This document shows, one piece after another, positions 1 through 64,000 of a stretch of DNA of 64,000 bases. The number at the start of each line of letters is the position of its first letter. Positions within the stretch are counted from its first letter, which is position 1. The notes beneath the pieces were generated by a model. The model was not told where the DNA came from, ran no database searches, and saw nothing but the letters and a program-made list of their open reading frames with translations. Source of the DNA: Candidatus Dormiibacterota bacterium (GTDB lineage Bacteria; Chloroflexota; Dormibacteria; Aeolococcales; Aeolococcaceae); NCBI GenBank assembly GCA_963718525.1, contig OY970355.1:2752001-2816000 (forward strand), in the 5' to 3' direction. Made by a program: the position numbers and the translations under genes.

Positions 1-817
1 CCAGGAAATTGAAGCGCAGCGCACCCATCTTCTCGACGAGTGAGCGACCAAAGGCGAGCGGGAGCCCGAAGATCGCAATCGATACGATCACATAGTAGGC
101 ATCGGAGAGCGCCGAGCCAGGGTGAATCGAGAGCAGGCTCGGGAGAGCGAAGCTATCCGTAGAGGGGGTCGCGACGAGGCCGACCGCGATGCTGAGCAGG
201 ACGTAGAGGACCACATCGTCGATGAGTGCGACGGTGAGGACCATGCGTGCAAACACAGTCCGCATCAAACCGAGATCGACGAGAATCCGTGAGATCACCG
301 GGATGCTGGCGACGGCGATACCGCACGAGAACACGATGAGCAGCGACGTGTGGTTCGCTGCAGAACCGATCAAGCCTCCCGGGTTGAGCACCAGCAAGAA
401 GGCAGCGCCGGCGGCGAACGGGATGAGGTTGCCGATCAGCGCGATCAGCGACGTTGTCCGCCCTTCTCCGCGCCGCCGATGGGACCGTAGGGTTGCCCCG
501 GCGCAATACATCAGGAGCAACTGACCCAGTTGGTAGATTGCCCCAAGTACGGTGGTGGTTGACGCCGACCCGCTGATGAGCTGATGCGAGAGATCGGGAC
601 TCAGCAGTCCGATCAAGGTGGGGCCAAGCGCTAGCCCGGCGATGATCTCGCCCGCCACCCGCGGCTGGCGCAGCTTTACAAAGAGGAAGCCGACGGAGTG
701 GACTGCGACCAGCAGAACGCTGAGCGTGAGGAGTAGATGCAGGGTGTCGCCGTTGCTGAAGCTCAAACTCACACCCGTCGGGACCGACGCGACCCCGCTG
801 CCGAACACCGGACTCAC
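1..817 (-). CDS. Cation:proton antiporter (CPA2/Kef-type), runs off the window edge
   Basis: Absent from the ORF track; translated by hand from GTG 817 after SD GGAGG: MSPVFG...LLLTLSVLLVAVHSVGFLFVKLRQPRVAGEIIAGLALGPTL, the typical CPA2 N-terminal motif. Confidence 0.85.
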   Translation of the reverse strand, partial: MSPVFGSGVASVPTGVSLSFSNGDTLHLLLTLSVLLVAVHSVGFLFVKLRQPRVAGEIIAGLALGPTLIGLLSPDLSHQLISGSASTTTVLGAIYQLGQLLLMYCAGATLRSHRRRGEGRTTSLIALIGNLIPFAAGAAFLLVLNPGGLIGSAANHTSLLIVFSCGIAVASIPVISRILVDLGLMRTVFARMVLTVALIDDVVLYVLLSIAVGLVATPSTDSFALPSLLSIHPGSALSDAYYVIVSIAIFGLPLAFGRSLVEKMGALRFNFL

Positions 818-1135
818 GGTGCCTCCCCCAACGCTGCTCCTTCCCCGCTACCACCGCGCGAACGGGGCAATCGCGTCACTTTAGCAGTTCGCCGCTGGCC
901 CCGCAACCCGAGATAGCTTCGCTGGTGACCCGGTGCGAAGTATCGAATCCAGCATCCATCTATCACGCCCTCGACGGCCGGCAGGTTCGCAACTCAACGG
1001 CCATCGGATCTTCGAGGCCTTCGAGAAAAACACCGCCGATGTTGATCGCCATCTGCTGCTGAGCTTGCAGTCGGACGACGGACGCTGAGCTGCTCAACCC
1101 TTGACCTTCCGTTGCAATGGGGCGGTGCCTCTACC

Positions 1136-1357
1136 TCAGAACCGCACCCGCGCTGCGGCTTGGAGGACGGCCTCGCTGGTCTTGCCCCGGTAGTGGAAGG
1201 CGACCATGTCGCTGCTGGCGTGGCCGAGCAGCTGCTGCAGATGGAGCATGAGCATGCCGGCATCGGCGCACCAGGTGCAGAACGTGTGCCGGAACCGATA
1301 CGCGTTGCACCTGATGCCGCTCGCCAACTCGCTGCACCCTACTTTCGGCGCACTCAA
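1136..1357 (-). pseudogene. C-terminal fragment of a tyrosine recombinase/integrase
   Basis: 73 aa with YRFRHTF...LQQLLGHASSDMVAFHY (box II R-H, LGH, Tyr). The N-terminal part is missing; it starts about 70 nt past the tRNA-Gly 3' end. Confidence 0.75.
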
Positions 1358-1429
1358 CGCAATGCAAAGTAAGGTGCTCAGCGGGTGTACGCGGATCGTA
1401 TGTATTCAATCCGGTCCCTCTAACGCGAC

Positions 1430-1504
1430 TGGAGCGGGAGACGAGGCTCGAACTCGCGACCCCTACCTTGGCAAGGTAGTGCTCTACCACTGAGCTACTC
1501 CCGC
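1430..1504 (-). tRNA. tRNA-Gly (GCC)
   Basis: Reverse complement GCGGGAGTAGCTCAGTGGTAGAGCACTACCTTGCCAAGGTAGGGGTCGCGAGTTCGAGCCTCGTCTCCCGCTCCA: cloverleaf, GCC anticodon, encoded CCA. Confidence 0.98.
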
Positions 1505-1559
1505 TCGCTTCGCGCGAAGGGCAGAGTATATCGGCGCCGCCGCCCGGCACCTGACCGAT

Positions 1560-2201
1560 TCAGACCGGGTGTGCCGCCTCGAGCCGCTGCGACGCTATCC
1601 ATCGATCGAGCACTGGTCCAGACTCGAACGACGTGATCAGCGCATATCGCGGACCCGGGCCGGGGTTGTGTACGACGTGATACAGCCGCTCAGTGTCGAT
1701 CACGAGTTGACGGCGCGGATGGAGCGGGATGCGGCTCTCCGTCGAGGGATCGTCGCGAACCTCGCGCAGGACGAACTCTGAGCCCTCGGGAGCGTTGAGC
1801 TCGAGCCAGGACCGGACCACCCAGCCCTCGCCGTCGGGGTTGAGCCGGTTGTTGTCGTCCTGGTGGAGCTGGCGCAATGCATCGGCCTCCGACGAGGGAT
1901 TGAGCTTGATCACCCGGACCCGTCCGTACCTCGCTCCTACGGCCTCGACGTAGCTGCATAGTGTCGGGGCGATCTCGCGGTTGGCCGTCCAGATACCGTC
2001 CTTATCCGGCTTGCCGTGATCCCAGAAGCCGGCGCATTCCATCTCGCCCTTCGCCGATGCGAGCGGCGCGAAGTTGGTGTCGCCGCCGGATTTCCAGTCG
2101 ACATACTCGAGGCGCTCCCACTCCTCCGGGGGGATGGCCGGGCCGTCGCCAAGGATGGCGAATCCCTTCTCGGCGAGCACGTCGAGTTTGGTGTGAGCCA
2201 T
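1560..2201 (-). CDS. Putative Fe(II)/2-oxoglutarate oxygenase (Asp/Asn beta-hydroxylase-like)
   Basis: H-x-D (LHQDD), distal H (LYHVVHN) and R (PRYALI); ATG 2201 follows GAGG. Confidence 0.6.
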   Translation of the reverse strand: MAHTKLDVLAEKGFAILGDGPAIPPEEWERLEYVDWKSGGDTNFAPLASAKGEMECAGFWDHGKPDKDGIWTANREIAPTLCSYVEAVGARYGRVRVIKLNPSSEADALRQLHQDDNNRLNPDGEGWVVRSWLELNAPEGSEFVLREVRDDPSTESRIPLHPRRQLVIDTERLYHVVHNPGPGPRYALITSFESGPVLDRWIASQRLEAAHPV

Positions 2202-2311
2202 GGAACTACCTCTCAATGTCTGGACGCAGTGCGGCGGACGCCGAATCAGTCGCTAAGGCTACACGCGGGTACGGGTCGTGGCACATCCCAGGCCCGATAA
2301 GCTGGCTCTCG

Positions 2312-3088
2312 GTGACAGATGACCTGGCGCTCGCCCTCGAACTCGCTGATGTCGCCGACAAGATCTCGATGGAGCGCTTCCGAGCTCACGATCTCAAGAT
2401 CGACGCCAAGCCAGACCTCTCACCGGTGACGGAGGCCGATCGGGCCATCGAAACGTACGCCCGGGATCGGATTGGCGCCGCGCATCCGGACCATGCGATC
2501 ATCGGCGAGGAGTTCGGCGTGGTGGGTGATCGCGGCGCCACCTGGCGGTGGGTGATCGACCCGATCGACGGGACCCGGAGCTTCGTCCGGGGCAACGAGA
2601 CGTGGGCGACCCTGATCGCCCTCCAGCGCGATGGCGAATCCGTCGTGGGAGTGGCGTCGGCGCCCGCGATGCGGCTGCGGTTCCACGCAACCCTCGGCGG
2701 CGGGTCGTTTCTCAATGGACGCCGCATCCACGTGTCGAGGATTTCGGACATCTCCGAAGCCCTGATCACGCACACCGCTCTCCGCGGGTTCGTGATCACC
2801 AAGCAGGCGGAGAAGCTCGTCGCACTCGCCGGTCGGTGCTGGGACGCGCGCGGCTTGGGCAACTCGATGTCGCACCTCGCGGTGGCTCGGGGAACTGCCG
2901 ATATCGGCTGGACGTCACGTGCGAACCTCTGGGACTACGCTGCGCTCAAGCTCGTCGTGGCCGAAGCAGGCGGCCGGTTTACGGACCGGAGCGGTGACGA
3001 CCCGGTGCTCGGCGGTAGCGGCATCTCGTCGAATGGGGTGCTTCACGACCTCGTCCTCGAGGCGGCCGGCTACCCGCCATCGGCGTGA
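2312..3088 (+). CDS. hisN: Histidinol-phosphatase, inositol monophosphatase family
   Basis: SPVTEADR, GEEFG, WVIDPIDGT and WDYAA motifs; GTG start inferred. Confidence 0.75.
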   Translation: MTDDLALALELADVADKISMERFRAHDLKIDAKPDLSPVTEADRAIETYARDRIGAAHPDHAIIGEEFGVVGDRGATWRWVIDPIDGTRSFVRGNETWATLIALQRDGESVVGVASAPAMRLRFHATLGGGSFLNGRRIHVSRISDISEALITHTALRGFVITKQAEKLVALAGRCWDARGLGNSMSHLAVARGTADIGWTSRANLWDYAALKLVVAEAGGRFTDRSGDDPVLGGSGISSNGVLHDLVLEAAGYPPSA

Positions 3089-3163
3089 TGTGGTGATCGG
3101 CCGTTGCGGCGCCGTCGCGCGCACGCCGGCTGGCAACCTCATAGGTGTCCTAGCACAACACCT

Positions 3164-5143
3164 CTAAAGGTGAATGCCTCGCATCAGCATCCCGAGGGCG
3201 TACGCCTCTGGCGTAACCGGCTGCTCGCCGGGGTCATTGTCCCCATGCGACTGTGACGCATTGTCTGGAAGCATCTGGAATGCGCCGGCCATGATCAGTT
3301 GATGGACGTTGGGCGCAATGGCGTGCACGAGTTCACCGAATTTCCCAACCCGTGTCGACACCTCGTGGGGTCGCTTGATGAGCGCCTCGATCACCATATC
3401 CGCAGCCTCATCGGAGCTGATCGTCGGGAAATTCTTGTACATCCCGGTGGGCGCGATCATCGGCGTGCGCACCAACGGCATGTGAATCGTCGTGACCGCG
3501 ATGCCCTCCCCCGCAACCTCCGGCGCGAAGCACCGCGAGAACGCATCCAGCGCGTTCTTGCTCGCGACATACGCCGCAAAACGTGGTGGATACGCCTGTC
3601 CCCCAATGGACGTGATATTGACGATGTGCCCGTCCTGGCGCTCGCGCATTCCCGAGATCACAGCCATGATCAACGCGATCGCGCCGAAGTAATTCAGCTT
3701 CATCGTCCGCTCGAAATCGTGGAAGCGATCGAGCGAGTCGAGAACGGAGCGCCTGATCGACCGCCCGGCGTTGTTGATGAGCACGTCGACGCGGCCGTGA
3801 TCGGCGATCACACGCTCGATGAGGTGCGTGCACGCATCGTGGTCGCTGAGGTCGGTCGGATACATATATGCCCTGCCCCCGCCGCGCTCGACCTCGGCGC
3901 GCACCTCCTCGAGTTGTTCCTCGCGCCGGGCAACGCCGATGATCGTCGCTCCCGACGCCGCAAGGTGTTTGCACACGGCCCGTCCGATGCCACTCGAAGC
4001 GCCGGTGATGACCACGACCTTGCCACTGACGACGCGACGCACGTTCGCGGGAGTCGGCAGTTGCGGGTCGAGATGTCGCTCCCAGTAGTCCCACACCTTC
4101 CACGCGTAATCGTGCAGCGGCGGGCAGGTCACCCCGCTGCCCGCGAGCGCGGCCTGCGCCTCGCTCGCGTCGAAGGTGGCCGGATAGTCCATGTAGGTAA
4201 ACGCCGCCTCGGGGATGCCCAGACGCGACAGGGCCTGCTGGCGCATGCGCTGCACGGCGGGCAACGACCCGATTGCCGACAGTCCGCCGGGAAGCATGCG
4301 TGCCATGCGCCGGTCGATGCGCAGCGCGAATTCCGGAGCGTGCGCGGCTCTGCAGAAGGTGTTGAGCGTGTCGCCGAGCGACAGCGGCGCAGGGTCGACG
4401 ATGTGAAACGCGCGACCGTCGAGACCCTCGAGGTGCGCGATGTGGTCGATCGCTTTCGCGACAAAGTCGACTGGGACAAGGTTGAACGGGCCGCCCTCGG
4501 GGCCGATGAACGGCGCCCACTGCGGGAAGGCGTCGCGCATCTGCTGGATGAGCTTGAACGCGTAATACGGACCGTCGACGCGATCCGCCTCGCCGGTCTC
4601 CGACGAGCCGATGACCATACCGGGGCGGTAGACGCGCCAGGGCACCGTGGCCTCGGTGCGCACGATGTGCTCGGCCTCGTGCTTTGTCTTGTAGTAGGGG
4701 TGGTCGAGCTCCTGGCCCTCGTCGAACATCGCCTCGGTGAAGGACCCCTTGTACCGCCCGGCGACGGCAATCGAGCTCACCAAATGGAGGCAGCCGGCGC
4801 CGATCTCATTCGCGAGGCCGACGACGTTGCGCGTGCCGGTGACATTGGCGCGCTCCGTCTCGTCGGCCGGCGCCGTCAGGTCGTAGATGGCCGCGAGATG
4901 GAACACCTGACCGCCACGGAGCTGCTCGCGATCATCGACGGCCAGGGCAAGGCCGGGCTCGCCGAGATCACCGATCAGCGCATGCAGCCGTTTGCCGCCT
5001 GGATCGAGACGCTCGCGGAGCGCGGCATATCGGGCGCGTGAACCGGGACGCACCAGCACGAAGACGTTGTCGCCTCTCGCGAGGAGCAGCGGCACGAGGT
5101 GCCGGCCGATGAACCCGGTCGCCCCCGTGATGAAGTACGTCAC
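3164..5143 (-). CDS. Two-domain SDR oxidoreductase (fatty acyl-CoA reductase-like)
   Basis: N-terminal extended SDR (TGATGFIG, YxxxK) fused to a classical SDR (TGASSGIG, NNAGRS, YVASK). Confidence 0.85.
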   Translation of the reverse strand: MTYFITGATGFIGRHLVPLLLARGDNVFVLVRPGSRARYAALRERLDPGGKRLHALIGDLGEPGLALAVDDREQLRGGQVFHLAAIYDLTAPADETERANVTGTRNVVGLANEIGAGCLHLVSSIAVAGRYKGSFTEAMFDEGQELDHPYYKTKHEAEHIVRTEATVPWRVYRPGMVIGSSETGEADRVDGPYYAFKLIQQMRDAFPQWAPFIGPEGGPFNLVPVDFVAKAIDHIAHLEGLDGRAFHIVDPAPLSLGDTLNTFCRAAHAPEFALRIDRRMARMLPGGLSAIGSLPAVQRMRQQALSRLGIPEAAFTYMDYPATFDASEAQAALAGSGVTCPPLHDYAWKVWDYWERHLDPQLPTPANVRRVVSGKVVVITGASSGIGRAVCKHLAASGATIIGVARREEQLEEVRAEVERGGGRAYMYPTDLSDHDACTHLIERVIADHGRVDVLINNAGRSIRRSVLDSLDRFHDFERTMKLNYFGAIALIMAVISGMRERQDGHIVNITSIGGQAYPPRFAAYVASKNALDAFSRCFAPEVAGEGIAVTTIHMPLVRTPMIAPTGMYKNFPTISSDEAADMVIEALIKRPHEVSTRVGKFGELVHAIAPNVHQLIMAGAFQMLPDNASQSHGDNDPGEQPVTPEAYALGMLMRGIHL

Positions 5144-5184
5144 GCGGCCGACAATAGCTTTTTAGGACAATCGGAGACAGAGCC

Positions 5185-6351
5185 ATGCCTGAGCCGGTCA
5201 TCGTCGCCCTTGGCAGGTCCCCCATCGGACGCGCGATGAAGGGTTCGCTGGTCAACGTCCGCCCGGATGACCTCGCCGCGAGCGTGGTCACACAGGTGCT
5301 GGATCGTCTTCCACAACTGGATCGTTCGACGATCGACGACCTCATCTGCGGCTGCGGGCTCCCCGGCGGCGAGCAGGGCTTCAACCTCGGTCGCGTGATC
5401 AGCATCCTCACGCGCATCAACACCCCCGGCACCACCATCACCCGCTACTGCGCGTCGTCGCTTCAGACGACACGCATGGCTGCGCACGCGATCCGTGCCG
5501 GTGAGGGCGACGTCTTTCTGAGCGTCGGCGTCGAGTGCGTGTCGCGGTTCGTGAACGGCTCCAGCGACATGCCCCAGTGCCGCAATGAACGTCTCGAACC
5601 GGGCAACACCGAGGGCTACCCGGACATCTACATCGCGATGGGCCAGACGGCGGAGAACGTCGCGGCTCGCGAGGAGATCTCACGCGAGGAGATGGACCGG
5701 TTCGCGCTGCGCAGCCAGCAGCGCGCGGTCGCGTCCCAGGACGACGGCTTCTTCGCTCGAGAAATCGTGCCGATCGAACTGCCCGACGGCGCCGGGACCC
5801 TGACGAAGGATGACGGTCCACGCCGCGAGACAACGCTCGAGAAGCTCGCGGAGCTGAAACCGGTATTCCGCGAGAACGGCACCGTCACCGCGGGAAATGC
5901 ATGTCCGCTGAATGACGGCGCTGCCGCAGTGGTGATCATGTCGGACACCCGGGCGCGCGAACTCGGCATCACGCCGCTTGCCCGGATCGTCTCGACGGGA
6001 TTGACCTCACTCGAACCTGAGTTCATGGGGCTGGGGCCGATCGAAGCATCGCAGCAAGCGCTCGCGCGCGCGCGCATGACCATCAACGACGTCAATATCG
6101 TCGAGATCAATGAAGCCTTTGCAGCCCAGGTGATTCCGTCCGCTCGCGGGATCGGGCTGGATCCGTTCGACGATCGCCTCAACCCCCATGGCGGGGCGAT
6201 CGCCCTCGGTCATCCCTTCGGCATGACCGGCGCCCGGATCCTCTGCACCCTGTTGAACGATCTCCAGACTGCGAACGCCACGATCGGCCTCGAGACCATG
6301 TGCGTGGGCGGTGGCCAGGGCATGGCGATGATCGTCGAACGCCTGAACTGA
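5185..6351 (+). CDS. Acetyl-CoA C-acyltransferase (thiolase)
   Basis: RYCASS, NEAFA, GHPFG and CVGGG motifs. Confidence 0.95.
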   Translation: MPEPVIVALGRSPIGRAMKGSLVNVRPDDLAASVVTQVLDRLPQLDRSTIDDLICGCGLPGGEQGFNLGRVISILTRINTPGTTITRYCASSLQTTRMAAHAIRAGEGDVFLSVGVECVSRFVNGSSDMPQCRNERLEPGNTEGYPDIYIAMGQTAENVAAREEISREEMDRFALRSQQRAVASQDDGFFAREIVPIELPDGAGTLTKDDGPRRETTLEKLAELKPVFRENGTVTAGNACPLNDGAAAVVIMSDTRARELGITPLARIVSTGLTSLEPEFMGLGPIEASQQALARARMTINDVNIVEINEAFAAQVIPSARGIGLDPFDDRLNPHGGAIALGHPFGMTGARILCTLLNDLQTANATIGLETMCVGGGQGMAMIVERLN

Positions 6352-6360
6352 GGCGACGAG

Positions 6361-7617
6361 TTAGAGCGCCACTCCGGTCCGGGGTCGTACGGACCTGCCC
6401 GGGATCACCACTTCCACGTCCGCCGGGGCGGTTGGATTGACAGTCCGGCGGCGTGGGGGACGGCTTGCCAGGATGATCGCCGCCAGCGCCTCGACGAGCC
6501 CGTCAGCCTCTCGCCGATCCAGGATGAGCGGGGCCAGGATGCGAACGCTCCCGGTGCCGGCGGGCAGCGTGAGGATGCCCCGTTGCTCGAGACGGCGCAG
6601 CAGGAGCGGGGCGTTGAGGCTAGTCTCAACCGCCACCATCGCACCACAACCGCGGACTTCGCGGATCTCGCCAAGGCGAAGCGCCCGCAGGCGGCTCTGC
6701 AGCCGCTCCGACGAGAGATCGGCGAGTGTCCGGAGCGTGGGGCTGAGCGCGGTGCGGATGGTCGCATTGGCTGCCGCGCACACCAGTGGCGGGCACGCCT
6801 CCTCATGATCGCGTCGCGCCACCCGCGCCCGACGCGAGATCGACGGACCCACTGCGATGACACCGAAGGGCATGCCATTGGCCAAAGATGACCCAAGACA
6901 CACGATGTCCGGGCCCACACCTCGCGCACCGGACGCCAGGGTTGGTCCCATGCGCAGCGCGGTCCGGACCTCATCGACGACGAGGAGTGCACCACTGCCC
7001 CTGCACAGCTCCCCGACTGAGGCGAGATAGCCCTCGTCCGGGACCCGGATTCCGGCCTCAACCTGCACGGGCTCGATGAGCACCGCGGCAACGCGGTCGT
7101 CGAGCTGGGCACGAAGCGCATCGAGATCGCCGAATGGCACGCGTACGACCTCGAGGGTCCTGCCTGCGATCTCGCCGAGGCGCCGACCGCTGCTGGCGCC
7201 TCGTCCACCGATGCCCGACCCATGGTCTGAGCGCTGCATGGCGATCAGGCGTGATCGATTTGACGCCGACGCAACCCACGTGATTGCCAGATCGACAGCC
7301 GCCGACCCGGACGCTGTGAAGCTCACGTGCGTCAACGGGACCGGAATGATGAAGCTGAGCGCCTCGAGAAGCTCCTCGCGGAGGTCGTAGTCGAACCCCG
7401 GTGGGACGCCGCTGAATGCCGTCAGCTGCGCGGTGATCGCTTCGTTGATTCGAGGGTGGTTGTGCCCGAGGAGCGTGGTGCCACCGCTCGAGGTGAGATC
7501 AAGGTATTGGCGATCCTCGTCGTCCCACACGTATGCCCCGTCACCTCGAATGAGGCGTAGGTCGCGTGATGTGCAACTCAACTCATTGAGCCACCGATCT
7601 GGGAGTACCGCAGTCAC
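6361..7617 (-). CDS. Class III aminotransferase homolog (ArgD/LysJ-like) lacking the PLP lysine
   Basis: GDGAYVWD, LGHNHP, IEPVQ, DEV and EVRGCG are present; the Lys motif reads DIVCLGSSLANG. Confidence 0.75.
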   Translation of the reverse strand: MTAVLPDRWLNELSCTSRDLRLIRGDGAYVWDDEDRQYLDLTSSGGTTLLGHNHPRINEAITAQLTAFSGVPPGFDYDLREELLEALSFIIPVPLTHVSFTASGSAAVDLAITWVASASNRSRLIAMQRSDHGSGIGGRGASSGRRLGEIAGRTLEVVRVPFGDLDALRAQLDDRVAAVLIEPVQVEAGIRVPDEGYLASVGELCRGSGALLVVDEVRTALRMGPTLASGARGVGPDIVCLGSSLANGMPFGVIAVGPSISRRARVARRDHEEACPPLVCAAANATIRTALSPTLRTLADLSSERLQSRLRALRLGEIREVRGCGAMVAVETSLNAPLLLRRLEQRGILTLPAGTGSVRILAPLILDRREADGLVEALAAIILASRPPRRRTVNPTAPADVEVVIPGRSVRPRTGVAL

Positions 7618-7816
7618 CCAAGAACCTCCGCTATGTGCGCTAGCGTACCTCCGCCAAAGGTCACGTGCCCATCTGCTTTACAGAGTGCCGTGTTGCGCAG
7701 TACTCTCCGTTTGACCCGCCAGCGTCGTGCGACGCGTTCGCGAGTCCGGGGGGATGGGAGCACTTACTTGGGGGGCCGACGTTCGGGGGAGCGTCGGCCT
7801 CATTCTTATTGGAACG

Positions 7817-8647
7817 CTACCCGCCGACCTCGACCGGACGGGCCGGGTCGGTGATCCACTCGCTCCAGGATCCGGCGTAGAGCGCCGCATCGATGCCGGC
7901 GAGGCCCATCGCGAAGACGCCCTCAGTCGCGACGACCCCGGACCCGCAGTAGACGGCCACCTGTTCGCCCGGCGCAACTCCGATCACGGCGTAGCGGTCC
8001 CGCAACGCTTCCGGGGAGAAGAAGGTGCCGTCAGAGTGCTGAGTCTGCTGAGCAGGAAGGTTGCGAGCGCCTGGAATATGGCCCGCGATCGGGTCGACCA
8101 GCTCGATCTCACCGCGGAAGCGCTCCGGGGCGCGCGCATCCACCAGGACCCCGGTTCGCGCCATCGTCGCCGCACCCTCGGCGTCGAGCAGCGGCATACC
8201 GCCGGGAATCGCAACGAAGTCGCCGGCGACGGGACCCGAATCAACGCCCTCCTCCACCGGGAGCCCCGCCGCCGTCCATGCCGCATAGCCGCCATCGAGC
8301 AGGGCGACGTTGCTGTGGCCGAAGTACCGCAGCAGCCACCACGCTCGCGCCGCCGAGGTGCTGGTCGCGGCGTCGTACACGACGACCGGGCGCGAACGAT
8401 CCACGCCGTGGCGCCGCATCGCCGCGCCAAATGAGGCAGCGTCCGGCAATGGATGGCGTCCCGGACCCGGCGTCCCGCTGAGCTCACGGTCAAGATCGAC
8501 GAACTGAGCGCCTGGGATGTGGCCCGATCGGAAGTCACCCTCGCCTGAGGGCCCTCCCAGTGTCCAGCGCACATCGAGCACGACGGGCGGGTGGTCGGTC
8601 GCAATTCGTGCTTCGAGTTCGTGACAATCGATCAGGAGCGATACCAT
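7817..8647 (-). CDS. Sulfurtransferase (SseA/3-mercaptopyruvate type)
   Basis: GHIPGA twice, GRHPLP, CGSG active loop, YAGSWSEW. Confidence 0.9.
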   Translation of the reverse strand: MVSLLIDCHELEARIATDHPPVVLDVRWTLGGPSGEGDFRSGHIPGAQFVDLDRELSGTPGPGRHPLPDAASFGAAMRRHGVDRSRPVVVYDAATSTSAARAWWLLRYFGHSNVALLDGGYAAWTAAGLPVEEGVDSGPVAGDFVAIPGGMPLLDAEGAATMARTGVLVDARAPERFRGEIELVDPIAGHIPGARNLPAQQTQHSDGTFFSPEALRDRYAVIGVAPGEQVAVYCGSGVVATEGVFAMGLAGIDAALYAGSWSEWITDPARPVEVGG

Positions 8648-8766
8648 TGCTACAGGATCCCCCAGTGACGCGGGCGGACGAAACCTCAGAGAGGGCGATG
8701 GCGTTACCTGTCCGACTGCCGCGTGCAATCGCGTCATGAGACCGAACAATGGTACGGTGGAGATGC

Positions 8767-10053
8767 ATGGCTGACCAGACTTGGCGGAGCCGCGGAGGCC
8801 TATTGCTCGCTGGAGGTGTTGCCCTCGGCGGATTGCTCCTCACGTCGTGTGCGCTGCCGGGTACGTCGACGTCACCTGGCAGCATCGGAACCATCCACGT
8901 GGCTGGACCGCCCGCCGTCGCCGCCCCTCCAACCATCGTCGTGACCCCTTCAAACTCCGCACAGGGCGTGGGCCTTGACGCTCCGGTGGTTGTGACCGTC
9001 AGCACCGGCCACCTCGACACCGTCGCATTGAGCGAGGCCGGCTCGTCGACAGCGTTCCCGGGTGTCCTTGCGCCGGACGGCCAGTCCTGGGAAATGACCC
9101 AGCCGCTCGACCAGGGCGCGCATTACACAGTTGTCGCCACCGCCACGAGCACCGCCGGTTCCACATCGACGTCGACGTCGACGTTCGTCACCACCACGGC
9201 AAAGGGCCGCCTGCTGACCGGGATGACCCCGCTCGACGGGGCGGTCGTCGGCGTCGGTGAGACCATCGATCTGCGCTTCAACACCTCCATCCCCGCGAGC
9301 GAGCGCGCCGCTCTGCTCGAGCGCATCCAGGTCACGTCAACGCCGGCAGTTATGGGCGGCTGGCACTGGCTCACCGCGAACGTCGTCCACTTCCGCCCCG
9401 CCACGTTCTGGCCGTCAGGCACCAAGGTCACGGTCACTGCGAACCTGAAAGGGTTCAACGCGGGGAACGGGATCTGGGGCCTCGCCGGATGGACATCGAG
9501 CTTCAGCGTCGGCGCGAAGCACCTGTCGATCATCAACAACCTCACGCACACCATGCAGGTGTTCAACAACGACAAGCTGATCGCGACCTATCCGGTGAGC
9601 CTCGGCAAGGGCGGCTTCGCCACCATCCAGGGGACCTTGATCGTCCTCTACAAGACGCCGGTCGTTGTCATGAAGTCCTGTCCGACGTTCCATACGCCGG
9701 CCGCCTGCATTCCCGGTGGCGCTCAGTATTACGACGATCCGGTATACGAAGACACGGCCATCTCGACGAGCGGGTATTTCATTCACGCGGCGCCGTGGTC
9801 GGTGGGCTCACAGGGTCGGGCTGACGTGTCGCACGGTTGCGTGAACCTGAGCAACGCTCGCGCCACCACGTTCTACAACTGGAGCATCCCCGGCGACGTC
9901 GTCCAGATCGAGAACACCGGATACAACGCGAGCTATTCCGACGGCGAGGGCGACTGGCAGCTGCCATTCGCAGCCTTCTCGAACACCGCTGGACTTGGTG
10001 CGGTGTGGACTGCTCCCGTCAGCGTCGCCTCCCTGCCCGGCCAGGTCTCCTGA
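8767..10053 (+). CDS. L,D-transpeptidase lipoprotein with Ig-like domains
   Basis: Lipobox-like LTSC; YkuD motif IHAAPWSVGSQGRADVSHGCVNL. Confidence 0.9.
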   Translation: MADQTWRSRGGLLLAGGVALGGLLLTSCALPGTSTSPGSIGTIHVAGPPAVAAPPTIVVTPSNSAQGVGLDAPVVVTVSTGHLDTVALSEAGSSTAFPGVLAPDGQSWEMTQPLDQGAHYTVVATATSTAGSTSTSTSTFVTTTAKGRLLTGMTPLDGAVVGVGETIDLRFNTSIPASERAALLERIQVTSTPAVMGGWHWLTANVVHFRPATFWPSGTKVTVTANLKGFNAGNGIWGLAGWTSSFSVGAKHLSIINNLTHTMQVFNNDKLIATYPVSLGKGGFATIQGTLIVLYKTPVVVMKSCPTFHTPAACIPGGAQYYDDPVYEDTAISTSGYFIHAAPWSVGSQGRADVSHGCVNLSNARATTFYNWSIPGDVVQIENTGYNASYSDGEGDWQLPFAAFSNTAGLGAVWTAPVSVASLPGQVS

Positions 10054-10084
10054 CCACCGCTCCGGCCGGCCAGGGCTGCTGAGG

Positions 10085-11074
10085 GTGCGCGCCGTCGTCG
10101 TTGCAGCGCCGGGCGGTCCTGAGCAACTGCACGTCGAGGAGATCCCCGACCCGGTAGCCCGCCAGGGTGAAATCGTCGTCCGGGTCGCCGGTGCGGGTGT
10201 GAACCGCGCCGATCTGCTGCAACGCAAGGGCTTCTACCCACCCCCGCCGGGCGCCAGCGAGATCCTCGGGCTCGAGGCGGCGGGCACCGTGGCAGATGTC
10301 GGTCCTGGAGTCGACTCACTCGCATCTGGAGACCGGGTCATGCTCCTCGTCGAGGGCGGCGGGTACGCCGAGCTCGTCGCGGTCCGTGCTGCCCAGGCTG
10401 TTCGCGTTCCCGCCAATCTCGACCTGATCGAGGCAGGAGGCATTCCCGAGGTGTTCGTCACGGCGCACGACGCGCTGTTCACGCGCGGACGCCTGCGAGA
10501 TGGCGAGACCGTGCTCATACACGGCGGTGGCGGCGGGGTCGGCACGGCGGCGATTCAACTCGCGCGCCAGCATGGCTGCCGTGTTCTGGTGACGGCAGGC
10601 TCCGCCGAGAAGCTGCAGCGGTGCCTTGCACTCGGGGCCGACTTCGGCATCAATTACCGGACGGAAGATTTTGTTGCCCGTACGCGCGACCTCACCGATG
10701 GACGCGGCGCTGATCTGGTGCTTGACATCATGGGAGCGTCATATCTCGGCAAGAACCTTGATGTCGCGGCGACTGATGCGCGCATCGTGGTGATCGGGAT
10801 GCAGGGCGGCAACCATGGCGAGATCGACCTCGGGCTGATGATGCGCCGCCGGATCTCGCTGATCTCCACCAGCTTGCGCGCCCGTCCTGCCGACCAGAAG
10901 GCGGTGATCGTCGCCGCGTTCGCGGCCGAGGTGCTGCCCGCACTCGCCGACGGCCGTCTCCGGCCGGTGGTGGATCGCGTGCTTCCGCTGGAAGCTGCGG
11001 GTGAAGCGCACCGGCTCATGGAAGCCGGTGAGCTCGTGGGCAAGATCGTGCTCGACGCGTCGCCCCGTGCCTGA
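10085..11074 (+). CDS. NAD(P)H-quinone oxidoreductase, PIG3 family
   Basis: GVNRADLLQRKGFYPPPPGASEILGLE; HGGGGGVG. Confidence 0.9.
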   Translation: MRAVVVAAPGGPEQLHVEEIPDPVARQGEIVVRVAGAGVNRADLLQRKGFYPPPPGASEILGLEAAGTVADVGPGVDSLASGDRVMLLVEGGGYAELVAVRAAQAVRVPANLDLIEAGGIPEVFVTAHDALFTRGRLRDGETVLIHGGGGGVGTAAIQLARQHGCRVLVTAGSAEKLQRCLALGADFGINYRTEDFVARTRDLTDGRGADLVLDIMGASYLGKNLDVAATDARIVVIGMQGGNHGEIDLGLMMRRRISLISTSLRARPADQKAVIVAAFAAEVLPALADGRLRPVVDRVLPLEAAGEAHRLMEAGELVGKIVLDASPRA

Positions 11075-11942
11075 GGCCGACCTCTGGGCGACGTGGTTGC
11101 GTACAGGCCGCGACGGCGGCAGTGCGGCAATGCGCGCGGAGAATCTCGGCCGCCTGGCGTCTGTGCGTGACCGCATCCTCGATCGTGCCGAGATCCAGCC
11201 CGGCGAGACGGTGCTTGACGTCGGCACCGGCCAGGGCCTGCTCGGTCTCGGCGCGCTCGAACGGACCGGAGCAGAGGGCCGGGTCATCTTCTCCGACATC
11301 TCGGACGCACTCCTCGACAACTCGCGTGGAGCCGTCGGCTCGATTGGGGCCGCCGAACGCGCAACCTTCGTGCGAGCGGCGGCCACCGACCTGTCACCGA
11401 TCGCCAGCGCCTCGGTCGACGTCCTCGTCGAGCGCGCAGTGCTCCTGTTTGTCGAGGATCGGGCACGTGCCTTTGCGGAGTATCACCGGGTGCTGAGCTC
11501 AGGAGGTCGCATCTCAATCGCGGAACCGATCAACAGCTGGATGAGCGCCGATCGGCCCGGGTATCTCTGGGGCTACGACGTCACTGATGTCACCGACCTC
11601 GAGCGCAAGCTGCACGATGCGGACCGCGCCGCCAATGCGACGGAATGGCAGCTCCTCTGCGGCTTCGATGATCGCGACCTGATCGCGATGGCGCGCACCG
11701 CCGGATTCGGTCGCGTCGAGGCCAACACTGAGCTGGCGATCGCTCCACCGCCGGCGCGAGACGACCTCGATGTGTTCCTCGATACCGCCCCGAATCCGCT
11801 CGCGCCCACCACGCGCGCGCTCATGGCGGCAGCCTTCACTGCGCGCGAGGCGGAGCGATTCACCGCGGCGCTGGGCGACGCGATGCGTGAGGGCCGAGGG
11901 GAGCGCCGCCACGCCATGACATATCTCCGAGCCTGGCGATGA
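11067..11942 (+). CDS. Class I SAM-dependent methyltransferase
   Basis: VLDVGTGQG motif I; the GTG overlaps the upstream gene end. Confidence 0.85.
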   Translation: MPEADLWATWLRTGRDGGSAAMRAENLGRLASVRDRILDRAEIQPGETVLDVGTGQGLLGLGALERTGAEGRVIFSDISDALLDNSRGAVGSIGAAERATFVRAAATDLSPIASASVDVLVERAVLLFVEDRARAFAEYHRVLSSGGRISIAEPINSWMSADRPGYLWGYDVTDVTDLERKLHDADRAANATEWQLLCGFDDRDLIAMARTAGFGRVEANTELAIAPPPARDDLDVFLDTAPNPLAPTTRALMAAAFTAREAERFTAALGDAMREGRGERRHAMTYLRAWR

Positions 11943-13483
11943 GCCCCGCCCCCCACGACATCAGGTGGGACGTGGTTGTCGTCGGCGCGGGCCACAACGG
12001 ACTGACCGCCGCCGCCTACCTCGCGCGGGCCGATCGCACCGTGCTCGTGCTGGAGGCTCGTGACCGTATCGGCGGCGCGTGTACTCTCGATCATCCATTC
12101 GAGGACGCGGGATTCATCGTGAGCCCCTGCGCGTATCTCGTCGGTCTCCTCCATCACCGCGTCATCGACGAGCTCGACCTGCGCCGTCATGGCTATCGCG
12201 TGCACCTCGTCGACCCGCATCTGTGGTGCCCGTTCGACGACGGGACGGCACTGACGCTCTGGGATGACTCGGCGCGCAACCACCAGGTTGTCGCTGCGAT
12301 GAGTCCGGGAGACGCCGACGGTTACACCCGGTACGAACAGCTCTTCGGACGCATTCGACGCGCGCTCCGCACCGAGCCGCACGACACCTGGATCGGCGAC
12401 GCGCCGGATCGACCGGCACTCGAGGAACTGCTCCACCACGATCCGGAGCTTGTCGAGGTCATGTTCGAGGAATCGATCGCATCCGTCATCGAACGCCACG
12501 TCCAGGATGAGCGCCTGCGCACCGCCCTGCACGGCCAGGGATTGATCGGGACCTGGGCCGGGCCGCGCGATCCCGGGACCGCTGCGATTCACGCGATGCA
12601 CTCCATGGGCACCATCGAGGGACGGGAGGGCGCCTGGGGTTACGTGCAGGGCGGGATGGGTAACGTCTCGTTCGCTCTGGCCCGCGCAGCGGAGGAGGCC
12701 GGCGCCGTCATCCTGCGCGATGCGCGGGTTGCCGAGATCGTCCCGGGCGAAGCGGTGGTGCTCGAGGACGGGTCACGGATCCATGCCCGGACGATCGTCT
12801 CCAACGCGGACCCGCGAACCACGCTCCGCCTGCTCGCCGACGCTCCCCATGCCTTCGCCAAGAAGGTGCGCGACTGGCACATGGAAGGGCCGGTCCTCAA
12901 GATCAACTGCGCGCTGTCGCGGCTGCCCACGTTCACCGCCGCAGGACCCGACGACGCTCCGCATCGAGCGATGGTCACGATCGCGCGAAGCCTCGATGAG
13001 ACCCAGGCCGCATACGAGCGAAGCCGCGCCGGCGTGCCCGCACCTCGTTGGGCCGAGTTGTACTTCCACTCCGCGTACGATCCGTCCGTGGCGCCCGAGG
13101 GGAAGCACATCATGAGCGTGTTCGCCGAATACGCGCCGTACACGCTTGCCGACGGGTCGTGGGATGAACGACGCGAGGGGGTGGCCGACGAGGCATTTGC
13201 GGAGATCGCGCGCTTCGCGCCGGACATCGTTGACTGCGTCATCGCGCGCGAGGTGCTCGCGCCCCCTGACATCGAGCTGGCGGTGGGGCTTTCCGGCGGC
13301 CACATCTTCCAGGGCGAGTGCCTCCCCGATCAGATGTGGGATCGCCGCTTCTCCCCGCGCACGGGGATTGCGGGCCTGTACATGTGCGGGGCGAGCACCC
13401 ACCCCGGAGGCAGCGTCATCGCGATCAACGGGCGCAACTGCGCCATGGCAGTCCTCGCCGACACCTCCGGCAACCGAAGCTAA
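11939..13483 (+). CDS. Phytoene desaturase-like FAD oxidoreductase
   Basis: GAGHNGL, GGMG, GHIFQG and CGASTHPGG motifs. Confidence 0.85.
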   Translation: MSPAPHDIRWDVVVVGAGHNGLTAAAYLARADRTVLVLEARDRIGGACTLDHPFEDAGFIVSPCAYLVGLLHHRVIDELDLRRHGYRVHLVDPHLWCPFDDGTALTLWDDSARNHQVVAAMSPGDADGYTRYEQLFGRIRRALRTEPHDTWIGDAPDRPALEELLHHDPELVEVMFEESIASVIERHVQDERLRTALHGQGLIGTWAGPRDPGTAAIHAMHSMGTIEGREGAWGYVQGGMGNVSFALARAAEEAGAVILRDARVAEIVPGEAVVLEDGSRIHARTIVSNADPRTTLRLLADAPHAFAKKVRDWHMEGPVLKINCALSRLPTFTAAGPDDAPHRAMVTIARSLDETQAAYERSRAGVPAPRWAELYFHSAYDPSVAPEGKHIMSVFAEYAPYTLADGSWDERREGVADEAFAEIARFAPDIVDCVIAREVLAPPDIELAVGLSGGHIFQGECLPDQMWDRRFSPRTGIAGLYMCGASTHPGGSVIAINGRNCAMAVLADTSGNRS

Positions 13484-14964
13484 CGACCCAGCCTCAGCGC
13501 GTTGCGGATCACGCTTATCTCCTCGCGATCGGCGACGCGGAGTGCGAGCAGCACCCCGCCATAGATGAGCCCAGACGCCACCACGATCACGAAGAGCAGG
13601 ACGCGGCTCTGATGGGGGTTGGCGACGTAGATGAACGCGCCCATCACCACCCCAGCGACCACTGCCTTCCAGGAGGTGCTCAGCAGGTCGATGGTCCCTA
13701 GCTGCGCCCGCAACACGAACCACCCGACCACCACGAGCGCTGCCTCGGTGACCACCACCGCCCAGCTGGCACCGAGGTACCCGAAGCGTGGGATCACGAC
13801 GAGGTTGACAGCAACGTTGATCACCAGCCCCACCATGGCAACGAAGGCGAACACGTTCTGTTTGTCGATGGCGTTCAGGGTGGCAGCGAACGTATTGTCG
13901 GCGAACATGAATACGATCGCGAGCGAGAGGATCTGCAACGCGGGCTCAGACCCCGCGTAGAGGTGGAGCAGGCTGTTGAACTGCGGGGCGAGCAGGAAGA
14001 CTCCGACGGTGATCGGCCACCCGAGGATCACGAGCGCCTTGAAGAACTTCTCAGCGAGCGGGAGCACCCGCTCGGGTGATCGCCGGTGGTACACCGCGAG
14101 CACCGGAAAGACCACGCTGCGCAGGGCGAATGGAATGAACAGGAGCGATTCAAACGGCTTGTACGCGAACGTGTAGTACCCCACCTCGCTGTACGGCCGG
14201 AAACGCTGCAGGATCGGGACATCGACCTTGAAGTACACGGTTGTAATGATGAATGTGATGCCGAGCGGCACCGCGACCCGTACCCACGAGAGGAGCAGTC
14301 CGGGCTCGAGTTGGAGCCCTGGTCGGAGCACTCCCATCACCATGAGGACGACTCCGAAGTACACACACGCGAACGCGTAGCTGATCGCATACGCCCAGAG
14401 AAAGAACCCTGTGTCGGCATTGATGTGGACACCGATGACCACGAGGGCGAAGACGATCAGCGTCTCGGGGACGATCTCAATGATCTCGAATGTGAGGCGC
14501 TGCAAGGCGTAGAGGCTGTTGCGGAGCAGCAATTGATAGCCCGACAGCACAAGGATCGCAAACGACGGCCACAGCAACGAGCGGACGCCCGCGACATACA
14601 GAGCCGCAAAGAGCAAAGGAAGTCCAATTGCGGCTCCAACCAGCTTGAGCGAAGCCACGTTGTTCCAGTACCGAGCCAGCTGATCCGGGTTGCGCGCGCC
14701 TTCGCGCACGTATAGGGCAGAGAACCCGAGGTCGGTCACGGTGCCTGCCAACCCGACGTAGGTGACCGCGGTCTGCATCTCGCCGAACCGGGTCGGGTCG
14801 AGGTAGTTGCCGATGATGATCACGGCAATGAGCGCGATGATCCGCGAGATCACACGCACCACGAGGATGAGGATCGTGTTGCGCAGCGCCCTCATCCCGA
14901 GACCGCCCGGCATGTCCGGCGTCGCCGCGCCGGGCGCCGGGGCTTCGTCCTGCAAGGCGCTCAT
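13480..14964 (-). CDS. Wzx-type polysaccharide flippase (MOP family)
   Basis: Many hydrophobic helices; TDLG, VGYY and IPRFGYLGA motifs. Confidence 0.85.
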   Translation of the reverse strand: MSALQDEAPAPGAATPDMPGGLGMRALRNTILILVVRVISRIIALIAVIIIGNYLDPTRFGEMQTAVTYVGLAGTVTDLGFSALYVREGARNPDQLARYWNNVASLKLVGAAIGLPLLFAALYVAGVRSLLWPSFAILVLSGYQLLLRNSLYALQRLTFEIIEIVPETLIVFALVVIGVHINADTGFFLWAYAISYAFACVYFGVVLMVMGVLRPGLQLEPGLLLSWVRVAVPLGITFIITTVYFKVDVPILQRFRPYSEVGYYTFAYKPFESLLFIPFALRSVVFPVLAVYHRRSPERVLPLAEKFFKALVILGWPITVGVFLLAPQFNSLLHLYAGSEPALQILSLAIVFMFADNTFAATLNAIDKQNVFAFVAMVGLVINVAVNLVVIPRFGYLGASWAVVVTEAALVVVGWFVLRAQLGTIDLLSTSWKAVVAGVVMGAFIYVANPHQSRVLLFVIVVASGLIYGGVLLALRVADREEISVIRNALRLGR

Positions 14965-15022
14965 TCTATCCGCGCCTCAGCGCAGTGCCCGCCGCTGATC
15001 GCGGCCGATACACTGCGACCCC

Positions 15023-16744
15023 ATGCCTGACGTCGCGGCCGAGCGACCTCGCGGCGACGCCGAGCCACGTAACGACGGCGGCGCGCTGATGGCGCGAACC
15101 CTCCGTGAACGGGGCGTGACCACCGTTTTCGCCCTTCCCGGCGGACACATCCTGCCCTTTCTCGACGCCTGCATCGACGCGGACATCAGGGTTATCGATA
15201 CCCGCCATGAGGGCGCCGCGGTCCTCGCCGCCGAGGGGTGGGCGCTGGCGACCGGGGACACCGGGGTCGCCGCGGTTACCGCCGGACCGGGGTTCGCGAA
15301 CGGCCTGATCGGGCTTGTTGATGCGGCGGTCTGGAGCGTTCCTCTGGTGATGCTCGGCGGTCGCACCAGCCGCAACCGGCAGGGCCGCGGTGCGGTCGCC
15401 GACGTGGACCAGCGCTCCATCGCTGCACCGATCGCAAAGTGGGCGGCGAGCTGCACCGACACCGGACGGATACCCCGGTACGTCGCCGAGGCGCTGCATC
15501 GAGCGCGAAGTGGCTGCCCCGGCGGCGTGTATCTCGAGGTGGATTCTCATGCCCTGTACGGAAAGGCGGCTCCCCTCGAGGTCACTGCGACCGGCTTTCC
15601 CGAGGCTCCTCTCCGCCAGGCGGGCGCTCCCGCAGACGTCGGAGCTGCGGTTGCCGCACTCGCGGCGGCGGAGCGGCCGATCATCATCGCCGGAAGTGGC
15701 TCGTTCTGGTCGAATGCCGGCGCCGAGATCGGCGGGTTCGCGGAGCGCGCTCGGATTCCGGTGATCACCGCGAGTGCAGCGCGTGGGGTGGTGCCGGATT
15801 CGCATGCCTGGAGCCTCGGTTCGCTGGTCCATGGAGGCCTTGCCATACCGACCGCCGATTGCGTGCTCGTGCTCGGCTCCGCATTCAACGCCAATGTCAT
15901 GTACGGCGGCGCTCCGCTTTTCGGTACGGAGCAGACGATCTTGCAGGTCGATATCGCACCTGAACGCATCGGCGGCAACCGAGCCGCGGACGTCATCGTG
16001 GTCGGCGACATCGCATCGGTGATGCGAGATCTCCGCGAAGCATGGACCGCCGCGCCGCCGGGCAGAGAAGAGTGGCTGGCCCGGGCGCGCTCGCTCGCCT
16101 CGGCGTCGCTCGACTTCTGGAACCGCCAGGTGGACGAGCACTCGGGTGATCTCCTGCACGCGGGAGCGGTCGCCCGCGAGCTCGCATCGTTCGTCCAGGG
16201 GCGATTCGGCGGCAATGCCACGCTCGTTGCCGACGGCGGGGATGCACTCGCCTGGGCGCTCGCGTATTTCGGAGCAGAGTTCCCCGGCAGGCTCCTGACC
16301 ACGACGACTGCGCTCGGGACGCTCGGAGTCGGCATGCCCTTTGCGCTGGCCGCGCAGGCGGCACGACCCGGCGAGCCCGTCTTCCTGTTCACCGGTGACG
16401 GCTCGTTTGGTCTCACCGCCATGGAGGTCAACACCGCAGTGCGCCACAAGCTCCCGGTTGTCGCGATCGTGTCGAACAATGCCGGCTGGGGCGACGTCCG
16501 ATACGAGCAGGACGAGCTCTTCGGCGCTGGACGGCACATCGCCAGCAACCTCCCGGCAGCACGCTACGACCTTCTTGCGGCGGCCCTCGGCGGCCATGGG
16601 GAGCACGTGGAGCGTCTTGCCGACCTCCGCCCCGCACTCGAGCGATGCATCGAAAGCGGGGTGTGCAGCGTCATCGACGTGCCGACCGACCCGACCGTCG
16701 TCTCCGAACTGCTCCGCATGGTTGCTCAGCTCGGGCTGATGTAG
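15023..16744 (+). CDS. Thiamine diphosphate-dependent enzyme (acetolactate synthase/2-hydroxyacyl-CoA lyase-like)
   Basis: RHE, TAGPG and the GDGSFG...NNAGWG ThDP motif. Confidence 0.9.
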   Translation: MPDVAAERPRGDAEPRNDGGALMARTLRERGVTTVFALPGGHILPFLDACIDADIRVIDTRHEGAAVLAAEGWALATGDTGVAAVTAGPGFANGLIGLVDAAVWSVPLVMLGGRTSRNRQGRGAVADVDQRSIAAPIAKWAASCTDTGRIPRYVAEALHRARSGCPGGVYLEVDSHALYGKAAPLEVTATGFPEAPLRQAGAPADVGAAVAALAAAERPIIIAGSGSFWSNAGAEIGGFAERARIPVITASAARGVVPDSHAWSLGSLVHGGLAIPTADCVLVLGSAFNANVMYGGAPLFGTEQTILQVDIAPERIGGNRAADVIVVGDIASVMRDLREAWTAAPPGREEWLARARSLASASLDFWNRQVDEHSGDLLHAGAVARELASFVQGRFGGNATLVADGGDALAWALAYFGAEFPGRLLTTTTALGTLGVGMPFALAAQAARPGEPVFLFTGDGSFGLTAMEVNTAVRHKLPVVAIVSNNAGWGDVRYEQDELFGAGRHIASNLPAARYDLLAAALGGHGEHVERLADLRPALERCIESGVCSVIDVPTDPTVVSELLRMVAQLGLM

Positions 16745-16746
16745 CC

Positions 16747-17742
16747 ATGCGCGCAGTCCGGCTTGTCGAAGCGCACCGCCTCGAGCTCGTCGAGATTCCG
16801 ATCCCCGTAGCGACGCCCGGGGAGGTGGTGATCCGTGTCGACGGCTGCGGAATCTGCGGGTCGGACCTGACGTCGTACAAGGTGGGCTTGTTCACGGACG
16901 CCGTCCCCGGGCACGAGCTTGCAGGCGTCGTCGACGCCGTGGGCGACGGCGTGACCGGTTGGGCGGCCGGCGACACTGCCGTGGTCGATCCCAAGATCCC
17001 GTGCGGGGCCTGCGACGACTGCCGCAATGGAGCTTCGTACCGCTGTGCCATGGCGCTCACCGCCGGCATCGGGTTCGCGCGGGATGGCGGATTCGCCGAG
17101 TCGGTCGCGGTGCCCGCGTCGCTGCTGCACCGCATCCCGCCGGCTCTGGCGCTGGAACACGCGTGTCTGGTGGAGCCGCTGTCGGTCGCCATCCACGGCG
17201 TGGACCGAGCCCGCGTCGGTGCCGGCGAGCCGGTCGTGGTCATCGGCCTCGGTTCGATCGGGCTGCTCACGGTGGCTACTCTCCACGCGCGCGGTATCGG
17301 CCCGATCGTGGGGGTCGATCCGGTCTCGGATCGGCGCCTCCTCGCGCTCGATCTCGGCGCTACGATCGCGGTCTCCGAGATTCGCGAGGTGCGAAGCCAT
17401 GTCGCGCCGGTGCCGGCCGCCATCGAATGCTCGGGGTATGCGCCCCTCCTCCACTCGGCAGCGGACCTCGTCGCCCCCGGTGGCCGCCTCGTTCTCGTCG
17501 GCGTGCCGTTCGGAGAGGCGACGGTGATCCCGCTGATGTGGGTGACTCGTGAGATCGAGATCATCGGGAGCATCGCCTCGAGCACATCTGACTTCACCAC
17601 ATCCATCGATATGCTCGCCGGGGACCCCTCGATCGCGAGGCTCGCAACTCGCCGCGTCGCGCTGGCTCAGGTCCCCCAGGTGTTCGAGGAGCTGATCACG
17701 CCGTCTTCGGGCGGGAAGGTGATCGTCGACCCGCGGCTCTGA
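16747..17742 (+). CDS. Zinc-dependent alcohol dehydrogenase (MDR)
   Basis: CGSD, GHE, CGACDDC...C and GLGSIG. Confidence 0.9.
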   Translation: MRAVRLVEAHRLELVEIPIPVATPGEVVIRVDGCGICGSDLTSYKVGLFTDAVPGHELAGVVDAVGDGVTGWAAGDTAVVDPKIPCGACDDCRNGASYRCAMALTAGIGFARDGGFAESVAVPASLLHRIPPALALEHACLVEPLSVAIHGVDRARVGAGEPVVVIGLGSIGLLTVATLHARGIGPIVGVDPVSDRRLLALDLGATIAVSEIREVRSHVAPVPAAIECSGYAPLLHSAADLVAPGGRLVLVGVPFGEATVIPLMWVTREIEIIGSIASSTSDFTTSIDMLAGDPSIARLATRRVALAQVPQVFEELITPSSGGKVIVDPRL

Positions 17743-18376
17743 CTGCAGGCTTCGCCGCGACGGCGACCGGCGCCGGAGCGACTGCGCGCCAGCAGTACCA
17801 CGCGGCTGTGCTCCGATACGGCCGGAAAGCGTCACCCAGCAGCTCGAGCGCCTTCGGGGTTGGCGGGGCGGTCATCTCGTGAATCCGCGCCCACCCGTTG
17901 CGCACACCGAGGTCATCGACCGGCCAGACGTCGGGACGGCGGAGCTGGAAGAGCAGGAACATCTCGGCCGTCCAGCGTCCGACACCGCGCACGGTGACGA
18001 GCCGCGCTACGATCTCGGCGTCGCTGAGCTTGGCGAGGTCATGCGTCGGCACCGTCCCGTCGACGAACTTCGCGGCAAGATCGATGATCGCGGCGAGCTT
18101 GTTGGCCGAGAGTCCGGCCGCTCGCATGGTTTCGGGGTTGGTGGCGAGAACGGCCTCCGGCGAGACCGGCGCCCCACCCAGCGCGGCGATCAGCCTTCCG
18201 TGAATCGCCCGCGCCGCAGCGCCGGCCAGCTGCTGCGCCACGATTGCGCTGAGCAGGGATTCGAACGCCGAGCCCGAGCCTGGACGCAGGTCCAACGCGA
18301 TGTTGCTCTCCACCACACGGCGGAACGCGGGGTCGGCCTTGACGATGTGCGCGGCCGCAGCGCTCAGCTTCGTCAC
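17696..18376 (-). CDS. DNA-3-methyladenine glycosylase (AlkA family)
   Basis: IVAQQL, HhH motif VRGVGRWTA, PVDDLG. Confidence 0.9.
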   Translation of the reverse strand: MTKLSAAAAHIVKADPAFRRVVESNIALDLRPGSGSAFESLLSAIVAQQLAGAAARAIHGRLIAALGGAPVSPEAVLATNPETMRAAGLSANKLAAIIDLAAKFVDGTVPTHDLAKLSDAEIVARLVTVRGVGRWTAEMFLLFQLRRPDVWPVDDLGVRNGWARIHEMTAPPTPKALELLGDAFRPYRSTAAWYCWRAVAPAPVAVAAKPAVRAAGRRSPSRPKTA

Positions 18377-18891
18377 GCGAGCCTCACCTCCGCGAGGTTG
18401 GCAAGCCCCTCAACCACCCGCGCAGCGGGGAGTCGCAGCAAGCCCTCCGGCGCGAGCCTGATCTTCATGGACCGGCTACCCCCGCCGATCACCACGGTGT
18501 CCGGGACCATGACCCGAGAATCGATGTAGAGGGGCATATCGTCCGGCAGGCCGAAGGGTGTGACCCCGCCGATCATCATGCCGGTGATCTCGCGGGTCTG
18601 GTCCGCCGTGGCGAAGGACGCCTTGCGCACCCCGAGCAGATCGCAGACGGCGTGGTTCACGTCGAGCCGGCAGGTCGCGAGCACGACACACGCACAGGCG
18701 ATCCCCGGCTCCTTGCGAGCTGCGACCACGATCGTGTTGGCGGACTCCTCCGGGGAAACGCCGTATCTGGCGCAGAACGCCGCCGTGTCGGCGAATTCCG
18801 GGTCGCACGCGATCGTCTCGTGCTCGACACCGAGCGCCGCAAGCCTGTCGCGAACCAGCGTCTCGATGGCGGACGGATCGTCAATCAGCAT
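18373..18891 (-). CDS. YbaK/EbsC family aminoacyl-tRNA editing protein
   Basis: TGMMIGGVTPFG and GGGSRS motifs. Confidence 0.85.
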   Translation of the reverse strand: MLIDDPSAIETLVRDRLAALGVEHETIACDPEFADTAAFCARYGVSPEESANTIVVAARKEPGIACACVVLATCRLDVNHAVCDLLGVRKASFATADQTREITGMMIGGVTPFGLPDDMPLYIDSRVMVPDTVVIGGGSRSMKIRLAPEGLLRLPAARVVEGLANLAEVRLA

Positions 18892-18929
18892 CGCGTCCGT
18901 GCGGCCGACCCGTAAAGTCGTCCCTCAGC

Positions 18930-20072
18930 ATGCGCATCATCGCTCCCACAGAGACCGCGCCCGGCGAGACCCGTGTCGCACTGGTTCCGCGCTCGGTGAC
19001 GCAGCTCGTGTCCACGGGTGCAACGGTAGCCATTCAGGCGGGTGCCGGGACGGCGGCGGGGATCGCCGACGACGCGTACCGCGAGGTGGGCGCCGAGGTT
19101 GTCGCCGATCGGGCGGCGCTCCTGGAAGGCGCGGACATCGCAGTGGTCGTCCGCCGTCCCGACGTGGAGACGGCCGGCCATCTCAAACGGGGTTCGATCC
19201 TGGTCGGGGTGTTGGAGCCGGCAGGTGACAGCGCCTTGGTTCGCGTCCTGGTTGACGGGGGCGTCACCGCCTTCCGCCTCGAGGCGATGCCGCGGATCAG
19301 CCGCGCACAGGACATGGACGTGCTCTCGTCGATGGCCACGCTTGCCGGGTACCACGCCGCCGTCATGGCCGCATACCGCCTGCCACGCATCTTCCCGTTG
19401 ATGATGACCGCCGCCGGAACCATCACCCCGGCCCGCGCGCTGATCCTCGGCGCGGGCGTTGCGGGGCTGCAGGCCATCGCGACCTGCCGCCGGCTCGGGG
19501 CGGTGGTCGAGGCATTCGACGTCCGGCCGGCGGTGCGGGACCAGGTCGAGTCGCTGGGTGCGCGCTTCGTCGAGACCGGAGTCGAATCCGACACGCAGCA
19601 GGACACCGGTGGTTATGCCCGCGAGCTCGAGGCCGATGCGCAGGCACGCCAGGCTCAGGTGCTCGCCGAGCACGTCAAAGAGGCGGACGTGGTCATCAGC
19701 ACGGCGCAGATCCCCAATCGCAAGGCCCCGGTCCTGGTCACGGCCGCCATGGTCGCAACCATGCGGACCGGTTCGGTCATCGTCGACCTCGCCGCCCCGG
19801 GCGGCGGCAACTGCGAGCTCACGCGCCCCGACGAAGAGGTCGAGAGCGGTGGTGTGCTCATTCTCGGGCCAACCAACCTCCCCGCCGCGATCCCGGGTCA
19901 GGCGAGCCAGCTGTACTCGCACAACGCAACGCGATTTCTGAGTCAGCTGATCAAAGACGGGCAGGTGCATCTCGATTTCGACGACGTGGTGATCAGCCAG
20001 ACATGCATCACTCATGACGGCAAGCCGATCGGTGAACAGATCGAGGCGCTGCTCCAGGGAACCACGGCGTGA
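18930..20072 (+). CDS. pntA: NAD(P) transhydrogenase subunit alpha, part 1
   Basis: ETRVAL, RISRAQDMDVLSS, MMTAAGT, GAGVAG, GGYA. Confidence 0.95.
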   Translation: MRIIAPTETAPGETRVALVPRSVTQLVSTGATVAIQAGAGTAAGIADDAYREVGAEVVADRAALLEGADIAVVVRRPDVETAGHLKRGSILVGVLEPAGDSALVRVLVDGGVTAFRLEAMPRISRAQDMDVLSSMATLAGYHAAVMAAYRLPRIFPLMMTAAGTITPARALILGAGVAGLQAIATCRRLGAVVEAFDVRPAVRDQVESLGARFVETGVESDTQQDTGGYARELEADAQARQAQVLAEHVKEADVVISTAQIPNRKAPVLVTAAMVATMRTGSVIVDLAAPGGGNCELTRPDEEVESGGVLILGPTNLPAAIPGQASQLYSHNATRFLSQLIKDGQVHLDFDDVVISQTCITHDGKPIGEQIEALLQGTTA

Positions 20073-20410
20073 GCCCCGGCCAGACGCTTGCCCTCGGCGC
20101 GTTCATCTTCGCGCTCGCGGTGTTCGTCGGGTTCCTGCTCATCTCGAAGGTTCCGACAATGCTCCATACGCCGCTCATGTCCGGGACCAACTTCATTCAC
20201 GGGATCGTGCTGGTCGGGGCGCTCACCGTCGCCGCGACAGTGAACGACACGCTCGGCTACATCATCAGCATCGCCGCGGTGCTGCTCGGCACGCTCAACG
20301 TCGTCGGCGGATGGGTGGTCACCGACCGCATGCTCCAGATGTTCCGGCGACGTCCTGCATCGGGTGAGCAGCACAAGGCCGAAGCTCCCCCGGCGGAACC
20401 GGGACACTGA
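20069..20410 (+). CDS. pntA: NAD(P) transhydrogenase subunit alpha, part 2
   Basis: LHTPLMSGTNFIHG; VTDRMLQMF. Confidence 0.95.
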   Translation: MSPGQTLALGAFIFALAVFVGFLLISKVPTMLHTPLMSGTNFIHGIVLVGALTVAATVNDTLGYIISIAAVLLGTLNVVGGWVVTDRMLQMFRRRPASGEQHKAEAPPAEPGH

Positions 20411-20415
20411 CCGAG

Positions 20416-21810
20416 ATGCAGCCCTCCGCGCTGACCACCATCGGCTACATGCTGACCGCGATCAGCTTCATGTTCGGCATCCAATTGCTGCGCTCGCCGG
20501 CGACGGCGAGGACAGGAAATCGCATTGCGGCGATCGGCATGCTCCTCGTGCTCGGCATCACCGCAGCGCTCATTCACAACACGAGCAACTGGCCGCTGAT
20601 CATTCCTCCGATCGTCGTCGGTACGGCCATCGGCGCGGTGTCGGCGCGGCTCGTGCGGATGACCGCCATGCCGCAGATGGTGGCGCTGTTCAACGGCATG
20701 GGCGGCGGCTCGGCCGCGCTCATCGCCGTGCAGGACTTCCGCACCGCCGTGGCCCACGGGACCGCGACACCCGATATCGCGTGGGCGATCATGGTGAGCT
20801 GCGTGATCGGCTCACTCAGCTTTGCGGGCAGCCTGGTTGCCTTCGCAAAGCTGCAGGAATTGATGCCCGGGCGGCCGCTGACCTATCGGTTGCAGAGCGC
20901 CGTGAACGGGTTGCTGCTGCTGGTCATTCTCGCGCTCGGCGTCTACCTCGTCGTCGCCAACCAGAACCTGACGCTGTTCACCGTGTTCGTCATCCTTGCA
21001 CTGATCCTCGGCGTGCTGTTCGTAGTGCCGATCGGCGGCGCCGACATGCCCGTGATCATCTCGCTGCTCAACTCGTTCACGGAACTCGCCGCCGCCAGCA
21101 CGGGGTTCGTGCTCAGCAATGACGTGCTCATCGTCAGCGGTGCGCTGGTGGGTGCGTCGGGAACCATCCTCACCCTGGCGATGAGCAAGGCGATGAACCG
21201 ATCGCTGTTCAACGTGCTCTTCAGCGGCTTCGGTTCCAAGATCGAGTCCGCCGGCAGCGCGGCCGGCACTGATGGCGGCAGCATCCATCCAACCACCGTC
21301 GAGGACGTTGCCCCGCTGCTCGCGTTCGCGCAACTCGTGGTGTTCGTCCCCGGCTACGGCATGGCCGTCGCGCGTGCGCAGCACGAGGTCAAGGAGCTCG
21401 CCGACGAGCTCGAGAAGCGCGGAGTGACTGTCGAATACGCGATTCACCCTGTCGCTGGACGCATGCCCGGTCACATGAACGTCCTGCTGGCCGAGGCCAA
21501 CGTGCCCTATCCACAGCTCAAGGAGATGGATGAGGTCAACGGTGACTTCCCCCGAACCGACGTGGCGGTCGTGATCGGTGCCAATGACGTCGTCAACCCC
21601 GCGGCACGCACCCAGACCAACAGTCCCATCTATGGGATGCCCATCCTCAACGTCGACCAGGCGAAAACCGTCGTGGTGATCAAGCGCAGCATGGCGCCGG
21701 GATTCGCGGGCGTTGACAACCCGCTGTTCTATAAGCCGAACACCCTCATGTTGTTCGGCGACGCACGCACCGCCGTCGCTTCACTGATCGCCGAGGTCAA
21801 GAAGCAGTAG
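20416..21810 (+). CDS. pntB: NAD(P) transhydrogenase subunit beta
   Basis: MPQMVA, IGGADMP, PGYGMA, HPVAGRMPGHMNVLLAEA. Confidence 0.95.
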   Translation: MQPSALTTIGYMLTAISFMFGIQLLRSPATARTGNRIAAIGMLLVLGITAALIHNTSNWPLIIPPIVVGTAIGAVSARLVRMTAMPQMVALFNGMGGGSAALIAVQDFRTAVAHGTATPDIAWAIMVSCVIGSLSFAGSLVAFAKLQELMPGRPLTYRLQSAVNGLLLLVILALGVYLVVANQNLTLFTVFVILALILGVLFVVPIGGADMPVIISLLNSFTELAAASTGFVLSNDVLIVSGALVGASGTILTLAMSKAMNRSLFNVLFSGFGSKIESAGSAAGTDGGSIHPTTVEDVAPLLAFAQLVVFVPGYGMAVARAQHEVKELADELEKRGVTVEYAIHPVAGRMPGHMNVLLAEANVPYPQLKEMDEVNGDFPRTDVAVVIGANDVVNPAARTQTNSPIYGMPILNVDQAKTVVVIKRSMAPGFAGVDNPLFYKPNTLMLFGDARTAVASLIAEVKKQ

Positions 21811-22198
21811 GCGGCAGTTTCCCGGCGGACGCGACGCTGCGCAGGGCATTGAGCAGGTCCGCCGGCGCGGTGTCCTTCACGACATAGCCGACGGCGCCGC
21901 TCTTCAACGCTTCCACCATGCGCTCGTGGCCGCCAAATGAGGTCAGCATCATCACCCGGGTACCCGGTGCCTTCTCGACGAGCCGCCGGGTCGCCTCGAT
22001 GCCGCCCATGCCGGGCATGGACAGATCCATCAACACCACGTCAGGGTGGAGCTCCTGAGCCATCTCGAGGGCCTGTTCGCCCGAATCGGCGAGGCCGACC
22101 ACCTCGATGTCAGGCTCGTGACCGAGAAACGAGGCAAGCCCCTTGCGGACGACCGGGTGGTCGTCCACGATCATGACGCGAGTCGCTTGAGGGGCCAT
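21797..22198 (-). CDS. Single-domain response regulator (NarL-type receiver, no output domain)
   Basis: VDDHPVVR, MDLSMP, LTS and K are present; the protein ends at 133 aa with no LuxR HTH. Confidence 0.9.
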   Translation of the reverse strand: MAPQATRVMIVDDHPVVRKGLASFLGHEPDIEVVGLADSGEQALEMAQELHPDVVLMDLSMPGMGGIEATRRLVEKAPGTRVMMLTSFGGHERMVEALKSGAVGYVVKDTAPADLLNALRSVASAGKLPPTAS

Positions 22199-22210
22199 CC
22201 GTCACCCACT

Positions 22211-23710
22211 CTACTCGATGGGCAGCGTCAAAACGACAAGCGTTCCTCGACCCGGTTCGGAGTCGATGGTGAGCGTGCCTCCGGCGTCCTCGGCGAGCTC
22301 GACGATTGCCGCGGTGCCGAGGTGTCCTTCGGCTCTTCGGCGCTCGACGTCCTTCTCGCTGAAGCCTTTTCCGTCGTCCTCGATGCTGAGGACGGCGGAG
22401 CCGTCCTCCGTGGTGAGATGCACTTTCACGTTCTTTGCGTGCGCGTGCGCCACGACGTTGCGAAGGATCTCGTGCGCCACCCGGAAGATGAGCGCTCCGC
22501 GGTCTTCACGAAGCCTGAGATTCGGCGGCAGGTCGAGCTCAGTGTTGGTTCCCTTGCGCTTCATCTCGCGCAACACCTCGAGGAGCGCAGCCTGAAGGCC
22601 CTCCCGGCGAAGCGTCGGCGGCGCCAGTTCGATGATCAGCGTGCGCAGATCCTTCATGGCGCCGCGGGTCTCCGTCGCTGAGATTTCCAGAAGCTCGAGC
22701 AGGTTGTTGTCGCCATGCTTGTCGTCCGGCGTCAGGCGCAGATGGGACGCCTCAGCGGACAGCGCGAAGGCCATCCCGGCCAGGTTCTGGACCACTCCGT
22801 CATGAAGGTCGCGAGCGATGCGTCGCCGCTCCGCCTCGGAGGCTTCGACCGCTTTTTGGAGCAGTTCCTCGCGTTCCTTCTGATGCGCGGCGCGCTGCTC
22901 CTCGTAGGCGTTCACGCGACGAGCGAAGATGATGAGGAAGCCGTGCAGCAGGATGACCGGCGCCAGTAGGGCCATGAATCCCACGGTTTTGGCGTCGTTG
23001 TACATGGTCACGAAGGCGAATGCAGCGAAACCGTAGCCGATGCTGTATGGGAGTACCGACAGACGTCCTCGCAGGACGCGCGTGATGGGGACGTGGGGGT
23101 CCGACAGGTGAATGACCACTGCGACGAAGCCGGAGTTCACCGTGAAGTGGACGAATCCCGCGGCCAGCCCCGCCAGCAGGGCTGAACCTGTTCCGCGTCC
23201 GTTGCCGGGACCGTTGACCCACACGAAGACGAGCCACGCCGCGACGTTGGCAATGAATTCGTTCGCCATGTTGAAGCTCGTTCGAAACCAACCGTTGTGG
23301 TTGCGAACGGATACGCCGATCGGCTCGGCGAGTGCGCCGACCGCCGCGCCTGCGGGACCGAACGTCACCGAAAGGCCGAGGTGGACGAACGCCGTCGGAA
23401 CCCACGAGACATTTGCCGGCGGAGCTGACCTGATCGCGAAGACGGCCATCAGGAAGATGGTCATCCCCGCCACCACGAAGGTGGTGTAGTCGACGGTCAC
23501 CCGCACCCTCAGCACGGAGATCACCGCTATGGCGATTGCCGCCACGACCGTCGCGCCGACATACGCAACCAGCCCAAGGTTGTAGTCGACTGGTCCGAGC
23601 GCCGGCGACTTGGGGAGAAGGTCCAGGCGCCGAATGGCCAGCACTGCGCTGCGAAACCAACCGCCCTTTTCAGCCCCATGCGTCCGCGGCGCGATGATGT
23701 CCTGCGCCAT
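22211..23710 (-). CDS. Membrane sensor histidine kinase (polytopic sensor + HisKA_3 + HATPase)
   Basis: About 7-8 hydrophobic segments; ERRRIARDLHDGVVQ H-box; DDGKGF; start could be 23737. Confidence 0.92.
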   Translation of the reverse strand: MAQDIIAPRTHGAEKGGWFRSAVLAIRRLDLLPKSPALGPVDYNLGLVAYVGATVVAAIAIAVISVLRVRVTVDYTTFVVAGMTIFLMAVFAIRSAPPANVSWVPTAFVHLGLSVTFGPAGAAVGALAEPIGVSVRNHNGWFRTSFNMANEFIANVAAWLVFVWVNGPGNGRGTGSALLAGLAAGFVHFTVNSGFVAVVIHLSDPHVPITRVLRGRLSVLPYSIGYGFAAFAFVTMYNDAKTVGFMALLAPVILLHGFLIIFARRVNAYEEQRAAHQKEREELLQKAVEASEAERRRIARDLHDGVVQNLAGMAFALSAEASHLRLTPDDKHGDNNLLELLEISATETRGAMKDLRTLIIELAPPTLRREGLQAALLEVLREMKRKGTNTELDLPPNLRLREDRGALIFRVAHEILRNVVAHAHAKNVKVHLTTEDGSAVLSIEDDGKGFSEKDVERRRAEGHLGTAAIVELAEDAGGTLTIDSEPGRGTLVVLTLPIE

Positions 23711-23753
23711 GCGACCGATCCTATTCCGCTCGCGCAAGACGACAGGGGTTGCG

Positions 23754-23767
23754 TGACAACATTGTCA
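23754..23767. promoter_or_regulatory. Inverted repeat TGACAA-N2-TTGTCA upstream of the kinase gene
   Basis: Perfect 6-bp arms in the divergent intergenic region. Confidence 0.4.
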
Positions 23768-23883
23768 GCGCGTCACGGAGAAAACCCTGTCCCATCCTCA
23801 CGTTTGACGCGTTGTTTCGCGTGCAGCGCGTCGCTCGCGTCAGTAATGTCAACGCGAAAACTCAGCGAAGAAATGTGAACGTG

Positions 23884-23901
23884 AGATCAGACGTCTGGTC
23901 T
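23884..23901. promoter_or_regulatory. Near-perfect palindrome AGATCAGACGTCTGGTCT, candidate operator
   Basis: 18-bp dyad with one mismatched pair, 25 nt upstream of a TACAGT -10-like hexamer (23927-23932). Confidence 0.45.
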
Positions 23902-24002
23902 TAAGCCCAAAGAACCTCCGCAGGGTTACAGTACGCGCAACACCCACGCGCCGACGGTCAGGTCTCACGCTACCCGACGGCGCATTTTCTTAGGAGGTTC
24001 CC

Positions 24003-24035
24003 ATGGCTACTTGGGGCGACGTCGACAACTGGTAG
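24003..24035 (+). CDS. 10-aa peptide MATWGDVDNW
   Basis: AGGAGG SD at 23992-23997, 5 nt before the ATG; an in-frame TAG at 23991 fixes the length; a hairpin follows. Confidence 0.65.
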   Translation: MATWGDVDNW

Positions 24036-24048
24036 ACCCTAGGGTTGC

Positions 24049-24072
24049 CCGGCACTCACTGTAGAGCGCCGG
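24049..24072 (+). terminator. GC-rich hairpin after peptide 1 (no U-tract)
   Basis: CCGGCACTC-ACTGTA-GAGCGCCGG, one mismatch. Confidence 0.45.
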
Positions 24073-24281
24073 TGTGACGATCTATTGGGTAATTGCGTGA
24101 CAGGCCTTTAACGGGTCGATCGCGTCATTATCACGGAGGGGGCCCACGGGCGGGCTGCCGGGTGCGCAACTGCGGCGCATTCGGCTCCGGGTTGGGTCCG
24201 CTCGCGTACGCTTGCGTCGCGATTGAGCACTCCAAAAAGGAAACGACGCTGAGGTCCTCGGCGGATGCGTCCACCGACCGT

Positions 24282-25466
24282 TTGAGCACGCATCGAGGTG
24301 TGCTGAGGCCCCCTGTTCGACTGCTCATCGCTGCTGGGACGTCCTTCTACGGGGACTGGCTCACGACGGTGGCCCTGGTCGTGCTCCTCTACCGCGTGAC
24401 CCAGTCCCCGCTCGGACCCGCTGTGTACATGCTCGCCCGGGTGGCGCCCAGATTGATCGGACCATTCCCGGGCGGCGCGCTCGCTGATCGGTTCGGACCC
24501 GCCCGTATCGCGGCCGTCTGCGCGGTGCTGCAGGGGCTGCTGACCGCATCAATCGTGGTGCTTGCCGATACCGGGCTCATCTGGCCGATCTTTGTGGTGG
24601 TGGCGTTGGCCCAATTCCTGAGCTCTGCCGCGCAACCGTGCTACGGGGCCCTGGTCCCCCGGGTCACCGATGCGTCGGGCCTGGGCAGGATCCAGGGCAT
24701 CTTCGCGGCGCTGAACAGCTCCAGCCTGATGATCTCGCCGGTGATCGGTGCGCTGCTGCTCCCCTTCCTGGCCCCGGAGGTGCTGATCGCCATCGACGCC
24801 GGCACATTCTTCGTCGCGGCCGCACTGGTTGGATCACTCGCCGGCGTCGGACGGGCGACGCCAGGGCAGGCTGGGAGCACTCGGGGCATGTCGGCGGGGA
24901 TTCCGATCGTCTTTCGCGATCCGATGCTTCGTTTCCTCGGCGCCGCGTACATCTCCAACGCCGCTGCGGTGACCGCCTTGCAGGCCGTGCTGGTCGTTGC
25001 CGCGGCGCAACGCTTCGGCCATGACACAGCGGTGGGCTGGCTCTACGCCGCGGTTGGAGCCGGTTCGCTGCTGGGAACGTTCCCGGTGATCCGTCGAACG
25101 CCCGAACGAGTGACGCAGCTCCCGATCATCGCGGCGACCGTTCTTGAACTCGTCCCACTGGCCGCGTTCGTCTTCGTGACGAACATCGCACTCGCAATCG
25201 TCCTCCTGTTCATCAGCGCCACCGGGGCTACGCTGTACCAGACGAGAGGCGCGGTCGGCCTGCAGCAGCGCGTGCCACGCGACCTGTTGGGACGGACGAC
25301 CGCAGTCGAGCGCTTCGCGGGATCGCTCGGGATGCTGCTTGGCGCAATTGCCGCGGTCTCGCTGGTTCAACCGCTCGGCTGGCAATCGACGGTGCTCATT
25401 GTCTGCGCGCTTGGCGCGACCTTGCTGTTCGTCACAGCCGTGAGCGAGGGCGACAGTCCGGACTGA
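24282..25466 (+). CDS. MFS exporter 1 (DHA3/MFS_3-like); start uncertain
   Basis: SFYGDWLT, GGALADRFG motif A, LQQRVPRDLLGR; about 12 TM segments. Confidence 0.85.
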   Translation: MSTHRGVLRPPVRLLIAAGTSFYGDWLTTVALVVLLYRVTQSPLGPAVYMLARVAPRLIGPFPGGALADRFGPARIAAVCAVLQGLLTASIVVLADTGLIWPIFVVVALAQFLSSAAQPCYGALVPRVTDASGLGRIQGIFAALNSSSLMISPVIGALLLPFLAPEVLIAIDAGTFFVAAALVGSLAGVGRATPGQAGSTRGMSAGIPIVFRDPMLRFLGAAYISNAAAVTALQAVLVVAAAQRFGHDTAVGWLYAAVGAGSLLGTFPVIRRTPERVTQLPIIAATVLELVPLAAFVFVTNIALAIVLLFISATGATLYQTRGAVGLQQRVPRDLLGRTTAVERFAGSLGMLLGAIAAVSLVQPLGWQSTVLIVCALGATLLFVTAVSEGDSPD

Positions 25467-25661
25467 CCGTCCCGGGCGCTCATCAGGTGCGAGTCAACGT
25501 GCTGGGTAGGTTGGCAAAGAATTGTACAAGTTGCGTGAACGGTTGTTAACTCGCCCCAAGCCCGCCGAACGTGGCGAGTGTCAACCAGCCACCCTGAAGT
25601 GGCCACCTCGCCATTGATGTGTCGAGAATTCTGGTGTCGGCGGTATCCATTGGAGGCGGTT

Positions 25662-25688
25662 ATGGCGGACGGCGCGGCCTGGGGCTGA
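25662..25688 (+). CDS. 8-aa peptide MADGAAWG
   Basis: GGAGG SD at 25652-25656, 5 nt before the ATG; followed by an intrinsic terminator; same position relative to MFS2 as peptide 1 has to MFS1. Confidence 0.6.
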   Translation: MADGAAWG

Positions 25689-25704
25689 GCCCCACTTCGT
25701 TGAC

Positions 25705-25727
25705 CCCCGAGCTTGCTCGGGGTTTTT
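25705..25727 (+). terminator. Rho-independent terminator between peptide 2 and MFS2
   Basis: CCCCGAG-CTTG-CTCGGGG followed by TTTTT. Confidence 0.85.
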
Positions 25728-25801
25728 GAATCCGTTGGTGCGACGTCGTGAGTCAGCTCACGACGTCGCGCTTCGTTTCGGCCCCTGCACCCGGAGTGGA
25801 T

Positions 25802-27142
25802 ATGCCGATCGACGCGGCGCGATTCTTTCCTCGAGCCGCAGGCACGCTGCCGAAAGCTGATCGATCAGCGCGGCTGCTGCTTGCGGCCGGAGTCTCGACG
25901 TACGGCGATTGGTTGACCGTGGTCGCGCTCACCGTCCTGCTGTTCGGGATCACCCATCAGGCAGAGGCCCCCGCGCTCTACATCGTGGCGCGATTCGCCC
26001 CAAAGGTGCTCGGTCCAAACCTCGGCGGCGCGCTCGCCGATCGCTTTGGACCGAGCCGGGTCGCCGGCTGGTCAGCACTCGCGCAGTGCGTGCTGGTCTC
26101 CGGCATCGTCATCCTTGCGAACACCGGGACCGTCTGGGCGATTCTCGTGACGGTGGCCTGCGCGGGGTTCCTCGGATCCGTCGCACAGCCGGCGTACAGC
26201 GCATCCATTCCGCGAGTCACTCCGCCGGCCCGGCTCCTGCGCGTCAACGCGATCTACAGCGGTCTGTTCGAATCGAGCGTCCTCGTTGCACCGGTGATCG
26301 GTGCGCTCGTGATGCCGCTCATCAAGCCGCAGATCCTCGTCAGTGCCGACGCAGCCTCCTTCCTGATCGCAGGAGTGCTCATGCTCTCGCTCCGGGTCGG
26401 TCCTGCGGAGACCGTTGCATCGCGCGCCGGCGATCGCTCAGGTGCACGAGCCGTGCTGGCTCGAGACCCGATGCTGCGTGCGCTCGCCGCCTCGTTCTTC
26501 TGCAGCGCCGCTGCGATCACGACGCTCCAGGCAGTGCTGGTCGTCGCCGCCGTCCAGCGCTTCGGGAGCGCCACCGACGTCGGCTGGCTCTACGCGGCTG
26601 TCGGGGGCGGTGAAGTCATCGGCAGTCTCGTGCTCCTGCGGTCGAGCCCGCGCACCATCCGCGCTCGGGGTGTCGCCTTCGGCTTTCTCGTCGAGGTGAT
26701 CCCCATCGGCCTCTTCGCTTTCATCAGCGGCATGCTCCCGGCGATCGGCCTGCTCTTCGTCAGCACCGCAGCCGCCGCGATCTATCAAACACGCGGCCAG
26801 ACCGCCCTCCAGCAGCGCGTCCCCCCGGAGATGCTCGGGAGGGTCAATGGCCTGCTTCGCATGCTGCTCTACCTCGGCATGCTGGTCGGAGCCGTCGCCG
26901 CTGCAGTCCTCGTCGAGGCGATCGGCTGGACGGTGCTCGTGCTGGGAGCCACGACGGTCTCGGTCGTCGCCTTCGTCCCCGCGGCCCTCACCTACCGGCG
27001 GGGTCCACGGCGTCCCGACGAGGTCAACCTCGCCGGGACACCAATGGTGCCGGTCTCAGGTCAGACCGCGACCGCCTCGCGGGCTTCCTTCTCGATCGGC
27101 AGGCCCACGGAGTTTCCCCACTCGCTCCACGACCCGTCGTAG
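25802..27142 (+). CDS. MFS exporter 2, paralog of exporter 1
   Basis: STYGDWLT, GGALADRFG, LQAVLVVAA, VGWLYAAVG and LQQRVP blocks shared with MFS1; ATG 25802 follows GGAG (alternative GTG 25748). Confidence 0.87.
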   Translation: MPIDAARFFPRAAGTLPKADRSARLLLAAGVSTYGDWLTVVALTVLLFGITHQAEAPALYIVARFAPKVLGPNLGGALADRFGPSRVAGWSALAQCVLVSGIVILANTGTVWAILVTVACAGFLGSVAQPAYSASIPRVTPPARLLRVNAIYSGLFESSVLVAPVIGALVMPLIKPQILVSADAASFLIAGVLMLSLRVGPAETVASRAGDRSGARAVLARDPMLRALAASFFCSAAAITTLQAVLVVAAVQRFGSATDVGWLYAAVGGGEVIGSLVLLRSSPRTIRARGVAFGFLVEVIPIGLFAFISGMLPAIGLLFVSTAAAAIYQTRGQTALQQRVPPEMLGRVNGLLRMLLYLGMLVGAVAAAVLVEAIGWTVLVLGATTVSVVAFVPAALTYRRGPRRPDEVNLAGTPMVPVSGQTATASRASFSIGRPTEFPHSLHDPS

Positions 27143-27930
27143 TTGCTGACGCGCGGGAAGCCGAGCAGGTACGTGAGCACGAACCATGTGTGCGACGAGC
27201 GCTCACCGATGCGGCAGTACGTGATGACCGTCTTGTCGTCGGTGACGCCCTGCGCGGCGTAGAGCTCGCGAAGTGCATCGGCCGGCTTGAACGTGTCGTC
27301 GTCCTGGATAGCCTGCGCCCATGGGATATTCGCAGCGCCGGGAATGTGCCCGCTGCGCTGGGCGCCTTCATTGGAGTACTCCGGCGGAGCTGAGATCTCG
27401 CCCTTGAACTCCGCGGGCGAGCGCACGTCGACGAGCGCCCGGCCCTCGACGCCGAGCGCCTTCTCGACATCACCGCGGAAGCTGCGGATGGACGTATCGG
27501 CCTCCGGTGCTCTGTACGAGCTGGCGGCGAACGACGGCATCGCCTCGGTGACCTCGCGACCCTCGTCGATCCACTTGCGACGCCCGCCGTTGAGCAGGCG
27601 AATGTCGGCGTGGCCGTAGATCCGGAAGGTCCAGAACGCAAATGCGGCGAACCAGTTGCGGAAGTCGCCGTACAGCACGAGCGTGGTGTCGGGGGTCGCG
27701 CCGATCCTCGACAGGAGCTGCTCGAACTGCTGCTTCGACAGGATGTCCCGTCGTACGGGGTCGTTGATGTCCCGCTTCCAGTCGACCAGCGTCGCGCCGG
27801 GGATGTGCCCCAACTCGTACGCGGCCGACGGGTCGTAGTCCACTTCGAGTATCCGCACCTGCGGGTCGGAGAGGTGATCGGCCAGCCACTGGGTGGTGAC
27901 CAGAACCTCTGGATGGGCGTATTCGGTCAT
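27061..27930 (-). CDS. Thiosulfate sulfurtransferase (CysA-type rhodanese)
   Basis: YAHPEVLV, GHIPGA twice, CRIGERS loop, YDGSWSEWG. Confidence 0.93.
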   Translation of the reverse strand: MTEYAHPEVLVTTQWLADHLSDPQVRILEVDYDPSAAYELGHIPGATLVDWKRDINDPVRRDILSKQQFEQLLSRIGATPDTTLVLYGDFRNWFAAFAFWTFRIYGHADIRLLNGGRRKWIDEGREVTEAMPSFAASSYRAPEADTSIRSFRGDVEKALGVEGRALVDVRSPAEFKGEISAPPEYSNEGAQRSGHIPGAANIPWAQAIQDDDTFKPADALRELYAAQGVTDDKTVITYCRIGERSSHTWFVLTYLLGFPRVSNYDGSWSEWGNSVGLPIEKEAREAVAV

Positions 27931-28185
27931 GAGGGAATGCTCCTGTTGCTCTTGGCTGTTCCTGCGCGGTGATCTGCCGCACGGTTGCGAGATGTCTGAC
28001 GCGGGGCCCTGCGCCGTCGCGTACCCGGACTCACGAGGCCTAGGCTGGACAGCTTGCCCTGTCGGACCGGCAGCGTCCCCAGTCGAGCCAGCGACGGCGC
28101 GTCAGCCGCGGTGTCTCGTCCATGTCAGCCGGATGGTATGGAATCCCATGCGCGGAAGTCAAGTTTTCATGACTTCCCTGCGGAG

Positions 28186-28845
28186 TCACGAGGCGGCCGT
28201 CTCCCCCACCCGCCTGGCCAGCAGGTACGCGCGCATGGTCTGGACCTCGACGTCGGGGTATGGCTCCCGCACCACTCGTGCCTCCAGCTTGAACCCGGCG
28301 GCAGCGACGTCGGCGGTGAGCTGTTCCAGGTCGAAGAAGTGAAACTCCAGGTTCACGCGGACACCGAGCATCTCGTCGGCGTGCACCGTCGCGTCGCCGT
28401 GCTCGCCCAGGTGGACGGCGATCAGGAGCAGACCGCGTTCAGCAAGGGTCCGGTGAAATTCGCTCAGCGCCGCGCGGATCTCGAGCTCGCTGGTCAGGTG
28501 AATGATCGAGTAGAAGGCGACCAGCCCCCGCCACGAGCCGCCGGCCGCATCGAGCGCGGTCATCGTGCCCACGTCGAAGCTGATGCCGGGGTGCAGGGCT
28601 CGCGCTCGCTCGACCATCGCAGGGGAGAGGTCGATGCCGGTGACTGCGAGCCCGAGCCCGGAAAGGAACCCGGCAACGTGACCTGGGCCGCATCCCGCGT
28701 CGCACACTGACGCGCCCGCACCGAACTCCTCCTGCACCTGTTCCGCGAACGCGGTCAGCAATGCCCGGTCGAGCGGCTTGTGACGCAATTCGTCGTGCAC
28801 CCGCTCGACATACGCGTCGGTGACGGCGTCATAGCTGGCGCGCAC
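28186..28845 (-). CDS. Class I SAM-dependent methyltransferase; start uncertain
   Basis: VRASYD, DAGCGPG, GIDLSPAM, FYSIIH. Confidence 0.85.
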   Translation of the reverse strand: MRASYDAVTDAYVERVHDELRHKPLDRALLTAFAEQVQEEFGAGASVCDAGCGPGHVAGFLSGLGLAVTGIDLSPAMVERARALHPGISFDVGTMTALDAAGGSWRGLVAFYSIIHLTSELEIRAALSEFHRTLAERGLLLIAVHLGEHGDATVHADEMLGVRVNLEFHFFDLEQLTADVAAAGFKLEARVVREPYPDVEVQTMRAYLLARRVGETAAS

Positions 28846-28896
28846 CCGCGCCTGATGCTCCGGCGACGCGCCGCCGCCTGGTATGTTCGCGACGTC

Positions 28897-29295
28897 ATGC
28901 GCCCTTGGACCGTTCGCGCCCTCGCCATCGGCGTCGATGCGGTCTGCCTCGCGCTCTTCGTGGCGCTGGGACGCGCGAGTCACGACATCTCCTCGGGAAT
29001 CGCCTGGTACCTCACCGTCCTCTGGCCGTTCCTGGTGGGCTGGTTCGCGGTGGCCACGATGCTCGGCGTGTACCGAACACCGCTGGATCGCTGGGCGATG
29101 CTCGCCTGCACGTGGATCGTGGGATGCGCGATCGCCCTGGTCCTCCGGTCCGCGGTGACGCACCGCGGCACACCGATCGTCTTTGTCATCGTGACCTATA
29201 TCTTCATCGGCCTGACCACGTTCGGGTGGCGCCTGTTCGTTCACGGGCTCGGCCGCGTCCGCCATCGGGAGTCGAGCTCAGGGCACCTCACGTAG
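28897..29295 (+). CDS. DUF3054-like membrane protein
   Basis: D..C...F...GRASH and WPFLVGW motifs; 4 TM segments. Confidence 0.75.
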   Translation: MRPWTVRALAIGVDAVCLALFVALGRASHDISSGIAWYLTVLWPFLVGWFAVATMLGVYRTPLDRWAMLACTWIVGCAIALVLRSAVTHRGTPIVFVIVTYIFIGLTTFGWRLFVHGLGRVRHRESSSGHLT

Positions 29296-29324
29296 TCATC
29301 CGCGCCCGGCACTACACTCGGAGC

Positions 29325-29492
29325 GTGGCCGGCATCATCCTGTTGTTGGTGCTCGGCGCGGGCACCGGCGCGCTGATCCTCTGGGGCATCCGCCTGCCGC
29401 CGACCAGGCCGCGCCCGGACAGCCGCTACCGTGGCCGGACCTACACGTCGGTGCACCGCAAGCTCAAGCGCACCAAGCCACCCAAGGACTGA
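29325..29492 (+). CDS. Small single-TM basic protein (55 aa)
   Basis: GTG 6 nt after TACACT; hydrophobic N-terminus and Arg/Lys-rich tail. Confidence 0.5.
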   Translation: MAGIILLLVLGAGTGALILWGIRLPPTRPRPDSRYRGRTYTSVHRKLKRTKPPKD

Positions 29493-29582
29493 CGGCGCGC
29501 CGCGACCGAGATTGCCGCTGCTGACAGGCTCGCCCGGAGTGCTGAGGAGCCGCGAGTCTCGCCCCGCGACCCCTCTGATCAC

Positions 29583-30929
29583 TCAGTCGCTTGGGATGCC
29601 GCTGGCAGGCGGCGCCGAGGCCGCCCCCGAGTAGGTGGTTATCGGGCCGGACGTGGTGTCATCGGTCGTCTCCACCGGGCCGAGCGTTGTGACCGTGCCG
29701 TCGGCACCGACGGTCACCATCTGCACGCCCGTGAAGCCGTTGTGGTCTGTTGACGAATATGCGTAGGGCGTCAGTCCCGGCCCGTCGGTCCAGTGGCTGT
29801 TCTCCACGGCCGCGACGATGCTCGCCCGGGTCGGGTTCTGCCCTGCAGCCTTGAGCGCCTGCACGAAGGTGTATGCCTCCGACATGCCGTACTCAACGTT
29901 GCCGTCCCATGGGAGCGACGGTGCGTACTGCGCCTTCACGCTCTGGAAGAAGGTCACCCATGGATTGGAGGCATCGGTCAGGACCGGCAAGTAGGTGTCG
30001 CTGATCGTCCCGGCGATCAGGCCCGCCGGCAGCTTCTTGCCGAGGGATCCGCCGGTCAGGATGGCGGAGAGCGTGGGTGGATCCGATCCGACGTTGCTCA
30101 CCACGAACTTGGCGGCATATCGGAGCCCGGCGGCGCTCGCTTCCGCGATCGCTGTGAAGAGCGGGACCGAGAAGCTCACGATCACCTGGACTCCCTGGGC
30201 TTGCAACGACGCGATCGCCGCCCCGACGGCCATTGCCCCGGCGGCTGTGGGTGTGTAGTACGCGGGCGTCGAGTCGACATTGAGCCCCTTGCCCTGGAGC
30301 GCGTCCATGACTCCGGTGAATCCGTCGGTGCCGAACTCGTCATTGGGACCCTGCAGGAAGAAGCCCACCTTCTTGGTCGCGAAGTTCTGCGCGATGTACT
30401 GCCCGAGGATCTTGCCCTCGAGGGTGTAGTTGGGCTGCCATCCGAAGGTGTCCGGGTACTGGGAGGTGTTGTTCCAGCAGTTGCATCCGGATGCGACGAA
30501 CAGGTCGGGCACGTGGTTGGAGTTCAGATAGCTCACCACGGAGAGGTGAGTTGGCGTGCCGAGCGCCTGGAACATCGCGAACACGTTGTCCTGGAGCACG
30601 AGCGTGCGCGTCTGCGTCGCCGTGCTCGTGGGGTTGTACTGATCGTCCAGGTACGTGTAGTTGATCTTCCGGCCGTTGACGCCACCATGGGCGTTGACGT
30701 ACTTGAAATACGCATTGGCTGCGGGAGCGATCTCATCGTATCCTGGCGCCGCGGGCCCGGTGAGCGGCTGGGTGCTCCCGATGGTCACCGACGTTGCGGT
30801 GATCCCAGGCGCTGACGCCGCGTTGGTCGTGCCCGAACTGGTGCTGCCGCAGGCCGCGGACAGCAGCGCTGCCGCCCCTCCCGCAGCGATCACCGCCCAG
30901 GTCCTCGATCTACTGATCTCTGGTCGCAT
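29583..30929 (-). CDS. Branched-chain-type ABC substrate-binding lipoprotein
   Basis: Lipobox SAAC; PLTGPA, GGVNGRKI and DDQYNP motifs. Confidence 0.9.
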   Translation of the reverse strand: MRPEISRSRTWAVIAAGGAAALLSAACGSTSSGTTNAASAPGITATSVTIGSTQPLTGPAAPGYDEIAPAANAYFKYVNAHGGVNGRKINYTYLDDQYNPTSTATQTRTLVLQDNVFAMFQALGTPTHLSVVSYLNSNHVPDLFVASGCNCWNNTSQYPDTFGWQPNYTLEGKILGQYIAQNFATKKVGFFLQGPNDEFGTDGFTGVMDALQGKGLNVDSTPAYYTPTAAGAMAVGAAIASLQAQGVQVIVSFSVPLFTAIAEASAAGLRYAAKFVVSNVGSDPPTLSAILTGGSLGKKLPAGLIAGTISDTYLPVLTDASNPWVTFFQSVKAQYAPSLPWDGNVEYGMSEAYTFVQALKAAGQNPTRASIVAAVENSHWTDGPGLTPYAYSSTDHNGFTGVQMVTVGADGTVTTLGPVETTDDTTSGPITTYSGAASAPPASGIPSD

Positions 30930-30968
30930 GCGTGTGCTCCTTGTGTGTGCGGGTACCGGTTGCCGACG

Positions 30969-32030
30969 TCATTGAGAAGGCACCTCGGGTGCGGTGGGCA
31001 GTGCGCCACGGCGGCTGGTGCGAATCATCCGCGTCAGTGCGCGGACAATCGATGCCACGGCTCCGGCGACACCACGCGGAAACACGAGGATCGCGGCGAT
31101 GAGCACGATGCCGTAGATGGCGAGCGGCACGTTGTTGGCGACATTGCTCGACAGATTCAGGCTGCTGGCAAAACCGCTCGTCCACACCGGGAGGTAGACG
31201 AGGATGAACGATCCGAGCACCGCCCCGCTGAGACTTCCCAGTCCGCCGATGACGATGACGGTGAGCAGCGACAGGGACAGGTTGAGCGTGAAGCCACTCG
31301 GCGAGGTGATCGTCACCCAGTAGGCGAACAGTGACCCCGCGAGGCCCGCACACGCGGCGCTGATCACGAATGCGAGCACCTGGGTGCGGGCAACGTCGAC
31401 GCCGGCAAGACGAGCGGCGATCTCGTTGTCTCGGACCATCCGGAACCGCCTCCCGGTGGCGCCGCGTACCAGGTTGGCGAGCACGAAGAAGGTGACCACA
31501 CCCGCCACGAGCGCGATCCATACGAGCCACTGCACCGATGAGAAACCCGCACCGAGGAAGCTGGGTGGCGCAGGTGTCGGGACGCTCAGACCCTGGTTGC
31601 CACCGAAGATGCTCGCGAAGTGCGACGGCACCTGGGGCAGGGCGACCGCGAGAGCGAGCGTGGCGCCGGCGAGGTACGGTCCGCGCAACCGGGCTCCGGC
31701 GATGCCGACAATCGCGCCGGCAACGCCGGTGAGTGCGATGGAAGCGACCAGCACGAGGATCATTGGGAGATCCGCATGCCATGTGAGCAGCACCGATGTG
31801 GTGTACGCGCCGATCATCATCATCGCGCCATGGCCGAGTGACACCTGACCGTTGATGCCCGTGAGCACCGTCAGCCCGGCCGCCGAGATGGCATAGATCG
31901 CCACGCCGGTCACGTTGTAGTTCGTGTACGGATCGAAGACGAACGACGTGAGCAGCAGAAGCACGATGGCGAGCGCAAGAAAGAACAGCCCATGGCGCCC
32001 CAGCGTCGAGTTGCGCAGCGTTGTGCTCAT
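30969..32030 (-). CDS. Branched-chain ABC permease (LivM-like)
   Basis: GQVSLGHG, RLRGPYLAGATL, IGGLGSLSG; the ATG overlaps the upstream stop. Confidence 0.9.
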   Translation of the reverse strand: MSTTLRNSTLGRHGLFFLALAIVLLLLTSFVFDPYTNYNVTGVAIYAISAAGLTVLTGINGQVSLGHGAMMMIGAYTTSVLLTWHADLPMILVLVASIALTGVAGAIVGIAGARLRGPYLAGATLALAVALPQVPSHFASIFGGNQGLSVPTPAPPSFLGAGFSSVQWLVWIALVAGVVTFFVLANLVRGATGRRFRMVRDNEIAARLAGVDVARTQVLAFVISAACAGLAGSLFAYWVTITSPSGFTLNLSLSLLTVIVIGGLGSLSGAVLGSFILVYLPVWTSGFASSLNLSSNVANNVPLAIYGIVLIAAILVFPRGVAGAVASIVRALTRMIRTSRRGALPTAPEVPSQ

Positions 32031-32905
32031 ACCTGGCGCTGCCGCCCAAAGCTGAACAGCCCTTGCGGGCGAAGCATCAGCACCACGATCAGAATCACGA
32101 ACCCCCCGAGTGGGGCGAGGTCGGAACCGATGTAACCGCTGACGTAGCTGAGTGCGAGACCAACCGCCACCGCCCCAATCACCGCCCCGGCCGGGCTCTC
32201 GAGACCGCCGATGATGGCGCCCGTGAAGCCGAACACGAGCACCTCGTCCATGTTGCTGGGGTATACGTAGACGGACGGCGCTGCCAGCGTCCCGGCGAGC
32301 GCGCCGAGCAATGCGGCCAGCCCCCACCCGAGCGTGAGCATCCTGCCGACCCGAATCCCGAGAATGCGGGCGATCTCCGGATTGAACGCCGCCGCGCGCA
32401 TGCGCAGTCCGAGGGTGGTGCGTTGAAAGACGAGGAACAGCAGCAGCATCGCGACCAGCACCGCGCCGATCGTGAACAGATCGAATGGTGAGATGTCGAG
32501 TGAGGTCGACCCGGCCACGAGGTTGGTGTTCGAAACGGGCACGGGAAACGATTGCGTCTGCCCACCGAACAGCATCGGCGCCACCGCCTCGAGAAGGATG
32601 AGCACGCCGAGGCTCAGAATCACGGCGTTGAGCGGCGGGCGGGACTCCACCGGGCGCACCAGGACGCGTTCGATGATCGCGCCGAGCACGAACCCGGTCA
32701 GAAGCGCCACCAGGAAGCCGAGCCAGTACGGGGCGCCGTGGCGGATCACCTCCAGGGCGACGTATGTCGTGAACATCGCCATCGCGCCCTGGGCGTAGTT
32801 GATGATCCTGGTCGAGCGCCAGATCATCACAAGCGCCAGCGCCACCGCTGCGTAGACCATCCCGTTGGTGATGCCCGCGACGGTGTAGATCACAAAGAGA
32901 TGCAC
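32027..32905 (-). CDS. Branched-chain ABC permease (LivH-like)
   Basis: INYAQG, GLRMRAAA, IIGGL. Confidence 0.9.
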   Translation of the reverse strand: MHLFVIYTVAGITNGMVYAAVALALVMIWRSTRIINYAQGAMAMFTTYVALEVIRHGAPYWLGFLVALLTGFVLGAIIERVLVRPVESRPPLNAVILSLGVLILLEAVAPMLFGGQTQSFPVPVSNTNLVAGSTSLDISPFDLFTIGAVLVAMLLLFLVFQRTTLGLRMRAAAFNPEIARILGIRVGRMLTLGWGLAALLGALAGTLAAPSVYVYPSNMDEVLVFGFTGAIIGGLESPAGAVIGAVAVGLALSYVSGYIGSDLAPLGGFVILIVVLMLRPQGLFSFGRQRQV

Positions 32906-32907
32906 GG

Positions 32908-33615
32908 TCAGAAGCCCAGGTACGCGTGGCGGAGCGCGTCGTCGCCCGCAAGACGGTCGGCGCTGTCGCGCAGTTCGACCCGTCCCAGCGACAGCACGAT
33001 TGCCTGGTCGGCAACGGAGAGTGCGGACCGCGCGTTCTGCTCGATGAGCAATACGCTCAGCTTGCGCTCGAGCACCAGTGAGACGAGACGCTGCATGATC
33101 TGGGCGAGCAGTGCGGTGGCGAGGCCGAGGGAGGGCTCATCGAGGAGGAGCGCCGTCGGGCGTGCAACCATCGCGCGACCGATCGAGAGCATCTGTCGTT
33201 CGCCGCCACTGAGGTTCGACGCGTGCACCGCACGGCGTACCCTGAGTGGCGGGAAGAGTTCGTATGCCTCCTCGATCGCCACGCGCTGGTCGGCGCGGTC
33301 GCGGCGCCAGAGGCCCCCGAGGCGAAGGTTCTCCTCGACGGTCAGTTCGCTCACGATTCCGTGACCTTCCGGCACATGACCGACCCCGAGCCGCGCGATC
33401 GCCTCGGGAGATCTCCCCACCAGCTGATGATCGCCGAGCATCACCGAACCATGACGAGGCCTGACCAGGCCGGAGATGGTCCGCACAAGCGTGGTCTTGC
33501 CGGCGCCGTTCGCACCGAGCACCGCCGTGATGCTCCCTTCCGGGACGGACAGCGACACCTTCTCGAGTGCGATGACTCCTCCGTACGCGACCGTGAGGTC
33601 GGTGATCTCAAGCAT
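32908..33615 (-). CDS. ABC ATPase (LivF-like)
   Basis: GANGAGKT, LSGGERQML, DEPSLGL. Confidence 0.92.
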   Translation of the reverse strand: MLEITDLTVAYGGVIALEKVSLSVPEGSITAVLGANGAGKTTLVRTISGLVRPRHGSVMLGDHQLVGRSPEAIARLGVGHVPEGHGIVSELTVEENLRLGGLWRRDRADQRVAIEEAYELFPPLRVRRAVHASNLSGGERQMLSIGRAMVARPTALLLDEPSLGLATALLAQIMQRLVSLVLERKLSVLLIEQNARSALSVADQAIVLSLGRVELRDSADRLAGDDALRHAYLGF

Positions 33616-34396
33616 GAGCGACCGTCTGACCCAGATACGCGGTGGCGACAGCGGCGTTGGCGCGGATCTCCGCTGGTGAGCCCGAGGCGATCACCTGCCC
33701 GAGGTTGAGCACCGTGATGGTGTCGCTCACCGCCATGACCATGTCGACGTGGTGCTCCACAAGTGCGATCGCCATCCGCGTGCGCAGTGCGCCGAGCAGT
33801 TCGATGAGCTGGTTCACATCGGCAGCGGAGAGCCCGCTGGCCGGCTCATCGAGGAGCAGCAGCGCGGGTCTCACCATCAGCGCGCGGGCGATGATGACCC
33901 GCTTCTGGACGCCGTGGGGCAGCGCTCCCGGCGATGCGGAGGCGCGTTCTGCAACGCCGAGCTCCGCGAGGTATGTCATCGCCTCTTCGCGAAGCGCCCC
34001 CACGCGACGGTCTGCGCCCGGTGACGCCACGATGTCCGCTGCCAAACGAGCGCGCGACGGCGCACCGGCGACCACATTTTCGAGCACGCTGAGCGACGGC
34101 CACAGCCCGAGGCCCTGCAGCGTTCGTGCAATCCCCATGTGCGCAAGCCGCCACGCCGGCACCCCGAGCAGCGGCTGTCCCTGGAAGGTGATCGTCCCGT
34201 TGCTGGGCGTGACGAATCTCGAGACCGCGTTGAAGAGCGTGGTTTTCCCAGCGCCATTCGGCCCGATCACCCCGACGATCTGATTGGCGCGCACCGTCAG
34301 CGAGACGCCGTCGAGAGCGACGACGCCTTCGAAGCGCACGTCGATGCCGGCGACCTCGAGGACGACCGCCGATGCGCCCGATGTCGTCACGGACAC
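33608..34396 (-). CDS. ABC ATPase (LivG-like)
   Basis: GPNGAGKT, LLDEPASG, AYLG. Confidence 0.92.
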   Translation of the reverse strand: MSVTTSGASAVVLEVAGIDVRFEGVVALDGVSLTVRANQIVGVIGPNGAGKTTLFNAVSRFVTPSNGTITFQGQPLLGVPAWRLAHMGIARTLQGLGLWPSLSVLENVVAGAPSRARLAADIVASPGADRRVGALREEAMTYLAELGVAERASASPGALPHGVQKRVIIARALMVRPALLLLDEPASGLSAADVNQLIELLGALRTRMAIALVEHHVDMVMAVSDTITVLNLGQVIASGSPAEIRANAAVATAYLGQTVAHA

Positions 34397-34515
34397 TCTA
34401 CGGCGACCCGTTCAATCCCCATGAGCGCCCGCAGGGTACAGCGATCGATGGGCCTTTGCCTTCCCTCACAGGGGGGATTTATCTCGCGTCGTCGCCGGTC
34501 GCGACGGTGAAGTGC

Positions 34516-35274
34516 TCAGCGAATCGCCACGAGCACGCGATTGGCGAGATGCTGCCACAGGGTTCCCACCTCGGCAAAACCGGCCGAGAAGAGCGCAGAC
34601 CGATGGAATTCATAGCTGTGCGCCTCGTCCCCGTGCGGGTGAGCGTGCCAGCGCTGCTCCCGCTCCGCCACCGCTTCGGCGAGGCCCGGTTCGGCGACAA
34701 CGGCTGACCACCAGGCGTCGTAATCCTCGGCACCGGGCGGCGCGTCTGGCCATTCCGGACGCACCTGGCGCGCGGCCGCGGCGATCGCCTGCTGGTCATG
34801 ATCGAAGTCGAGCCGGTCGCCGTCGAGGAACACGGCTCCTGGGCGGAGCACGCCGGCAAGCGTGCGGTACAGGCGAACGAGCTGTTCGAGGCCAAGCCAG
34901 TGCAGCGCCGTGGTCGACACCGCAGCGTCGTACGGGCCCGGCGACGGCAGCGCACTGACCCAATCGGCCCGCAGGTCGGCGTCCAGGAACTGAATATTCC
35001 TGTCTTTGAGAGCGCCGCGACCGATGGCGAGCAGCACCGGGTCGGCATCGATGGCGACGATCTGGGCACCGGGAATTCGATCAACAACGCGAGCGCTCAG
35101 CGATCCCGGTCCGCACCCGAGGTCCAGCACGCGTGGCTCGGGTCCCGCGAACGCCGCCACCGCATCGGTGATGGCGGCGAAACGTTCCTCACGGTCGGGG
35201 ATGTGGCGCTGCTGCTGCGCGTCCCACCGCGCCAGCCAGTTCGTGTGATCAATGGTGACGGCCTGGATGCTCAT
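34516..35274 (-). CDS. Class I SAM-dependent methyltransferase
   Basis: VLDLGCGPG, IDADP, STTALHWL. Confidence 0.88.
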   Translation of the reverse strand: MSIQAVTIDHTNWLARWDAQQQRHIPDREERFAAITDAVAAFAGPEPRVLDLGCGPGSLSARVVDRIPGAQIVAIDADPVLLAIGRGALKDRNIQFLDADLRADWVSALPSPGPYDAAVSTTALHWLGLEQLVRLYRTLAGVLRPGAVFLDGDRLDFDHDQQAIAAAARQVRPEWPDAPPGAEDYDAWWSAVVAEPGLAEAVAEREQRWHAHPHGDEAHSYEFHRSALFSAGFAEVGTLWQHLANRVLVAIR

Positions 35275-35293
35275 GACCGGGGTATGTACCACA

Positions 35294-36414
35294 TCAGCGT
35301 TCGGCGGCCGCGGGCAGCTTCAGCGTGATCGCCGTGCCGTCTTCGGCGCTGCTCGCCGCGGCCACCGAGCCACCATGCGCCTCCACGACGTCGCGGACAA
35401 TGGCGAGACCGAGCCCTGACCCGCTGGACGATTGGCCCTTCACGAAGCGGTCGAACACGCGGGGAAGCAGATCTGGAGGAATCCCCGCACCGTCGTCGTG
35501 CACGGTGAGCATCACGTACCCGCCCGCAGCGACTCCATTGACGGCGATGGTGCCGCCGACGCGAGCATGTGCCAGCGCGTTGCTGACGAGATTGCCCAGA
35601 ACCCCGCGCATCCTCCCCGGGTCGGCATCGATGGCCGGTACGCCGGCATCGACCTTCTCGGTGAGTTGCACGCCCGCAGCCCGTGCCTCCGCGCCGAACG
35701 CGTCCAGTGTCTCGTTGACCAGCACCGCAACATCGACCGGCTCACGGTGGAGCCGCAGCGCGCCGCTCTCCGCCAGCGTCAGGGTGCTGAGATCGTTGAC
35801 CAGCATCTCCAGCAACTCGGTCGCGCTCACGATCGGCGCCATGTGGTCGGCATCGGCCGGGTAGATCCCGTCCGCGATCGCCTCCGCCTGCCCTCGGATG
35901 ATCGACAGTGGTGTGCGCAACTCGTGGGCGATGTCGGCAAGGACCGAACGGCGCCGCGTCTCCTCGGCCTCCAGACGGCCGCTCATCTCATTCATCGCGC
36001 GAGCGAGCGAGCGCAGGTCGGACGGCCCGCGTACCGGCACTCGTGTCGAGAGATCGCCGCCCTCGATGCGGTGCGCTCCCTCGATGAGCGCCCCGACCGG
36101 CGCCGCGAGGCGGCGGAGCAGCAGGATCACCACGATGATCGCGACCCCACCGAGAGCCAGAGCGGTGACCGCCACAGCGGTGTCGAATGGCGCCGAATTG
36201 ACCACGCCAAAGGCGCTGAGCAGCAGCCAGACGACTCCGAATATCGCACTGAGCACCACGAGGAATGCGATCCCGGCGAGGCAGCCGATACGGCGGGCGA
36301 TGCGCCGCCCGTGACGCTGCCAGTTGGGGCCTGCGCCCCACGGACCTCGCTCGCCATCAGGCCACCACGGAGGGCGGCCACCGCCTCCATCCTTTCGCCA
36401 CGGCGGTCCCGTGG

Positions 36415-36418
<4 letters not shown>
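35294..36418 (-). CDS. HAMP-domain sensor histidine kinase (BaeS-like)
   Basis: 2 TM segments, HAMP, AHELRTPL, NLVSNA, DDGAGI, GSGLGL. Confidence 0.93.
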
Positions 36419-37104
<686 letters not shown>

Positions 37105-37162
37105 GGCGAACCTCATCGTAGGGTCGACGTGGGGCGGCGAGCAGCCGTCGCCCCACGCGCCG

Positions 37163-37438
37163 TCAGACCGATTGCGGGGTGGCCGCCGACGTTTCGGGCT
37201 CCGATGCCTTGCGGCCGGTGCACTCACCACCGCCCCAGCCCTTGCCACGCGGCCCGAAGGATCCTGGACCGAATCCACGCCAGTTGCGGCGCCGGGGAGT
37301 CAGGCCGAGCACCCGTGGCAGCACCAGAGCGCCGAGGAAGGTGATCACGATGAACCCCGGATCGCGCGTGGTGATGCCCACCGCGGTTGCGGCCCCAACG
37401 GCGACGAGTCCCCAGGCAGTGCGTCCTGCACGATACAT
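37163..37438 (-). CDS. Small 2-TM membrane protein
   Basis: AAGGAG SD; two hydrophobic segments and a Gly-rich tail; co-oriented upstream of the two-component pair. Confidence 0.65.
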   Translation of the reverse strand: MYRAGRTAWGLVAVGAATAVGITTRDPGFIVITFLGALVLPRVLGLTPRRRNWRGFGPGSFGPRGKGWGGGECTGRKASEPETSAATPQSV

Positions 37439-37794
37439 GTCGTTTCTCCTTGTGGAGGGTTGAACGGTACGTGCATCACTGTCGCGTCCAGATGTGAATC
37501 ACGTGTGAGCGAGGGACGGAGGTCTCGCGCACGTCCTGCGGTTGAGAGACGGCGGTTCTCTGTCACCGCACGACGCGGTGCAGTCAGCCTGCGGCCCCGT
37601 AGGCGATGGGCCGCCGGGGATCCGCGCTCCACTCTGAAAACGAGCCGTCGTACACGCCGGCTCATGCTCTCGGCGCGACGGCCAGTCCCCTCGTGCAATC
37701 CCTCCACGTGCAGCTGCTCAAGCAGGCCGATACGACCTGAATCTGGCGACCCGCTGCCACCGCTCAGTGCTGAGGCCGTACGCTGTCGGGCGAC

Positions 37795-39045
37795 GTGCCG
37801 AGTCCCATCGCCGAGACCCTGGCAGTGCTGCTCCTCGCCGGGACGTTGGCATGCGCCATCGGGCGCCCGCGCGGATTGCCGGAAGCGGTTGTTGCGGTTC
37901 CTGCCGCCGGTCTGCTGCTGGTGCTCGGTGTCCTGCCGCTCGGGCAAGCTGGTACTGAAGCCGGCGGGCTTGGACCGACCATCGGCTTTCTCGCGGCCGT
38001 GCTCGCCCTCGCCAATCTCTGTGATCGCCACGGACTGTTTGAGGCTGCGGGATCGTGGATGGCCGCCGGCTCCGGCGGAAGACCGGTTTCCTTGCTCGTC
38101 CTCGTCTTTGCCGCGGCCAGCGTCGTCACCGCGGTGCTGAGCCTCGACGCGACTGTCGTGTTGCTCACACCGGTCGTGTTTGCGACCGTTGCGCGGCTCC
38201 GCCTCCGGGCAAAGCCGCACGTATACGCGTGCACGCATCTCGCGAACTCCGCGTCGCTGTTGCTGCCAGTCTCGAACCTCACCAACTTGCTGGCATTCGG
38301 CGCGAGTGGTCTATCGTTCGCTCGATTCGGAGCAACCATGGCACTCCCGTGGCTGGCCGCCATCGGCGTCGAATGGTTGGTGTTTCGCCGTTTCTTTGCT
38401 GGCGACCTGGTTGGCCGCGGTACTGCCCGCGATATCAAGCCGCTTCCGGTACCAGCGTTCGCGGCCGTCGTGGTTGCGCTCACGCTCGTCGGCTTCTTCG
38501 TCACGTCGGCCTTCAATGTCAGCCCGGCATTCGCGGCGCTCGCCGGCGCACTGGTCCTTGCCGCACCTGCAATTGCGAGCCGGAAGACGAGTCTCCGGGC
38601 CATTGCGATGTCGATCGACATCCCATTTCTCGCGTTCGTGCTGGCACTCGGGCTGATCGTGAAGGCAATCTCGCTGCACGGCCTGGGCTCGCTCGTGGCC
38701 CACGTCGTTCCGGGAGGTGCCGGCCTCGGTTCGCTGCTGCTCATCGCTGTCATCGCAGCCGTGCTCGCGAACGTGATCAACAATCTGCCGGCGGCGCTGT
38801 TGCTCATCCCTGCAGTCTCGGGGGCAGGCGCAGGCCCCGTGCTCGCCGTGCTCATCGGCGTCAACACCGGACCCAACCTCACCTATGTGGGCTCGCTGGC
38901 CACATTGCTCTGGCGGCGGGTGCTCATCCGCCGCGGCGAGGAGTTGCCGATCTCCGAATTCATCCGCCTCGGCGCCCTCACGGTGCCGCCAGTGCTCGTG
39001 GCCGCGACCGTCGCGCTGTGGATTTCGCTGCGATTGGTGGGTTAA
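37795..39045 (+). CDS. ArsB/NhaD-family (ion transporter superfamily) permease
   Basis: SLDATVVLLTPV, LPVSNLTNLL, INNLPA, NLTYVGSLATLLW. Confidence 0.85.
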   Translation: MPSPIAETLAVLLLAGTLACAIGRPRGLPEAVVAVPAAGLLLVLGVLPLGQAGTEAGGLGPTIGFLAAVLALANLCDRHGLFEAAGSWMAAGSGGRPVSLLVLVFAAASVVTAVLSLDATVVLLTPVVFATVARLRLRAKPHVYACTHLANSASLLLPVSNLTNLLAFGASGLSFARFGATMALPWLAAIGVEWLVFRRFFAGDLVGRGTARDIKPLPVPAFAAVVVALTLVGFFVTSAFNVSPAFAALAGALVLAAPAIASRKTSLRAIAMSIDIPFLAFVLALGLIVKAISLHGLGSLVAHVVPGGAGLGSLLLIAVIAAVLANVINNLPAALLLIPAVSGAGAGPVLAVLIGVNTGPNLTYVGSLATLLWRRVLIRRGEELPISEFIRLGALTVPPVLVAATVALWISLRLVG

Positions 39046-39609
39046 TGTCGCCCATGAACATCGTCATCTGGATCGTCGAGGGAACCTGGGAAGGTTGCGT
39101 CGACGCGGCGCTCGCGCACTTTCCGGCAGATGCACACTTCACGCTCCTGCACGTGACGCCTTCGGACGTTACGGAGGCAGCGGGCGCGGCGAGCGCCGGC
39201 CTCTTCGGGCGCGCGTTCGCAGGGCGGAAACCAAGCCAACGCTACGACGATATCGCCGACGACGAGGCCTCAGAGTTGCTCGCCGCGGCCGCGCGGCGGG
39301 TTGGGCAACCCGACGTTGAGTTGATCAGTCGACGCGGTCGCATCGAACGCGAGGTGGTAGACGCCGTCGCTGAAGCGGTCGATGTTCTCGTGGTTGCGCG
39401 TGACGGCGATCACTCGCGGCTCGGACCAAAGAGCCTCGGTCACGCAACCCGCTTCGTGGTCGACCATGCCCCCTGCGCTGTGCTCCTGGTCTGGCCGGAC
39501 GAGAACTCCGGGCATCGAGTCGATACCCCCGCCGAAGCACGGTCGGCCTCGAGGGCACGGACCGCCCCCGAAGCACAATCCACCGCCGCACGAGCGCCGC
39601 GACCGCTGA
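39045..39609 (+). pseudogene. Universal stress protein with an apparent frameshift near 39504
   Basis: USP motif SLGHATRFVVDHAPCAVLLVWP. The frame then runs on into the convergent gene, while the +1 frame gives a Pro/His tail and a stop at 39609. Confidence 0.65.
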
Positions 39610-39653
39610 CCCTTGCCGGGCGCCTTCGGAACCGGGTTCGGGCGCAGGGCGGT

Positions 39654-41042
39654 CTATTGCCGCAACCCGGCGACCGAGCGAACCCAGGTCTGGGCACCGA
39701 TCTGCATCGCGTCCCAAGGGCTGCCGAGCGGCGGTGTGTACGAGAGGTCGAGGTCGTTGAGCGACTCGACCGACATCTCGTTGTAGATCGCGGTTGCGGC
39801 GATGTCGATGCGCTTCGCCACCTCGGCGTGCTGGTGGCCGAAGAGCTGCACGCCAAGCAGCCTGCCGGTCCGCCGGTCGCCGGTCCACCGCATGGCGATC
39901 CGATGCGAGCCGGGGTAGTACGCCTTGTGGTCGTCGGCTTCGGACGCGACCGTCACCGGGTCGAAGCCGGCGCTCGCGGCCTCGTGATCGCGCAATCCCG
40001 TCCGCGCAGCGGCCATGTCGAAGATCTTCACGACCTGGGTTCCGAGGCTGCCGGCGAACTCTCGGCTGCCCCCGAGTGCGTTCTCACCGGCGAGGCGTCC
40101 TTGCTTGTGGGCGGTCGTACCAAGCGGAACATATGTCGCTCCGAGCAAACGATGGTGAGTCACCACGCAGTCGCCTGCCGCGAAGATATCCGGCAGGTTG
40201 GTGCGCATGGTCCGGTCGACATCGATCGCCCCTCGGATTCCCAGCCGGGCACCGGCACGTTCGGCCAGGGCAACGTCGGGTCGCACCCCCGCGAACACCA
40301 GAACGATGTCGGCGTCTCGCTGCAACGGCACGCCCTCGCGCGACATGCCGTCGACGCGCAGTCGTGTTCCGTGCTCATTGCGCGTGATGCGACGCACGAC
40401 GGTGTCCGTCACGATCTCCACCCCGTGTGCCCGTAGCTCGGCCGCCACGGTGGCTCCCAGGTCGGCGTCGACCGTCGGCAGCACCTGGGGAAGCTGTTCG
40501 ACCTGGGTCACGTCGAGGCCGCGAACGGTCAGGGCGTCAGCCATCTCGAGGCCGAGGTAGCCGGCGCCGATGATCACGGCAGTCCTTGGGGCAGCCGCAG
40601 TCAGAGTGCTCATGACCCCGAAGGTGTCCCCCATCGAATGCACGACGTGGACGCCGTCATCGGGGCCGAGATGATCGAGCCCGTCGATCGGCGGCCGTAC
40701 CGGAAGGGCGCCGGTGCCGATCACCAGGGCGTCGTACTTGATGACACTCGAAGTTCCGGCCGCGTCTCGGACCTGCACCTCGTGTGCGCCCGGATCGATG
40801 CGTTCCGCCGTCGTCCGCAGATGGAGACGCATGCCGGTCGCCTCCAGGTCCGCGATGCTGCGGTGCGCCAGGCTCCGCCAGTCGGGCACCTCGCCCGACA
40901 CGTGGTACGGAATACCGCAAATGGAAAAGTTCGGGTAGTCGTCAGCGACGATGACATCCACATCGGCTTCTGCGGCAAGCTCGCGGGCGCGCAGCGCCGC
41001 GCTGATGCCTGCATCGCTGCCGCCGATGGCGACGAGACGCAT
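39654..41042 (-). CDS. FAD-dependent pyridine nucleotide-disulfide oxidoreductase (CoA-disulfide reductase/NADH oxidase family)
   Basis: GGSDAG, single-Cys FSICGIPY, GAGYLG, DLDLSYTPP. Confidence 0.88.
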   Translation of the reverse strand: MRLVAIGGSDAGISAALRARELAAEADVDVIVADDYPNFSICGIPYHVSGEVPDWRSLAHRSIADLEATGMRLHLRTTAERIDPGAHEVQVRDAAGTSSVIKYDALVIGTGALPVRPPIDGLDHLGPDDGVHVVHSMGDTFGVMSTLTAAAPRTAVIIGAGYLGLEMADALTVRGLDVTQVEQLPQVLPTVDADLGATVAAELRAHGVEIVTDTVVRRITRNEHGTRLRVDGMSREGVPLQRDADIVLVFAGVRPDVALAERAGARLGIRGAIDVDRTMRTNLPDIFAAGDCVVTHHRLLGATYVPLGTTAHKQGRLAGENALGGSREFAGSLGTQVVKIFDMAAARTGLRDHEAASAGFDPVTVASEADDHKAYYPGSHRIAMRWTGDRRTGRLLGVQLFGHQHAEVAKRIDIAATAIYNEMSVESLNDLDLSYTPPLGSPWDAMQIGAQTWVRSVAGLRQ

Positions 41043-41048
41043 TGCGGC

Positions 41049-41543
41049 TCAGGCGCTCAATGCGTCGAAGGCGTCGGCACTCCCTTCGGGAACGGTTGCT
41101 GACGAAGCGCAGCAGTCGCTGGTTGGCTCAGCGGATGCCGTGGTTGCACAACACCCTTCCGTGCCTGTCGCGTCGCTTACGGGAGCATCAGCAAGCACCG
41201 TGTACACCTCCCACCGGGTATCTGCTCCGGTCACCCAGACCTTGTCCTGTAGAGCATGACAGCACGTGATGCCGTCCTCGACATCGGTCCGAAGCCCTTC
41301 CGCCGCCAGGCGCCGTGTTGCGCTCACAACCTCATCAGCCGTGCCCACCTCCACGCCGAGATGATTCAAGGTCCCAGCCTGCGCCGGGTTCTCGAAGAGC
41401 ACCAGCTTCAAGGGCGGGTCCGCGACCGCGAAGTTGGCGTATCCAGGGCGCCGCTTTGCCGGCTCGGTCCCAAAGAGCTTCGAGTAGAAGCTGACAGCCT
41501 CATCGAGATGGCTCACATTCAGCGCGAGCTGCACCCGGCCCAT
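41049..41543 (-). CDS. arsI: ArsI/CadI-family VOC metalloenzyme (C-As lyase-like)
   Basis: QLALNV, AKRRPGYANF, LNHLGVEV, TCCHALQDKVWV, WEVY. Confidence 0.85.
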   Translation of the reverse strand: MGRVQLALNVSHLDEAVSFYSKLFGTEPAKRRPGYANFAVADPPLKLVLFENPAQAGTLNHLGVEVGTADEVVSATRRLAAEGLRTDVEDGITCCHALQDKVWVTGADTRWEVYTVLADAPVSDATGTEGCCATTASAEPTSDCCASSATVPEGSADAFDALSA

Positions 41544-41544
41544 C

Positions 41545-41604
41545 TCAGCAGTCGCAGTCGCAGTCGCAGTCGCCGGTGCCGTCGCAGCCGCAATCACAAA
41601 TCAT
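41545..41604 (-). CDS. 19-aa Cys/Asp-rich peptide MICDCGCDGTGDCDCDCDC
   Basis: AGGAGG SD 10 nt upstream; the stop lies one base before the arsI ATG (TGA-G-ATG); 7 Cys and 6 Asp. Confidence 0.7.
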   Translation of the reverse strand: MICDCGCDGTGDCDCDCDC

Positions 41605-41620
41605 GGTGACCAGACCTCCT

Positions 41621-41679
41621 ATCGATGACCGTCGATTGAACGAATCGCATCCTAGCGTGTTCCATCGAAGACTGTCAAT
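41621..41679. promoter_or_regulatory. Two ArsR-box-like dyads in the divergent ars promoter
   Basis: ATCGA-TGACCG-TCGAT (41621-41636) and ATCGA-AGACTG-TCAAT (41664-41679); TAGAAT -10 at 41683-41688. Confidence 0.6.
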
Positions 41680-41694
41680 GGGTAGAATGGGAGG

Positions 41695-42204
41695 ATGGAG
41701 ATGCGGGCCAACGCCATCGCAACCGACGTCGAAGTTCGGCCCTTTCGCGACGATGACTGGCCGGCGGTATCTGCCATCTACGCACAGGGGATCGCCACCG
41801 GGAACGCCACCTTCGAGACCGAGGTCCCCGGATTTGAACGATGGTCGGCAGCGCATGCACCCGAGCACCGTTTTGTGGCGGTTCGCGACGGCGAGATCGT
41901 CGGCTGGGTGGCCGCCGGTCCTGTCTCCGACCGTTGCGCATACGCGGGCGTGCTCGAGCACAGCGTCTATGTGGGTGCGCGAGTTCGTGGGCAGGGTGTT
42001 GGCCGCCGATTGCTTGAGGCCCTGCTCGCGAGTGCCGATGCAACCGGCATCTGGACGGTGCAGAGCGGGATCTTCCCGGAGAATGTCGCGAGTGTTGAGC
42101 TGCATCGGCGCTGCGGATTTCGCGTGGTCGGCACTCGCGAACGCATCGGACAGCTCGATGGTGTATGGCGGGATGTGCTGCTCATCGAGCGTCGCAAGCC
42201 GTGA
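41695..42204 (+). CDS. GNAT N-acetyltransferase (phosphinothricin acetyltransferase/ArsN-like)
   Basis: IATGNATFET, EHSVYV, RGQGVG, FPENVAS, WRDV. Confidence 0.85.
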   Translation: MEMRANAIATDVEVRPFRDDDWPAVSAIYAQGIATGNATFETEVPGFERWSAAHAPEHRFVAVRDGEIVGWVAAGPVSDRCAYAGVLEHSVYVGARVRGQGVGRRLLEALLASADATGIWTVQSGIFPENVASVELHRRCGFRVVGTRERIGQLDGVWRDVLLIERRKP

Positions 42205-42554
42205 GCGCTGCCACCAAGTCCGCACTGGCGCCGCTGCGTGTGAAGGGATGCTGCCAGCCGGTTGCGCCGCCGCTTCCTGACGCTCGAGCCGACGAGCTCG
42301 CCGCACTCTGCAAGGCACTCGGCGACCCCACCCGGATTCAGATCCTGAACATTCTCGCGAAAGCCAGCGAGCCGGTCTGCGTCTGTGACTTCACCGCCGC
42401 CTTCGAGCTCGGCCAGCCGACCATCAGCCATCACCTGGCCACCCTCCGAGAAGCGGGCATCGTGACGAGCTTCAAGCGCGGGATCTGGGCGTTCTACCGT
42501 CTCAACCCCGCTATGTCAGCCGCAGCGCGGGCGGCGGTTTCGCTGGTCGGGTAG
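42201..42554 (+). CDS. arsR: ArsR/SmtB metalloregulator
   Basis: KALGDPTR, CVC box, QPTISHHL and an N-terminal CC; the GTG overlaps the GNAT stop. Confidence 0.9.
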   Translation: MSAATKSALAPLRVKGCCQPVAPPLPDARADELAALCKALGDPTRIQILNILAKASEPVCVCDFTAAFELGQPTISHHLATLREAGIVTSFKRGIWAFYRLNPAMSAAARAAVSLVG

Positions 42555-42631
42555 GCGACGCGTTCGCTCGCGCGCGCTTGATCGGCGCGGCGGCAGGCGG
42601 TCCGGCGGGGTTCCGCTGGTAGGGTGAGAAC

Positions 42632-43372
42632 GTGCCCTCCGCCCAATCCGACGCGCTCGCAATCGACGGTCTCATCAATCTCCGAGATCTTGGTGGCTTG
42701 CCGACCTCGTCAGGTGCCAGGACGCTCCGCGGCCGCCTGTTACGGAGTGAATCGCCGCACACCCTAAGTGACGCGGGTTTGCGCGAGCTGCTCGATCTCG
42801 GTATCGGCGCCGTCGTCGATCTGCGTACCACATCGGAACGCGAGAAGCGCCCGAGCCCGCTCGCCGAAGCTGGGGTGCTGACCTCGCACACTCCGATCTT
42901 CACCGACGACGATGACTACCCCGATCACCTCGCCACCGCAGCCGAGGTCTACTGCTGGTGGTTCCGCGAGCGTCGCGACGGCGTCGCAGCCGCGATGGCT
43001 GCGCTCGCCGACGCGCCATCCGCTCCCATCCTTGTGCACTGTCACGCCGGCAAGGACCGCACCGGCGTGATCGTCGCACTCGTGCTGCAACTCGCCGGGG
43101 TCAGCATCGACCTGATCGCAGACGACTACGCCATGAGCGGTGTCCAGCTGGCCGACATGCTCGCTCGTGATCGCGTGAGCGCCGTGGAACGCGGGATGGA
43201 CCCGGTACGCGTCGAGCGGCTTTTCACCGTGCGTCGTGAGGCGATGGTGCAGACCATGGAGTGCGTCGATGCGGAGCACGGCGGCGCCGTATCGTTACTC
43301 CGCGGGATCGGCCTCGACGGCGCCCGCGTGGAGCGCCTGAAGAATCTCCTGCTCAGCCCCACGTGGCCATAG
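42632..43372 (+). CDS. Protein tyrosine/serine phosphatase (IphP/MptpB-like)
   Basis: NLRDLGG, DLRT, HCHAGKDRTG P-loop, DY. Confidence 0.9.
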   Translation: MPSAQSDALAIDGLINLRDLGGLPTSSGARTLRGRLLRSESPHTLSDAGLRELLDLGIGAVVDLRTTSEREKRPSPLAEAGVLTSHTPIFTDDDDYPDHLATAAEVYCWWFRERRDGVAAAMAALADAPSAPILVHCHAGKDRTGVIVALVLQLAGVSIDLIADDYAMSGVQLADMLARDRVSAVERGMDPVRVERLFTVRREAMVQTMECVDAEHGGAVSLLRGIGLDGARVERLKNLLLSPTWP

Positions 43373-43415
43373 CGCGACAGTACGATTCGCTCACGGTGAG
43401 TCCGAGGACTGCGCG

Positions 43416-43760
43416 ATGAGATACATGCTGCTGTTCGCTGGAGACCAGGCGGCGTTCAATGCCATGTCGCCCGCAGATGCACAGGACATGTACGCGAAGA
43501 TCGGTGACTGGTGGGCGCACCACTCTTCGACTGGGGCCCTCGTGAGTGGCGAGCAACTCGAGCCACCGAACACCGCGAAGACGGTGCGTCACGAGCGAGA
43601 CGATCGCCTCGTCATCGACGGTCCCTTCATGGAGACGAAGGAGCACATCGGCGGGTTCGCCATTGTCGAGGTCTCCTCAATCGACGAGGCGTTGGATCTC
43701 GCGCGAACGTGGCCAGCGGGCGGTGCTGTGGAAGTCCGCAGGCTGATCGAGGCGCACTAG
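43416..43760 (+). CDS. YciI/DGPF family protein
   Basis: MRYMLL, DGPFMETKEHIGG, VEVR. Confidence 0.9.
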   Translation: MRYMLLFAGDQAAFNAMSPADAQDMYAKIGDWWAHHSSTGALVSGEQLEPPNTAKTVRHERDDRLVIDGPFMETKEHIGGFAIVEVSSIDEALDLARTWPAGGAVEVRRLIEAH

Positions 43761-43785
43761 CTCAGCTGCCAGACGGCACCTTCGG

Positions 43786-44232
43786 TCACTGCGATGCGGT
43801 TGCGAGGAACCCGGGACAGATGCGCCCCACGAAGGCGGGCATCTGCCAGGAGCTGCCCAGTTCGAGGGCGGCGTGGTATCCCGACGCGACGGTCACCACG
43901 CTGTCGCCGATCCTGTCTCCGGTGCACCCTTCAGCAGAGATCGAATAGCGCCCCGGTGACAGAGCGATGCTCACCGCCACTGGTCGGCCGGTCCAGTCTT
44001 TGTGAGCGGCGAGGCTGCCGTCGCCCTCATTGGTCACGAAGACACGGCAGCCGTCGACATCCGGCGGGCACGCGGGAACCGTGACTATCAGACCTGTGAA
44101 CCCGGGAGTTCCCGCTCGCGGCCACAAGGCGACGATCGCCATGACAGCGACGCCGAGCAGGAGCCCGGCGGTGATCACGCCATTCCGGCGGGTGCGGGTC
44201 GCGCCCGTTGGCCTGATACCGGTCGCATTCAC
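43786..44232 (-). CDS. Hypothetical membrane-anchored/secreted protein
   Basis: N-terminal hydrophobic helix, 4 Cys and an LSPGRYSI beta-sandwich-like motif. Confidence 0.5.
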   Translation of the reverse strand: MNATGIRPTGATRTRRNGVITAGLLLGVAVMAIVALWPRAGTPGFTGLIVTVPACPPDVDGCRVFVTNEGDGSLAAHKDWTGRPVAVSIALSPGRYSISAEGCTGDRIGDSVVTVASGYHAALELGSSWQMPAFVGRICPGFLATASQ

Positions 44233-44461
44233 TCCGCAATCATGGTCCCGTCGCCGATTCCCAGGGTGCTCGTCACCGAATAGGGCAACCGCAGCAGGTC
44301 AGCAACGCCTCTCGAACGCGAGCATCGGGTGTCCTCCTAGTTAAGACCCAGGACTGGCGCATCCCTCACACCGTTGAGCAGCGTATTCTGAAGGTGCCTT
44401 GGGATGTTGCATCCAGCGCGGACTGAGCGCACTTCGGACGAGCTGAGGCGAAGGTTGTCCC

Positions 44462-45316
44462 ATGGCAAATGCTGGGAGACTGAGGACCGTTGCGGCGATC
44501 ACAGCCGTCTTCATCGCAGCCTGCGCCTCGGTGACACCACCTGCGGGCTCTTCGTCGAACAGGTCGCCAACGCGCGCAGCATCTGTGCACTCTCGCGCGA
44601 CGCGCGAATCAGCCGCGTCCGAACCATTCGCCAAAACGATCTCCCGCACCTTCGATGACGGGTTCACTCGCACCGCGTCCCCGTCAACCCTCCCTTTGCC
44701 GCTCGCCGCGCTCGCACGCGCCACCTCCAAAGACTTAACCAAGACGATCTACCTCACCTTCGACGATGGCCCCAATCTGACCTGGACTCCAGAAATTCTC
44801 TCCCTCCTGCAGGAATACGGTGCGCATGCGAGTTTCTTCGTCGTCGGCGAGAATGCCAAAAGGTGGCCCGGGTTGGTGGAGCAAGAAGCTCGGGACGGCG
44901 ATACCGTCGGCGACCACACTTGGTCACACCCGGCTCTCACCACCCTGTCAGCGAGTGCAGTCTACGTCGAGCTCGGCCGGGACCGGAACCTGGTCACGAC
45001 GCTGACCGGAGAGACGCCGACCTTGTGGCGACCTCCCTATGAAGCTTTCAACTCAACAGTGGTCGGTATTGCATCCGTGTTGGGGATGAAGATGCAGCTG
45101 TGGAGCGTGGATACCGGTGATTGGCAGCTTCCCGGGACCGAGGTCATCGTGTTGCGCGTAATGGCCGCGCTCCACAACGGGATGGTCGTGTTGTTGCACG
45201 ACGGGGGCGGCGACACCAGGAGTGAGACGGTGGCCGCAGTGGCCATCTTGATACCCGAGTTGGAGGCGGCAGGGTACCGGCTCGCAGCGCTGCCGCCGGC
45301 GGCGATTGGCCATTAG
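44462..45316 (+). CDS. Polysaccharide deacetylase (NodB/CE4), probable lipoprotein
   Basis: TFDDGP, HTWSH, RPPY, DW, LLHD. Confidence 0.9.
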   Translation: MANAGRLRTVAAITAVFIAACASVTPPAGSSSNRSPTRAASVHSRATRESAASEPFAKTISRTFDDGFTRTASPSTLPLPLAALARATSKDLTKTIYLTFDDGPNLTWTPEILSLLQEYGAHASFFVVGENAKRWPGLVEQEARDGDTVGDHTWSHPALTTLSASAVYVELGRDRNLVTTLTGETPTLWRPPYEAFNSTVVGIASVLGMKMQLWSVDTGDWQLPGTEVIVLRVMAALHNGMVVLLHDGGGDTRSETVAAVAILIPELEAAGYRLAALPPAAIGH

Positions 45317-45493
45317 GGCGACATCTGGCGATTGCAACGTCCCCTGGGGAGCGCTCGTCCGAGCAAGAGCGCCCACCAGCCGGTCTGCCCAGAGGACTTA
45401 CGACGAAGAGACCCTGGCAAGTGAGCGCCGGTTGATGGAGCCTACCGAGGAGAGACGCTGATAGGCGGATTGTGGGGGTATGCGCAGGGCGGC

Positions 45494-45664
45494 ATGATCA
45501 TTTGTCCGCGCTGCGCATCGAAGCGAGTGGTCCTGCTCACGTTTCCTGAGGAGGAATCGATCCCTCGCCAGGTTGTGCCGCGTCCAATCGCACGATGCGC
45601 TGACTGCGGGCACCGGCTCACGCCCACGGAGATCACCAGTCAGGAGAAGCCGTCCCTCAACTAG
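45494..45664 (+). CDS. Small zinc-ribbon protein (56 aa)
   Basis: CPRC...CADCGH. Confidence 0.5.
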   Translation: MIICPRCASKRVVLLTFPEEESIPRQVVPRPIARCADCGHRLTPTEITSQEKPSLN

Positions 45665-45763
45665 CTTTGAGCCCGGCGCCAGGAGGACCGCGACGCGTTG
45701 CTCGTGGCCGAGGCGGCTTGATTACTCACCCGGTAGCATCGAGACCAATCAGAGGTGAAGGGC

Positions 45764-46300
45764 GTGCGCAAAATCGTCGTGTACGAGTTGGTGTCCCTCG
45801 ACGGGGTTGCCGAGGACCCAGATAGTTTCATCGCCGAATGGGACGAGGCGATGGACGCCAACCTTGCGGCTGTGATCGAGAAACAGGACACGGTCATTCT
45901 CGGCCGCCGTAGCTATGCCGAGTGGGCGCAGTTCTGGCCGAGCAGCCAGATCCAGCCATTCGCAACATTCATCAACGGGGTCACGAAGTATGTCGCGACG
46001 TCCAGGCCCCTTGACAGAGATTGGGCCAATGCGACGGTTCTCGACGGCGGGTTGGTCGAATTCGTTCGGGATCTCAAGCAGCAGCGCGGAGGCGATGTCG
46101 GGGTCCACGCAAGTATCTCGGTCGCGAAGGCGCTGCTCGCGGCCGACGTTGTCGACGAACTCAGGCTCGTGATAGCGCCGCGGATCGCCGGCCGCGGACG
46201 ACAACTCCTCGACGGGTTGCCGTCGATTCAGCTCGAGTTGATCCGAAGCGAGATCTCACCGACTGGCTATCTGCTCGTCGACTATCGCGTTACTCGTTAG
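45764..46300 (+). CDS. Dihydrofolate reductase/RibD C-terminal family protein
   Basis: VSLDG, LGRRSY, KYVATS, VDELRL. Confidence 0.85.
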   Translation: MRKIVVYELVSLDGVAEDPDSFIAEWDEAMDANLAAVIEKQDTVILGRRSYAEWAQFWPSSQIQPFATFINGVTKYVATSRPLDRDWANATVLDGGLVEFVRDLKQQRGGDVGVHASISVAKALLAADVVDELRLVIAPRIAGRGRQLLDGLPSIQLELIRSEISPTGYLLVDYRVTR

Positions 46301-46328
46301 GGGTTTCGGGCCGATGCGGGCGGTTCAG

Positions 46329-47234
46329 TCAGGTCGCACGCCGTCGCATTCGCACCAAGCCGATCGCGTTCGCGTCCGCGACGGCGTCCCGGGCTTTGAC
46401 CTGGACGTCGCTGTCCCATGACGTAAGGTTATCCCGCGCACGGCGGAAGGAGGCTGCCACTTGGGCAGCGGTGGGCTCGTCGCCCAACGGCATGACGTGA
46501 AGCGCGTCCACCACCGGCAGATCTGCGAGTCGCAGTGCCATCTCAAGCGCCAAATCGCGCCCTCCCCCGGCGCACACCTGCGCATAGGCTGCGTCAGGCA
46601 GGTCGCACCCTGGCAGGGAGCGGGCTCGATCAGCCATGGCGCGACTCCGCAGCACTCCCACGGTCACATAAACGCGCAGTCGATGCAGCAGCCCCGCGTC
46701 GCCAGCGCGGTCCAAGAATCCGGTGAGAGTGGGGATGCTGAAACACATCTGGGTATGAGCGAAGGTTGCACCGCAGTCAAGCTTTCGCCCCAGCAGCCGC
46801 AGCTCTCTGCCGGGGTCGCTGGCAAACGGGTTCAGTACGCAGCCCCGTGCGATGGGCAGCGGGGCCAGCCATTCCCCGGCAGCAGCGAGCAGCTGCGTCC
46901 CGGTCATGTCGCCGACTCGCGCAATCCCGGGAACGTCGTCGCCGTGGAGGCAGACGATTCCGTCGCAGCCGAGGGCGGCAGCGCCAACCACCTCGCTCTG
47001 GAGCGCTAGCCGGTTGCGATCCCGCGCCGAGATATGGACCACGGTCCTGACGCCCTGCTCTCTCGCCAGGGCCACCGCCGCAAGTGGCGACATCCGGGGC
47101 TGGCCAGCGTGATTGTCGGTGAGCACGACCAGTTCGACGTCTTGCGCCAGCTCTGCGATCCGCTCTGTGACACGTGCAGTGTCGGGGCGCACGGGCAAGG
47201 AGATCTCGGCTGAGGTCAGCGCCCGGTCTGGCAT
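46329..47234 (-). CDS. metF: Methylenetetrahydrofolate reductase (MetF-like)
   Basis: TDN...RMS, HISARDRNR, GD, KLDCGATFAHTQ. Confidence 0.75.
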   Translation of the reverse strand: MPDRALTSAEISLPVRPDTARVTERIAELAQDVELVVLTDNHAGQPRMSPLAAVALAREQGVRTVVHISARDRNRLALQSEVVGAAALGCDGIVCLHGDDVPGIARVGDMTGTQLLAAAGEWLAPLPIARGCVLNPFASDPGRELRLLGRKLDCGATFAHTQMCFSIPTLTGFLDRAGDAGLLHRLRVYVTVGVLRSRAMADRARSLPGCDLPDAAYAQVCAGGGRDLALEMALRLADLPVVDALHVMPLGDEPTAAQVAASFRRARDNLTSWDSDVQVKARDAVADANAIGLVRMRRRAT

Positions 47235-47278
47235 CGACGGATCTTCGCGCAGGCAGCGGCTGCGGTGCAGTAAGGGTG

Positions 47279-47353
47279 TGGTCGGGGCGACTGGACTCGA
47301 ACCAGCGACCCCCTGCTCCCAAAGCAGGTGCGCTACCACTGCGCCACGCCCCG
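47279..47353 (-). tRNA. tRNA-Pro (TGG)
   Basis: Reverse complement CGGGGCGTGGCGCAGTGGTAGCGCACCTGCTTTGGGAGCAGGGGGTCGCTGGTTCGAGTCCAGTCGCCCCGACCA. Confidence 0.98.
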
Positions 47354-47469
47354 ACGCGCCGGATCTTCAAGACGCCGCCCACCCCTGCCCCGCGCTCACC
47401 GGTGACGCACCCATCTCGCCGCACCAGGCATGGGCCGGATCTGGCGCAAAAGGTAGCACGACATCTCAC

Positions 47470-47976
47470 TCACGACGCGTCACGCCGGCCAAGGACTCTG
47501 TCGACGGTTTCCTCAATCTGTTTGAGGTGCGGTCGCTCATGGCGAGCGAGATGCTCGGCGTAGGACAGCAGAGTCCGCTCGTTGGTCATCCCGTAGGCGA
47601 CGACCAGGGCCTTGCGCGACCAACCTTCCGGCGACAGGTGTTCAAGGATTGCCAGCAGCTCCGAGCGCTGTGCGACATAGGAACGCATCGAGTCGTGGAA
47701 TCCGAGTTCGAGGTAGTCGGTGCTCTTGATCCACGTGCGGGGATTGACACCACGGCGCTCCGGCATGTCCTCCGCAAGAATCGCTGCGATGTGGTTGCCC
47801 CATACGTCTGCACACGCACGAAGATGCGCAAGCACTTCATTTGCGGACCACGCATCATCGGCGGGACTGGTGCGCAGCTGAGCCGGTGTGATGTCGGCCG
47901 TCAGCGCAGTGATACGACGCGGTGCGTCGGCAAGTCCGGTCACGATCTGCTTCGTCGTGAGTGATTTGCTCGCCAC
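47470..47976 (-). CDS. DinB family protein
   Basis: WSANEVLAHL and HERPHLKQI motifs. Confidence 0.85.
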   Translation of the reverse strand: MASKSLTTKQIVTGLADAPRRITALTADITPAQLRTSPADDAWSANEVLAHLRACADVWGNHIAAILAEDMPERRGVNPRTWIKSTDYLELGFHDSMRSYVAQRSELLAILEHLSPEGWSRKALVVAYGMTNERTLLSYAEHLARHERPHLKQIEETVDRVLGRRDAS

Positions 47977-48086
47977 TTGATGTCCATTAAGCCATGGCAC
48001 CCACACAATTTCGTCTTGGGCTGCGTGTCAGCGCCGCCCGGGCTGCCATACGGTGCATCGCTGATAGGCTCGGGGCATGGCGGGAC

Positions 48087-48440
48087 ATGACTGAGCGCGC
48101 GATTCCTCCGACTGCGCGCGAGCGAGCGGCGTTCGATGCGGCCACCATGGGGAAGCCCAAGGACTTCATTCGAGTGTGCCGCGAGCTTCGCAGAGACCCG
48201 GCGCAAATGCTGGACGCGTTCGAAGCGGCCCCGTGGCGCTGGCTCTTCCACTTCCCTCCGGGGGACCCGGTCACTGACGAGATGCGTCATCGGCCCTTCC
48301 TGCCTCCGATCCAGTCGCGGCTCGACGCCGTGCGCGAATACGTCGAGGCGCCGTGGTGGCGCCGGGTTTTCAGCGCTTCAGACGCACGCGACCCGACCAC
48401 CCGGCAGGCGTACGCGAGGACTCGCTTGCCTGGTCGATGA
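48087..48440 (+). CDS. Hypothetical protein
   Basis: Only plausible ORF in the gap; no family recognised. Confidence 0.4.
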   Translation: MTERAIPPTARERAAFDAATMGKPKDFIRVCRELRRDPAQMLDAFEAAPWRWLFHFPPGDPVTDEMRHRPFLPPIQSRLDAVREYVEAPWWRRVFSASDARDPTTRQAYARTRLPGR

Positions 48441-48551
48441 GCGTCGAGTTCGCCTCAGCGCTCATCGTGGCCGATGCCGCCATGGCTCGACACTGACGTC
48501 CAGCCTCGGCCGTCACGCCTGCGCCCTCGCGCGCAGCAAACTCTCGTAGGC

Positions 48552-49730
48552 GTGGACCTCCTCGACGTCATCCTCATCATCTTCATCCTCGTCTTCACCG
48601 TGTCCGGCTTGCGCCGTGGACTGACCGGGGTGGCTCTTGCGCTCGCGGGCCTCGTGGTCGGCCTCCTGCTCGGCGCTGTGATTGCTCCTCCCGTCGCCAC
48701 GGCGATCACCAAGGACCCGACCACCCGGCCGATCGTCGCCATCGGCATCTTCCTGGGCGTCGCGCTCGTGGTTGAAGGGATCGGCGCGGGCGTCGGCTAC
48801 CGCATCCGGGAGCGAACCGAGCGCACCGCCCTGCTCGGCAAGGCCGATTCAGCGGTGGGGGCAGTCCTCGGCCTGGGGGCGGCGCTTGCGACGGCCTGGT
48901 ACGTCGGCCTGATCTTCTCGCAGAGCCCCTGGGTCACCCTGGACAACCAGATCAGCAACTCCGCCATCGAGCGCACCCTCGACCAGTACATGCCCCGGCC
49001 ACCTGGCTTCCTCGCCATCATCGGCAACCTCTTCCGGCCGGGAGGCTTCCCGAACCCCTTCTCCACGATCCTGAACATTCCTCCCACCCCTGTCGCCATC
49101 CCACCGCTCATCAACACGGCGGGCATCCGTGCGGCAACCGCTGTGACCTCCAGAGTGATCGCCACGGGATGCGGCGGCGGAGCTGAGGCGGGATCGTCGT
49201 GGCCCCTGGCAGCCGGGTACTTCGTCACCAACGCCCATGTCGTCGCCGGCTCGAGCAGTGTCGAGGTCGACACGCCGGACGGAGGCCGCCACGTGGCGCG
49301 CGTCGTGCTCTTCGATCCGAACACCGACGTGGCGGTGCTGTACTCACCGGGGGTGCGGCTGAGCCCGCTGGTGATCGTGAACAGCAACCCCGCACGGGGG
49401 ACGGACGGCGCGGTCATCGGCTATCCGGGTGGCGGCGCTGAACAGGTGGTCCCCGCGGCCGTCAGCGGCGTCGAGGCGGCGCGAGGCTACAACATCTATG
49501 GGGACACGCTCGTCACCCGTGAGATCGAGGTGCTCTCCGCCCGGGTCATCCCGGGAAACTCCGGTGGTCCGATCGTGAACGACAACGGCCAGGTCATCGG
49601 CGTCGTCTTCGCGGCGAGCACCGTCCAGCCCAACGTCGGCTACGCGTTGACCGTCCCGACGGTGTATCCAGACCTTCAGGCCGGCGAGCATCGCACCGCC
49701 GCGGTTTCCACCGAGGGGTGCGCCGCCTGA
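48552..49730 (+). CDS. MarP-family membrane serine protease (CvpA-like TM region + trypsin)
   Basis: 4 TM N-terminus; TNAHVV, DVAVL, GNSGGP. Confidence 0.9.
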   Translation: MDLLDVILIIFILVFTVSGLRRGLTGVALALAGLVVGLLLGAVIAPPVATAITKDPTTRPIVAIGIFLGVALVVEGIGAGVGYRIRERTERTALLGKADSAVGAVLGLGAALATAWYVGLIFSQSPWVTLDNQISNSAIERTLDQYMPRPPGFLAIIGNLFRPGGFPNPFSTILNIPPTPVAIPPLINTAGIRAATAVTSRVIATGCGGGAEAGSSWPLAAGYFVTNAHVVAGSSSVEVDTPDGGRHVARVVLFDPNTDVAVLYSPGVRLSPLVIVNSNPARGTDGAVIGYPGGGAEQVVPAAVSGVEAARGYNIYGDTLVTREIEVLSARVIPGNSGGPIVNDNGQVIGVVFAASTVQPNVGYALTVPTVYPDLQAGEHRTAAVSTEGCAA

Positions 49731-49773
49731 GTGCTGCGCTCAGGCGCTAGTACCGCGACAGCTCCCGAGCCGC

Positions 49774-49800
49774 GGAGGGGCAGCTGCACCCTGCCCCTCC
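49774..49800. terminator. Hairpin between convergent genes
   Basis: GGAGGGGCAG-N7-CTGCCCCTCC, perfect 10-bp stem. Confidence 0.65.
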
Positions 49801-49810
49801 ACTCAGCGAC

Positions 49811-50782
49811 TCAGCTCGAGATGAACCCGTTCTGAAGCAGCCACGTGTGCGCCACGTTGGTGACCGTCTGGCCCTGCACCTCGACCATCGCGTTGAGCGA
49901 GAGCATCACCGGCGTGGTCCACTTCGCCGCCACCGGTGCCATCCACGCGCCGATCGACGGGTTCTTCTGCAGCACGCTCGACCGCACCACCAGTCCCGCG
50001 TTGTCAGGTGGGAAGAGGTTCTTGTCGTCGGTCAAGGTCACCTCGTTGTTGACCTGGATCGCGGAGTTGGTGGTGTACACCTCACCGGCGTCGCACTGCC
50101 CCTTAGCGATCGCCTTCTCGGCGGTCGTGCCGATCTGTATGTAGTGGAAGGCCGAGGCGGCCGGCCAGCCGTAGGTGGTCACGAGGCCAGGAAGACCGTC
50201 GGGCCGGGTGAGGAACTCCGACTGCACGCAGACCTTGGTGGTCGGATGCGACGTCAGGTAGGTGCCGAACGCCGCCAGTGAAGTTCCGAACGTTCCCGAC
50301 TGACTCGACTTGATGGCGATGCCGTTGGTGTCATCGAATTGCGTCGGGGCGACCCAGCAGAGGCCATTGGCCTCGTCCTTCTGCTGCACGTACGTGAACG
50401 CCGCGGCCAGAGCAGTCGGGAAGTTGGTGAGCCCGAGGTAGTCACCCAGCTCGGTCCCGGTGTACTGCCAGTACATGTCGATGGTGCCGGTGGTCAGTGC
50501 AGTGCCGATCGCCTTGTCTGCAGCGGTGAATGTATTCGTGACATTGAAGCCGTGCGCATTGAGCACGTCCGCGGTCATCTGCGCCATCAACCCTTCTTCG
50601 GCAAATCCCTTGGCGCCGATCGAGAGCGTTGTGCCGTTACCGCTGGTCTGAGTTCCGCTCGGGCATGTCGATGTCGTGCCCGCGCTGGTTGACGGAGTGC
50701 CGCCGCCGGAGTTTCCACCCCCGCACGCAGCAAGGGTCCCGGGTATCGCGATTGCGATGACCGCGAGTAGCTTGCGCCTCAT
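49811..50782 (-). CDS. Osmoprotectant (OpuC/OsmF-type) ABC substrate-binding lipoprotein
   Basis: Lipobox LAAC; IGAKGFAE, YTGT, RPDGLPG, DDKNLFP. Confidence 0.9.
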   Translation of the reverse strand: MRRKLLAVIAIAIPGTLAACGGGNSGGGTPSTSAGTTSTCPSGTQTSGNGTTLSIGAKGFAEEGLMAQMTADVLNAHGFNVTNTFTAADKAIGTALTTGTIDMYWQYTGTELGDYLGLTNFPTALAAAFTYVQQKDEANGLCWVAPTQFDDTNGIAIKSSQSGTFGTSLAAFGTYLTSHPTTKVCVQSEFLTRPDGLPGLVTTYGWPAASAFHYIQIGTTAEKAIAKGQCDAGEVYTTNSAIQVNNEVTLTDDKNLFPPDNAGLVVRSSVLQKNPSIGAWMAPVAAKWTTPVMLSLNAMVEVQGQTVTNVAHTWLLQNGFISS

Positions 50783-50802
50783 GGATGTGTTCCTCCACGT
50801 GT

Positions 50803-51546
50803 TCAACCGTTGACCGTTCTTGGGACTGCGACACGCTCAATCATTGAGAGGCCCCAGTCCGCTAACAAAGCAAGTGACGCCACCATCACGGCTCCGACGA
50901 AAACCACCCTGTCACTGTTGTTGATGCCAGCGGCGATCACGTCCCCGAGGCCGCCACCTCCGATGAAGTTTCCGAGTGTAGCGGTTCCGATGATTAGGAC
51001 GAGTGCGGTGCGAAGCCCGGCAAATATCAGTGGTGACGCCAGGGGTGTCTGGACTCGCACCAAAACCTGCCAACGCGTCATGCCCATTCCTCGCGCCGCA
51101 TCGACCACCGCCGGATCGACCCCCTGGATACCTGCGACCGTATTGCGCAGGACAGGGAGCAGGCCATACACGACCAGCGCGACAACAGTCGGGGTGACCC
51201 CGAGGCCGAGGAATGCGAACAGCAGCACCAGCAGGCCGATGCCGGGAATGGCCTGTCCCAGGTTCGCGATGAGGAACACCGGCACGCGAACGAGCCGCCC
51301 CGCCTGAGCGATCACGACGCCGACCGGCACGCCGATCGCCGCGACCAGCGCGAACGAGATCCCCGAGATGTAGATATGCGAAATCGTCTCCATCATCAGG
51401 TTCGGCGCATTGATGACCTCGGAGTCGAAGGGCTTGCCGGTCAATGTTTGGTAGACACCGATCGACAGGAGAATGCCGATCACAACCCATATGGGGACGG
51501 CGAACGGGCGAAGGCGATGGACCCACGCGGGCAGGTGCGGCATCAC
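50803..51546 (-). CDS. Osmoprotectant ABC permease
   Basis: LPVLRNT, DAARGMGM EAA loop, GGGGLG. Confidence 0.9.
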   Translation of the reverse strand: MMPHLPAWVHRLRPFAVPIWVVIGILLSIGVYQTLTGKPFDSEVINAPNLMMETISHIYISGISFALVAAIGVPVGVVIAQAGRLVRVPVFLIANLGQAIPGIGLLVLLFAFLGLGVTPTVVALVVYGLLPVLRNTVAGIQGVDPAVVDAARGMGMTRWQVLVRVQTPLASPLIFAGLRTALVLIIGTATLGNFIGGGGLGDVIAAGINNSDRVVFVGAVMVASLALLADWGLSMIERVAVPRTVNG

Positions 51547-52487
51547 CGCGACCTCATCGATGCCTGACGGATCACGTCCGCGTCGATCAGACCGAGAGTG
51601 CGGTCGCCGTCGACCACCAGAACGCGTCCGTCCGGCGCCCGGAGCACGGCATCGAGCGCATCGCGGAGCGTCCCCTCGACAGCCACCACCGTGGAGGGAG
51701 CGGCACCGTTGACGGTCGTCAGTTCCACGTCACGGATGGGGATCAGTGCCAGACGCCGGACCAGCGGCCCCTCGCCGAGGAACCCGGTGACGAATTGGGA
51801 CTGCGGGTTGGCGAGCAACTCCTCGGGGGTCGTGAACTGCTCGAGCTTCCCGCCCTTGGACAGGAGCGCCACCCGGTCGCCGAGCTTTACCGCCTCATCG
51901 ATGTCGTGGGTGACGAAGACGATCGTCTTGCGGACCACGCTCTGGAGGCGGAGCAGCTCATTCTGAAGGCGCTCCCGAGCGATCGGGTCGATGGCCCCGA
52001 AGGGCTCATCCATGAGCAGGATGTTCGGATCAGCCCCCAGGGCGCGGGCGACGCCGACGCGCTGGCGTTCACCGCCGCTGAGCTCGGCCGGCAGCCGGCG
52101 GGCGTAGTCGCCGGCAGGGAGCCCTATCAGGTCGAGCAGCTCCTCGACCCGTGCCTGAATCCGCTGCTTCGGCCAATTCAGCAGACGCGGAACCGTCGCG
52201 ACGTTCTCGGCAACCGTCTGATGCGGGAAGAGACCGACCTGCTGGATGACGTACCCGATCGAGCGGCGCAGGTCGTTGACGTCGTACGTCCGCGTGTCGC
52301 GGTCATCGATGCTGATCGTGCCTTCGGTTGGTTCGATCAACCGGTTGATCATCTTCAAGGAGGTCGTCTTGCCGCATCCGGAGGGACCCACGAGGATCAC
52401 CGTCTCGCCGGACTTGATCTCGAGGGAGAGATGGTCGACGGCGACCGAGTTCGCGTAGCGCTTCACCACACGGTCGAACCTGATCAT
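51543..52487 (-). CDS. Osmoprotectant ABC ATPase
   Basis: GPSGCGKTT, LSGGERQR, MDEPFGA. Confidence 0.93.
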   Translation of the reverse strand: MIRFDRVVKRYANSVAVDHLSLEIKSGETVILVGPSGCGKTTSLKMINRLIEPTEGTISIDDRDTRTYDVNDLRRSIGYVIQQVGLFPHQTVAENVATVPRLLNWPKQRIQARVEELLDLIGLPAGDYARRLPAELSGGERQRVGVARALGADPNILLMDEPFGAIDPIARERLQNELLRLQSVVRKTIVFVTHDIDEAVKLGDRVALLSKGGKLEQFTTPEELLANPQSQFVTGFLGEGPLVRRLALIPIRDVELTTVNGAAPSTVVAVEGTLRDALDAVLRAPDGRVLVVDGDRTLGLIDADVIRQASMRSR

Positions 52488-53134
52488 GTGGCGGCCACCG
52501 AGACCCGCCCGCGGGAGAGTGCACGCTGAATGACGGCCAGGATCAGGTCGGCGAGGATGCCGATGGCGGCGACGGGGAGGATCCCGGCGAGCACGGCGTC
52601 GAGGGTGCCGGTGCTGCGACCGATGGCCGAGATGATGGTCTGGCCGAGGTCATTGACCCCGACCGTCGCTCCGACGGTTGCGATCGCGACGATCATCACG
52701 GTGGACTGCCGGATGCCGCCGAGGATCACCGGGACCGCGAGTGGCAATTCGACCCTCAGGAGCACCTGCTGCGGGCTCATCCCCATGCCGCGTGCCGCCT
52801 CCACCACCGCCGGGTCGACGGCATTGATCCCAGCCCGGGTGTTCCGCGTGACGGGCAGCAGCCCGTACAGCACCAGGCCGACGATCACCGGAGGATTGGC
52901 CAGCCCGAGCCAGATCGAGAGCAAGCCGAAGAGGGCGAAGCTGGGGACCGTGAGGATTGTGCTGGTGACCGCCATGATCACCGTTGACAAGGGCTCGGAT
53001 CGCGCGGCCGCGATGCCAAGCCCCAGCCCGATCGCGCTCGTGATCGCGATGCACTCGCCGACGATCTCGAGGTGGGTGACGATCTGCGGCTCGATCGACG
53101 TCCAGTTGTCGGAGATGTACTGAAAGACGCTCAC
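52484..53134 (-). CDS. Osmoprotectant ABC permease
   Basis: TVPSFAL, EAARGMGM. Confidence 0.9.
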   Translation of the reverse strand: MSVFQYISDNWTSIEPQIVTHLEIVGECIAITSAIGLGLGIAAARSEPLSTVIMAVTSTILTVPSFALFGLLSIWLGLANPPVIVGLVLYGLLPVTRNTRAGINAVDPAVVEAARGMGMSPQQVLLRVELPLAVPVILGGIRQSTVMIVAIATVGATVGVNDLGQTIISAIGRSTGTLDAVLAGILPVAAIGILADLILAVIQRALSRGRVSVAAT

Positions 53135-53146
53135 GCTTGTGAGGCG

Positions 53147-53674
53147 TCAGTATCCATAACCTCCAGGGGTCGGTGTGGCTGTGGGTGTCGAGCCGGAGCC
53201 GGTGGATGTGCCCGTTGACGAGGAAGTCGTGCCCGGCATGGCAGCGAACCACATGCCCCCGATGCCGTTCCCATTGGTCTGACCGGGGCCGGTGTCGTTG
53301 GCGTAGGTGTGGAGCGGCCAGCCGTTGTAGGTGACCTCGGTGACGGTCGCGCCGTTGAACATGACCGAAGCCGTGGCGAGCGTCCCGGTGACGCCGGACG
53401 CGGCGGACGGTGCTCCGGTTACCGCCAGGGGCGGCCATGTCGTCAGGCAGCCTCCGGTGCATGCGCCGAGCGTGGAGTTCTTCTCCGGCAGGAAGTAGTA
53501 GAGCGTGAAGCCCCTCGGATCGGTCAGCACGGTACCGAGGGATGTACTCGTCGTGGAGATGGTCGTGCCCGATGCAGCGGGGCCGCTGGTGGCCGGCGGC
53601 GTGGTGCTGGACCCCGCGGCGCCACAGGCGGCGAGCACCGTTGCGCCGGCCAGGGTCAGGACGATGCGTCGCAT
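53147..53674 (-). CDS. Secreted lipoprotein with Y-x4-D-type repeats
   Basis: Lipobox LAAC; GFTLYYF, CxxxCxxxWPP, YNGWPLHTYAND. Confidence 0.8.
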   Translation of the reverse strand: MRRIVLTLAGATVLAACGAAGSSTTPPATSGPAASGTTISTTSTSLGTVLTDPRGFTLYYFLPEKNSTLGACTGGCLTTWPPLAVTGAPSAASGVTGTLATASVMFNGATVTEVTYNGWPLHTYANDTGPGQTNGNGIGGMWFAAMPGTTSSSTGTSTGSGSTPTATPTPGGYGY

Positions 53675-53756
53675 GGTTGAGAACCTCCGCAGTTGGCGAT
53701 GGTATGAGTACGCCACGGCGTTACGTCGCCAATGCTCACCCGGGTATTCTCGAAGC

Positions 53757-53960
53757 ATGTGCCGAAGCATCAAGACGCTCCGCGGCGCCGAACCCCCTGC
53801 TGACGATGACGATGCTCGGGCGGCCGCGCTCCAGTTCGTGCGCAAGATCAGCGGCTACCGGGCACCGTCCAGGGCGAACCAGCCTGCCTTCGACGCGGCC
53901 GTGCAGGAGGTGACCGCTGCCACCACCCGCCTTCTCGAGGGTCTTCAGCAACGCATCTGA
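53757..53960 (+). CDS. DUF2277 family protein
   Basis: MCRSIKTL...AAALQFVRKISG. Confidence 0.85.
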   Translation: MCRSIKTLRGAEPPADDDDARAAALQFVRKISGYRAPSRANQPAFDAAVQEVTAATTRLLEGLQQRI

Positions 53961-54014
53961 CGCGTTTAGCCGTCGAACAGCGGATAATCTGCTGATGCGA
54001 TCAGGCTGGATGCA

Positions 54015-54416
54015 CTATTCCGAGTCGATCGCCCCCATGGTGATGGTGCCATTGACCGTGCCGCCGTCATCGACGCGAAGCCTCGCCGCGCGAACGTCAC
54101 CAAGCACGACGCCGCTGCCCGCCACCGTCAACCTGCCGCGTGCGATCACGTTGCCGGTCACATTTCCTCGGACTGTGACGTTGCGCCCGTCGACCTGCGC
54201 ACGCACGTTTGCAGACGACTCGACGTCGACGTCACCCGACGCTTTGATCTCCCCTTCGGCAGTCCCTTCGATGTGGAGGTCGCCTTCGATCGTGAGCGAT
54301 CCGTTAAGGACGTCGCGAGGGCCCAGGGTGATGCCCCTGGCACCTGTCGCGCCGTTTCGGTGACCTCCACGTGGAATGGACGCCGCAGCCTCCTCGACTT
54401 CAGTGATGTTCTCCAT
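54015..54416 (-). CDS. Bactofilin (polymer-forming cytoskeletal protein)
   Basis: Beta-helix repeats GSLTIEGDLHIEG, VRGNVTGNV, LRVDDGGTVNG. Confidence 0.85.
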   Translation of the reverse strand: MENITEVEEAAASIPRGGHRNGATGARGITLGPRDVLNGSLTIEGDLHIEGTAEGEIKASGDVDVESSANVRAQVDGRNVTVRGNVTGNVIARGRLTVAGSGVVLGDVRAARLRVDDGGTVNGTITMGAIDSE

Positions 54417-54483
54417 GGAATTGTCCTCTCCTTCTCGTCCGTTGCTCGGCGCATATCGTACTGATCCTGCGGTCGCTTCGCGG

Positions 54484-55449
54484 GTGGAGTGGGCGCACGA
54501 CTCGGTCACGCTCGCGGGCGTACGCGACACGTTCCGCCAGCTGCAACTCGATTTCTACCGTGCCGCTGCGCATCGATACGATTCCTGGGCGGGGGGCGCA
54601 AACGTTCGTGCCGCGCAACAGCTTGCGACGTTCATCGATGTGCAGCCGCACGAGCGCGTGATCGACATCGGCTGCGGCACAGGTCTGGTCAGCCGGTCGC
54701 TGGGGCTCGGCAACTCGACGCTCGAACACCTGGCCATCGATCTGTCTCCGGACATGATCGCGTATGCCCGCGAGCGGTCGTCGGGTGAATGTGGCATCCA
54801 GTACGCGGTCATGGACGCGCAACACCTCGTCTTCAATGACGCGCAGTTCGACATCGCGATCCTCGGGCAATCGTTGGCATACCTCGAGGATCCCTGGCAG
54901 GCGTTCGCCGAGGTCCGGCGTGTCCTGAAACCCAACGGACGCATCGCCGTGTCGTGCAGGTGCAGGAGCCTGTCGACACCCGCACAGGATGTGTTCTTCG
55001 AACGCCTCGAGCGGCTCGCGATCCGTCGTGCGCGTACGCCATCGCATCACGCGCTGTTCGGTGAGCCGTGGGTGCTCACCAACATGCTCGAGATGGCCGG
55101 TTTCGCGGATGTCAGGTTCACCCAGCTGCTGGTCGGTGTTCGCGCCGCTGATGTGCACGAATGGACGGAGCTGATGCAATGGTCAGGACCGTGGCCGCAC
55201 GCGATGATCGGTCTGTTGAGCCCCGGCGCTCGCGCCACGTTCGAGGAAGAGCTTGACCGAACCATGCACCGCCTGGGCGAAGGTGACTACGCGTTTCACG
55301 GCGCTTTCACCCTCGCCACCGGGCGGCTCCGCGACCAGTCCCCGGCTCAGCCCTCTGCTGAGTCCGCGCTCGAGGAAACGCTCGACGTCTCCGCGGTGCG
55401 CTCGTCGCTGTACGCATCGGACTCGGAACCTGCGTTTTCTTCGCCGTAG
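54484..55449 (+). CDS. Class I SAM methyltransferase (UbiE-like); start uncertain
   Basis: VIDIGCGTG, IDLSPDM, RVLKPNG. Confidence 0.85.
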   Translation: MEWAHDSVTLAGVRDTFRQLQLDFYRAAAHRYDSWAGGANVRAAQQLATFIDVQPHERVIDIGCGTGLVSRSLGLGNSTLEHLAIDLSPDMIAYARERSSGECGIQYAVMDAQHLVFNDAQFDIAILGQSLAYLEDPWQAFAEVRRVLKPNGRIAVSCRCRSLSTPAQDVFFERLERLAIRRARTPSHHALFGEPWVLTNMLEMAGFADVRFTQLLVGVRAADVHEWTELMQWSGPWPHAMIGLLSPGARATFEEELDRTMHRLGEGDYAFHGAFTLATGRLRDQSPAQPSAESALEETLDVSAVRSSLYASDSEPAFSSP

Positions 55450-55946
55450 GCTCCGCTTTCACCCTCACCACTGACGGGTGACCCAGTCACGTCAACGGCG
55501 GTCTCATCGTCATGCTGTTCCATCCGTCGCGCCGGCGGGGCGTCACCGGACCGGTTCATGGTGATGGTCGCGTTCAACGTTGCACCTTCATCGACCCGGA
55601 GCCTCCCGGCTCGGACCTCGCCCGCGAATGACGCGGTCTCGCTGAGCGCGACCAGCTCGCGAGCCACCGCGTTTCCTTCTACCTTTCCACTGACAACGAT
55701 GTCGCGAGCCGAAATCTGCGCGCGCGCGGTGCCCGTCGAGTGGACGGTGATCTCACCTGTCGCAGTGACCTCGCCGTCCAGCGTGCCTTCGATGCGTACG
55801 TCGCCGTCGACGGTCAGCGTTCCGACGAGCGAATCGCGCGGTCCGAGGACCACGATGCCTCCCGGCTCCGAAGCCGCCGGGCTCGCCGCACCACGACGCC
55901 CGCGGGCCCGGCCCGATGTGGAAATTCCGGTGTCGCTCGTGTCCAT
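55347..55946 (-). CDS. Bactofilin paralog with acidic C-terminal tail
   Basis: LGPRDSLVGTLTVDGDVRIEG...LRVDEGATLN. Confidence 0.85.
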   Translation of the reverse strand: MDTSDTGISTSGRARGRRGAASPAASEPGGIVVLGPRDSLVGTLTVDGDVRIEGTLDGEVTATGEITVHSTGTARAQISARDIVVSGKVEGNAVARELVALSETASFAGEVRAGRLRVDEGATLNATITMNRSGDAPPARRMEQHDDETAVDVTGSPVSGEGESGAYGEENAGSESDAYSDERTAETSSVSSSADSAEG

Positions 55947-56056
55947 TGCGGCTCCTTCGCTATGGCTCGGCGGTCTGTGCTCGCCGGTATCGTACGGGTC
56001 CGTCCGCTCAACGGGTCAGGCGTCGCAGTTACAAATTGCGAAACGCCTGGGGTCGG

Positions 56057-57112
56057 TTACACCACCAGGTCGCGACTGAACTCACCGACCACAGCCACCC
56101 CCGCAAGTCCCATGGCATGCGCGAGCTCGTCGCGGTACGCGTCGAGCACTCGCTGGACGCCCGCGGCCCCGCCGGCCGCGAGGCCCCACAGGATCGGACG
56201 GCCGATCATTGCCGCTGTTGCGCCGAGAGAGAGCGCAACGAAGACGTCCGTGCCGCTCACAATGCCGCCGTCCACGAGGACCGGCGCCCGGCCTTCCACC
56301 GCCGCCACGATCTCTGGGAGGGCGACGGCCGAGGCCACGGCTCGGTCGAGCTGGCGTCCACCGTGGTTGGAGACCACGACGCCGGCCGCGCCCGCGTCAA
56401 GACACGCTGCCGCGTCGTCAGCGCGGAGGACTCCCTTGACGAACACCGGGAGCCCCGCCAGGTCGCGCAGCCACGCGATCGTCTCCAGGCCAATCGTGGG
56501 GTCCTGATCGAGGCTGGCCGTGACGTCGTCGAACGCTGTCCCCGGCCTCAGATGCGCACCGAAGTTGACCAGGTGCTGCTCCATGGTCAGCGGAGCGAAA
56601 TGGCCGCGCCGCTTGAACCCGATGTATGGCGTGTCCACGGTCAGCATCAGTGCTCTCGCTCCCAACCCGGCGGCGCGGCGCACCAGCTCCTCGGTCACAC
56701 GGCGTTCCCGGACCACGTAGACCTGGTACCACCACGCGCCGCCAAGCGCTGCGGCGATCTCCTCGAGCGTCCGGGTCGCACGGGTCGTCACCACCATGAG
56801 GCCGTCCGCAGCGCTGACGCCGCGTGCGGTCTCGACCTCGCCCTCAGGATGAGCCACCTGGTGATACGCGGTCGGCGCCACCACGACCGGCACCCCGAGG
56901 GACGTTCCCAACACCTCCGTCGTGAGATCGGTCGGCGCGCCTCCGCGAAAGATGCGAGGCCGGAGCCGGTAGCGACGCCACGCCGCTCGCAACTCCTCGA
57001 GGCTCAGCTCATCCCCCGCCCCCGCTGCGATGTAGTCGAACGCCGCCGGCGGCAGCTTCGCGCGGGCGGCGAGCTCGTGCTCGACGAGCAGGTCGGCCAG
57101 GGACTCGTCCAC
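56057..57112 (-). CDS. FMN-dependent alpha-hydroxy acid oxidase/dehydrogenase
   Basis: FDYIAAGA, APTA, TVD, KG, SNHGGRQLD, DGG. Confidence 0.93.
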   Translation of the reverse strand: MDESLADLLVEHELAARAKLPPAAFDYIAAGAGDELSLEELRAAWRRYRLRPRIFRGGAPTDLTTEVLGTSLGVPVVVAPTAYHQVAHPEGEVETARGVSAADGLMVVTTRATRTLEEIAAALGGAWWYQVYVVRERRVTEELVRRAAGLGARALMLTVDTPYIGFKRRGHFAPLTMEQHLVNFGAHLRPGTAFDDVTASLDQDPTIGLETIAWLRDLAGLPVFVKGVLRADDAAACLDAGAAGVVVSNHGGRQLDRAVASAVALPEIVAAVEGRAPVLVDGGIVSGTDVFVALSLGATAAMIGRPILWGLAAGGAAGVQRVLDAYRDELAHAMGLAGVAVVGEFSRDLVV

Positions 57113-57138
57113 GCGGAGGATTGTCTGTCAGCGACGCG

Positions 57139-57954
57139 TTACCCGGGTGACGGCGTCGGCGTCGGAAGGGGCTGATACTCGTTGAGCGGGATGATCGGCG
57201 CCGCCAGGCCGGAGGCGACGCTGCTCGAACACTGCGCCAACTCGATCTGCTGCTCTCCAGGCGCTCCAACCAGGTCGGTCAACGTGGGACAGCTATACGT
57301 CAACGTATGCAGGCTCGGGGCCGCAGGCGGGCCGTACGCCACCGCGTCGGTGAAGTGGCATCGCGCATCGATGTCAGGGACGATGCGAAATCGATGCACG
57401 GCGAGCTCGTCGACACCGGTGTCGCGAACCGTGAGCGTCTTGGGAATGCACGCCTCTGCCGAGGCGGCGAAACACTGCGCAGCCTCCGCGGACGCTGCCG
57501 AGGTCGCGCCTCCGATGCCGACCGCCGCTGTGCCACACGACGGTACCGGGACGAGCGCGGCTGTGAGCGCGGACGCGCCCGTCGCCACGCCCAGCGTCGC
57601 GAGGATCACCAGGAGGTTCCGGGTCACGTTTCGGAGTCCACCGCGCCCATGCATGAGCACGAGGGCAGAGCAGATCAACGTGTCAACGCCGAGCAGCGCA
57701 CCGATGGCAATGCCCGCGATGACGAAACCGGTGACGGCCGAGACCACCACGGCGATCACCAGCGCGGCGATCTCCACCAGCACGTACGGGCGATTGACGA
57801 ACCGGTGCCCCGCGATCAACGCCACGGGAACGAGGACGGCGAGCAGGAGGAGTGAGGCGACCAGAGCGAATCCGAGCCCTGCCCAGAAGCTCAGTGCCGC
57901 CCAGGCAAGGAGAAGCAGGCCGAAGACGGTCAGGTACTGAACGCGACCACGCAC
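57139..57954 (-). CDS. Hypothetical membrane protein with a Cys-rich C-terminal domain
   Basis: About 5 TM segments, then about 130 aa with 6 Cys; co-oriented with the HtrA gene. Confidence 0.6.
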   Translation of the reverse strand: MRGRVQYLTVFGLLLLAWAALSFWAGLGFALVASLLLLAVLVPVALIAGHRFVNRPYVLVEIAALVIAVVVSAVTGFVIAGIAIGALLGVDTLICSALVLMHGRGGLRNVTRNLLVILATLGVATGASALTAALVPVPSCGTAAVGIGGATSAASAEAAQCFAASAEACIPKTLTVRDTGVDELAVHRFRIVPDIDARCHFTDAVAYGPPAAPSLHTLTYSCPTLTDLVGAPGEQQIELAQCSSSVASGLAAPIIPLNEYQPLPTPTPSPG

Positions 57955-57975
57955 GACGCGCAGTCTATTGCCGGG

Positions 57976-59166
57976 CTACGTCGCGGCTGCGAGTGTCACG
58001 GTCGCCTGATGGTGCTGTCCGGATGGGTCGACCCAGCCGATCGCCACGGATTGACCCTCGTGATCGCCATCGAGCGACACCTTGAGCGACGACGAGGAGA
58101 CGACGGCGGTGCCACCGATTGACGTGATGACATCGCCCGCACCGAGCCCCGTGGAGGCTGCCGGCGTCCCGCTCTCGACGCCGGTGGGACCACACGTCGA
58201 TCCCGAGATCAGTACGGCGCCAAGCGGTGATGCGCTGTCGCTGACACACACCCCGAGCAACGCGCCTGCAGGTGGTGTCGAGGGATTGGCGATGATCTGA
58301 TGGGCGTAGTTCAAGGCGGTGTCGATGGGGATTGCGAATGCCTGGATCACCCCGGGCTGCGGTCCCGTGCGTCCTCCGCTCGCGGCCGTGTCGATCCCGA
58401 TCACCTGGCCATTGCTGTTGATGAGCGGCCCACCCGAGTCGCCAGGCTGGATCGGAGCGTTGGTTTGAATCATGCCGCTCAGGTTCTCGGGATTCTGTCC
58501 GGTCGAATCCGAGGCTGTGATCTGCTGATCGAGAGCCGTCACTGTGCCGGTCGCCACCGCCGGCGCGCCGCCGCGACCCTGCGCATTGCCGAGTGCGGTC
58601 ACGCCGTCTCCCACGTGCACGGTGGACGAGTCGCCGATCGGGGCTTTTGACAGTCCACTCGCCCCCTGGAGTTGGAGCACTGCGATGTCGTGGGCGGGGT
58701 CCTGGCCCACGAGGACCGCGGGAAAGGTGTCGCCCGTCGCGGTCAGCCGCACGCTGATCGCCTCTCCACCGGAGACGACATGATCGTTGGTCAGCACGAG
58801 CCCCGTCGAGGTGAGCACGATGCCGGTCCCGGCCGCGGCGGCACCGCCGCCGAGCGACGTGTCGATATCGACGATGGCCGCTTCGACACCGGAGGTGTTC
58901 CCCGAGCCACCCAGGCCATGGGTCGCGATCACCGCGGTCGCAGCAGCGCTCGCGGCGAAGATGAAGATGATGATCACAGCGCCGAGCATCAACAGCCGTG
59001 ATGTCCGCCGTGGTGGCGGCGGCGGCTCGTAGTTGTAGAACTGTTGCGGCCACCACCCAGGGACCGGCGGCGGCGAGGACCATCCCGAACCCGCCCACGG
59101 GTCGTCGGTTCGCGCTCCCCCTGACCACGCCGGAACTCCGACGGGGACCTCCTCCTCCTCGCTCAT
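57976..59166 (-). CDS. HtrA/DegP-like S1C serine protease with PDZ
   Basis: TM helix; LTNDHV, DIAVL and GDSGGP triad; GDVI PDZ motif. Confidence 0.92.
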   Translation of the reverse strand: MSEEEEVPVGVPAWSGGARTDDPWAGSGWSSPPPVPGWWPQQFYNYEPPPPPRRTSRLLMLGAVIIIFIFAASAAATAVIATHGLGGSGNTSGVEAAIVDIDTSLGGGAAAAGTGIVLTSTGLVLTNDHVVSGGEAISVRLTATGDTFPAVLVGQDPAHDIAVLQLQGASGLSKAPIGDSSTVHVGDGVTALGNAQGRGGAPAVATGTVTALDQQITASDSTGQNPENLSGMIQTNAPIQPGDSGGPLINSNGQVIGIDTAASGGRTGPQPGVIQAFAIPIDTALNYAHQIIANPSTPPAGALLGVCVSDSASPLGAVLISGSTCGPTGVESGTPAASTGLGAGDVITSIGGTAVVSSSSLKVSLDGDHEGQSVAIGWVDPSGQHHQATVTLAAAT

Positions 59167-59299
59167 CGTCACCCTATTGTCGCGACTTCCCGCTGTCGAG
59201 TGCATGACGAGGACTTCCCGCGTTCAGGCGCCACGGGCGCGGAACGCGGGTGTCCCCGAGCATGCGACCTGCTGAACCGAGCGTCTCGGTCCGGCCCGG

Positions 59300-59617
59300 C
59301 TACATGACGTTGAAGGTTTCCGCGACCTCGATGCTCGAGCCGCCGCCGAGCACCGGGCAGCCCTTGGCGAGCGCCACAGCCGCGTCGAGCGAATCGGCCT
59401 CGAGCAGGCTGTAGCCGGTGGCCGCGTTCGCGCCACCTCCGTCCGAAACTGACCCATCGCTGGCGATGGTCCTGGTCTGTCCAACCGGGTTGCCGCCGTC
59501 AGCAAGCGCGGGTCCGAGGTTCTGGAACCATGTTCCCCATGCGGCCATCACCTTGTCCTGCGCCTCCTGGCCCTCGGGCATGCTCCCGCCGTGGTAGACG
59601 AGCAGATATTTCGCCAT
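59300..59617 (-). CDS. YciI-like protein
   Basis: MAKYLLVYHG...GYSLLEADS...CP...IEV. Confidence 0.75.
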   Translation of the reverse strand: MAKYLLVYHGGSMPEGQEAQDKVMAAWGTWFQNLGPALADGGNPVGQTRTIASDGSVSDGGGANAATGYSLLEADSLDAAVALAKGCPVLGGGSSIEVAETFNVM

Positions 59618-59636
59618 GTCGTGCCTCCTTGTGTCG

Positions 59637-60878
59637 TCAGTTGCTGTTCGCGCTGATGGCGCGGATCACTGTGGGTTCAAGCCGCGTCTCGAGGAGCGCG
59701 CGCTCGGATGGGTTGTCGGTCAACTCGATGGCGCGGCGATCCGCGGCCGCCGCCTCATCGAGCCTTCCGAAGCGACGGAGCAATTCCGCCCTCGTCGCCC
59801 AGTAGAGGTGATAGCCGTCCAGCTCAGCGCGCAGCGCGTCGAGTTCCTCCATCGCAGGTACCGGGCCGGCGACGTGCTCCAGAGCGATGGCGCGATTGAG
59901 GCGGATCACCGGGCCCGGGTTGAGCCGCACCAGGGCACCGTAGAGCGCGAGGATCTGCGGCCAGTCAGTGTCGTCGAACGTCGCGGCCTCGGCGTGACAG
60001 GCGGCGATCGCGGCCTGCAGCCAGTACGACCCCGGGCGGCCCAGGCGTCGCGCCTGCTCGAGCAGTGTGCCGGCCTCGGCGATTGCCGCATGGTCCCACC
60101 GCGATCGGTCCTGGTCACGAAGCAGCACGAGCGCCCCGCCCGCATCGAAACGAGTCGTCCGGCGCGATTCATGCAGGTGCATCAGCGCGAGCAGGGCGAG
60201 GACCTCGGGCTCGTTGGAGAGCATCCGGGAGAGCAGTCCGCAGAGCCAGATCGCGTCGGCGCAGAGGTCGCAACTCGTTGACATCTCCGGCCCGCTGCCG
60301 AGATATCCCTCGTTGAACACGATATAGAGCGAGGCGAGCACCTCGGCCAGACGGTTCGGCAGCTCGTCGGCACCCGGCATGCGGTATGGGATCTGCGCGT
60401 TGACGATCTTTCGCTTCGCGCGAACAATTCGCTGCGCCATGGTCGTCTCCGATACCAGGAACGCGTGCGCAATCTGGCTCGTGGTCATGCCCATGACCGC
60501 GCGCAGGGTCAGCGCAACCTGCGCATCGCGGGCCAGCGCGGGATGGCAGCAGGTGAAGATGAGCCGAAGACGGTCGTCGGGATCGGAGCGAACGTCCGGC
60601 GCCCATCCGTCGGTCAGCAACTGGAGCTTGGCTCGGTACGTCGAGTCGCGACGAAGCCGGTCGATCGCGCGACGCCGTGCTGTCTGGAGGAGCCATGCAG
60701 CGGGCCGCTCTGGCACCCCCTCCAGTGGCCAGCGTTGCAGGGCGACCACCACGGCATCCTGGACCAGGTCCTCGGCGAGGTCGAAGTCACCGGTGATGCG
60801 CACCAGCGATCCGCAGATGAGGCCCACCTCCGCCCGGAAGACGGCGTTCATCGCCTCGCCGGTCGGGTCGTTCACCAT
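59637..60878 (-). CDS. ECF sigma factor with long C-terminal extension (ECF42-like)
   Basis: DLAEDLVQDA, LRLIFTCCHPAL, QDRSRWD, YWLQAAIAACH. Confidence 0.9.
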   Translation of the reverse strand: MVNDPTGEAMNAVFRAEVGLICGSLVRITGDFDLAEDLVQDAVVVALQRWPLEGVPERPAAWLLQTARRRAIDRLRRDSTYRAKLQLLTDGWAPDVRSDPDDRLRLIFTCCHPALARDAQVALTLRAVMGMTTSQIAHAFLVSETTMAQRIVRAKRKIVNAQIPYRMPGADELPNRLAEVLASLYIVFNEGYLGSGPEMSTSCDLCADAIWLCGLLSRMLSNEPEVLALLALMHLHESRRTTRFDAGGALVLLRDQDRSRWDHAAIAEAGTLLEQARRLGRPGSYWLQAAIAACHAEAATFDDTDWPQILALYGALVRLNPGPVIRLNRAIALEHVAGPVPAMEELDALRAELDGYHLYWATRAELLRRFGRLDEAAAADRRAIELTDNPSERALLETRLEPTVIRAISANSN

Positions 60879-60901
60879 GGCTTCGCGAATCCCTCCCGGA
60901 C

Positions 60902-61282
60902 TCAGCCGACCGGATGATTCGGCATGTCGTCGTGGTTCACCACCGGGCGGATCTCGACAGCCTGATCTTGGCGCGGCCATCTCTTGGCGATCGCGATCGC
61001 GTCGTCCAGGTCCGCGACGTCGATCGTCACGAAGCCGGCCACGGTCTCCTTGCTCTCCATGAAGGGACCGTCGGTCACGAGCGGCCGGCCCTCCTGGAAC
61101 CGGACCGTCGTCGTGGAGTTCGACGGCTGGAGTTCCTCGCCGCCGCGGAGCTTGCCATCACGCCCGATCTCGGCGAACCACTGGTCGACCGCCGCGTAAT
61201 GGGCGCGTTGCGCCGCATCGTCGAGCCCTGCGGCGTCGACGGCCCCCTCCTCGTTCTTGATGAACAGCAACATGTACTTCAC
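60902..61282 (-). CDS. YciI/DGPF family protein
   Basis: MKYMLL, TDGPFMESKE, VEIRP; SD AAGGAG. Confidence 0.9.
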   Translation of the reverse strand: MKYMLLFIKNEEGAVDAAGLDDAAQRAHYAAVDQWFAEIGRDGKLRGGEELQPSNSTTTVRFQEGRPLVTDGPFMESKETVAGFVTIDVADLDDAIAIAKRWPRQDQAVEIRPVVNHDDMPNHPVG

Positions 61283-61326
61283 GGGTTCAGCTCCTTCGCA
61301 TCCAGATACGTCGTCCCAATGATGAC

Positions 61327-61353
61327 GACGATCGGCGAAGCCTTAAATCGACA
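61327..61353 (-). promoter_or_regulatory. ECF42-type promoter TGTCGA-N17-CGTC
   Basis: Minus strand reads TGTCGA tttaaggcttcgccgat CGTC upstream of the yciI-sigma-yciI operon. Confidence 0.7.
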
Positions 61354-61407
61354 GGTCTCGTCCGAGAAGGCCGTCCGGGCTGGCCGTCCCTGTCAGGCTG
61401 TCACCCC

Positions 61408-62247
61408 GTGGTCGAGTGGACAGTGGTGGGCCGGGCCCGCCTCGGCGGTGAGGATCGGTCGAACGTCGATCGCCTTCGGCGTGCATGCGAGGAGGCGGAA
61501 CCGCTGGACCTGAAGGTCGAGCTCGACGAGGCCGATCATCTCGATCGCCCGATTCACTTCCTGGCTACGGCCGGCGACGAGGTGATCGGCTATGCCGGGA
61601 TCACCGCCGGTGACGAGGCCGAGGTCTGCGGGATGGTGTACCCATCGTGGCGGGGTCGCGGGGTCGGCCGCGCGTTGCTGGCCCACATCCACACCGCGGC
61701 TTCCGACCTCGGCCGCGCGAGCATGCTGGTCATCTGCGAGGACGCTGGACCCCCGGCGATTGCCTGGATGCGCCGCCTCGGCGCCATCCTCGAGTTGGCT
61801 GAGCGTCGCATGGTGGTTCGGCTCATGGCGACCGCCACCCCGTCCACAGTCGATGGCCCTCTCGAGATTCGCCCCGCATCGGACGCCGATCACCACAGGG
61901 TGGCGGTCCTGCTGGGAGAGGAGTTCAGCGACCGTCCGGAGGACCAGCGACTCATCGGCCTCGACGGCGCGGGCATCGTCGGGACGCTCCGACTGATCGA
62001 GTCGTCGCAGCGCACGATGATCTACGGCTTCCTCATCGATGAGGGTCGTCGGGGCACGCGCCTCGGGTCGCGAATGCTCGCCGCCGTCTTCGAGCGTCTG
62101 CGTGGTGAAGGCGTCGACGAGGTCGGCCTGGAGGTCGACCCTGACAACACACCCGCGGTGCGGCTCTATGAGCGATTCCGATTCGAGACGGTCACCACGT
62201 ATCGATACATGCGCCTCCCGACCACCCCCTCGGAACTCCGGGAGTAG
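61408..62247 (+). CDS. Two-domain GNAT acetyltransferase
   Basis: WRGRGVG and RRGTRLG motif A; NTPAVRLYERF. Confidence 0.85.
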   Translation: MVEWTVVGRARLGGEDRSNVDRLRRACEEAEPLDLKVELDEADHLDRPIHFLATAGDEVIGYAGITAGDEAEVCGMVYPSWRGRGVGRALLAHIHTAASDLGRASMLVICEDAGPPAIAWMRRLGAILELAERRMVVRLMATATPSTVDGPLEIRPASDADHHRVAVLLGEEFSDRPEDQRLIGLDGAGIVGTLRLIESSQRTMIYGFLIDEGRRGTRLGSRMLAAVFERLRGEGVDEVGLEVDPDNTPAVRLYERFRFETVTTYRYMRLPTTPSELRE

Positions 62248-62289
62248 GCCGGGTTCTCGCGGCGTGCCGGCTTCGGTCGGTGCTCGCAC

Positions 62290-62730
62290 CTACCGAAGTG
62301 GTGGCTGCAGTGGGGGTGGCAGTGCCGGTTGGGTGGCATATCCGGGCTGCAGATATCGATCCCAGAGGCCGTTCAGATGGTCCTGGTAATACAGCGAATA
62401 CAGGCCGAAGACGAAGCTCAGCACGAGCCCGACCAGCGGCTCCGCGCGATTTGGGCTCCCCGCCTGCGCCTCCATGCGTGCGATCCGTGTGCCGGTGCGA
62501 TAGATGGTGATCAACGGCGGAATGATGAGCAGAGACCCGGGGATGAACGCGAGCACGGACAGCACGGGCTGGATCGAGTTGTCCCCCAGAAAGCGTCGCG
62601 CCTCGTCGTTGACCTTGTAGATCCAGACGAAGTGATAGATGCCGAGCGTGATGAGCGGCAACCCCAACCACACCGCGATCACATTGCGTTTCTTGTACGT
62701 CTGGGTGCCGACCGTCACGAGCTGTGCCAT
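62290..62730 (-). CDS. DUF4234-like membrane protein
   Basis: ITLGIY..VWIYKVN...YYQDHLN. Confidence 0.75.
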   Translation of the reverse strand: MAQLVTVGTQTYKKRNVIAVWLGLPLITLGIYHFVWIYKVNDEARRFLGDNSIQPVLSVLAFIPGSLLIIPPLITIYRTGTRIARMEAQAGSPNRAEPLVGLVLSFVFGLYSLYYQDHLNGLWDRYLQPGYATQPALPPPLQPPLR

Positions 62731-62762
62731 CGCCTACCTCCCTGCACTCCGCGATGCGAGCG

Positions 62763-63689
62763 TCAGTGCCGACCGATTCTGAGGACGACCTTGCCGGTGA
62801 CCTTCCGCGCCAGGAGGTCGCGGGCGAGATCGCCACCGCGGGTCCAATCCTCCTCCACGTCGACGTGCGGCACAAGGTGGCCCGCGACAACCAGCGCGCA
62901 CAGCGTCCGGAGATCAGAGGCTGCGCTTTGCGTGTACCGCAGCTCGTCGAAGATCAACATCGAGCGCACCGTGGCGCCGAGATGTGCGCCGAACCAGCGC
63001 GGGCCGAGCGGCGCCGGCTCCATGAGTGTCGAAGCGAATGAGACCACCATCCCGTGCGGCGCCACGACGTCGAGGCACCGGGTCAGCACCTCACCGCCGA
63101 CGCCGTCGAGGATGTGGTCGTACTGATCGTGCGCATCGTTGATATCACGAAGCACGTGGTCGCACGCGGCCGCTGCGACCGCATTCGCCTCCGGGTTGCG
63201 GATCAGACCGGTCACGGTCATTCGCACCGCGCGCGCCAGCTGGACCGCGAGGTGCCCCACGCCTCCGGACGCACCGGTGATGAGCACGCGCTTGCCTGCC
63301 GGAAACCCACCAAGCGCGAGCGCCCGAAATGCGGTGATGCCGGCGAGCGGGAGGCAGGCGGCTTGAGCCGGCGTCACTCCGCCGGGCACCGGCGCGAGGT
63401 AATCCACCGGGACCGCCACCAGCTCCGCCCACGCTTCGTTATCGACGAGGCCGAGAACGGTCGTGCCTGCCGAGGGTCCGGCGCCGCTCTCGGCAGCGCG
63501 CTCGACCACCCCGAAGACATCCCACCCGACCTGATGGCCTGCAGGCGCGTTCTTGGCTCGCAAGACCTCTCCGCGGTTGAGGCTCGTCGCCTGCACGCGC
63601 ACCAGGGCCTCGTTCGCAGTTGGCCGCGGCTCCGGCACCTCGCTGATGCGGAGCAGGTCGTCGTCGCCGGTGGTGAGGAGCGCAAGCAT
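62763..63689 (-). CDS. Quinone oxidoreductase-like MDR
   Basis: SLNRGE, GWD, TGASGGVG, GKVVL. Confidence 0.88.
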   Translation of the reverse strand: MLALLTTGDDDLLRISEVPEPRPTANEALVRVQATSLNRGEVLRAKNAPAGHQVGWDVFGVVERAAESGAGPSAGTTVLGLVDNEAWAELVAVPVDYLAPVPGGVTPAQAACLPLAGITAFRALALGGFPAGKRVLITGASGGVGHLAVQLARAVRMTVTGLIRNPEANAVAAAACDHVLRDINDAHDQYDHILDGVGGEVLTRCLDVVAPHGMVVSFASTLMEPAPLGPRWFGAHLGATVRSMLIFDELRYTQSAASDLRTLCALVVAGHLVPHVDVEEDWTRGGDLARDLLARKVTGKVVLRIGRH

Positions 63690-63708
63690 CGGGGTGGCCT
63701 GGATCCGC

Positions 63709-64000
63709 CTAGATCGCGCAGCTGTCGTCAGCGCAGACGCTGTCGACGTCGCCGGCCGCAACCATCTGCAGAGGATGGGCAGCGGTCCACGCCTGTTGCA
63801 TGGCTCCGAGGATCAGTTCCGACGGCTGCGCTCCGGAGACGCCATAGGCGCGATCGAGCACGAAGAACGGGACGCCGGTGATGCCCAACTGGCGGGCCTC
63901 CAACTCGTCATGGCGAACGTCGTCGGCATAGGCGTCGCCGGCGAGCACGTCGCGGACGGCACCCTCCTCAAGACCCGCCTCGACCGCGAGTCGCGTGAGG
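63709..64000 (-). CDS. DsbA/FrnE-family oxidoreductase, C-terminal part (runs off the window)
   Basis: GITGVPFFV, SGAQP and C-terminal CADDSCAI. Confidence 0.85.
   Translation of the reverse strand, partial: LTRLAVEAGLEEGAVRDVLAGDAYADDVRHDELEARQLGITGVPFFVLDRAYGVSGAQPSELILGAMQQAWTAAHPLQMVAAGDVDSVCADDSCAI

Follow-up and report, generated by a model that had tools for sequence, protein, structure and literature searches.

A micro-ORF, a DHA3-like MFS transporter and a polytopic membrane sensor together form a real and undescribed module peculiar to a single family of Candidatus Dormibacterota. It is analysed here in a stretch of 64,000 nucleotides (the window) from a Candidatus Dormibacterota MAG, and it is spread across this one family of uncultured soil bacteria. 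The micro-ORF peptides can be read in two competing ways, as secreted signals or as on/off switches for transporters. With a probability of roughly 0.4, we favor the second, taking them for leader peptides that act in cis, like mef(E)L and MsrDL. The original prediction, in which a peptide made at near-final size would be exported by its own MFS protein and sensed by a kinase, is partly supported, and the leader-peptide alternative fits the anatomy at least as well as MFS export and kinase sensing do.

Micro-ORFs and the transporters behind them

Both of the predicted micro-ORFs with a strong SD at 5-nt spacing are present on the forward strand. Micro-ORF1, which together with its SD spans 23992-24035 (AGGAGG at 23992-23997, 5 nt from the ATG), reads ATG GCT ACT TGG GGC GAC GTC GAC AAC TGG TAG from 24003 to 24035 and encodes MATWGDVDNW (genus pattern MA[TSN]WGDx[DEAS][NSTA]W(G)). 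Micro-ORF2, spanning 25652-25688 with its SD (GGAGG at 25652-25656, again 5 nt from the ATG), reads ATG GCG GAC GGC GCG GCC TGG GGC TGA from 25662 to 25688 and encodes MADGAAWG (genus pattern M[AT]x(0-1)[ADE]Gx(1-2)W[GAS](G)). Within the genus, micro-ORF1 is retained in 21/21 loci and micro-ORF2 in 27/29 loci scanned, with start codon, SD at fixed spacing, frame and stop all preserved, and every indel in either is a multiple of three. Among 26 distinct nucleotide versions of micro-ORF1, Ala2 is written with four codons, Asp6 with two and the optional last Gly with four, codon 5 is GGC in 26/26, and Trp is the final residue in 13/26 and the penultimate one in 13/26. The Trp of micro-ORF2 is likewise invariant across the genus alignment, and TGA is the stop in all 26 rows of alignment A3. 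Judged from these alignments, the synonymous codon changes show that selection acts on the micro-ORF peptide, and the micro-ORFs are presumably translated. The original prediction is in this respect borne out by conservation upstream of orthologous MFS genes, within the genus and beyond it, and by synonymous variation beneath the conserved peptide, seen in micro-ORF1 and in the peptides of class C (see below). A second apparent ORF, MTIYWVIA (24074-24100), reflects RNA conservation only and is broken in two loci (L039 and L046).

The same design recurs in a set of 40 further loci, one being a third same-genus MFS copy and the remainder coming from other genera: 35/40 of these MFS homologues have an upstream SD-led ORF of 5-15 codons that ends in Trp-(x)-stop. 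Since a scan of the whole genome under the same loose rules (3.34 Mb, two strands; 561 SD-led ORFs of 3-25 aa ending W-(x)-stop, or 71 with a stricter SD rule) sets the expectation at 0.044 per 520-nt upstream window, this recurrence exceeds chance. In all micro-ORF-bearing loci outside the main genus set (35/35) the micro-ORF lies 5' of the MFS gene on the same strand, 130-370 nt from the first transmembrane helix, regardless of where the sensor and regulator genes stand; three loci of one genus retain MFS and sensor and have no micro-ORF. The ORFs of other genera are unrelated in nucleotide sequence to those in the window, and their peptides differ greatly (5-15 aa, at least six sequence classes). 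Trp is the sole residue invariant in every class, often occurring twice at variable spacing; its codons are never tandem, and a 6-codon class has a single one. Class C peptides carry a TWTGHE block and then 3-4 residues before Trp, T-G-H-E being conserved despite synonymous codon changes.

The two transporters, MFS1 (24249-25466) and MFS2 (25793-27142 including its SD, GGAG), both on the forward strand and both matching Pfam MFS_1/MFS_3, are paralogues as predicted, with 48% identity over 375 aa (E 8e-100). They come closest to TIGR00900 (DHA3), at 128 bits for MFS1 and 135 bits for MFS2, below the cut-off of 319.6 bits, and match Mef(B), Mef(En2), Tap and Tet(V) weakly, MFS2 also EntS. No ATG, GTG or TTG start is conserved in the MFS1 alignment; because the sequence GACGCTGA is conserved and relatives match over their full length from residue 1, MFS1 probably starts at CTG 24249. 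For MFS2, the conserved start is ATG 25802 in the context GGAG-N5-ATGCCGATCGAC; GTG 25748 was rejected as its start, as it sits inside a 15-bp hairpin (H2, below).

The membrane sensor and its linkage to the transporter

The predicted kinase with HisKA_3 and a membrane sensor lies on the reverse strand (22211-23737), with about 290 aa of membrane helices ahead of HisKA_3 and HATPase_c in Pfam and with UhpB among the matches to its core. Its true start is probably ATG 23710, since aligned orthologues begin at the second Met. Within it, a sensor domain of about 240 aa (22868-23605, reverse strand; residues ~45-290) has G127, R145, N156, W168, N201, G236 and P260 invariant in alignment A1, and its predicted model (pLDDT 88.4) adopts an ECF S-component-like fold, the best 14 VIA-align matches all being S-components (Z 9.8-13.7). 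The domain matches nothing in Pfam, MASE9 included, even at E<=10; distant relatives of its profile carry weak MASE9 matches, and its tight clade (E<1e-60) is found only in this family among the families searched. The adjacent regulator (21797-22198, reverse strand; 133 aa) had been described as a NarL-type receiver. The receiver is indeed NarL-like, in that its best NCBIfam matches are the receiver halves of NarL and MctR, but the protein is receiver-only: Pfam finds Response_reg at residues 8-119 (E 5e-32) and no DNA-binding output domain. Orthologues beside divergent kinases are of similar build, 131-136 aa in 12/15 loci.

Kinase synteny holds in 20/20 same-genus loci, and the predicted kinase-MFS linkage extends beyond genus-level collinearity. 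Across at least 15 genera, the only conserved neighbors in the 40 further loci are the MFS gene itself (40/40), the sensor domain (37/40) and a response regulator (26/40), alongside the micro-ORF (35/40); neither a modifying enzyme, such as an MccB-like adenylating enzyme, nor any other conserved gene was found near these loci. The sensor is joined to a HisKA_3 kinase in 27 loci, to HD-GYP in 7 and to PAS-GGDEF-EAL in 3, such that its linkage to the MFS gene survives both changes of gene order and a swap of output from kinase to HD-GYP or GGDEF-EAL. In 117 genomes, MFS and sensor are both present in 93, both absent in 15 and discordant in 9. Three genera have micro-ORF, MFS, a REC+GerE regulator and kinase in this order on one strand, and where one genome carries two modules, their peptides belong to two different classes and both the MFS gene and the sensor are present twice. 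A micro-ORF2 and MFS pair without its own sensor occurs in the window and at a separate locus of another genus (L123).

Leader RNAs and the role of the micro-ORFs

Leader 1 covers about 310 nt (23940 to 24249) with a mean column identity of 71%. Between the kinase start and the promoter of cassette 1 lies an inverted repeat, TGACA-N4-TGTCA (23754-23767), a candidate operator that forms the conserved block CGTGACAGGATTGTC in the leader alignment and whose pattern has four sites genome-wide. On the forward strand, the -10 box TACAGT (23927-23932), preserved as TACA[GC]T in 21/21 loci, precedes a probable transcript start at 23939/23940. It is followed by hairpin P1 (23948-23983), upstream of the micro-ORF1 ribosome-binding site, and, behind the micro-ORF, by a conserved structured RNA (24049-24136) made of hairpin P2 (24049-24072) and the nested helix P3 (24085-24136). 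In RNAalifold, P1 (columns 14-18/45-49) shows both-side changes in 2 sequences, P2 pairs show compensatory double changes in 1-12 sequences and P3 in 3+1+1. A nearly invariant, terminator-like 11-bp stem (24157-24185) with a U-containing tail to 24196 is likely the 3' end of a leader RNA of about 256 nt. Metatranscriptome contigs from two runs of one study, queried with a 3.5-kb stretch, fall only between 23939/23940 and 24195, that is, from the -10 box to the terminator: one (X14; 256 nt, depth 15) covers 23940-24195, and another (X20) covers 23939-24141 and then 73 nt of variant sequence passing through the same terminator stem. None of the matching contigs lies on MFS1.

Behind micro-ORF2, also on the forward strand, come H0 (25678-25696), in which the Trp-Gly codons pair with CCCC just past the stop and the stop codon sits in the loop (weakly supported, with three pairs recovered by RNAalifold and zero double changes); H1 (25705-25727), found in a terminator scan, a 7-bp stem with T5 resembling an intrinsic terminator, one pair of which is altered on both sides in 6/26 sequences; and H2 (25738-25771), 15 bp with double changes in 4+1 sequences, followed by GCTTCGTTTC and spanning GTG 25748. 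In class E loci, a GC stem of 12 bp follows the micro-ORF stop at a distance of about 30 nt. The hairpins originally noted after each micro-ORF exist, but they are covarying RNA elements or terminators, which in cassette 1 end a short, abundant RNA before MFS1. In minimum-energy folds of classes A, D and E no antiterminator was found, the terminator stems persisting with a ribosome footprint masked at the start or stop; masking the entire ORF leaves them intact in classes A and E, but H1, the short class D stem, refolds. RNAalifold gives no helix competing with the terminators in either leader alignment, and Rfam has no match for the leaders apart from a sole hit on the opposite strand (E 0.54).

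The module has three parts: a presumably translated ORF of 5-15 codons whose Trp lies near the C-terminus, a DHA3-like MFS gene directly downstream, and a gene for an S-component-fold polytopic sensor joined to a signaling output, which in the window is the HisKA_3 kinase with its receiver-only partner. If the micro-ORFs are leader peptides, transcription would begin about 65 nt 5' of micro-ORF1 and mostly stop at the terminator ahead of the MFS gene, and ribosome behavior on the micro-ORF would set the amount of transcription or translation of the transporter gene. A peptide-specific stall with a small aromatic ligand or drug, as for Mef(E)L and MsrDL, would be the likely trigger, and at the membrane the sensor domain would detect either the compound being transported or the transporter protein and pass this signal to phosphorylation or c-di-GMP turnover; ribosome stalling, its ligand, the transport direction and the sensor's bound partner are all inferred. 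This mechanism is consistent with the constant position of the micro-ORF 5' of the MFS gene (35/35) whatever the placement of sensor and regulator, with the covarying hairpins and terminator-like stems in between, with RNA contigs that are bounded by -10 box and terminator and spare MFS1, and with the DHA3-type kinship of the transporters. A nascent-chain effect that depends on the peptide sequence would agree with the selection seen at the peptide level, and both the micro-ORF2 and MFS pairs without a sensor and the three loci without a micro-ORF would be accommodated; the available descriptions of mef(E) and MsrDL offer precedents. However, no antiterminator emerged from the folds or RNAalifold, and the peptides are very different between genera. 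Known arrest peptides need a fixed spacing to the peptidyl-transferase center, whereas here the spacing from the N-terminal block to the C-terminal Trp or stop varies in micro-ORF1 and class C. Moreover, the sensor stays beside the MFS gene through three output types and co-occurs with it in genomes, and we know of no drug-pump leader peptides that are accompanied by a membrane sensor of their own for ligand binding. None of the peptides contains +x+, the motif of leaders that sense macrolides.

Alternatively, the micro-ORF product itself would be exported by the MFS protein and bound from outside by the sensor, a widened form of the original prediction that we consider somewhat less probable. 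A short, abundant, terminator-bounded mRNA would yield a near-final-size peptide serving as a self-made extracellular cue of the quorum or autocrine type, the terminator would set a high peptide-to-exporter ratio, as for mccA, and the sensor would alter phosphorylation in its kinase forms or c-di-GMP in its HD-GYP and GGDEF-EAL forms. The constant parts of the module are then what a signal, an exporter and a receptor need, with no other gene conserved nearby; linkage is kept by the sensor domain and not by its output, and in genomes the presence of the MFS gene goes hand in hand with that of the sensor. Peptide-pheromone operons have the signal gene first, as does the gene order in three genera. 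Purifying selection beside hypervariable positions, a flexible spacer joining two conserved ends, the distinct peptide classes paired with two MFS proteins and two sensors in two-module genomes, the lack of a detectable ribosome-dependent antiterminator and a sensor fold shared with high-affinity membrane ligand binders all point the same way. Against it stand the micro-ORF2 and MFS pairs without their own sensor, the genus with MFS and sensor but no micro-ORF, the 120 nt of covarying RNA from micro-ORF1 to the terminator, which the model does not need, and a regulator without an output domain in the window. To our knowledge, no unmodified leaderless bacterial signaling peptide of 5-15 aa has been described, and none came up in our literature searches, which did not look for one directly. 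Judging by the titles of solved structures, the ligands of S-components are vitamins and metals rather than peptides, and the transporter's nearest homologues are drug and siderophore pumps, the best-studied of which is described as leader-peptide controlled. In favor of export, in turn, the mccA literature describes a 7-aa gene and terminator that give a short, abundant, ribosome-stabilized transcript before biosynthetic and export genes.

Two further explanations dispense with a specific peptide. In one, which we think highly improbable, only the UGG codons matter: ribosomes would pause at scarce charged tRNA-Trp, as at trpL, to control a transporter of Trp or a related aromatic compound, and the sensor would bind external Trp. 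Trp is the only residue invariant in all classes, often double and variably spaced, and S-components specific for Trp (TrpP) have been proposed. Yet Ala2, Asp6, the terminal Gly and class C T-G-H-E are conserved through synonymous changes, Trp codons are never tandem and the 6-codon class has a single one, and DHA3-type proteins are exporters as far as we know. The genome's own trpE has a gene preceding it and no leader ORF, and the lineage therefore shows no Trp-codon attenuation where it would be expected. Even less credible is that the leaders act like riboswitches or sRNAs and that the ORFs are by-products of conserved RNA such as UGGGGC. The covarying helices and 71% identity of leader 1, its unchanging GGC codon (26/26), the ability of Trp-Gly codons to pair with downstream CCCC/CCCG and the apparent ORF MTIYWVIA that proved to be RNA conservation would suit it. 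It is opposed by start, SD spacing, frame and stop retained in 21/21 and 27/29 loci, indels in multiples of three, synonymous third-position changes beneath conserved residues, same-design ORFs of unrelated nucleotide sequence in other genera and the lack of an Rfam match on the leader strand.

Comparison with known systems

A polytopic HisKA_3 kinase with an adjoining MFS gene recalls UhpB/UhpC, where UhpC is a sugar-phosphate receptor; the Uhp system differs in the MASE1 domain of UhpB, in having no micro-ORF and in a regulator with a DNA-binding domain. The preprint by Galperin and Chou presents MASE9 as a promiscuous integral-membrane input domain of HD-GYP, GGDEF-EAL and kinase proteins. 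Our sensor domain sits on the same output types and has only remote links to MASE9, for which no association with an MFS protein or micro-ORF is known to have been described. The predicted fold matches the ECF S-components NikM, RibU, ThiT, BioY and FolT, which differ in being transporter subunits, not sensors.

In Agr, ComQXPA and plnABCD-type operons, as here, the first gene encodes a small peptide and is accompanied by genes for a regulator and a polytopic histidine kinase; ComP, too, is a HisKA_3 kinase, and its signal ComX has an essential Trp. The peptide-quorum precursors known to us all have at least 20 aa and rely on AgrB, ComQ or C39-ABC exporters for cleavage and/or modification, whereas the module has no leader and no processing gene, its sole candidate exporter is the MFS protein, its sensor fold differs and its outputs include c-di-GMP enzymes. 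The product of the microcin C operon leaves via the MFS pump MccC. The seven codons of mccA in that operon are described as being followed by an intrinsic terminator, giving a short, very abundant, ribosome-bound transcript with minor downstream read-through. A tiny gene and terminator ahead of downstream genes, with an MFS pump, are thus common to both; in contrast to mcc, the module has a sensor gene, no MccB-like or other conserved enzyme gene nearby and a C-terminal Trp as key residue, where mccA has Asn.

Very short stalling peptides are exemplified by MsrDL, reported to stall the ribosome by preventing peptide-bond formation and release-factor accommodation, which would fit a conserved Trp one or two residues before the stop. 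There, the inducer is a macrolide and the stalled ribosome blocks terminator formation, whereas no competing structure was found here. The mef(E)/mel operon differs from the module in its MTASMRLR-like peptide (those here are acidic and Trp-bearing), in its anti-attenuator, of which we found no counterpart, in lacking a dedicated membrane sensor gene and in its transporter, since the MFS proteins here score far below Mef cut-offs. In the published description, the 327-nt mef(E) leader contains four stem-loops and a Rho-independent terminator, induction depends on its leader peptide of 8 aa, and attenuation was shown by RNA-seq. The module shares with it a DHA3-type MFS gene behind a leader of about 300 nt with stem-loops, a tiny SD-led ORF (8 aa in mef(E), 10 here) and a terminator.

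Micro-ORFs and the transporters they precede

The original prediction held that each of two paralogous MFS genes is preceded by a micro-ORF with a strong Shine-Dalgarno (SD) sequence at 5-nt spacing, and the sequence bears this out: micro-ORF1, MATWGDVDNW (24003-24035, plus strand), stands ahead of MFS1 behind AGGAGG, and micro-ORF2, MADGAAWG (25662-25688, plus strand), stands ahead of MFS2 behind GGAGG, both with the 5-nt spacing. The former was kept in 21 of 21 same-genus loci, that of the window counted, under the pattern MA[TSN]WGDx[DEAS][NSTA]W(G). As for the latter, an M..G..W[GAS] ORF was present in 27 of the 29 same-genus loci scanned, the two exceptions being a contig end without upstream DNA and a locus anchored on the wrong paralogue; every length difference in the alignment of these loci is a multiple of three. 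Among 26 distinct nucleotide versions of micro-ORF1, collected with a pattern that fixed the conserved residues (the same residues had already been seen in an unbiased scan), Ala2 is spelled by four codons, Asp6 by two and the optional terminal Gly by four, and position 7 is taken by eight different residues.

Beyond these, 40 loci were fetched from published genomes, 39 from other genera plus one third MFS copy in the window's genus. An SD-led ORF of 5-15 codons that ends in W or W-x was found at 35 of them, on the same strand and starting no more than 520 nt ahead of where the first transmembrane helix is encoded, against a chance expectation of 0.044 per locus in the same scan of the whole genome. 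Of the five loci without it, three belong to a single genus, one is a second copy, and one is the third copy from the window's genus. Most peptides can be sorted into class A, MASWGDxxxW(G); class B, M[AG][TS]W[DN]xQC...W[GASI]; class C, MxTWTGHE...W(G/S); class D, MxDGxxW[GS]; class E, of 6-7 codons with the core N-[GS]-W and then one residue (D, S or G); and class F, of 7-11 codons with Trp last, such as MAHVDLDxL[DS]W; several single peptides fall outside these classes. The T-G-H-E block of class C is retained despite third-position changes in five sequences from three genera. Micro-ORF conservation upstream of orthologous MFS genes, which the original prediction had anticipated, is thus seen in all three sets of loci. 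Elsewhere in the window's genome, an ORF reading MSVPPHRNWG (G000:C1:331750-331782) ends in TGGGGCTGA, and 6 nt separate its stop from the GTG at which a distant MFS paralogue (26% identity) begins; it may be a chance occurrence because its apparent SD sits in a 12-bp perfect hairpin.

In the window's genome, a single contig of 3.34 Mb, the module has PntB upstream and a rhodanese protein downstream. The two transporters are 48% identical and both match MFS_1/MFS_3 in Pfam. Their nearest NCBIfam model is TIGR00900 (DHA3), at 128 and 135 bits against a cut-off of 319.6 bits, and with the Mef, EntS, Tap and Tet(V) models they reach 17-45 bits where 324-800 are required. Judged by these curated thresholds, they are related to the DHA3, Mef, EntS and Tap transporters rather than members of those groups. 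Of 36 other genomes of the genus, 31 have the tandem pair as well; at E<=1e-40 it was not found in any of 24 sister-family genomes. MFS1 homologues occur in 98 of 117 genomes of the family, covering 15 of its 22 genera, and outside the family none was found at E<=1e-30 among 300 genomes drawn across the phylum. In several same-genus genomes (G002, G004, G019, G031, G033, G034 and others) the reading frame of MFS1 or MFS2 is split or interrupted by stop codons, which may reflect either real decay or errors of MAG assembly.

Leader anatomy and leader RNA

The two leaders, that is, the 5' RNA stretches that carry the micro-ORFs ahead of MFS1 and MFS2, were dissected by alignment and RNAalifold; all features named here lie on the plus strand unless stated otherwise. 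Leader 1 has a TACA[GC]T box conserved in the alignment (23927-23932), a hairpin P1 between this box and the SD of micro-ORF1, a hairpin P2 (24049-24072) with pair changes on both sides in up to 12 of 21 sequences, a nested helix P3 (24085-24136) and an almost invariant, terminator-like 11-bp stem (24157-24185). A promoter scan of 23600-25900 returned a single site, on the minus strand, and missed the TACAGT box. At the end of the leader stands the conserved GACGCTGA, which has no conserved ATG, GTG or TTG and where we tentatively place the start of MFS1 at CTG 24249. This CTG (24249-24251), behind AAGGA, is invariant in 21 of 21 loci, and as an apparent start codon it suggests deliberately weak translation initiation. 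A second candidate micro-ORF of leader 1, MTIYWVIA (24074-24100), was rejected: it is broken as an ORF in two loci (L039 and L046) and belongs to helix P3.

In leader 2, a weakly supported hairpin H0 (25678-25696) has the stop codon in its loop, hairpin H1 (25705-25722, followed by T5) shows six double changes at one pair, and the 15-bp stem H2 (25738-25771) engulfs GTG 25748; MFS2 starts at ATG 25802 within a conserved GGAG-N5-ATG. With the 11-bp stem of leader 1, H1 + T5 and H2 place terminator or RBS-masking hairpins between ORF and MFS gene in both leaders. No antiterminator or competing helix was seen in the RNAalifold folds of either leader. When a footprint was masked at the start or stop codon, the terminator stems of classes A, D and E persisted in the minimum-energy folds; masking of the entire ORF made H1 of class D refold. 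Over 21000-28000, Rfam at E<=1 gave a single match, that of the sodF sRNA to 25737-25822 of the minus strand, whose 26.7 bits (E 0.54) fall short of the gathering threshold of 46; we rejected it because the H2 palindrome causes it. At the class E loci L141-L149, a nearly invariant C-rich, G-poor stretch, TCCACAGAAATTCCTCATCCCCTT, lies about 1-30 nt past the micro-ORF stop, separates the 6-codon ORF from a 12-bp GC hairpin and varies less than the second codon of the ORF; it resembles a site for Rho loading or an anti-SD element.

Two further elements lie upstream. The stretch from the kinase start to the cassette-1 promoter contains a perfect inverted repeat, TGACA-GGAT-TGTCA (23754-23767). 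It falls inside a genus-conserved block, is one of four such sites genome-wide and is a candidate operator. A 12-nt motif, AAGAA[AT]TGT[GA][AC]A, occurs 135 nt ahead of micro-ORF1 (23868-23879) and 145 nt ahead of micro-ORF2 (25517-25528) and may be a shared activator site; there is no third match on either strand of the 3.34-Mb genome, and since the pattern was derived from these two sites, only this absence of other matches is informative.

Of 22 sequencing runs listed, four were mapped (X14, X20, X5 and X8), of which X14 and X20 are metatranscriptomes from one study. Each of these two yielded one contig on the 3.5-kb stretch, covering 23940-24195 in X14 (256 nt in full, depth 15) and 23939-24141 in X20, where a further 73 nt correspond to a variant of this leader. 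The contigs start 7-8 nt past the -10 box and take in the promoter-proximal end, micro-ORF1 and the terminator, that of X14 ending about 10 nt beyond the terminator stem. Neither run had a contig on MFS1, micro-ORF2 or MFS2, and such missing cover proves nothing. Runs X5 and X8, whose kind is unrecorded, gave low-depth fragments of the stretch or of relatives. The contigs hint that leader 1 exists as a discrete, abundant RNA ending short of MFS1, and we word this cautiously because contigs cannot prove RNA ends and because the two runs are not independent.

The linked sensor and its outputs

According to Pfam, the kinase gene (22211-23737, minus strand) encodes HisKA_3 and HATPase_c preceded by about 290 membrane-embedded residues, and the regulator gene (21797-22198, minus strand) encodes 133 aa with a receiver domain and no other. 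Within the genus, the receiver-only regulator is 85-98% identical, versus 52-79% for the kinase. The synteny of kinase and MFS expected by the original prediction proved robust: all 20 same-genus loci fetched keep PntB, regulator, kinase and MFS1 in synteny, and the membrane domain lies near the MFS gene in 37 of the 40 further loci. When all ORFs of at least 110 aa from these 40 loci were clustered, just three gene families were common across genera, namely the MFS (40 loci), the kinase-type membrane domain (37) and the receiver protein (26); the remaining large clusters were antisense frames of the MFS, sensor or receiver genes, or were genus-specific.

The sensor, i.e. the polytopic membrane domain of ~240 aa, is joined to different outputs, judged by tblastn extent: a HisKA_3 kinase at 27 loci, an HD-GYP-type HD_5 domain at 7 and PAS-GGDEF-EAL at 3, with Pfam checks on three kinases, four HD_5 forms and one GGDEF-EAL form. 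Gene order varies as well, from a kinase and receiver-only regulator divergent from the cassette, through micro-ORF, MFS, REC+GerE regulator and kinase all on one strand (REC+GerE regulators being found in operon-type loci, 2 of 11 scanned), to an HD-GYP sensor upstream on the same strand. Across 117 family genomes, in which kin are not independent, MFS and sensor domain are both present in 93, both missing in 15 and discordant in 9, the latter mostly at contig ends; four of these genomes are unpublished, all with both genes, and without them the counts are 89, 15 and 9 of 113. In the window's genome the sensor domain occurs once.

No Pfam family, MASE9 (PF20972) included, matched the sensor domain (residues 1-296) at E<=10. 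Its AlphaFold model, made with a 28-sequence alignment, has a mean pLDDT of 88.4. Foldseek against the PDB gave nothing at E<=0.001 and weak matches only at E 0.011-0.33, the better of which are ECF S-components. In VIA-align, which is independent of Foldseek, the top 14 rows are all S-components (NikM-type, RibU, PanT, CbiM, FolT, BioY and ThiT), with Z 9.8-13.7, 151-192 residues aligned and rmsd 3.2-4.1; a fifteenth, BtuM, has Z 8.3, and unrelated rows reach Z 7.1 at most. The model thus points to a six-helix S-component fold, a likeness to be taken at the level of fold only because helical bundles can reach Z ~13 by chance; the sensor domain is fused to signalling outputs.

A profile search with the sensor against 1.84 billion representatives retrieved 823 proteins at E<=1e-3, of which 60 reach E<=1e-30. 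Four of ten distant relatives scanned have a weak Pfam MASE9 match, placed between GGDEF and HD-GYP or before GGDEF-EAL. MASE9 matches are confined to distant profile relatives (E 1e-22 to 1e-12) and one 237-aa protein of another family, at E 2e-6 to 3e-4, so that any link between the sensor and MASE9 is remote at most. MASE9 itself was defined as an input domain of the membrane, promiscuous and with no known ligand. Outside the family, the sensor domain gave weak matches only, in 7 of 288 genomes (E 1e-24 to 3e-9). At the best, L175:2528-5590 from the sister-family genome G037, an HD-GYP protein with a distant sensor domain (E 1e-24) is encoded 306 nt ahead of an MFS_1/MFS_3 gene in the same orientation; the SD-led 7-codon ORF between them, MLRSSSP, has no Trp. 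From this single case, the link between sensor and MFS may be older than the Trp micro-ORF. Distant MASE9-like proteins of a third family adjoin a subtilase and a GGDEF gene, without an MFS, and a search for related loci with the distant kinase relative P0085 gave just an unrelated kinase-core match.

Possible roles of the micro-ORFs and known systems

Taken together, the observation behind the original prediction is confirmed, and it is far stronger than could be foreseen from the window alone. Its interpretation, that a peptide made at near-mature size is exported by its own MFS and sensed by the kinase, is supported in part: it came through the computational tests that could have refuted it, but its mechanism is a proposal, and a rival with precedent is at least as likely. 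This rival, to which we tentatively give a probability of about 0.40, takes the micro-ORFs for cis-acting leader peptides. We favour it because the ORF, where present, always lies immediately 5' of the MFS gene, because of the terminators and the apparently terminated leader RNA, and because the mef(E) leader (327 nt, with stem-loops, an 8-aa peptide and a terminator) is a close parallel, MsrDL being a further precedent. However, neither RNAalifold nor footprint-masked folding revealed an antiterminator, the distance from the conserved residues to the stop codon is variable, the peptides are extremely diverse between genera, and the lasting linkage to the sensor would be left without explanation. 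An attenuator governed by Trp codons is disfavoured because residues other than Trp are under selection and because trpE of the window's genome has no leader ORF. That RNA alone matters is likewise disfavoured because frame, start, stop and SD are conserved and the same ORF design recurs on unrelated nucleotide sequences.

Not mutually exclusive with a leader peptide is export and sensing of the peptide, which we consider possible and somewhat less likely. One Dormibacterota family would then have a minimal, enzyme-free signalling module, in which a Trp-anchored peptide of 5-15 residues is translated straight from a stable mRNA of ~100-260 nt, pumped out by a dedicated DHA3-like MFS and read by a new membrane domain of S-component fold, for which a histidine kinase, an HD-GYP phosphodiesterase and a GGDEF-EAL protein are alternative outputs; two distinct peptide channels would operate in genomes with two modules. 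A precedent is mccA, a gene of 7 codons that can, with its terminator, act as a production device. Signalling would account for exactly which three parts stay invariant, for linkage of the input domain rather than the output, for the operon form with the signal gene first and for the two peptide classes in two-module genomes. However, known S-component ligands are non-peptides, cassette 2 has no sensor of its own, one genus lacks the micro-ORF, and we know of no precedent for unprocessed signals this small.

On either reading, the module joins translated micro-ORFs, among the shortest conserved bacterial genes, to a DHA3-type transporter and an unnamed sensor of putative S-component fold with swappable outputs, parts apparently not described together before; no description of the combination was found in the literature, in searches not aimed at exactly this combination, which leaves its absence from print unproven. 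To our knowledge, almost nothing is known of signalling in the host lineage, an as yet uncultured phylum of soil and peat. As signals, the peptides would belong to the simplest system of communication by ribosomal peptides known so far, without leader, protease or modification, and they would be the first ligand class for MASE9-like domains. As leader peptides, they would form a new Trp-dependent class of nascent-chain sensors and would be, among transporter leaders, the first with a dedicated sensor at their side that acts on c-di-GMP and two-component signalling. All parts are of a size that allows synthesis and testing outside the native host.

Among known systems, microcin C has a precursor of ~7 aa ending in Asn and the adenylating enzyme MccB, whereas the peptides here end in W or W-x, and clustering of ORFs of at least 110 aa from the 40 loci revealed no further conserved gene. 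Peptide quorum sensing (Agr, ComQXPA, three-component operons) relies on a cleaved leader and a dedicated processing or modifying protein, both absent here, where the micro-ORFs have 5-15 codons without a leader and the only conserved neighbours are MFS, sensor and regulator. Such systems also pair a polytopic kinase receptor with a DNA-binding regulator; the window has a polytopic kinase and a receiver-only regulator, REC+GerE regulators occur in operon-type loci (2 of 11 scanned), and 10 of the 37 sensors are non-kinases. In trpL-type attenuators, tandem Trp codons precede Trp genes, whereas here Trp codons are never adjacent and the downstream gene is an MFS. With leader-peptide attenuators at large (mef(E)L, MsrDL, erm and trpL type), the module shares both an SD-led short ORF in the 5' leader of the same transcript and a terminator or RBS-masking hairpin between ORF and gene.

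Follow-up and report, generated by a model that had tools for sequence, protein, structure and literature searches.

The window, by which we mean the whole 64,000-nucleotide stretch of Candidatus Dormiibacterota DNA analysed here, carries an arsI gene that is directly preceded by a very short open reading frame rich in cysteine and aspartate codons. Is this micro-ORF a gene, how is it connected to arsI, and what might its product do? The preliminary description of the locus took the product for a phytochelatin-like peptide and offered two functions, a tiny chelator or chaperone serving ArsI, or a cysteine-responsive leader.

Organization of the arsI operon

The micro-ORF consists of 19 codons plus a TGA stop codon (41545..41604, minus strand), as defined by the reading of the ORF, codon and nucleotide alignments, and conservation. 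It is preceded by the Shine-Dalgarno (SD) sequence AGGAGG (41615..41620, minus strand, read from 41620 to 41615), a 10-nt spacer (41614-41605) and the ATG start codon (41604-41602). The encoded peptide, MICDCGCDGTGDCDCDCDC, is 19 residues long, contains 7 Cys and 6 Asp residues and ends in four Asp-Cys units. Its TGA codon (41547-41545) is separated by one base (41544) from the ATG of arsI (41543-41541, minus strand). Every one of these details had been reported correctly in the preliminary description. The DNA of the micro-ORF is also a tandem array of hexamers, with 7.5 copies of GCAGTC (82% matches) on the plus strand at 41548-41592. In the X2 contig, which is near-identical to the window, 6 bases are missing at 41548, corresponding to one Asp-Cys unit. 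Because the hexamer array is prone to slippage and one unit is missing from a near-identical contig, part of the Asp-Cys repeat may be neutral. A 2061-nt contig from run X1 (labelled RNA-Seq, probably DNA) represents a relative about 91% alike and covers positions 39667-41688.

The downstream gene (41049..41543, minus strand, 164 aa, no SD of its own) was assigned by profile and alignment. The protein scores 185 bits against the NCBIfam model NF041414 (ArsI_CadI_VOC, cut-off 116) and aligns with the solved chains 5dfg/5c4p (E 3e-39), and the N-terminal Gln and the HLGVEV, CCHA and WEVY motifs are kept. The roles assigned to these residues, namely Gln/His/Glu as Fe(II) ligands and a vicinal Cys pair, follow the available excerpt of PMC6138428. 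The gene product is thus a member of the ArsI/CadI C-As lyase family, with a predicted enzyme activity. The next gene on the minus strand (39654..41042) encodes a pyridine-nucleotide-disulfide oxidoreductase similar to CoA-disulfide reductases; its ATG lies 6 nt past the arsI stop and has no SD. Hence the operon looks like a chain of closely spaced cistrons with the micro-ORF at its head. Across 27 related genome loci, arsI is followed by a gene for the same type of oxidoreductase in only 13, so that an obligate partnership is impossible.

Two genes are divergently oriented. The first encodes an ArsN1-like GNAT acetyltransferase (41695..42204, plus strand, start at 41695 or 41701), which scores 146.6 bits against NF040503, under the cut-off of 170. 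The second encodes a repressor of the ArsR/SmtB family (42201..42554, plus strand); a GTG in its frame at 42201 overlaps the stop codon of arsN1, and the longest ORF starts at 42165. An ArsR-family gene is found upstream on the opposite strand in 25 of the 27 genome loci, as an immediate neighbour in some, and arsN1 intervenes in 15/27. Neither arsA nor arsD was seen beside the operon in the window. Searches for other thiol systems in the genome of the window, which is 88.9% complete, yielded no match in a gshA Pfam search and MshC-like matches that were all under the cut-off. A search for phytochelatin synthase (PF05023) gave no match, and control genomes were equally silent.

A single promoter-like site was found in the interval 39400-42000, in which shuffled sequences average 0.1 sites. 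It is a sigma-70-like promoter (41649..41678, minus strand) with TTGACA at 41678-41673, an 18-nt spacer and TAGGAT at 41654-41649 (10/12 matches), and its -10 hexamer ends 44 nt upstream of the micro-ORF ATG. An imperfect, operator-like palindrome, CCATTGA-N6-TCGATGG (41662..41681, minus strand), lies over the -35 hexamer. The same motif occupies the same place in the 27 loci described below as L001-L027 and has a similar form in actinobacterial loci, and it is a candidate ArsR site. A perfect inverted repeat, ATCGA-N6-TCGAT (41621..41636, minus strand), is located between the -10 hexamer and the SD, which it adjoins. With this spacing, it occurs at two sites in the 3.34-Mb genome, in the operon leader and near 3172573, and it is likely a second candidate ArsR operator. 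Both palindromes were read by eye; an inverted-repeat search reported no such 5+5 palindromes at its length threshold. The region of the leader and the micro-ORF has no match in Rfam, and the leader RNA folds no better than shuffled sequences (z +1.28; 180/200 shuffles fold at least as well).

Conservation and coding capacity

The micro-ORF is exceptional in its own genome. When the 3.34 Mb were scanned for ORFs of 10-45 aa that follow an SD and contain 5 or more Cys, amounting to 28% or more of the residues, two matches were retrieved, one of which is the micro-ORF. Among the 16,125 small ORFs of 12-30 aa listed for the genome, 7 Cys are found in two and 7 Cys within 19 residues in none; the micro-ORF itself falls outside this list because its frame is open upstream. 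Neither the Cys-rich ORF scan nor the small-ORF list revealed a second ORF of this kind in the genome.

Relatives of the locus were collected by a search with ArsI restricted to one genome per species, and the best 80 of 298 relatives (L001-L080) were analysed. In L001-L027, which are titled Dormibacterota with three odd titles, ArsI is 73-87% identical to that of the window. The micro-ORF is present in all of these loci as well as in the window, and in none of the 53 actinobacterial loci (L028-L080, Actinomycetota). The layout is constant in L001-L027: an SD of the form (T)AGGAG(G) is followed after 5-10 nt by the start of a Cys-rich ORF of 15-25 codons, which stops 1-2 nt before arsI. A metagenome scan with ArsI, of which the best 80 of 313 relatives (L235-L314) were read, added 34 loci carrying the micro-ORF, in two of which the stop codon directly abuts the arsI ATG. 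In L259, which is fused to an adapter-like sequence, and in L267, which has other upstream DNA, only a 3' remnant of the micro-ORF is left.

The pooled set comprises 168 arsI loci, namely the window, L001-L080, seven loci from whole-genome searches and L235-L314. Left out of the pool were L082, whose genome is unpublished; L089 and L090, which duplicate L019 and L014; L081, from the genome of the window itself; and weak partial matches. The micro-ORF occurs in 64 of the 168 loci and encodes 56 distinct peptides; since the loci in the pool share ancestry and part of the metagenome rows are likely duplicates of rows from metagenome-assembled genomes, these counts describe a clade and not independent events. 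The scan of arsI homologs for upstream Cys-rich micro-ORFs that the preliminary description had proposed is thereby positive, and the lack of conservation it had named as a ground for rejection was not found. Of the 64 distances from the micro-ORF stop to the arsI start, 58 measure 1 nt, four 2 nt and two 0 nt, and the stop codon is UGA in nearly all loci. L021 has a degenerate coupled ORF with 2 Cys, in which start, frame and stop-start junction are kept, and L015 has 5 Cys and an SD-like GGAGG within its ORF.

In a sample of 401 genomes from the GTDB phylum of the window, ArsI scored above the cut-off in 13 (three unpublished genomes included), and the micro-ORF is missing from the other classes of the phylum in this sample. 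Within the GTDB family of the window, G296, G360, G400 and G083 have the micro-ORF, and G164 and G224 lack it; an additional occurrence, in the unpublished genome G173, was left out of this tally and of all conclusions. Two further samples of 401 genomes each, one centred on a Bacillota and the other on a Pseudomonadota genome, contain 4 and 27 genomes, respectively, with an ArsI match (E <= 1e-25); the latter tally includes one unpublished genome excluded from the reading of loci. None of 35 non-Dormibacteria loci (33 from these two samples and two from Mycolicibacterium, L315 and L316) carries the micro-ORF, and Cys codons found upstream of arsI in these loci belong to the C-terminus of a co-oriented arsR. 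A quick tree built from 160 distinct ArsI rows places 59 of the 61 ORF-bearing rows within one part of 68 rows (SH-aLRT 88), and the presence of the ORF requires 5 changes, compared to 48.7 in shuffles. The outliers, L088 and L273, are ORF-bearing rows amid actinobacterial-type ArsI. The micro-ORF thus appears to be a trait of essentially one Dormibacteria-type arsI clade.

Taken together, a chance origin of the micro-ORF is contradicted by its rare composition in the genome and by its retention in relatives. Several features of the alignments support coding in the Cys frame. When 28 members were aligned by codon, all 28 had the first Cys, encoded by TGT in 16 and by TGC in 12; the central Gly is kept in 26/28 through four different codons, and the next residue is Thr in 22/28. 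Pairwise differences at codon positions 1, 2 and 3 amount to 1344, 1221 and 2163, respectively. When the nucleotide sequences were aligned with no regard to frame, each of the 40 internal gap runs had a length divisible by 3. Among differing codons, the share that is synonymous is 0.256 in the ORF frame and 0.179 and 0.215 in the other two, a modest margin. The members fall into two sequence types. Type 1 reads M-x-C-D-C-G-C-D-C-x-G-T-C-D-C-x-C-x-C; type 2 reads M-D-C-x-C-P-[DE]-G-T-C-P-C-[DE]-C-G-C and keeps the Cys pattern with no hexamer repeat. As the Cys is invariant while its codon varies, Gly and Thr are retained by synonymous changes and indels come in multiples of 3, selection on the micro-ORF at the amino-acid level is supported, and its translation is probable on these comparative grounds.

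The 56 distinct peptides are 15-27 aa long (median 18.5) and contain 2-10 Cys (median 7). Their composition is dominated by Cys (41%), Asp (22%) and Gly (15%), followed by Thr and Pro (5% each). Hydrophobic and aromatic residues are almost absent, with two Tyr and one Trp in about 1000 residues. The consensus is MxCDCxCDCDGTCDCDCxC, and the alignment contains no conserved stretch of 7-10 columns.

Probable translational coupling and competing explanations

In the window, none of the 4-mers GGAG, GAGG and AGGA is found between -17 and -4 of the arsI ATG. An SD-like 4-mer is present at this place in one of the 28 loci with the ORF (L001-L027 and the window) versus 52 of the 53 loci without it, and the pooled figures are 4/64 and 100/104, respectively. 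L083 and L084, which belong to the same GTDB family and have no ORF, feature an SD directly before arsI and similar flanks, so that the ORF looks like an insertion between the SD and arsI. Given this distribution of SD motifs, translational coupling, which the preliminary description had proposed from the lack of an SD at arsI, is the natural reading of the pattern, and termination-reinitiation probably takes place at the junction. That the micro-ORF is a real gene coupled to arsI is, in our judgement, very probable. Since 104 of the 168 arsI loci have no ORF, ArsI is not generally dependent on it.

We favour, at roughly even chances, the view that the micro-ORF is the translated first cistron of an ArsR-controlled operon and that its product is a metallothionein-like micropeptide. 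Release of the repressor from the two operator-like palindromes would allow transcription from the TTGACA/TAGGAT promoter. Ribosomes would load at AGGAGG, translate the 19 codons, terminate at UGA and restart 1 nt further on, at the SD-less AUG of arsI. Peptide and ArsI would thus be made together, and under induction only. The thiolates of the peptide would bind trivalent arsenicals or soft metals. The peptide could buffer or pass on the As(III) freed by ArsI, hold the MAs(III) substrate or shield the Cys pair of the enzyme. Control by ArsR, and hand-over to ArsI or partnership with the oxidoreductase, are putative steps of this scheme.

Alternatively, the peptide could be irrelevant and the micro-ORF could act as a sensor of cysteine supply. 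When charged tRNA-Cys is low, for example because arsenicals drain thiols, its Cys codons would slow ribosomes and tune ArsI synthesis via the junction. According to the available part of 10.1101/834739, polycysteine short ORFs are cysteine-responsive attenuators in mycobacteria, and the likeness to the micro-ORF is that of an unannotated, Cys-codon-rich first cistron affecting the next gene, an effect that is proposed here. Moreover, Cys accounts for 7 of the 19 codons, and a Cys-Cys pair is found in 23 of the 56 distinct peptides, 22 times at the very end beside the arsI start (the window peptide has none). However, the mycobacterial ORFs described in the same part of that source are leaderless, contain consecutive Cys codons (two or more, and at least three in the strongest cases), precede cysteine-metabolism genes and work through an RNA duplex that hides the ribosome-binding site. 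In contrast, the micro-ORF is SD-led, its Cys residues alternate with others and three consecutive Cys occur in none of the 56 peptides, the leader is not structured beyond shuffles, and the micro-ORF is followed by arsI, which offers no SD for unmasking, and by the oxidoreductase gene. A ribosome stalled at the junction would cut ArsI rather than boost it, the non-Cys positions occupied by Gly, Thr and Asp are conserved, and no second such ORF precedes cysteine genes in the genome. On balance, a cysteine sensor seems unlikely. Assignment of the micro-ORF to the leaderless polycysteine attenuators was rejected, as it has an SD, no duplex and no cysteine-metabolism gene; consecutive Cys residues do occur as a terminal pair in 22/56 peptides. 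Of the two functions initially offered, selection on the peptide favours the chelator or chaperone over the Cys-responsive leader, as suggested by the synonymous retention of Gly and Thr and by the lack of a Cys triplet, of leader structure and of a downstream cysteine-metabolism gene; binding itself is a prediction.

A second possibility is that the ORF serves only to feed ribosomes to the SD-less arsI, in which case Cys and Asp would be by-products of the expansion of a GACTGC hexamer and the peptide would be degraded without having a role. The overlap of the window ORF with the hexamer array and the one-unit length variant in the near-identical contig agree with such a coupling device, as do L021, which keeps start, frame and junction with 2 Cys, and the junction distance, which is the most constant feature of the loci (1 nt in 58/64). 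Yet the type-2 peptides show the Cys pattern although their DNA has no hexamer repeat, 41% of the residues in the 56 peptides are Cys, which is rare in the random small ORFs of the genome, and synonymous changes have left the Cys, Gly and Thr columns intact, whereas a plain coupling ORF could drift. We consider it improbable that the micro-ORF has no function beyond coupling.

Even less credit is given to a nascent peptide that senses arsenicals. Trivalent arsenicals would bind vicinal thiols of the growing chain and alter termination or reinitiation, adding a translational layer to control by ArsR. The density of Cys up to the stop codon, the fixed stop-start distance and the nearly universal UGA lend this idea indirect support. 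However, the sources retrieved in a literature search contained no precedent in the parts available, a length of 15-27 aa with units gained and lost is unusual for arrest peptides that fit the exit tunnel, and inducibility is already supplied by ArsR. This mechanism is therefore very doubtful.

Finally, translation of ArsI from the GTG at 41597 with an Ala/Thr-rich N-terminal extension, which would make the Cys frame accidental, can hardly be credited; the preliminary description had listed an upstream start in the Ala-Thr frame as a possible refutation. The arsI frame is indeed open for 19 codons upstream in the window, but its sole start there is this GTG, 17 nt from the SD, no start codon exists in L003 and L025 and positions are inconsistent elsewhere. 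In L239 and L244, a stop codon immediately ahead of the ATG closes the arsI frame. The alignments with solved ArsI chains and with the family model begin at the Met at 41543, and the substitutions best fit the Cys frame.

The peptide and known thiol-rich products

We therefore return to the metallothionein-like micropeptide. The peptides share the broad compositional features of metallothioneins, namely small size, a high content of Cys in C-x-C or C-C arrangement and few aromatic residues. That they bind metals or metalloids is suggested by these features, and we rate the chances as evenly balanced. The following observations speak against a binding role: L021 has 2 Cys, most arsI loci have no ORF, an Asp-Cys unit can be lost and no metallothionein family is matched. 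In searches of Pfam, metallothionein families included, members of 25 aa (L019) and 20 aa (L023) matched no family at E up to 1. The only PF02069 match in the genome of the window is sub-threshold and an out-of-frame artefact within a trmD-like ORF. ArsI tails with two Cys-Cys pairs are present in loci with as well as without the micro-ORF, and the idea that the micropeptide substitutes for a lost Cys-rich ArsI tail was discarded for this reason.

A scan by DNA pattern for C-D-C-[DG]-G-x-C-D-C retrieved at least 120 stretches, of which 80 loci were read. Outside Dormibacteria, among the matches listed, C-D-C-x-G-x-C-D-C is mostly the C-terminal tail of larger proteins, such as FKBP-type isomerases (L156, L138), a DUF1292 protein (L127) and an Fe-S-biogenesis protein (L173). 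In L189 (Emcibacteraceae), a Cys-rich ORF of 34 aa is located 12 nt behind an arsR-family gene; a cation-efflux gene lies about 730 nt off on the same strand as this ORF, with a 171-aa ORF on the opposite strand in between. These contexts are compatible with a metal-binding role of the motif. Cys/His-rich C-terminal tails of SlyD-type FKBP isomerases bind metal. The identical motif ends the FKBP_C proteins in L156 and L138, where it caps a folded protein, whereas the micropeptide is the whole product.

Among known systems, the operon resembles the cyanobacterial smtB-smtA divergon, in which, as described in the available part of PMC7387436, a divergent ArsR/SmtB repressor and a Cys-rich product flank an operator-promoter region. 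The operon has this layout, with ArsR as the presumed ligand of the region. It departs from smtB-smtA in that an enzyme gene is coupled to the peptide gene and in that, in the window, arsN1 separates arsR from the promoter region. SmtA belongs to PF02069, whereas the micropeptides tested match no Pfam family and do not count as SmtA-type proteins. SmtA is also about three times as long as the micropeptide. Fungal copper metallothioneins of the Neurospora crassa type have about 25 aa, with about 7 Cys in C-x-C, are rich in Gly, Ser and Asp and contain no aromatic residues. The micropeptide is likewise very small, with Cys in C-x-C, a likeness by description that involves no comparison of sequences; the fungal proteins come from eukaryotes, are encoded monocistronically under copper regulation and have no coupling to an enzyme. 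ArsD, the arsenic metallochaperone of the ArsA ATPase, is a folded protein of about 120 aa. Like ArsD, the micropeptide is a small product of an ars operon for which binding of As(III) by Cys thiolates is proposed; the two have no sequence relation.

Natural phytochelatins are gamma-linked, made by an enzyme and not ribosomal. The micropeptide, in which thiol and carboxylate groups alternate along the chain as in phytochelatins and EC20, is in contrast natural, alpha-linked, based on Asp, interrupted by Gly, Thr and Pro and encoded by a ribosomal ORF. The epithet phytochelatin-like therefore holds as a chemical analogy only and fails as a designation of kind. Classification of the micropeptide as a phytochelatin was excluded, as its Asp-Cys units form an alpha-peptide translated from an ORF. 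EC20 is an artificial, directly translated (Glu-Cys)n peptide that chelates metals in bacteria and has also been placed in an engineered arsenic operon, according to the available part of PMC4611968. More tentatively, and at less than even odds, the micropeptide could be a natural ribosomal "phytochelatin mimic", smaller than any other gene-encoded metallothionein-like peptide known from bacteria. As such, it would be a dedicated thiolate partner of a C-As lyase, made in a fixed ratio to it, taking the As(III) product or presenting the organoarsenical, and maybe kept reduced by the co-encoded disulfide reductase.

We know of no earlier case of a metal-binding micropeptide translationally tied to a detoxifying enzyme. 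In the parts of the literature available to our search, no description of a Cys-rich micro-ORF before arsI was found; for instance, the available part of an arsenic-gene survey (PMC9582695) mentions Dormibacteria, and not such an ORF. Gene callers miss the micro-ORF: the extended 44-aa form of L019 has no match, and thus no called protein, among 5.8 billion protein clusters. Related arsI loci with and without the inserted micro-ORF are on hand for comparison. Even if the peptide were inert, the locus would be a clean natural example of an SD that an inserted micro-ORF has taken over from an enzyme gene. Should the peptide bind arsenicals, it would represent a new class of very small bacterial products that bind metal(loid)s, and a natural short metal-capture tag. 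Dormibacteria are abundant in peat and permafrost soils, and the micropeptide would then be an added component of their organoarsenical cycle.

Length variation and truncation of the micro-ORF

The Cys/Asp-rich micro-ORF preceding arsI varies in length within its hexamer array (41548–41592). A near-identical contig from a sequencing run (X2), which covers 41140–42226 and differs in 2 other letters, lacks 6 bases at 41548, corresponding to one Asp-Cys unit fewer. The comparison reveals that the Asp-Cys hexamer repeat is polymorphic in length, with the reading frame preserved. In two metagenome contigs (L259, 400–527, and L267, 130–264), the 3′ end of the micro-ORF is all that is left before arsI. 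The L259 remnant is joined to a stretch that we take to resemble a sequencing adapter, and this contig is therefore probably a chimera. In L267, the upstream DNA is unrelated, and a 1-nt difference brings the remnant into the arsI frame.

Some related loci feature unexpected taxonomic assignments. Three records (L005, L017 and L019) are titled Saccharimonadales or Acidiferrales, yet carry a Dormibacteria-type locus; these titles are probably wrong. The DNA upstream of the L019 locus is identical to that of L089, which derives from a genome (G296) in the same genus as the window. L088, found in a genome of the window's GTDB family (G083), and the metagenome locus L273 carry a typical micro-ORF, but their ArsI proteins fall among actinobacterial-type sequences in a quick tree. 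The mismatch could be due either to recombination behind the micro-ORF or to a lack of resolution in the tree.

Gene junctions and neighbours in the divergon

Genes on both strands of the divergon are tightly spaced. The arsI stop codon and the ATG of the oxidoreductase gene, which has no SD, are separated by 6 nt (41042–41051), and an in-frame arsR GTG overlaps the arsN1 TGA (GTGA, 42201–42204). Judging from these junctions, cistrons seem to be coupled throughout the whole divergon. At the divergent start (41683–41697), a −10-like TAGAAT precedes the first arsN1-like ATG (41695) by 6 nt, and a GGAGG directly abuts this ATG. The arsN1-like mRNA may be leaderless; alternatively, translation may in fact begin at the ATG at 41701.

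The next gene after arsR (42632–43372, plus strand) encodes a protein of the Y_phosphatase3 tyrosine-phosphatase family featuring an HCHAGKDRTG motif. The gene occupies the same place in 8 of the 27 related loci, which is suggestive of a role connected with arsenic. In the 38000–46000 region, no arsC gene was seen.

Related Cys-rich sequences outside arsI loci

The sole match to the bacterial metallothionein profile PF02069 in the window's own genome (G000:C1:2541880-2541990; L231:1498-1659) was rejected as spurious, as it scores 21.9 bits, under the cut-off of 33, and lies out of frame within a trmD-like ORF.

Among the matches listed in a motif scan, C-D-C-x-G-x-C-D-C forms the C-terminal tail of larger proteins in unrelated phyla. 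The tail-bearing proteins are FKBP-type isomerases (L156:3651-4205 and L138:5465-6070), one DUF1292 protein (L127:434-820) and one Fe-S-biogenesis protein (L173:1074-1427).

A different arrangement occurs in an Emcibacteraceae MAG (L189:2882-3280, minus strand), where a 34-residue ORF with 10 Cys residues is located 12 nt behind an arsR-family gene. The ORF contains the motif again, here as C-D-C-D-G-G-C-D-C. On the same strand, approximately 730 nt off, is a cation-efflux (CDF) gene (4010–4945); a 171-residue ORF in the intervening stretch runs on the opposite strand. The 34-residue ORF looks like an independent mini-metallothionein candidate.
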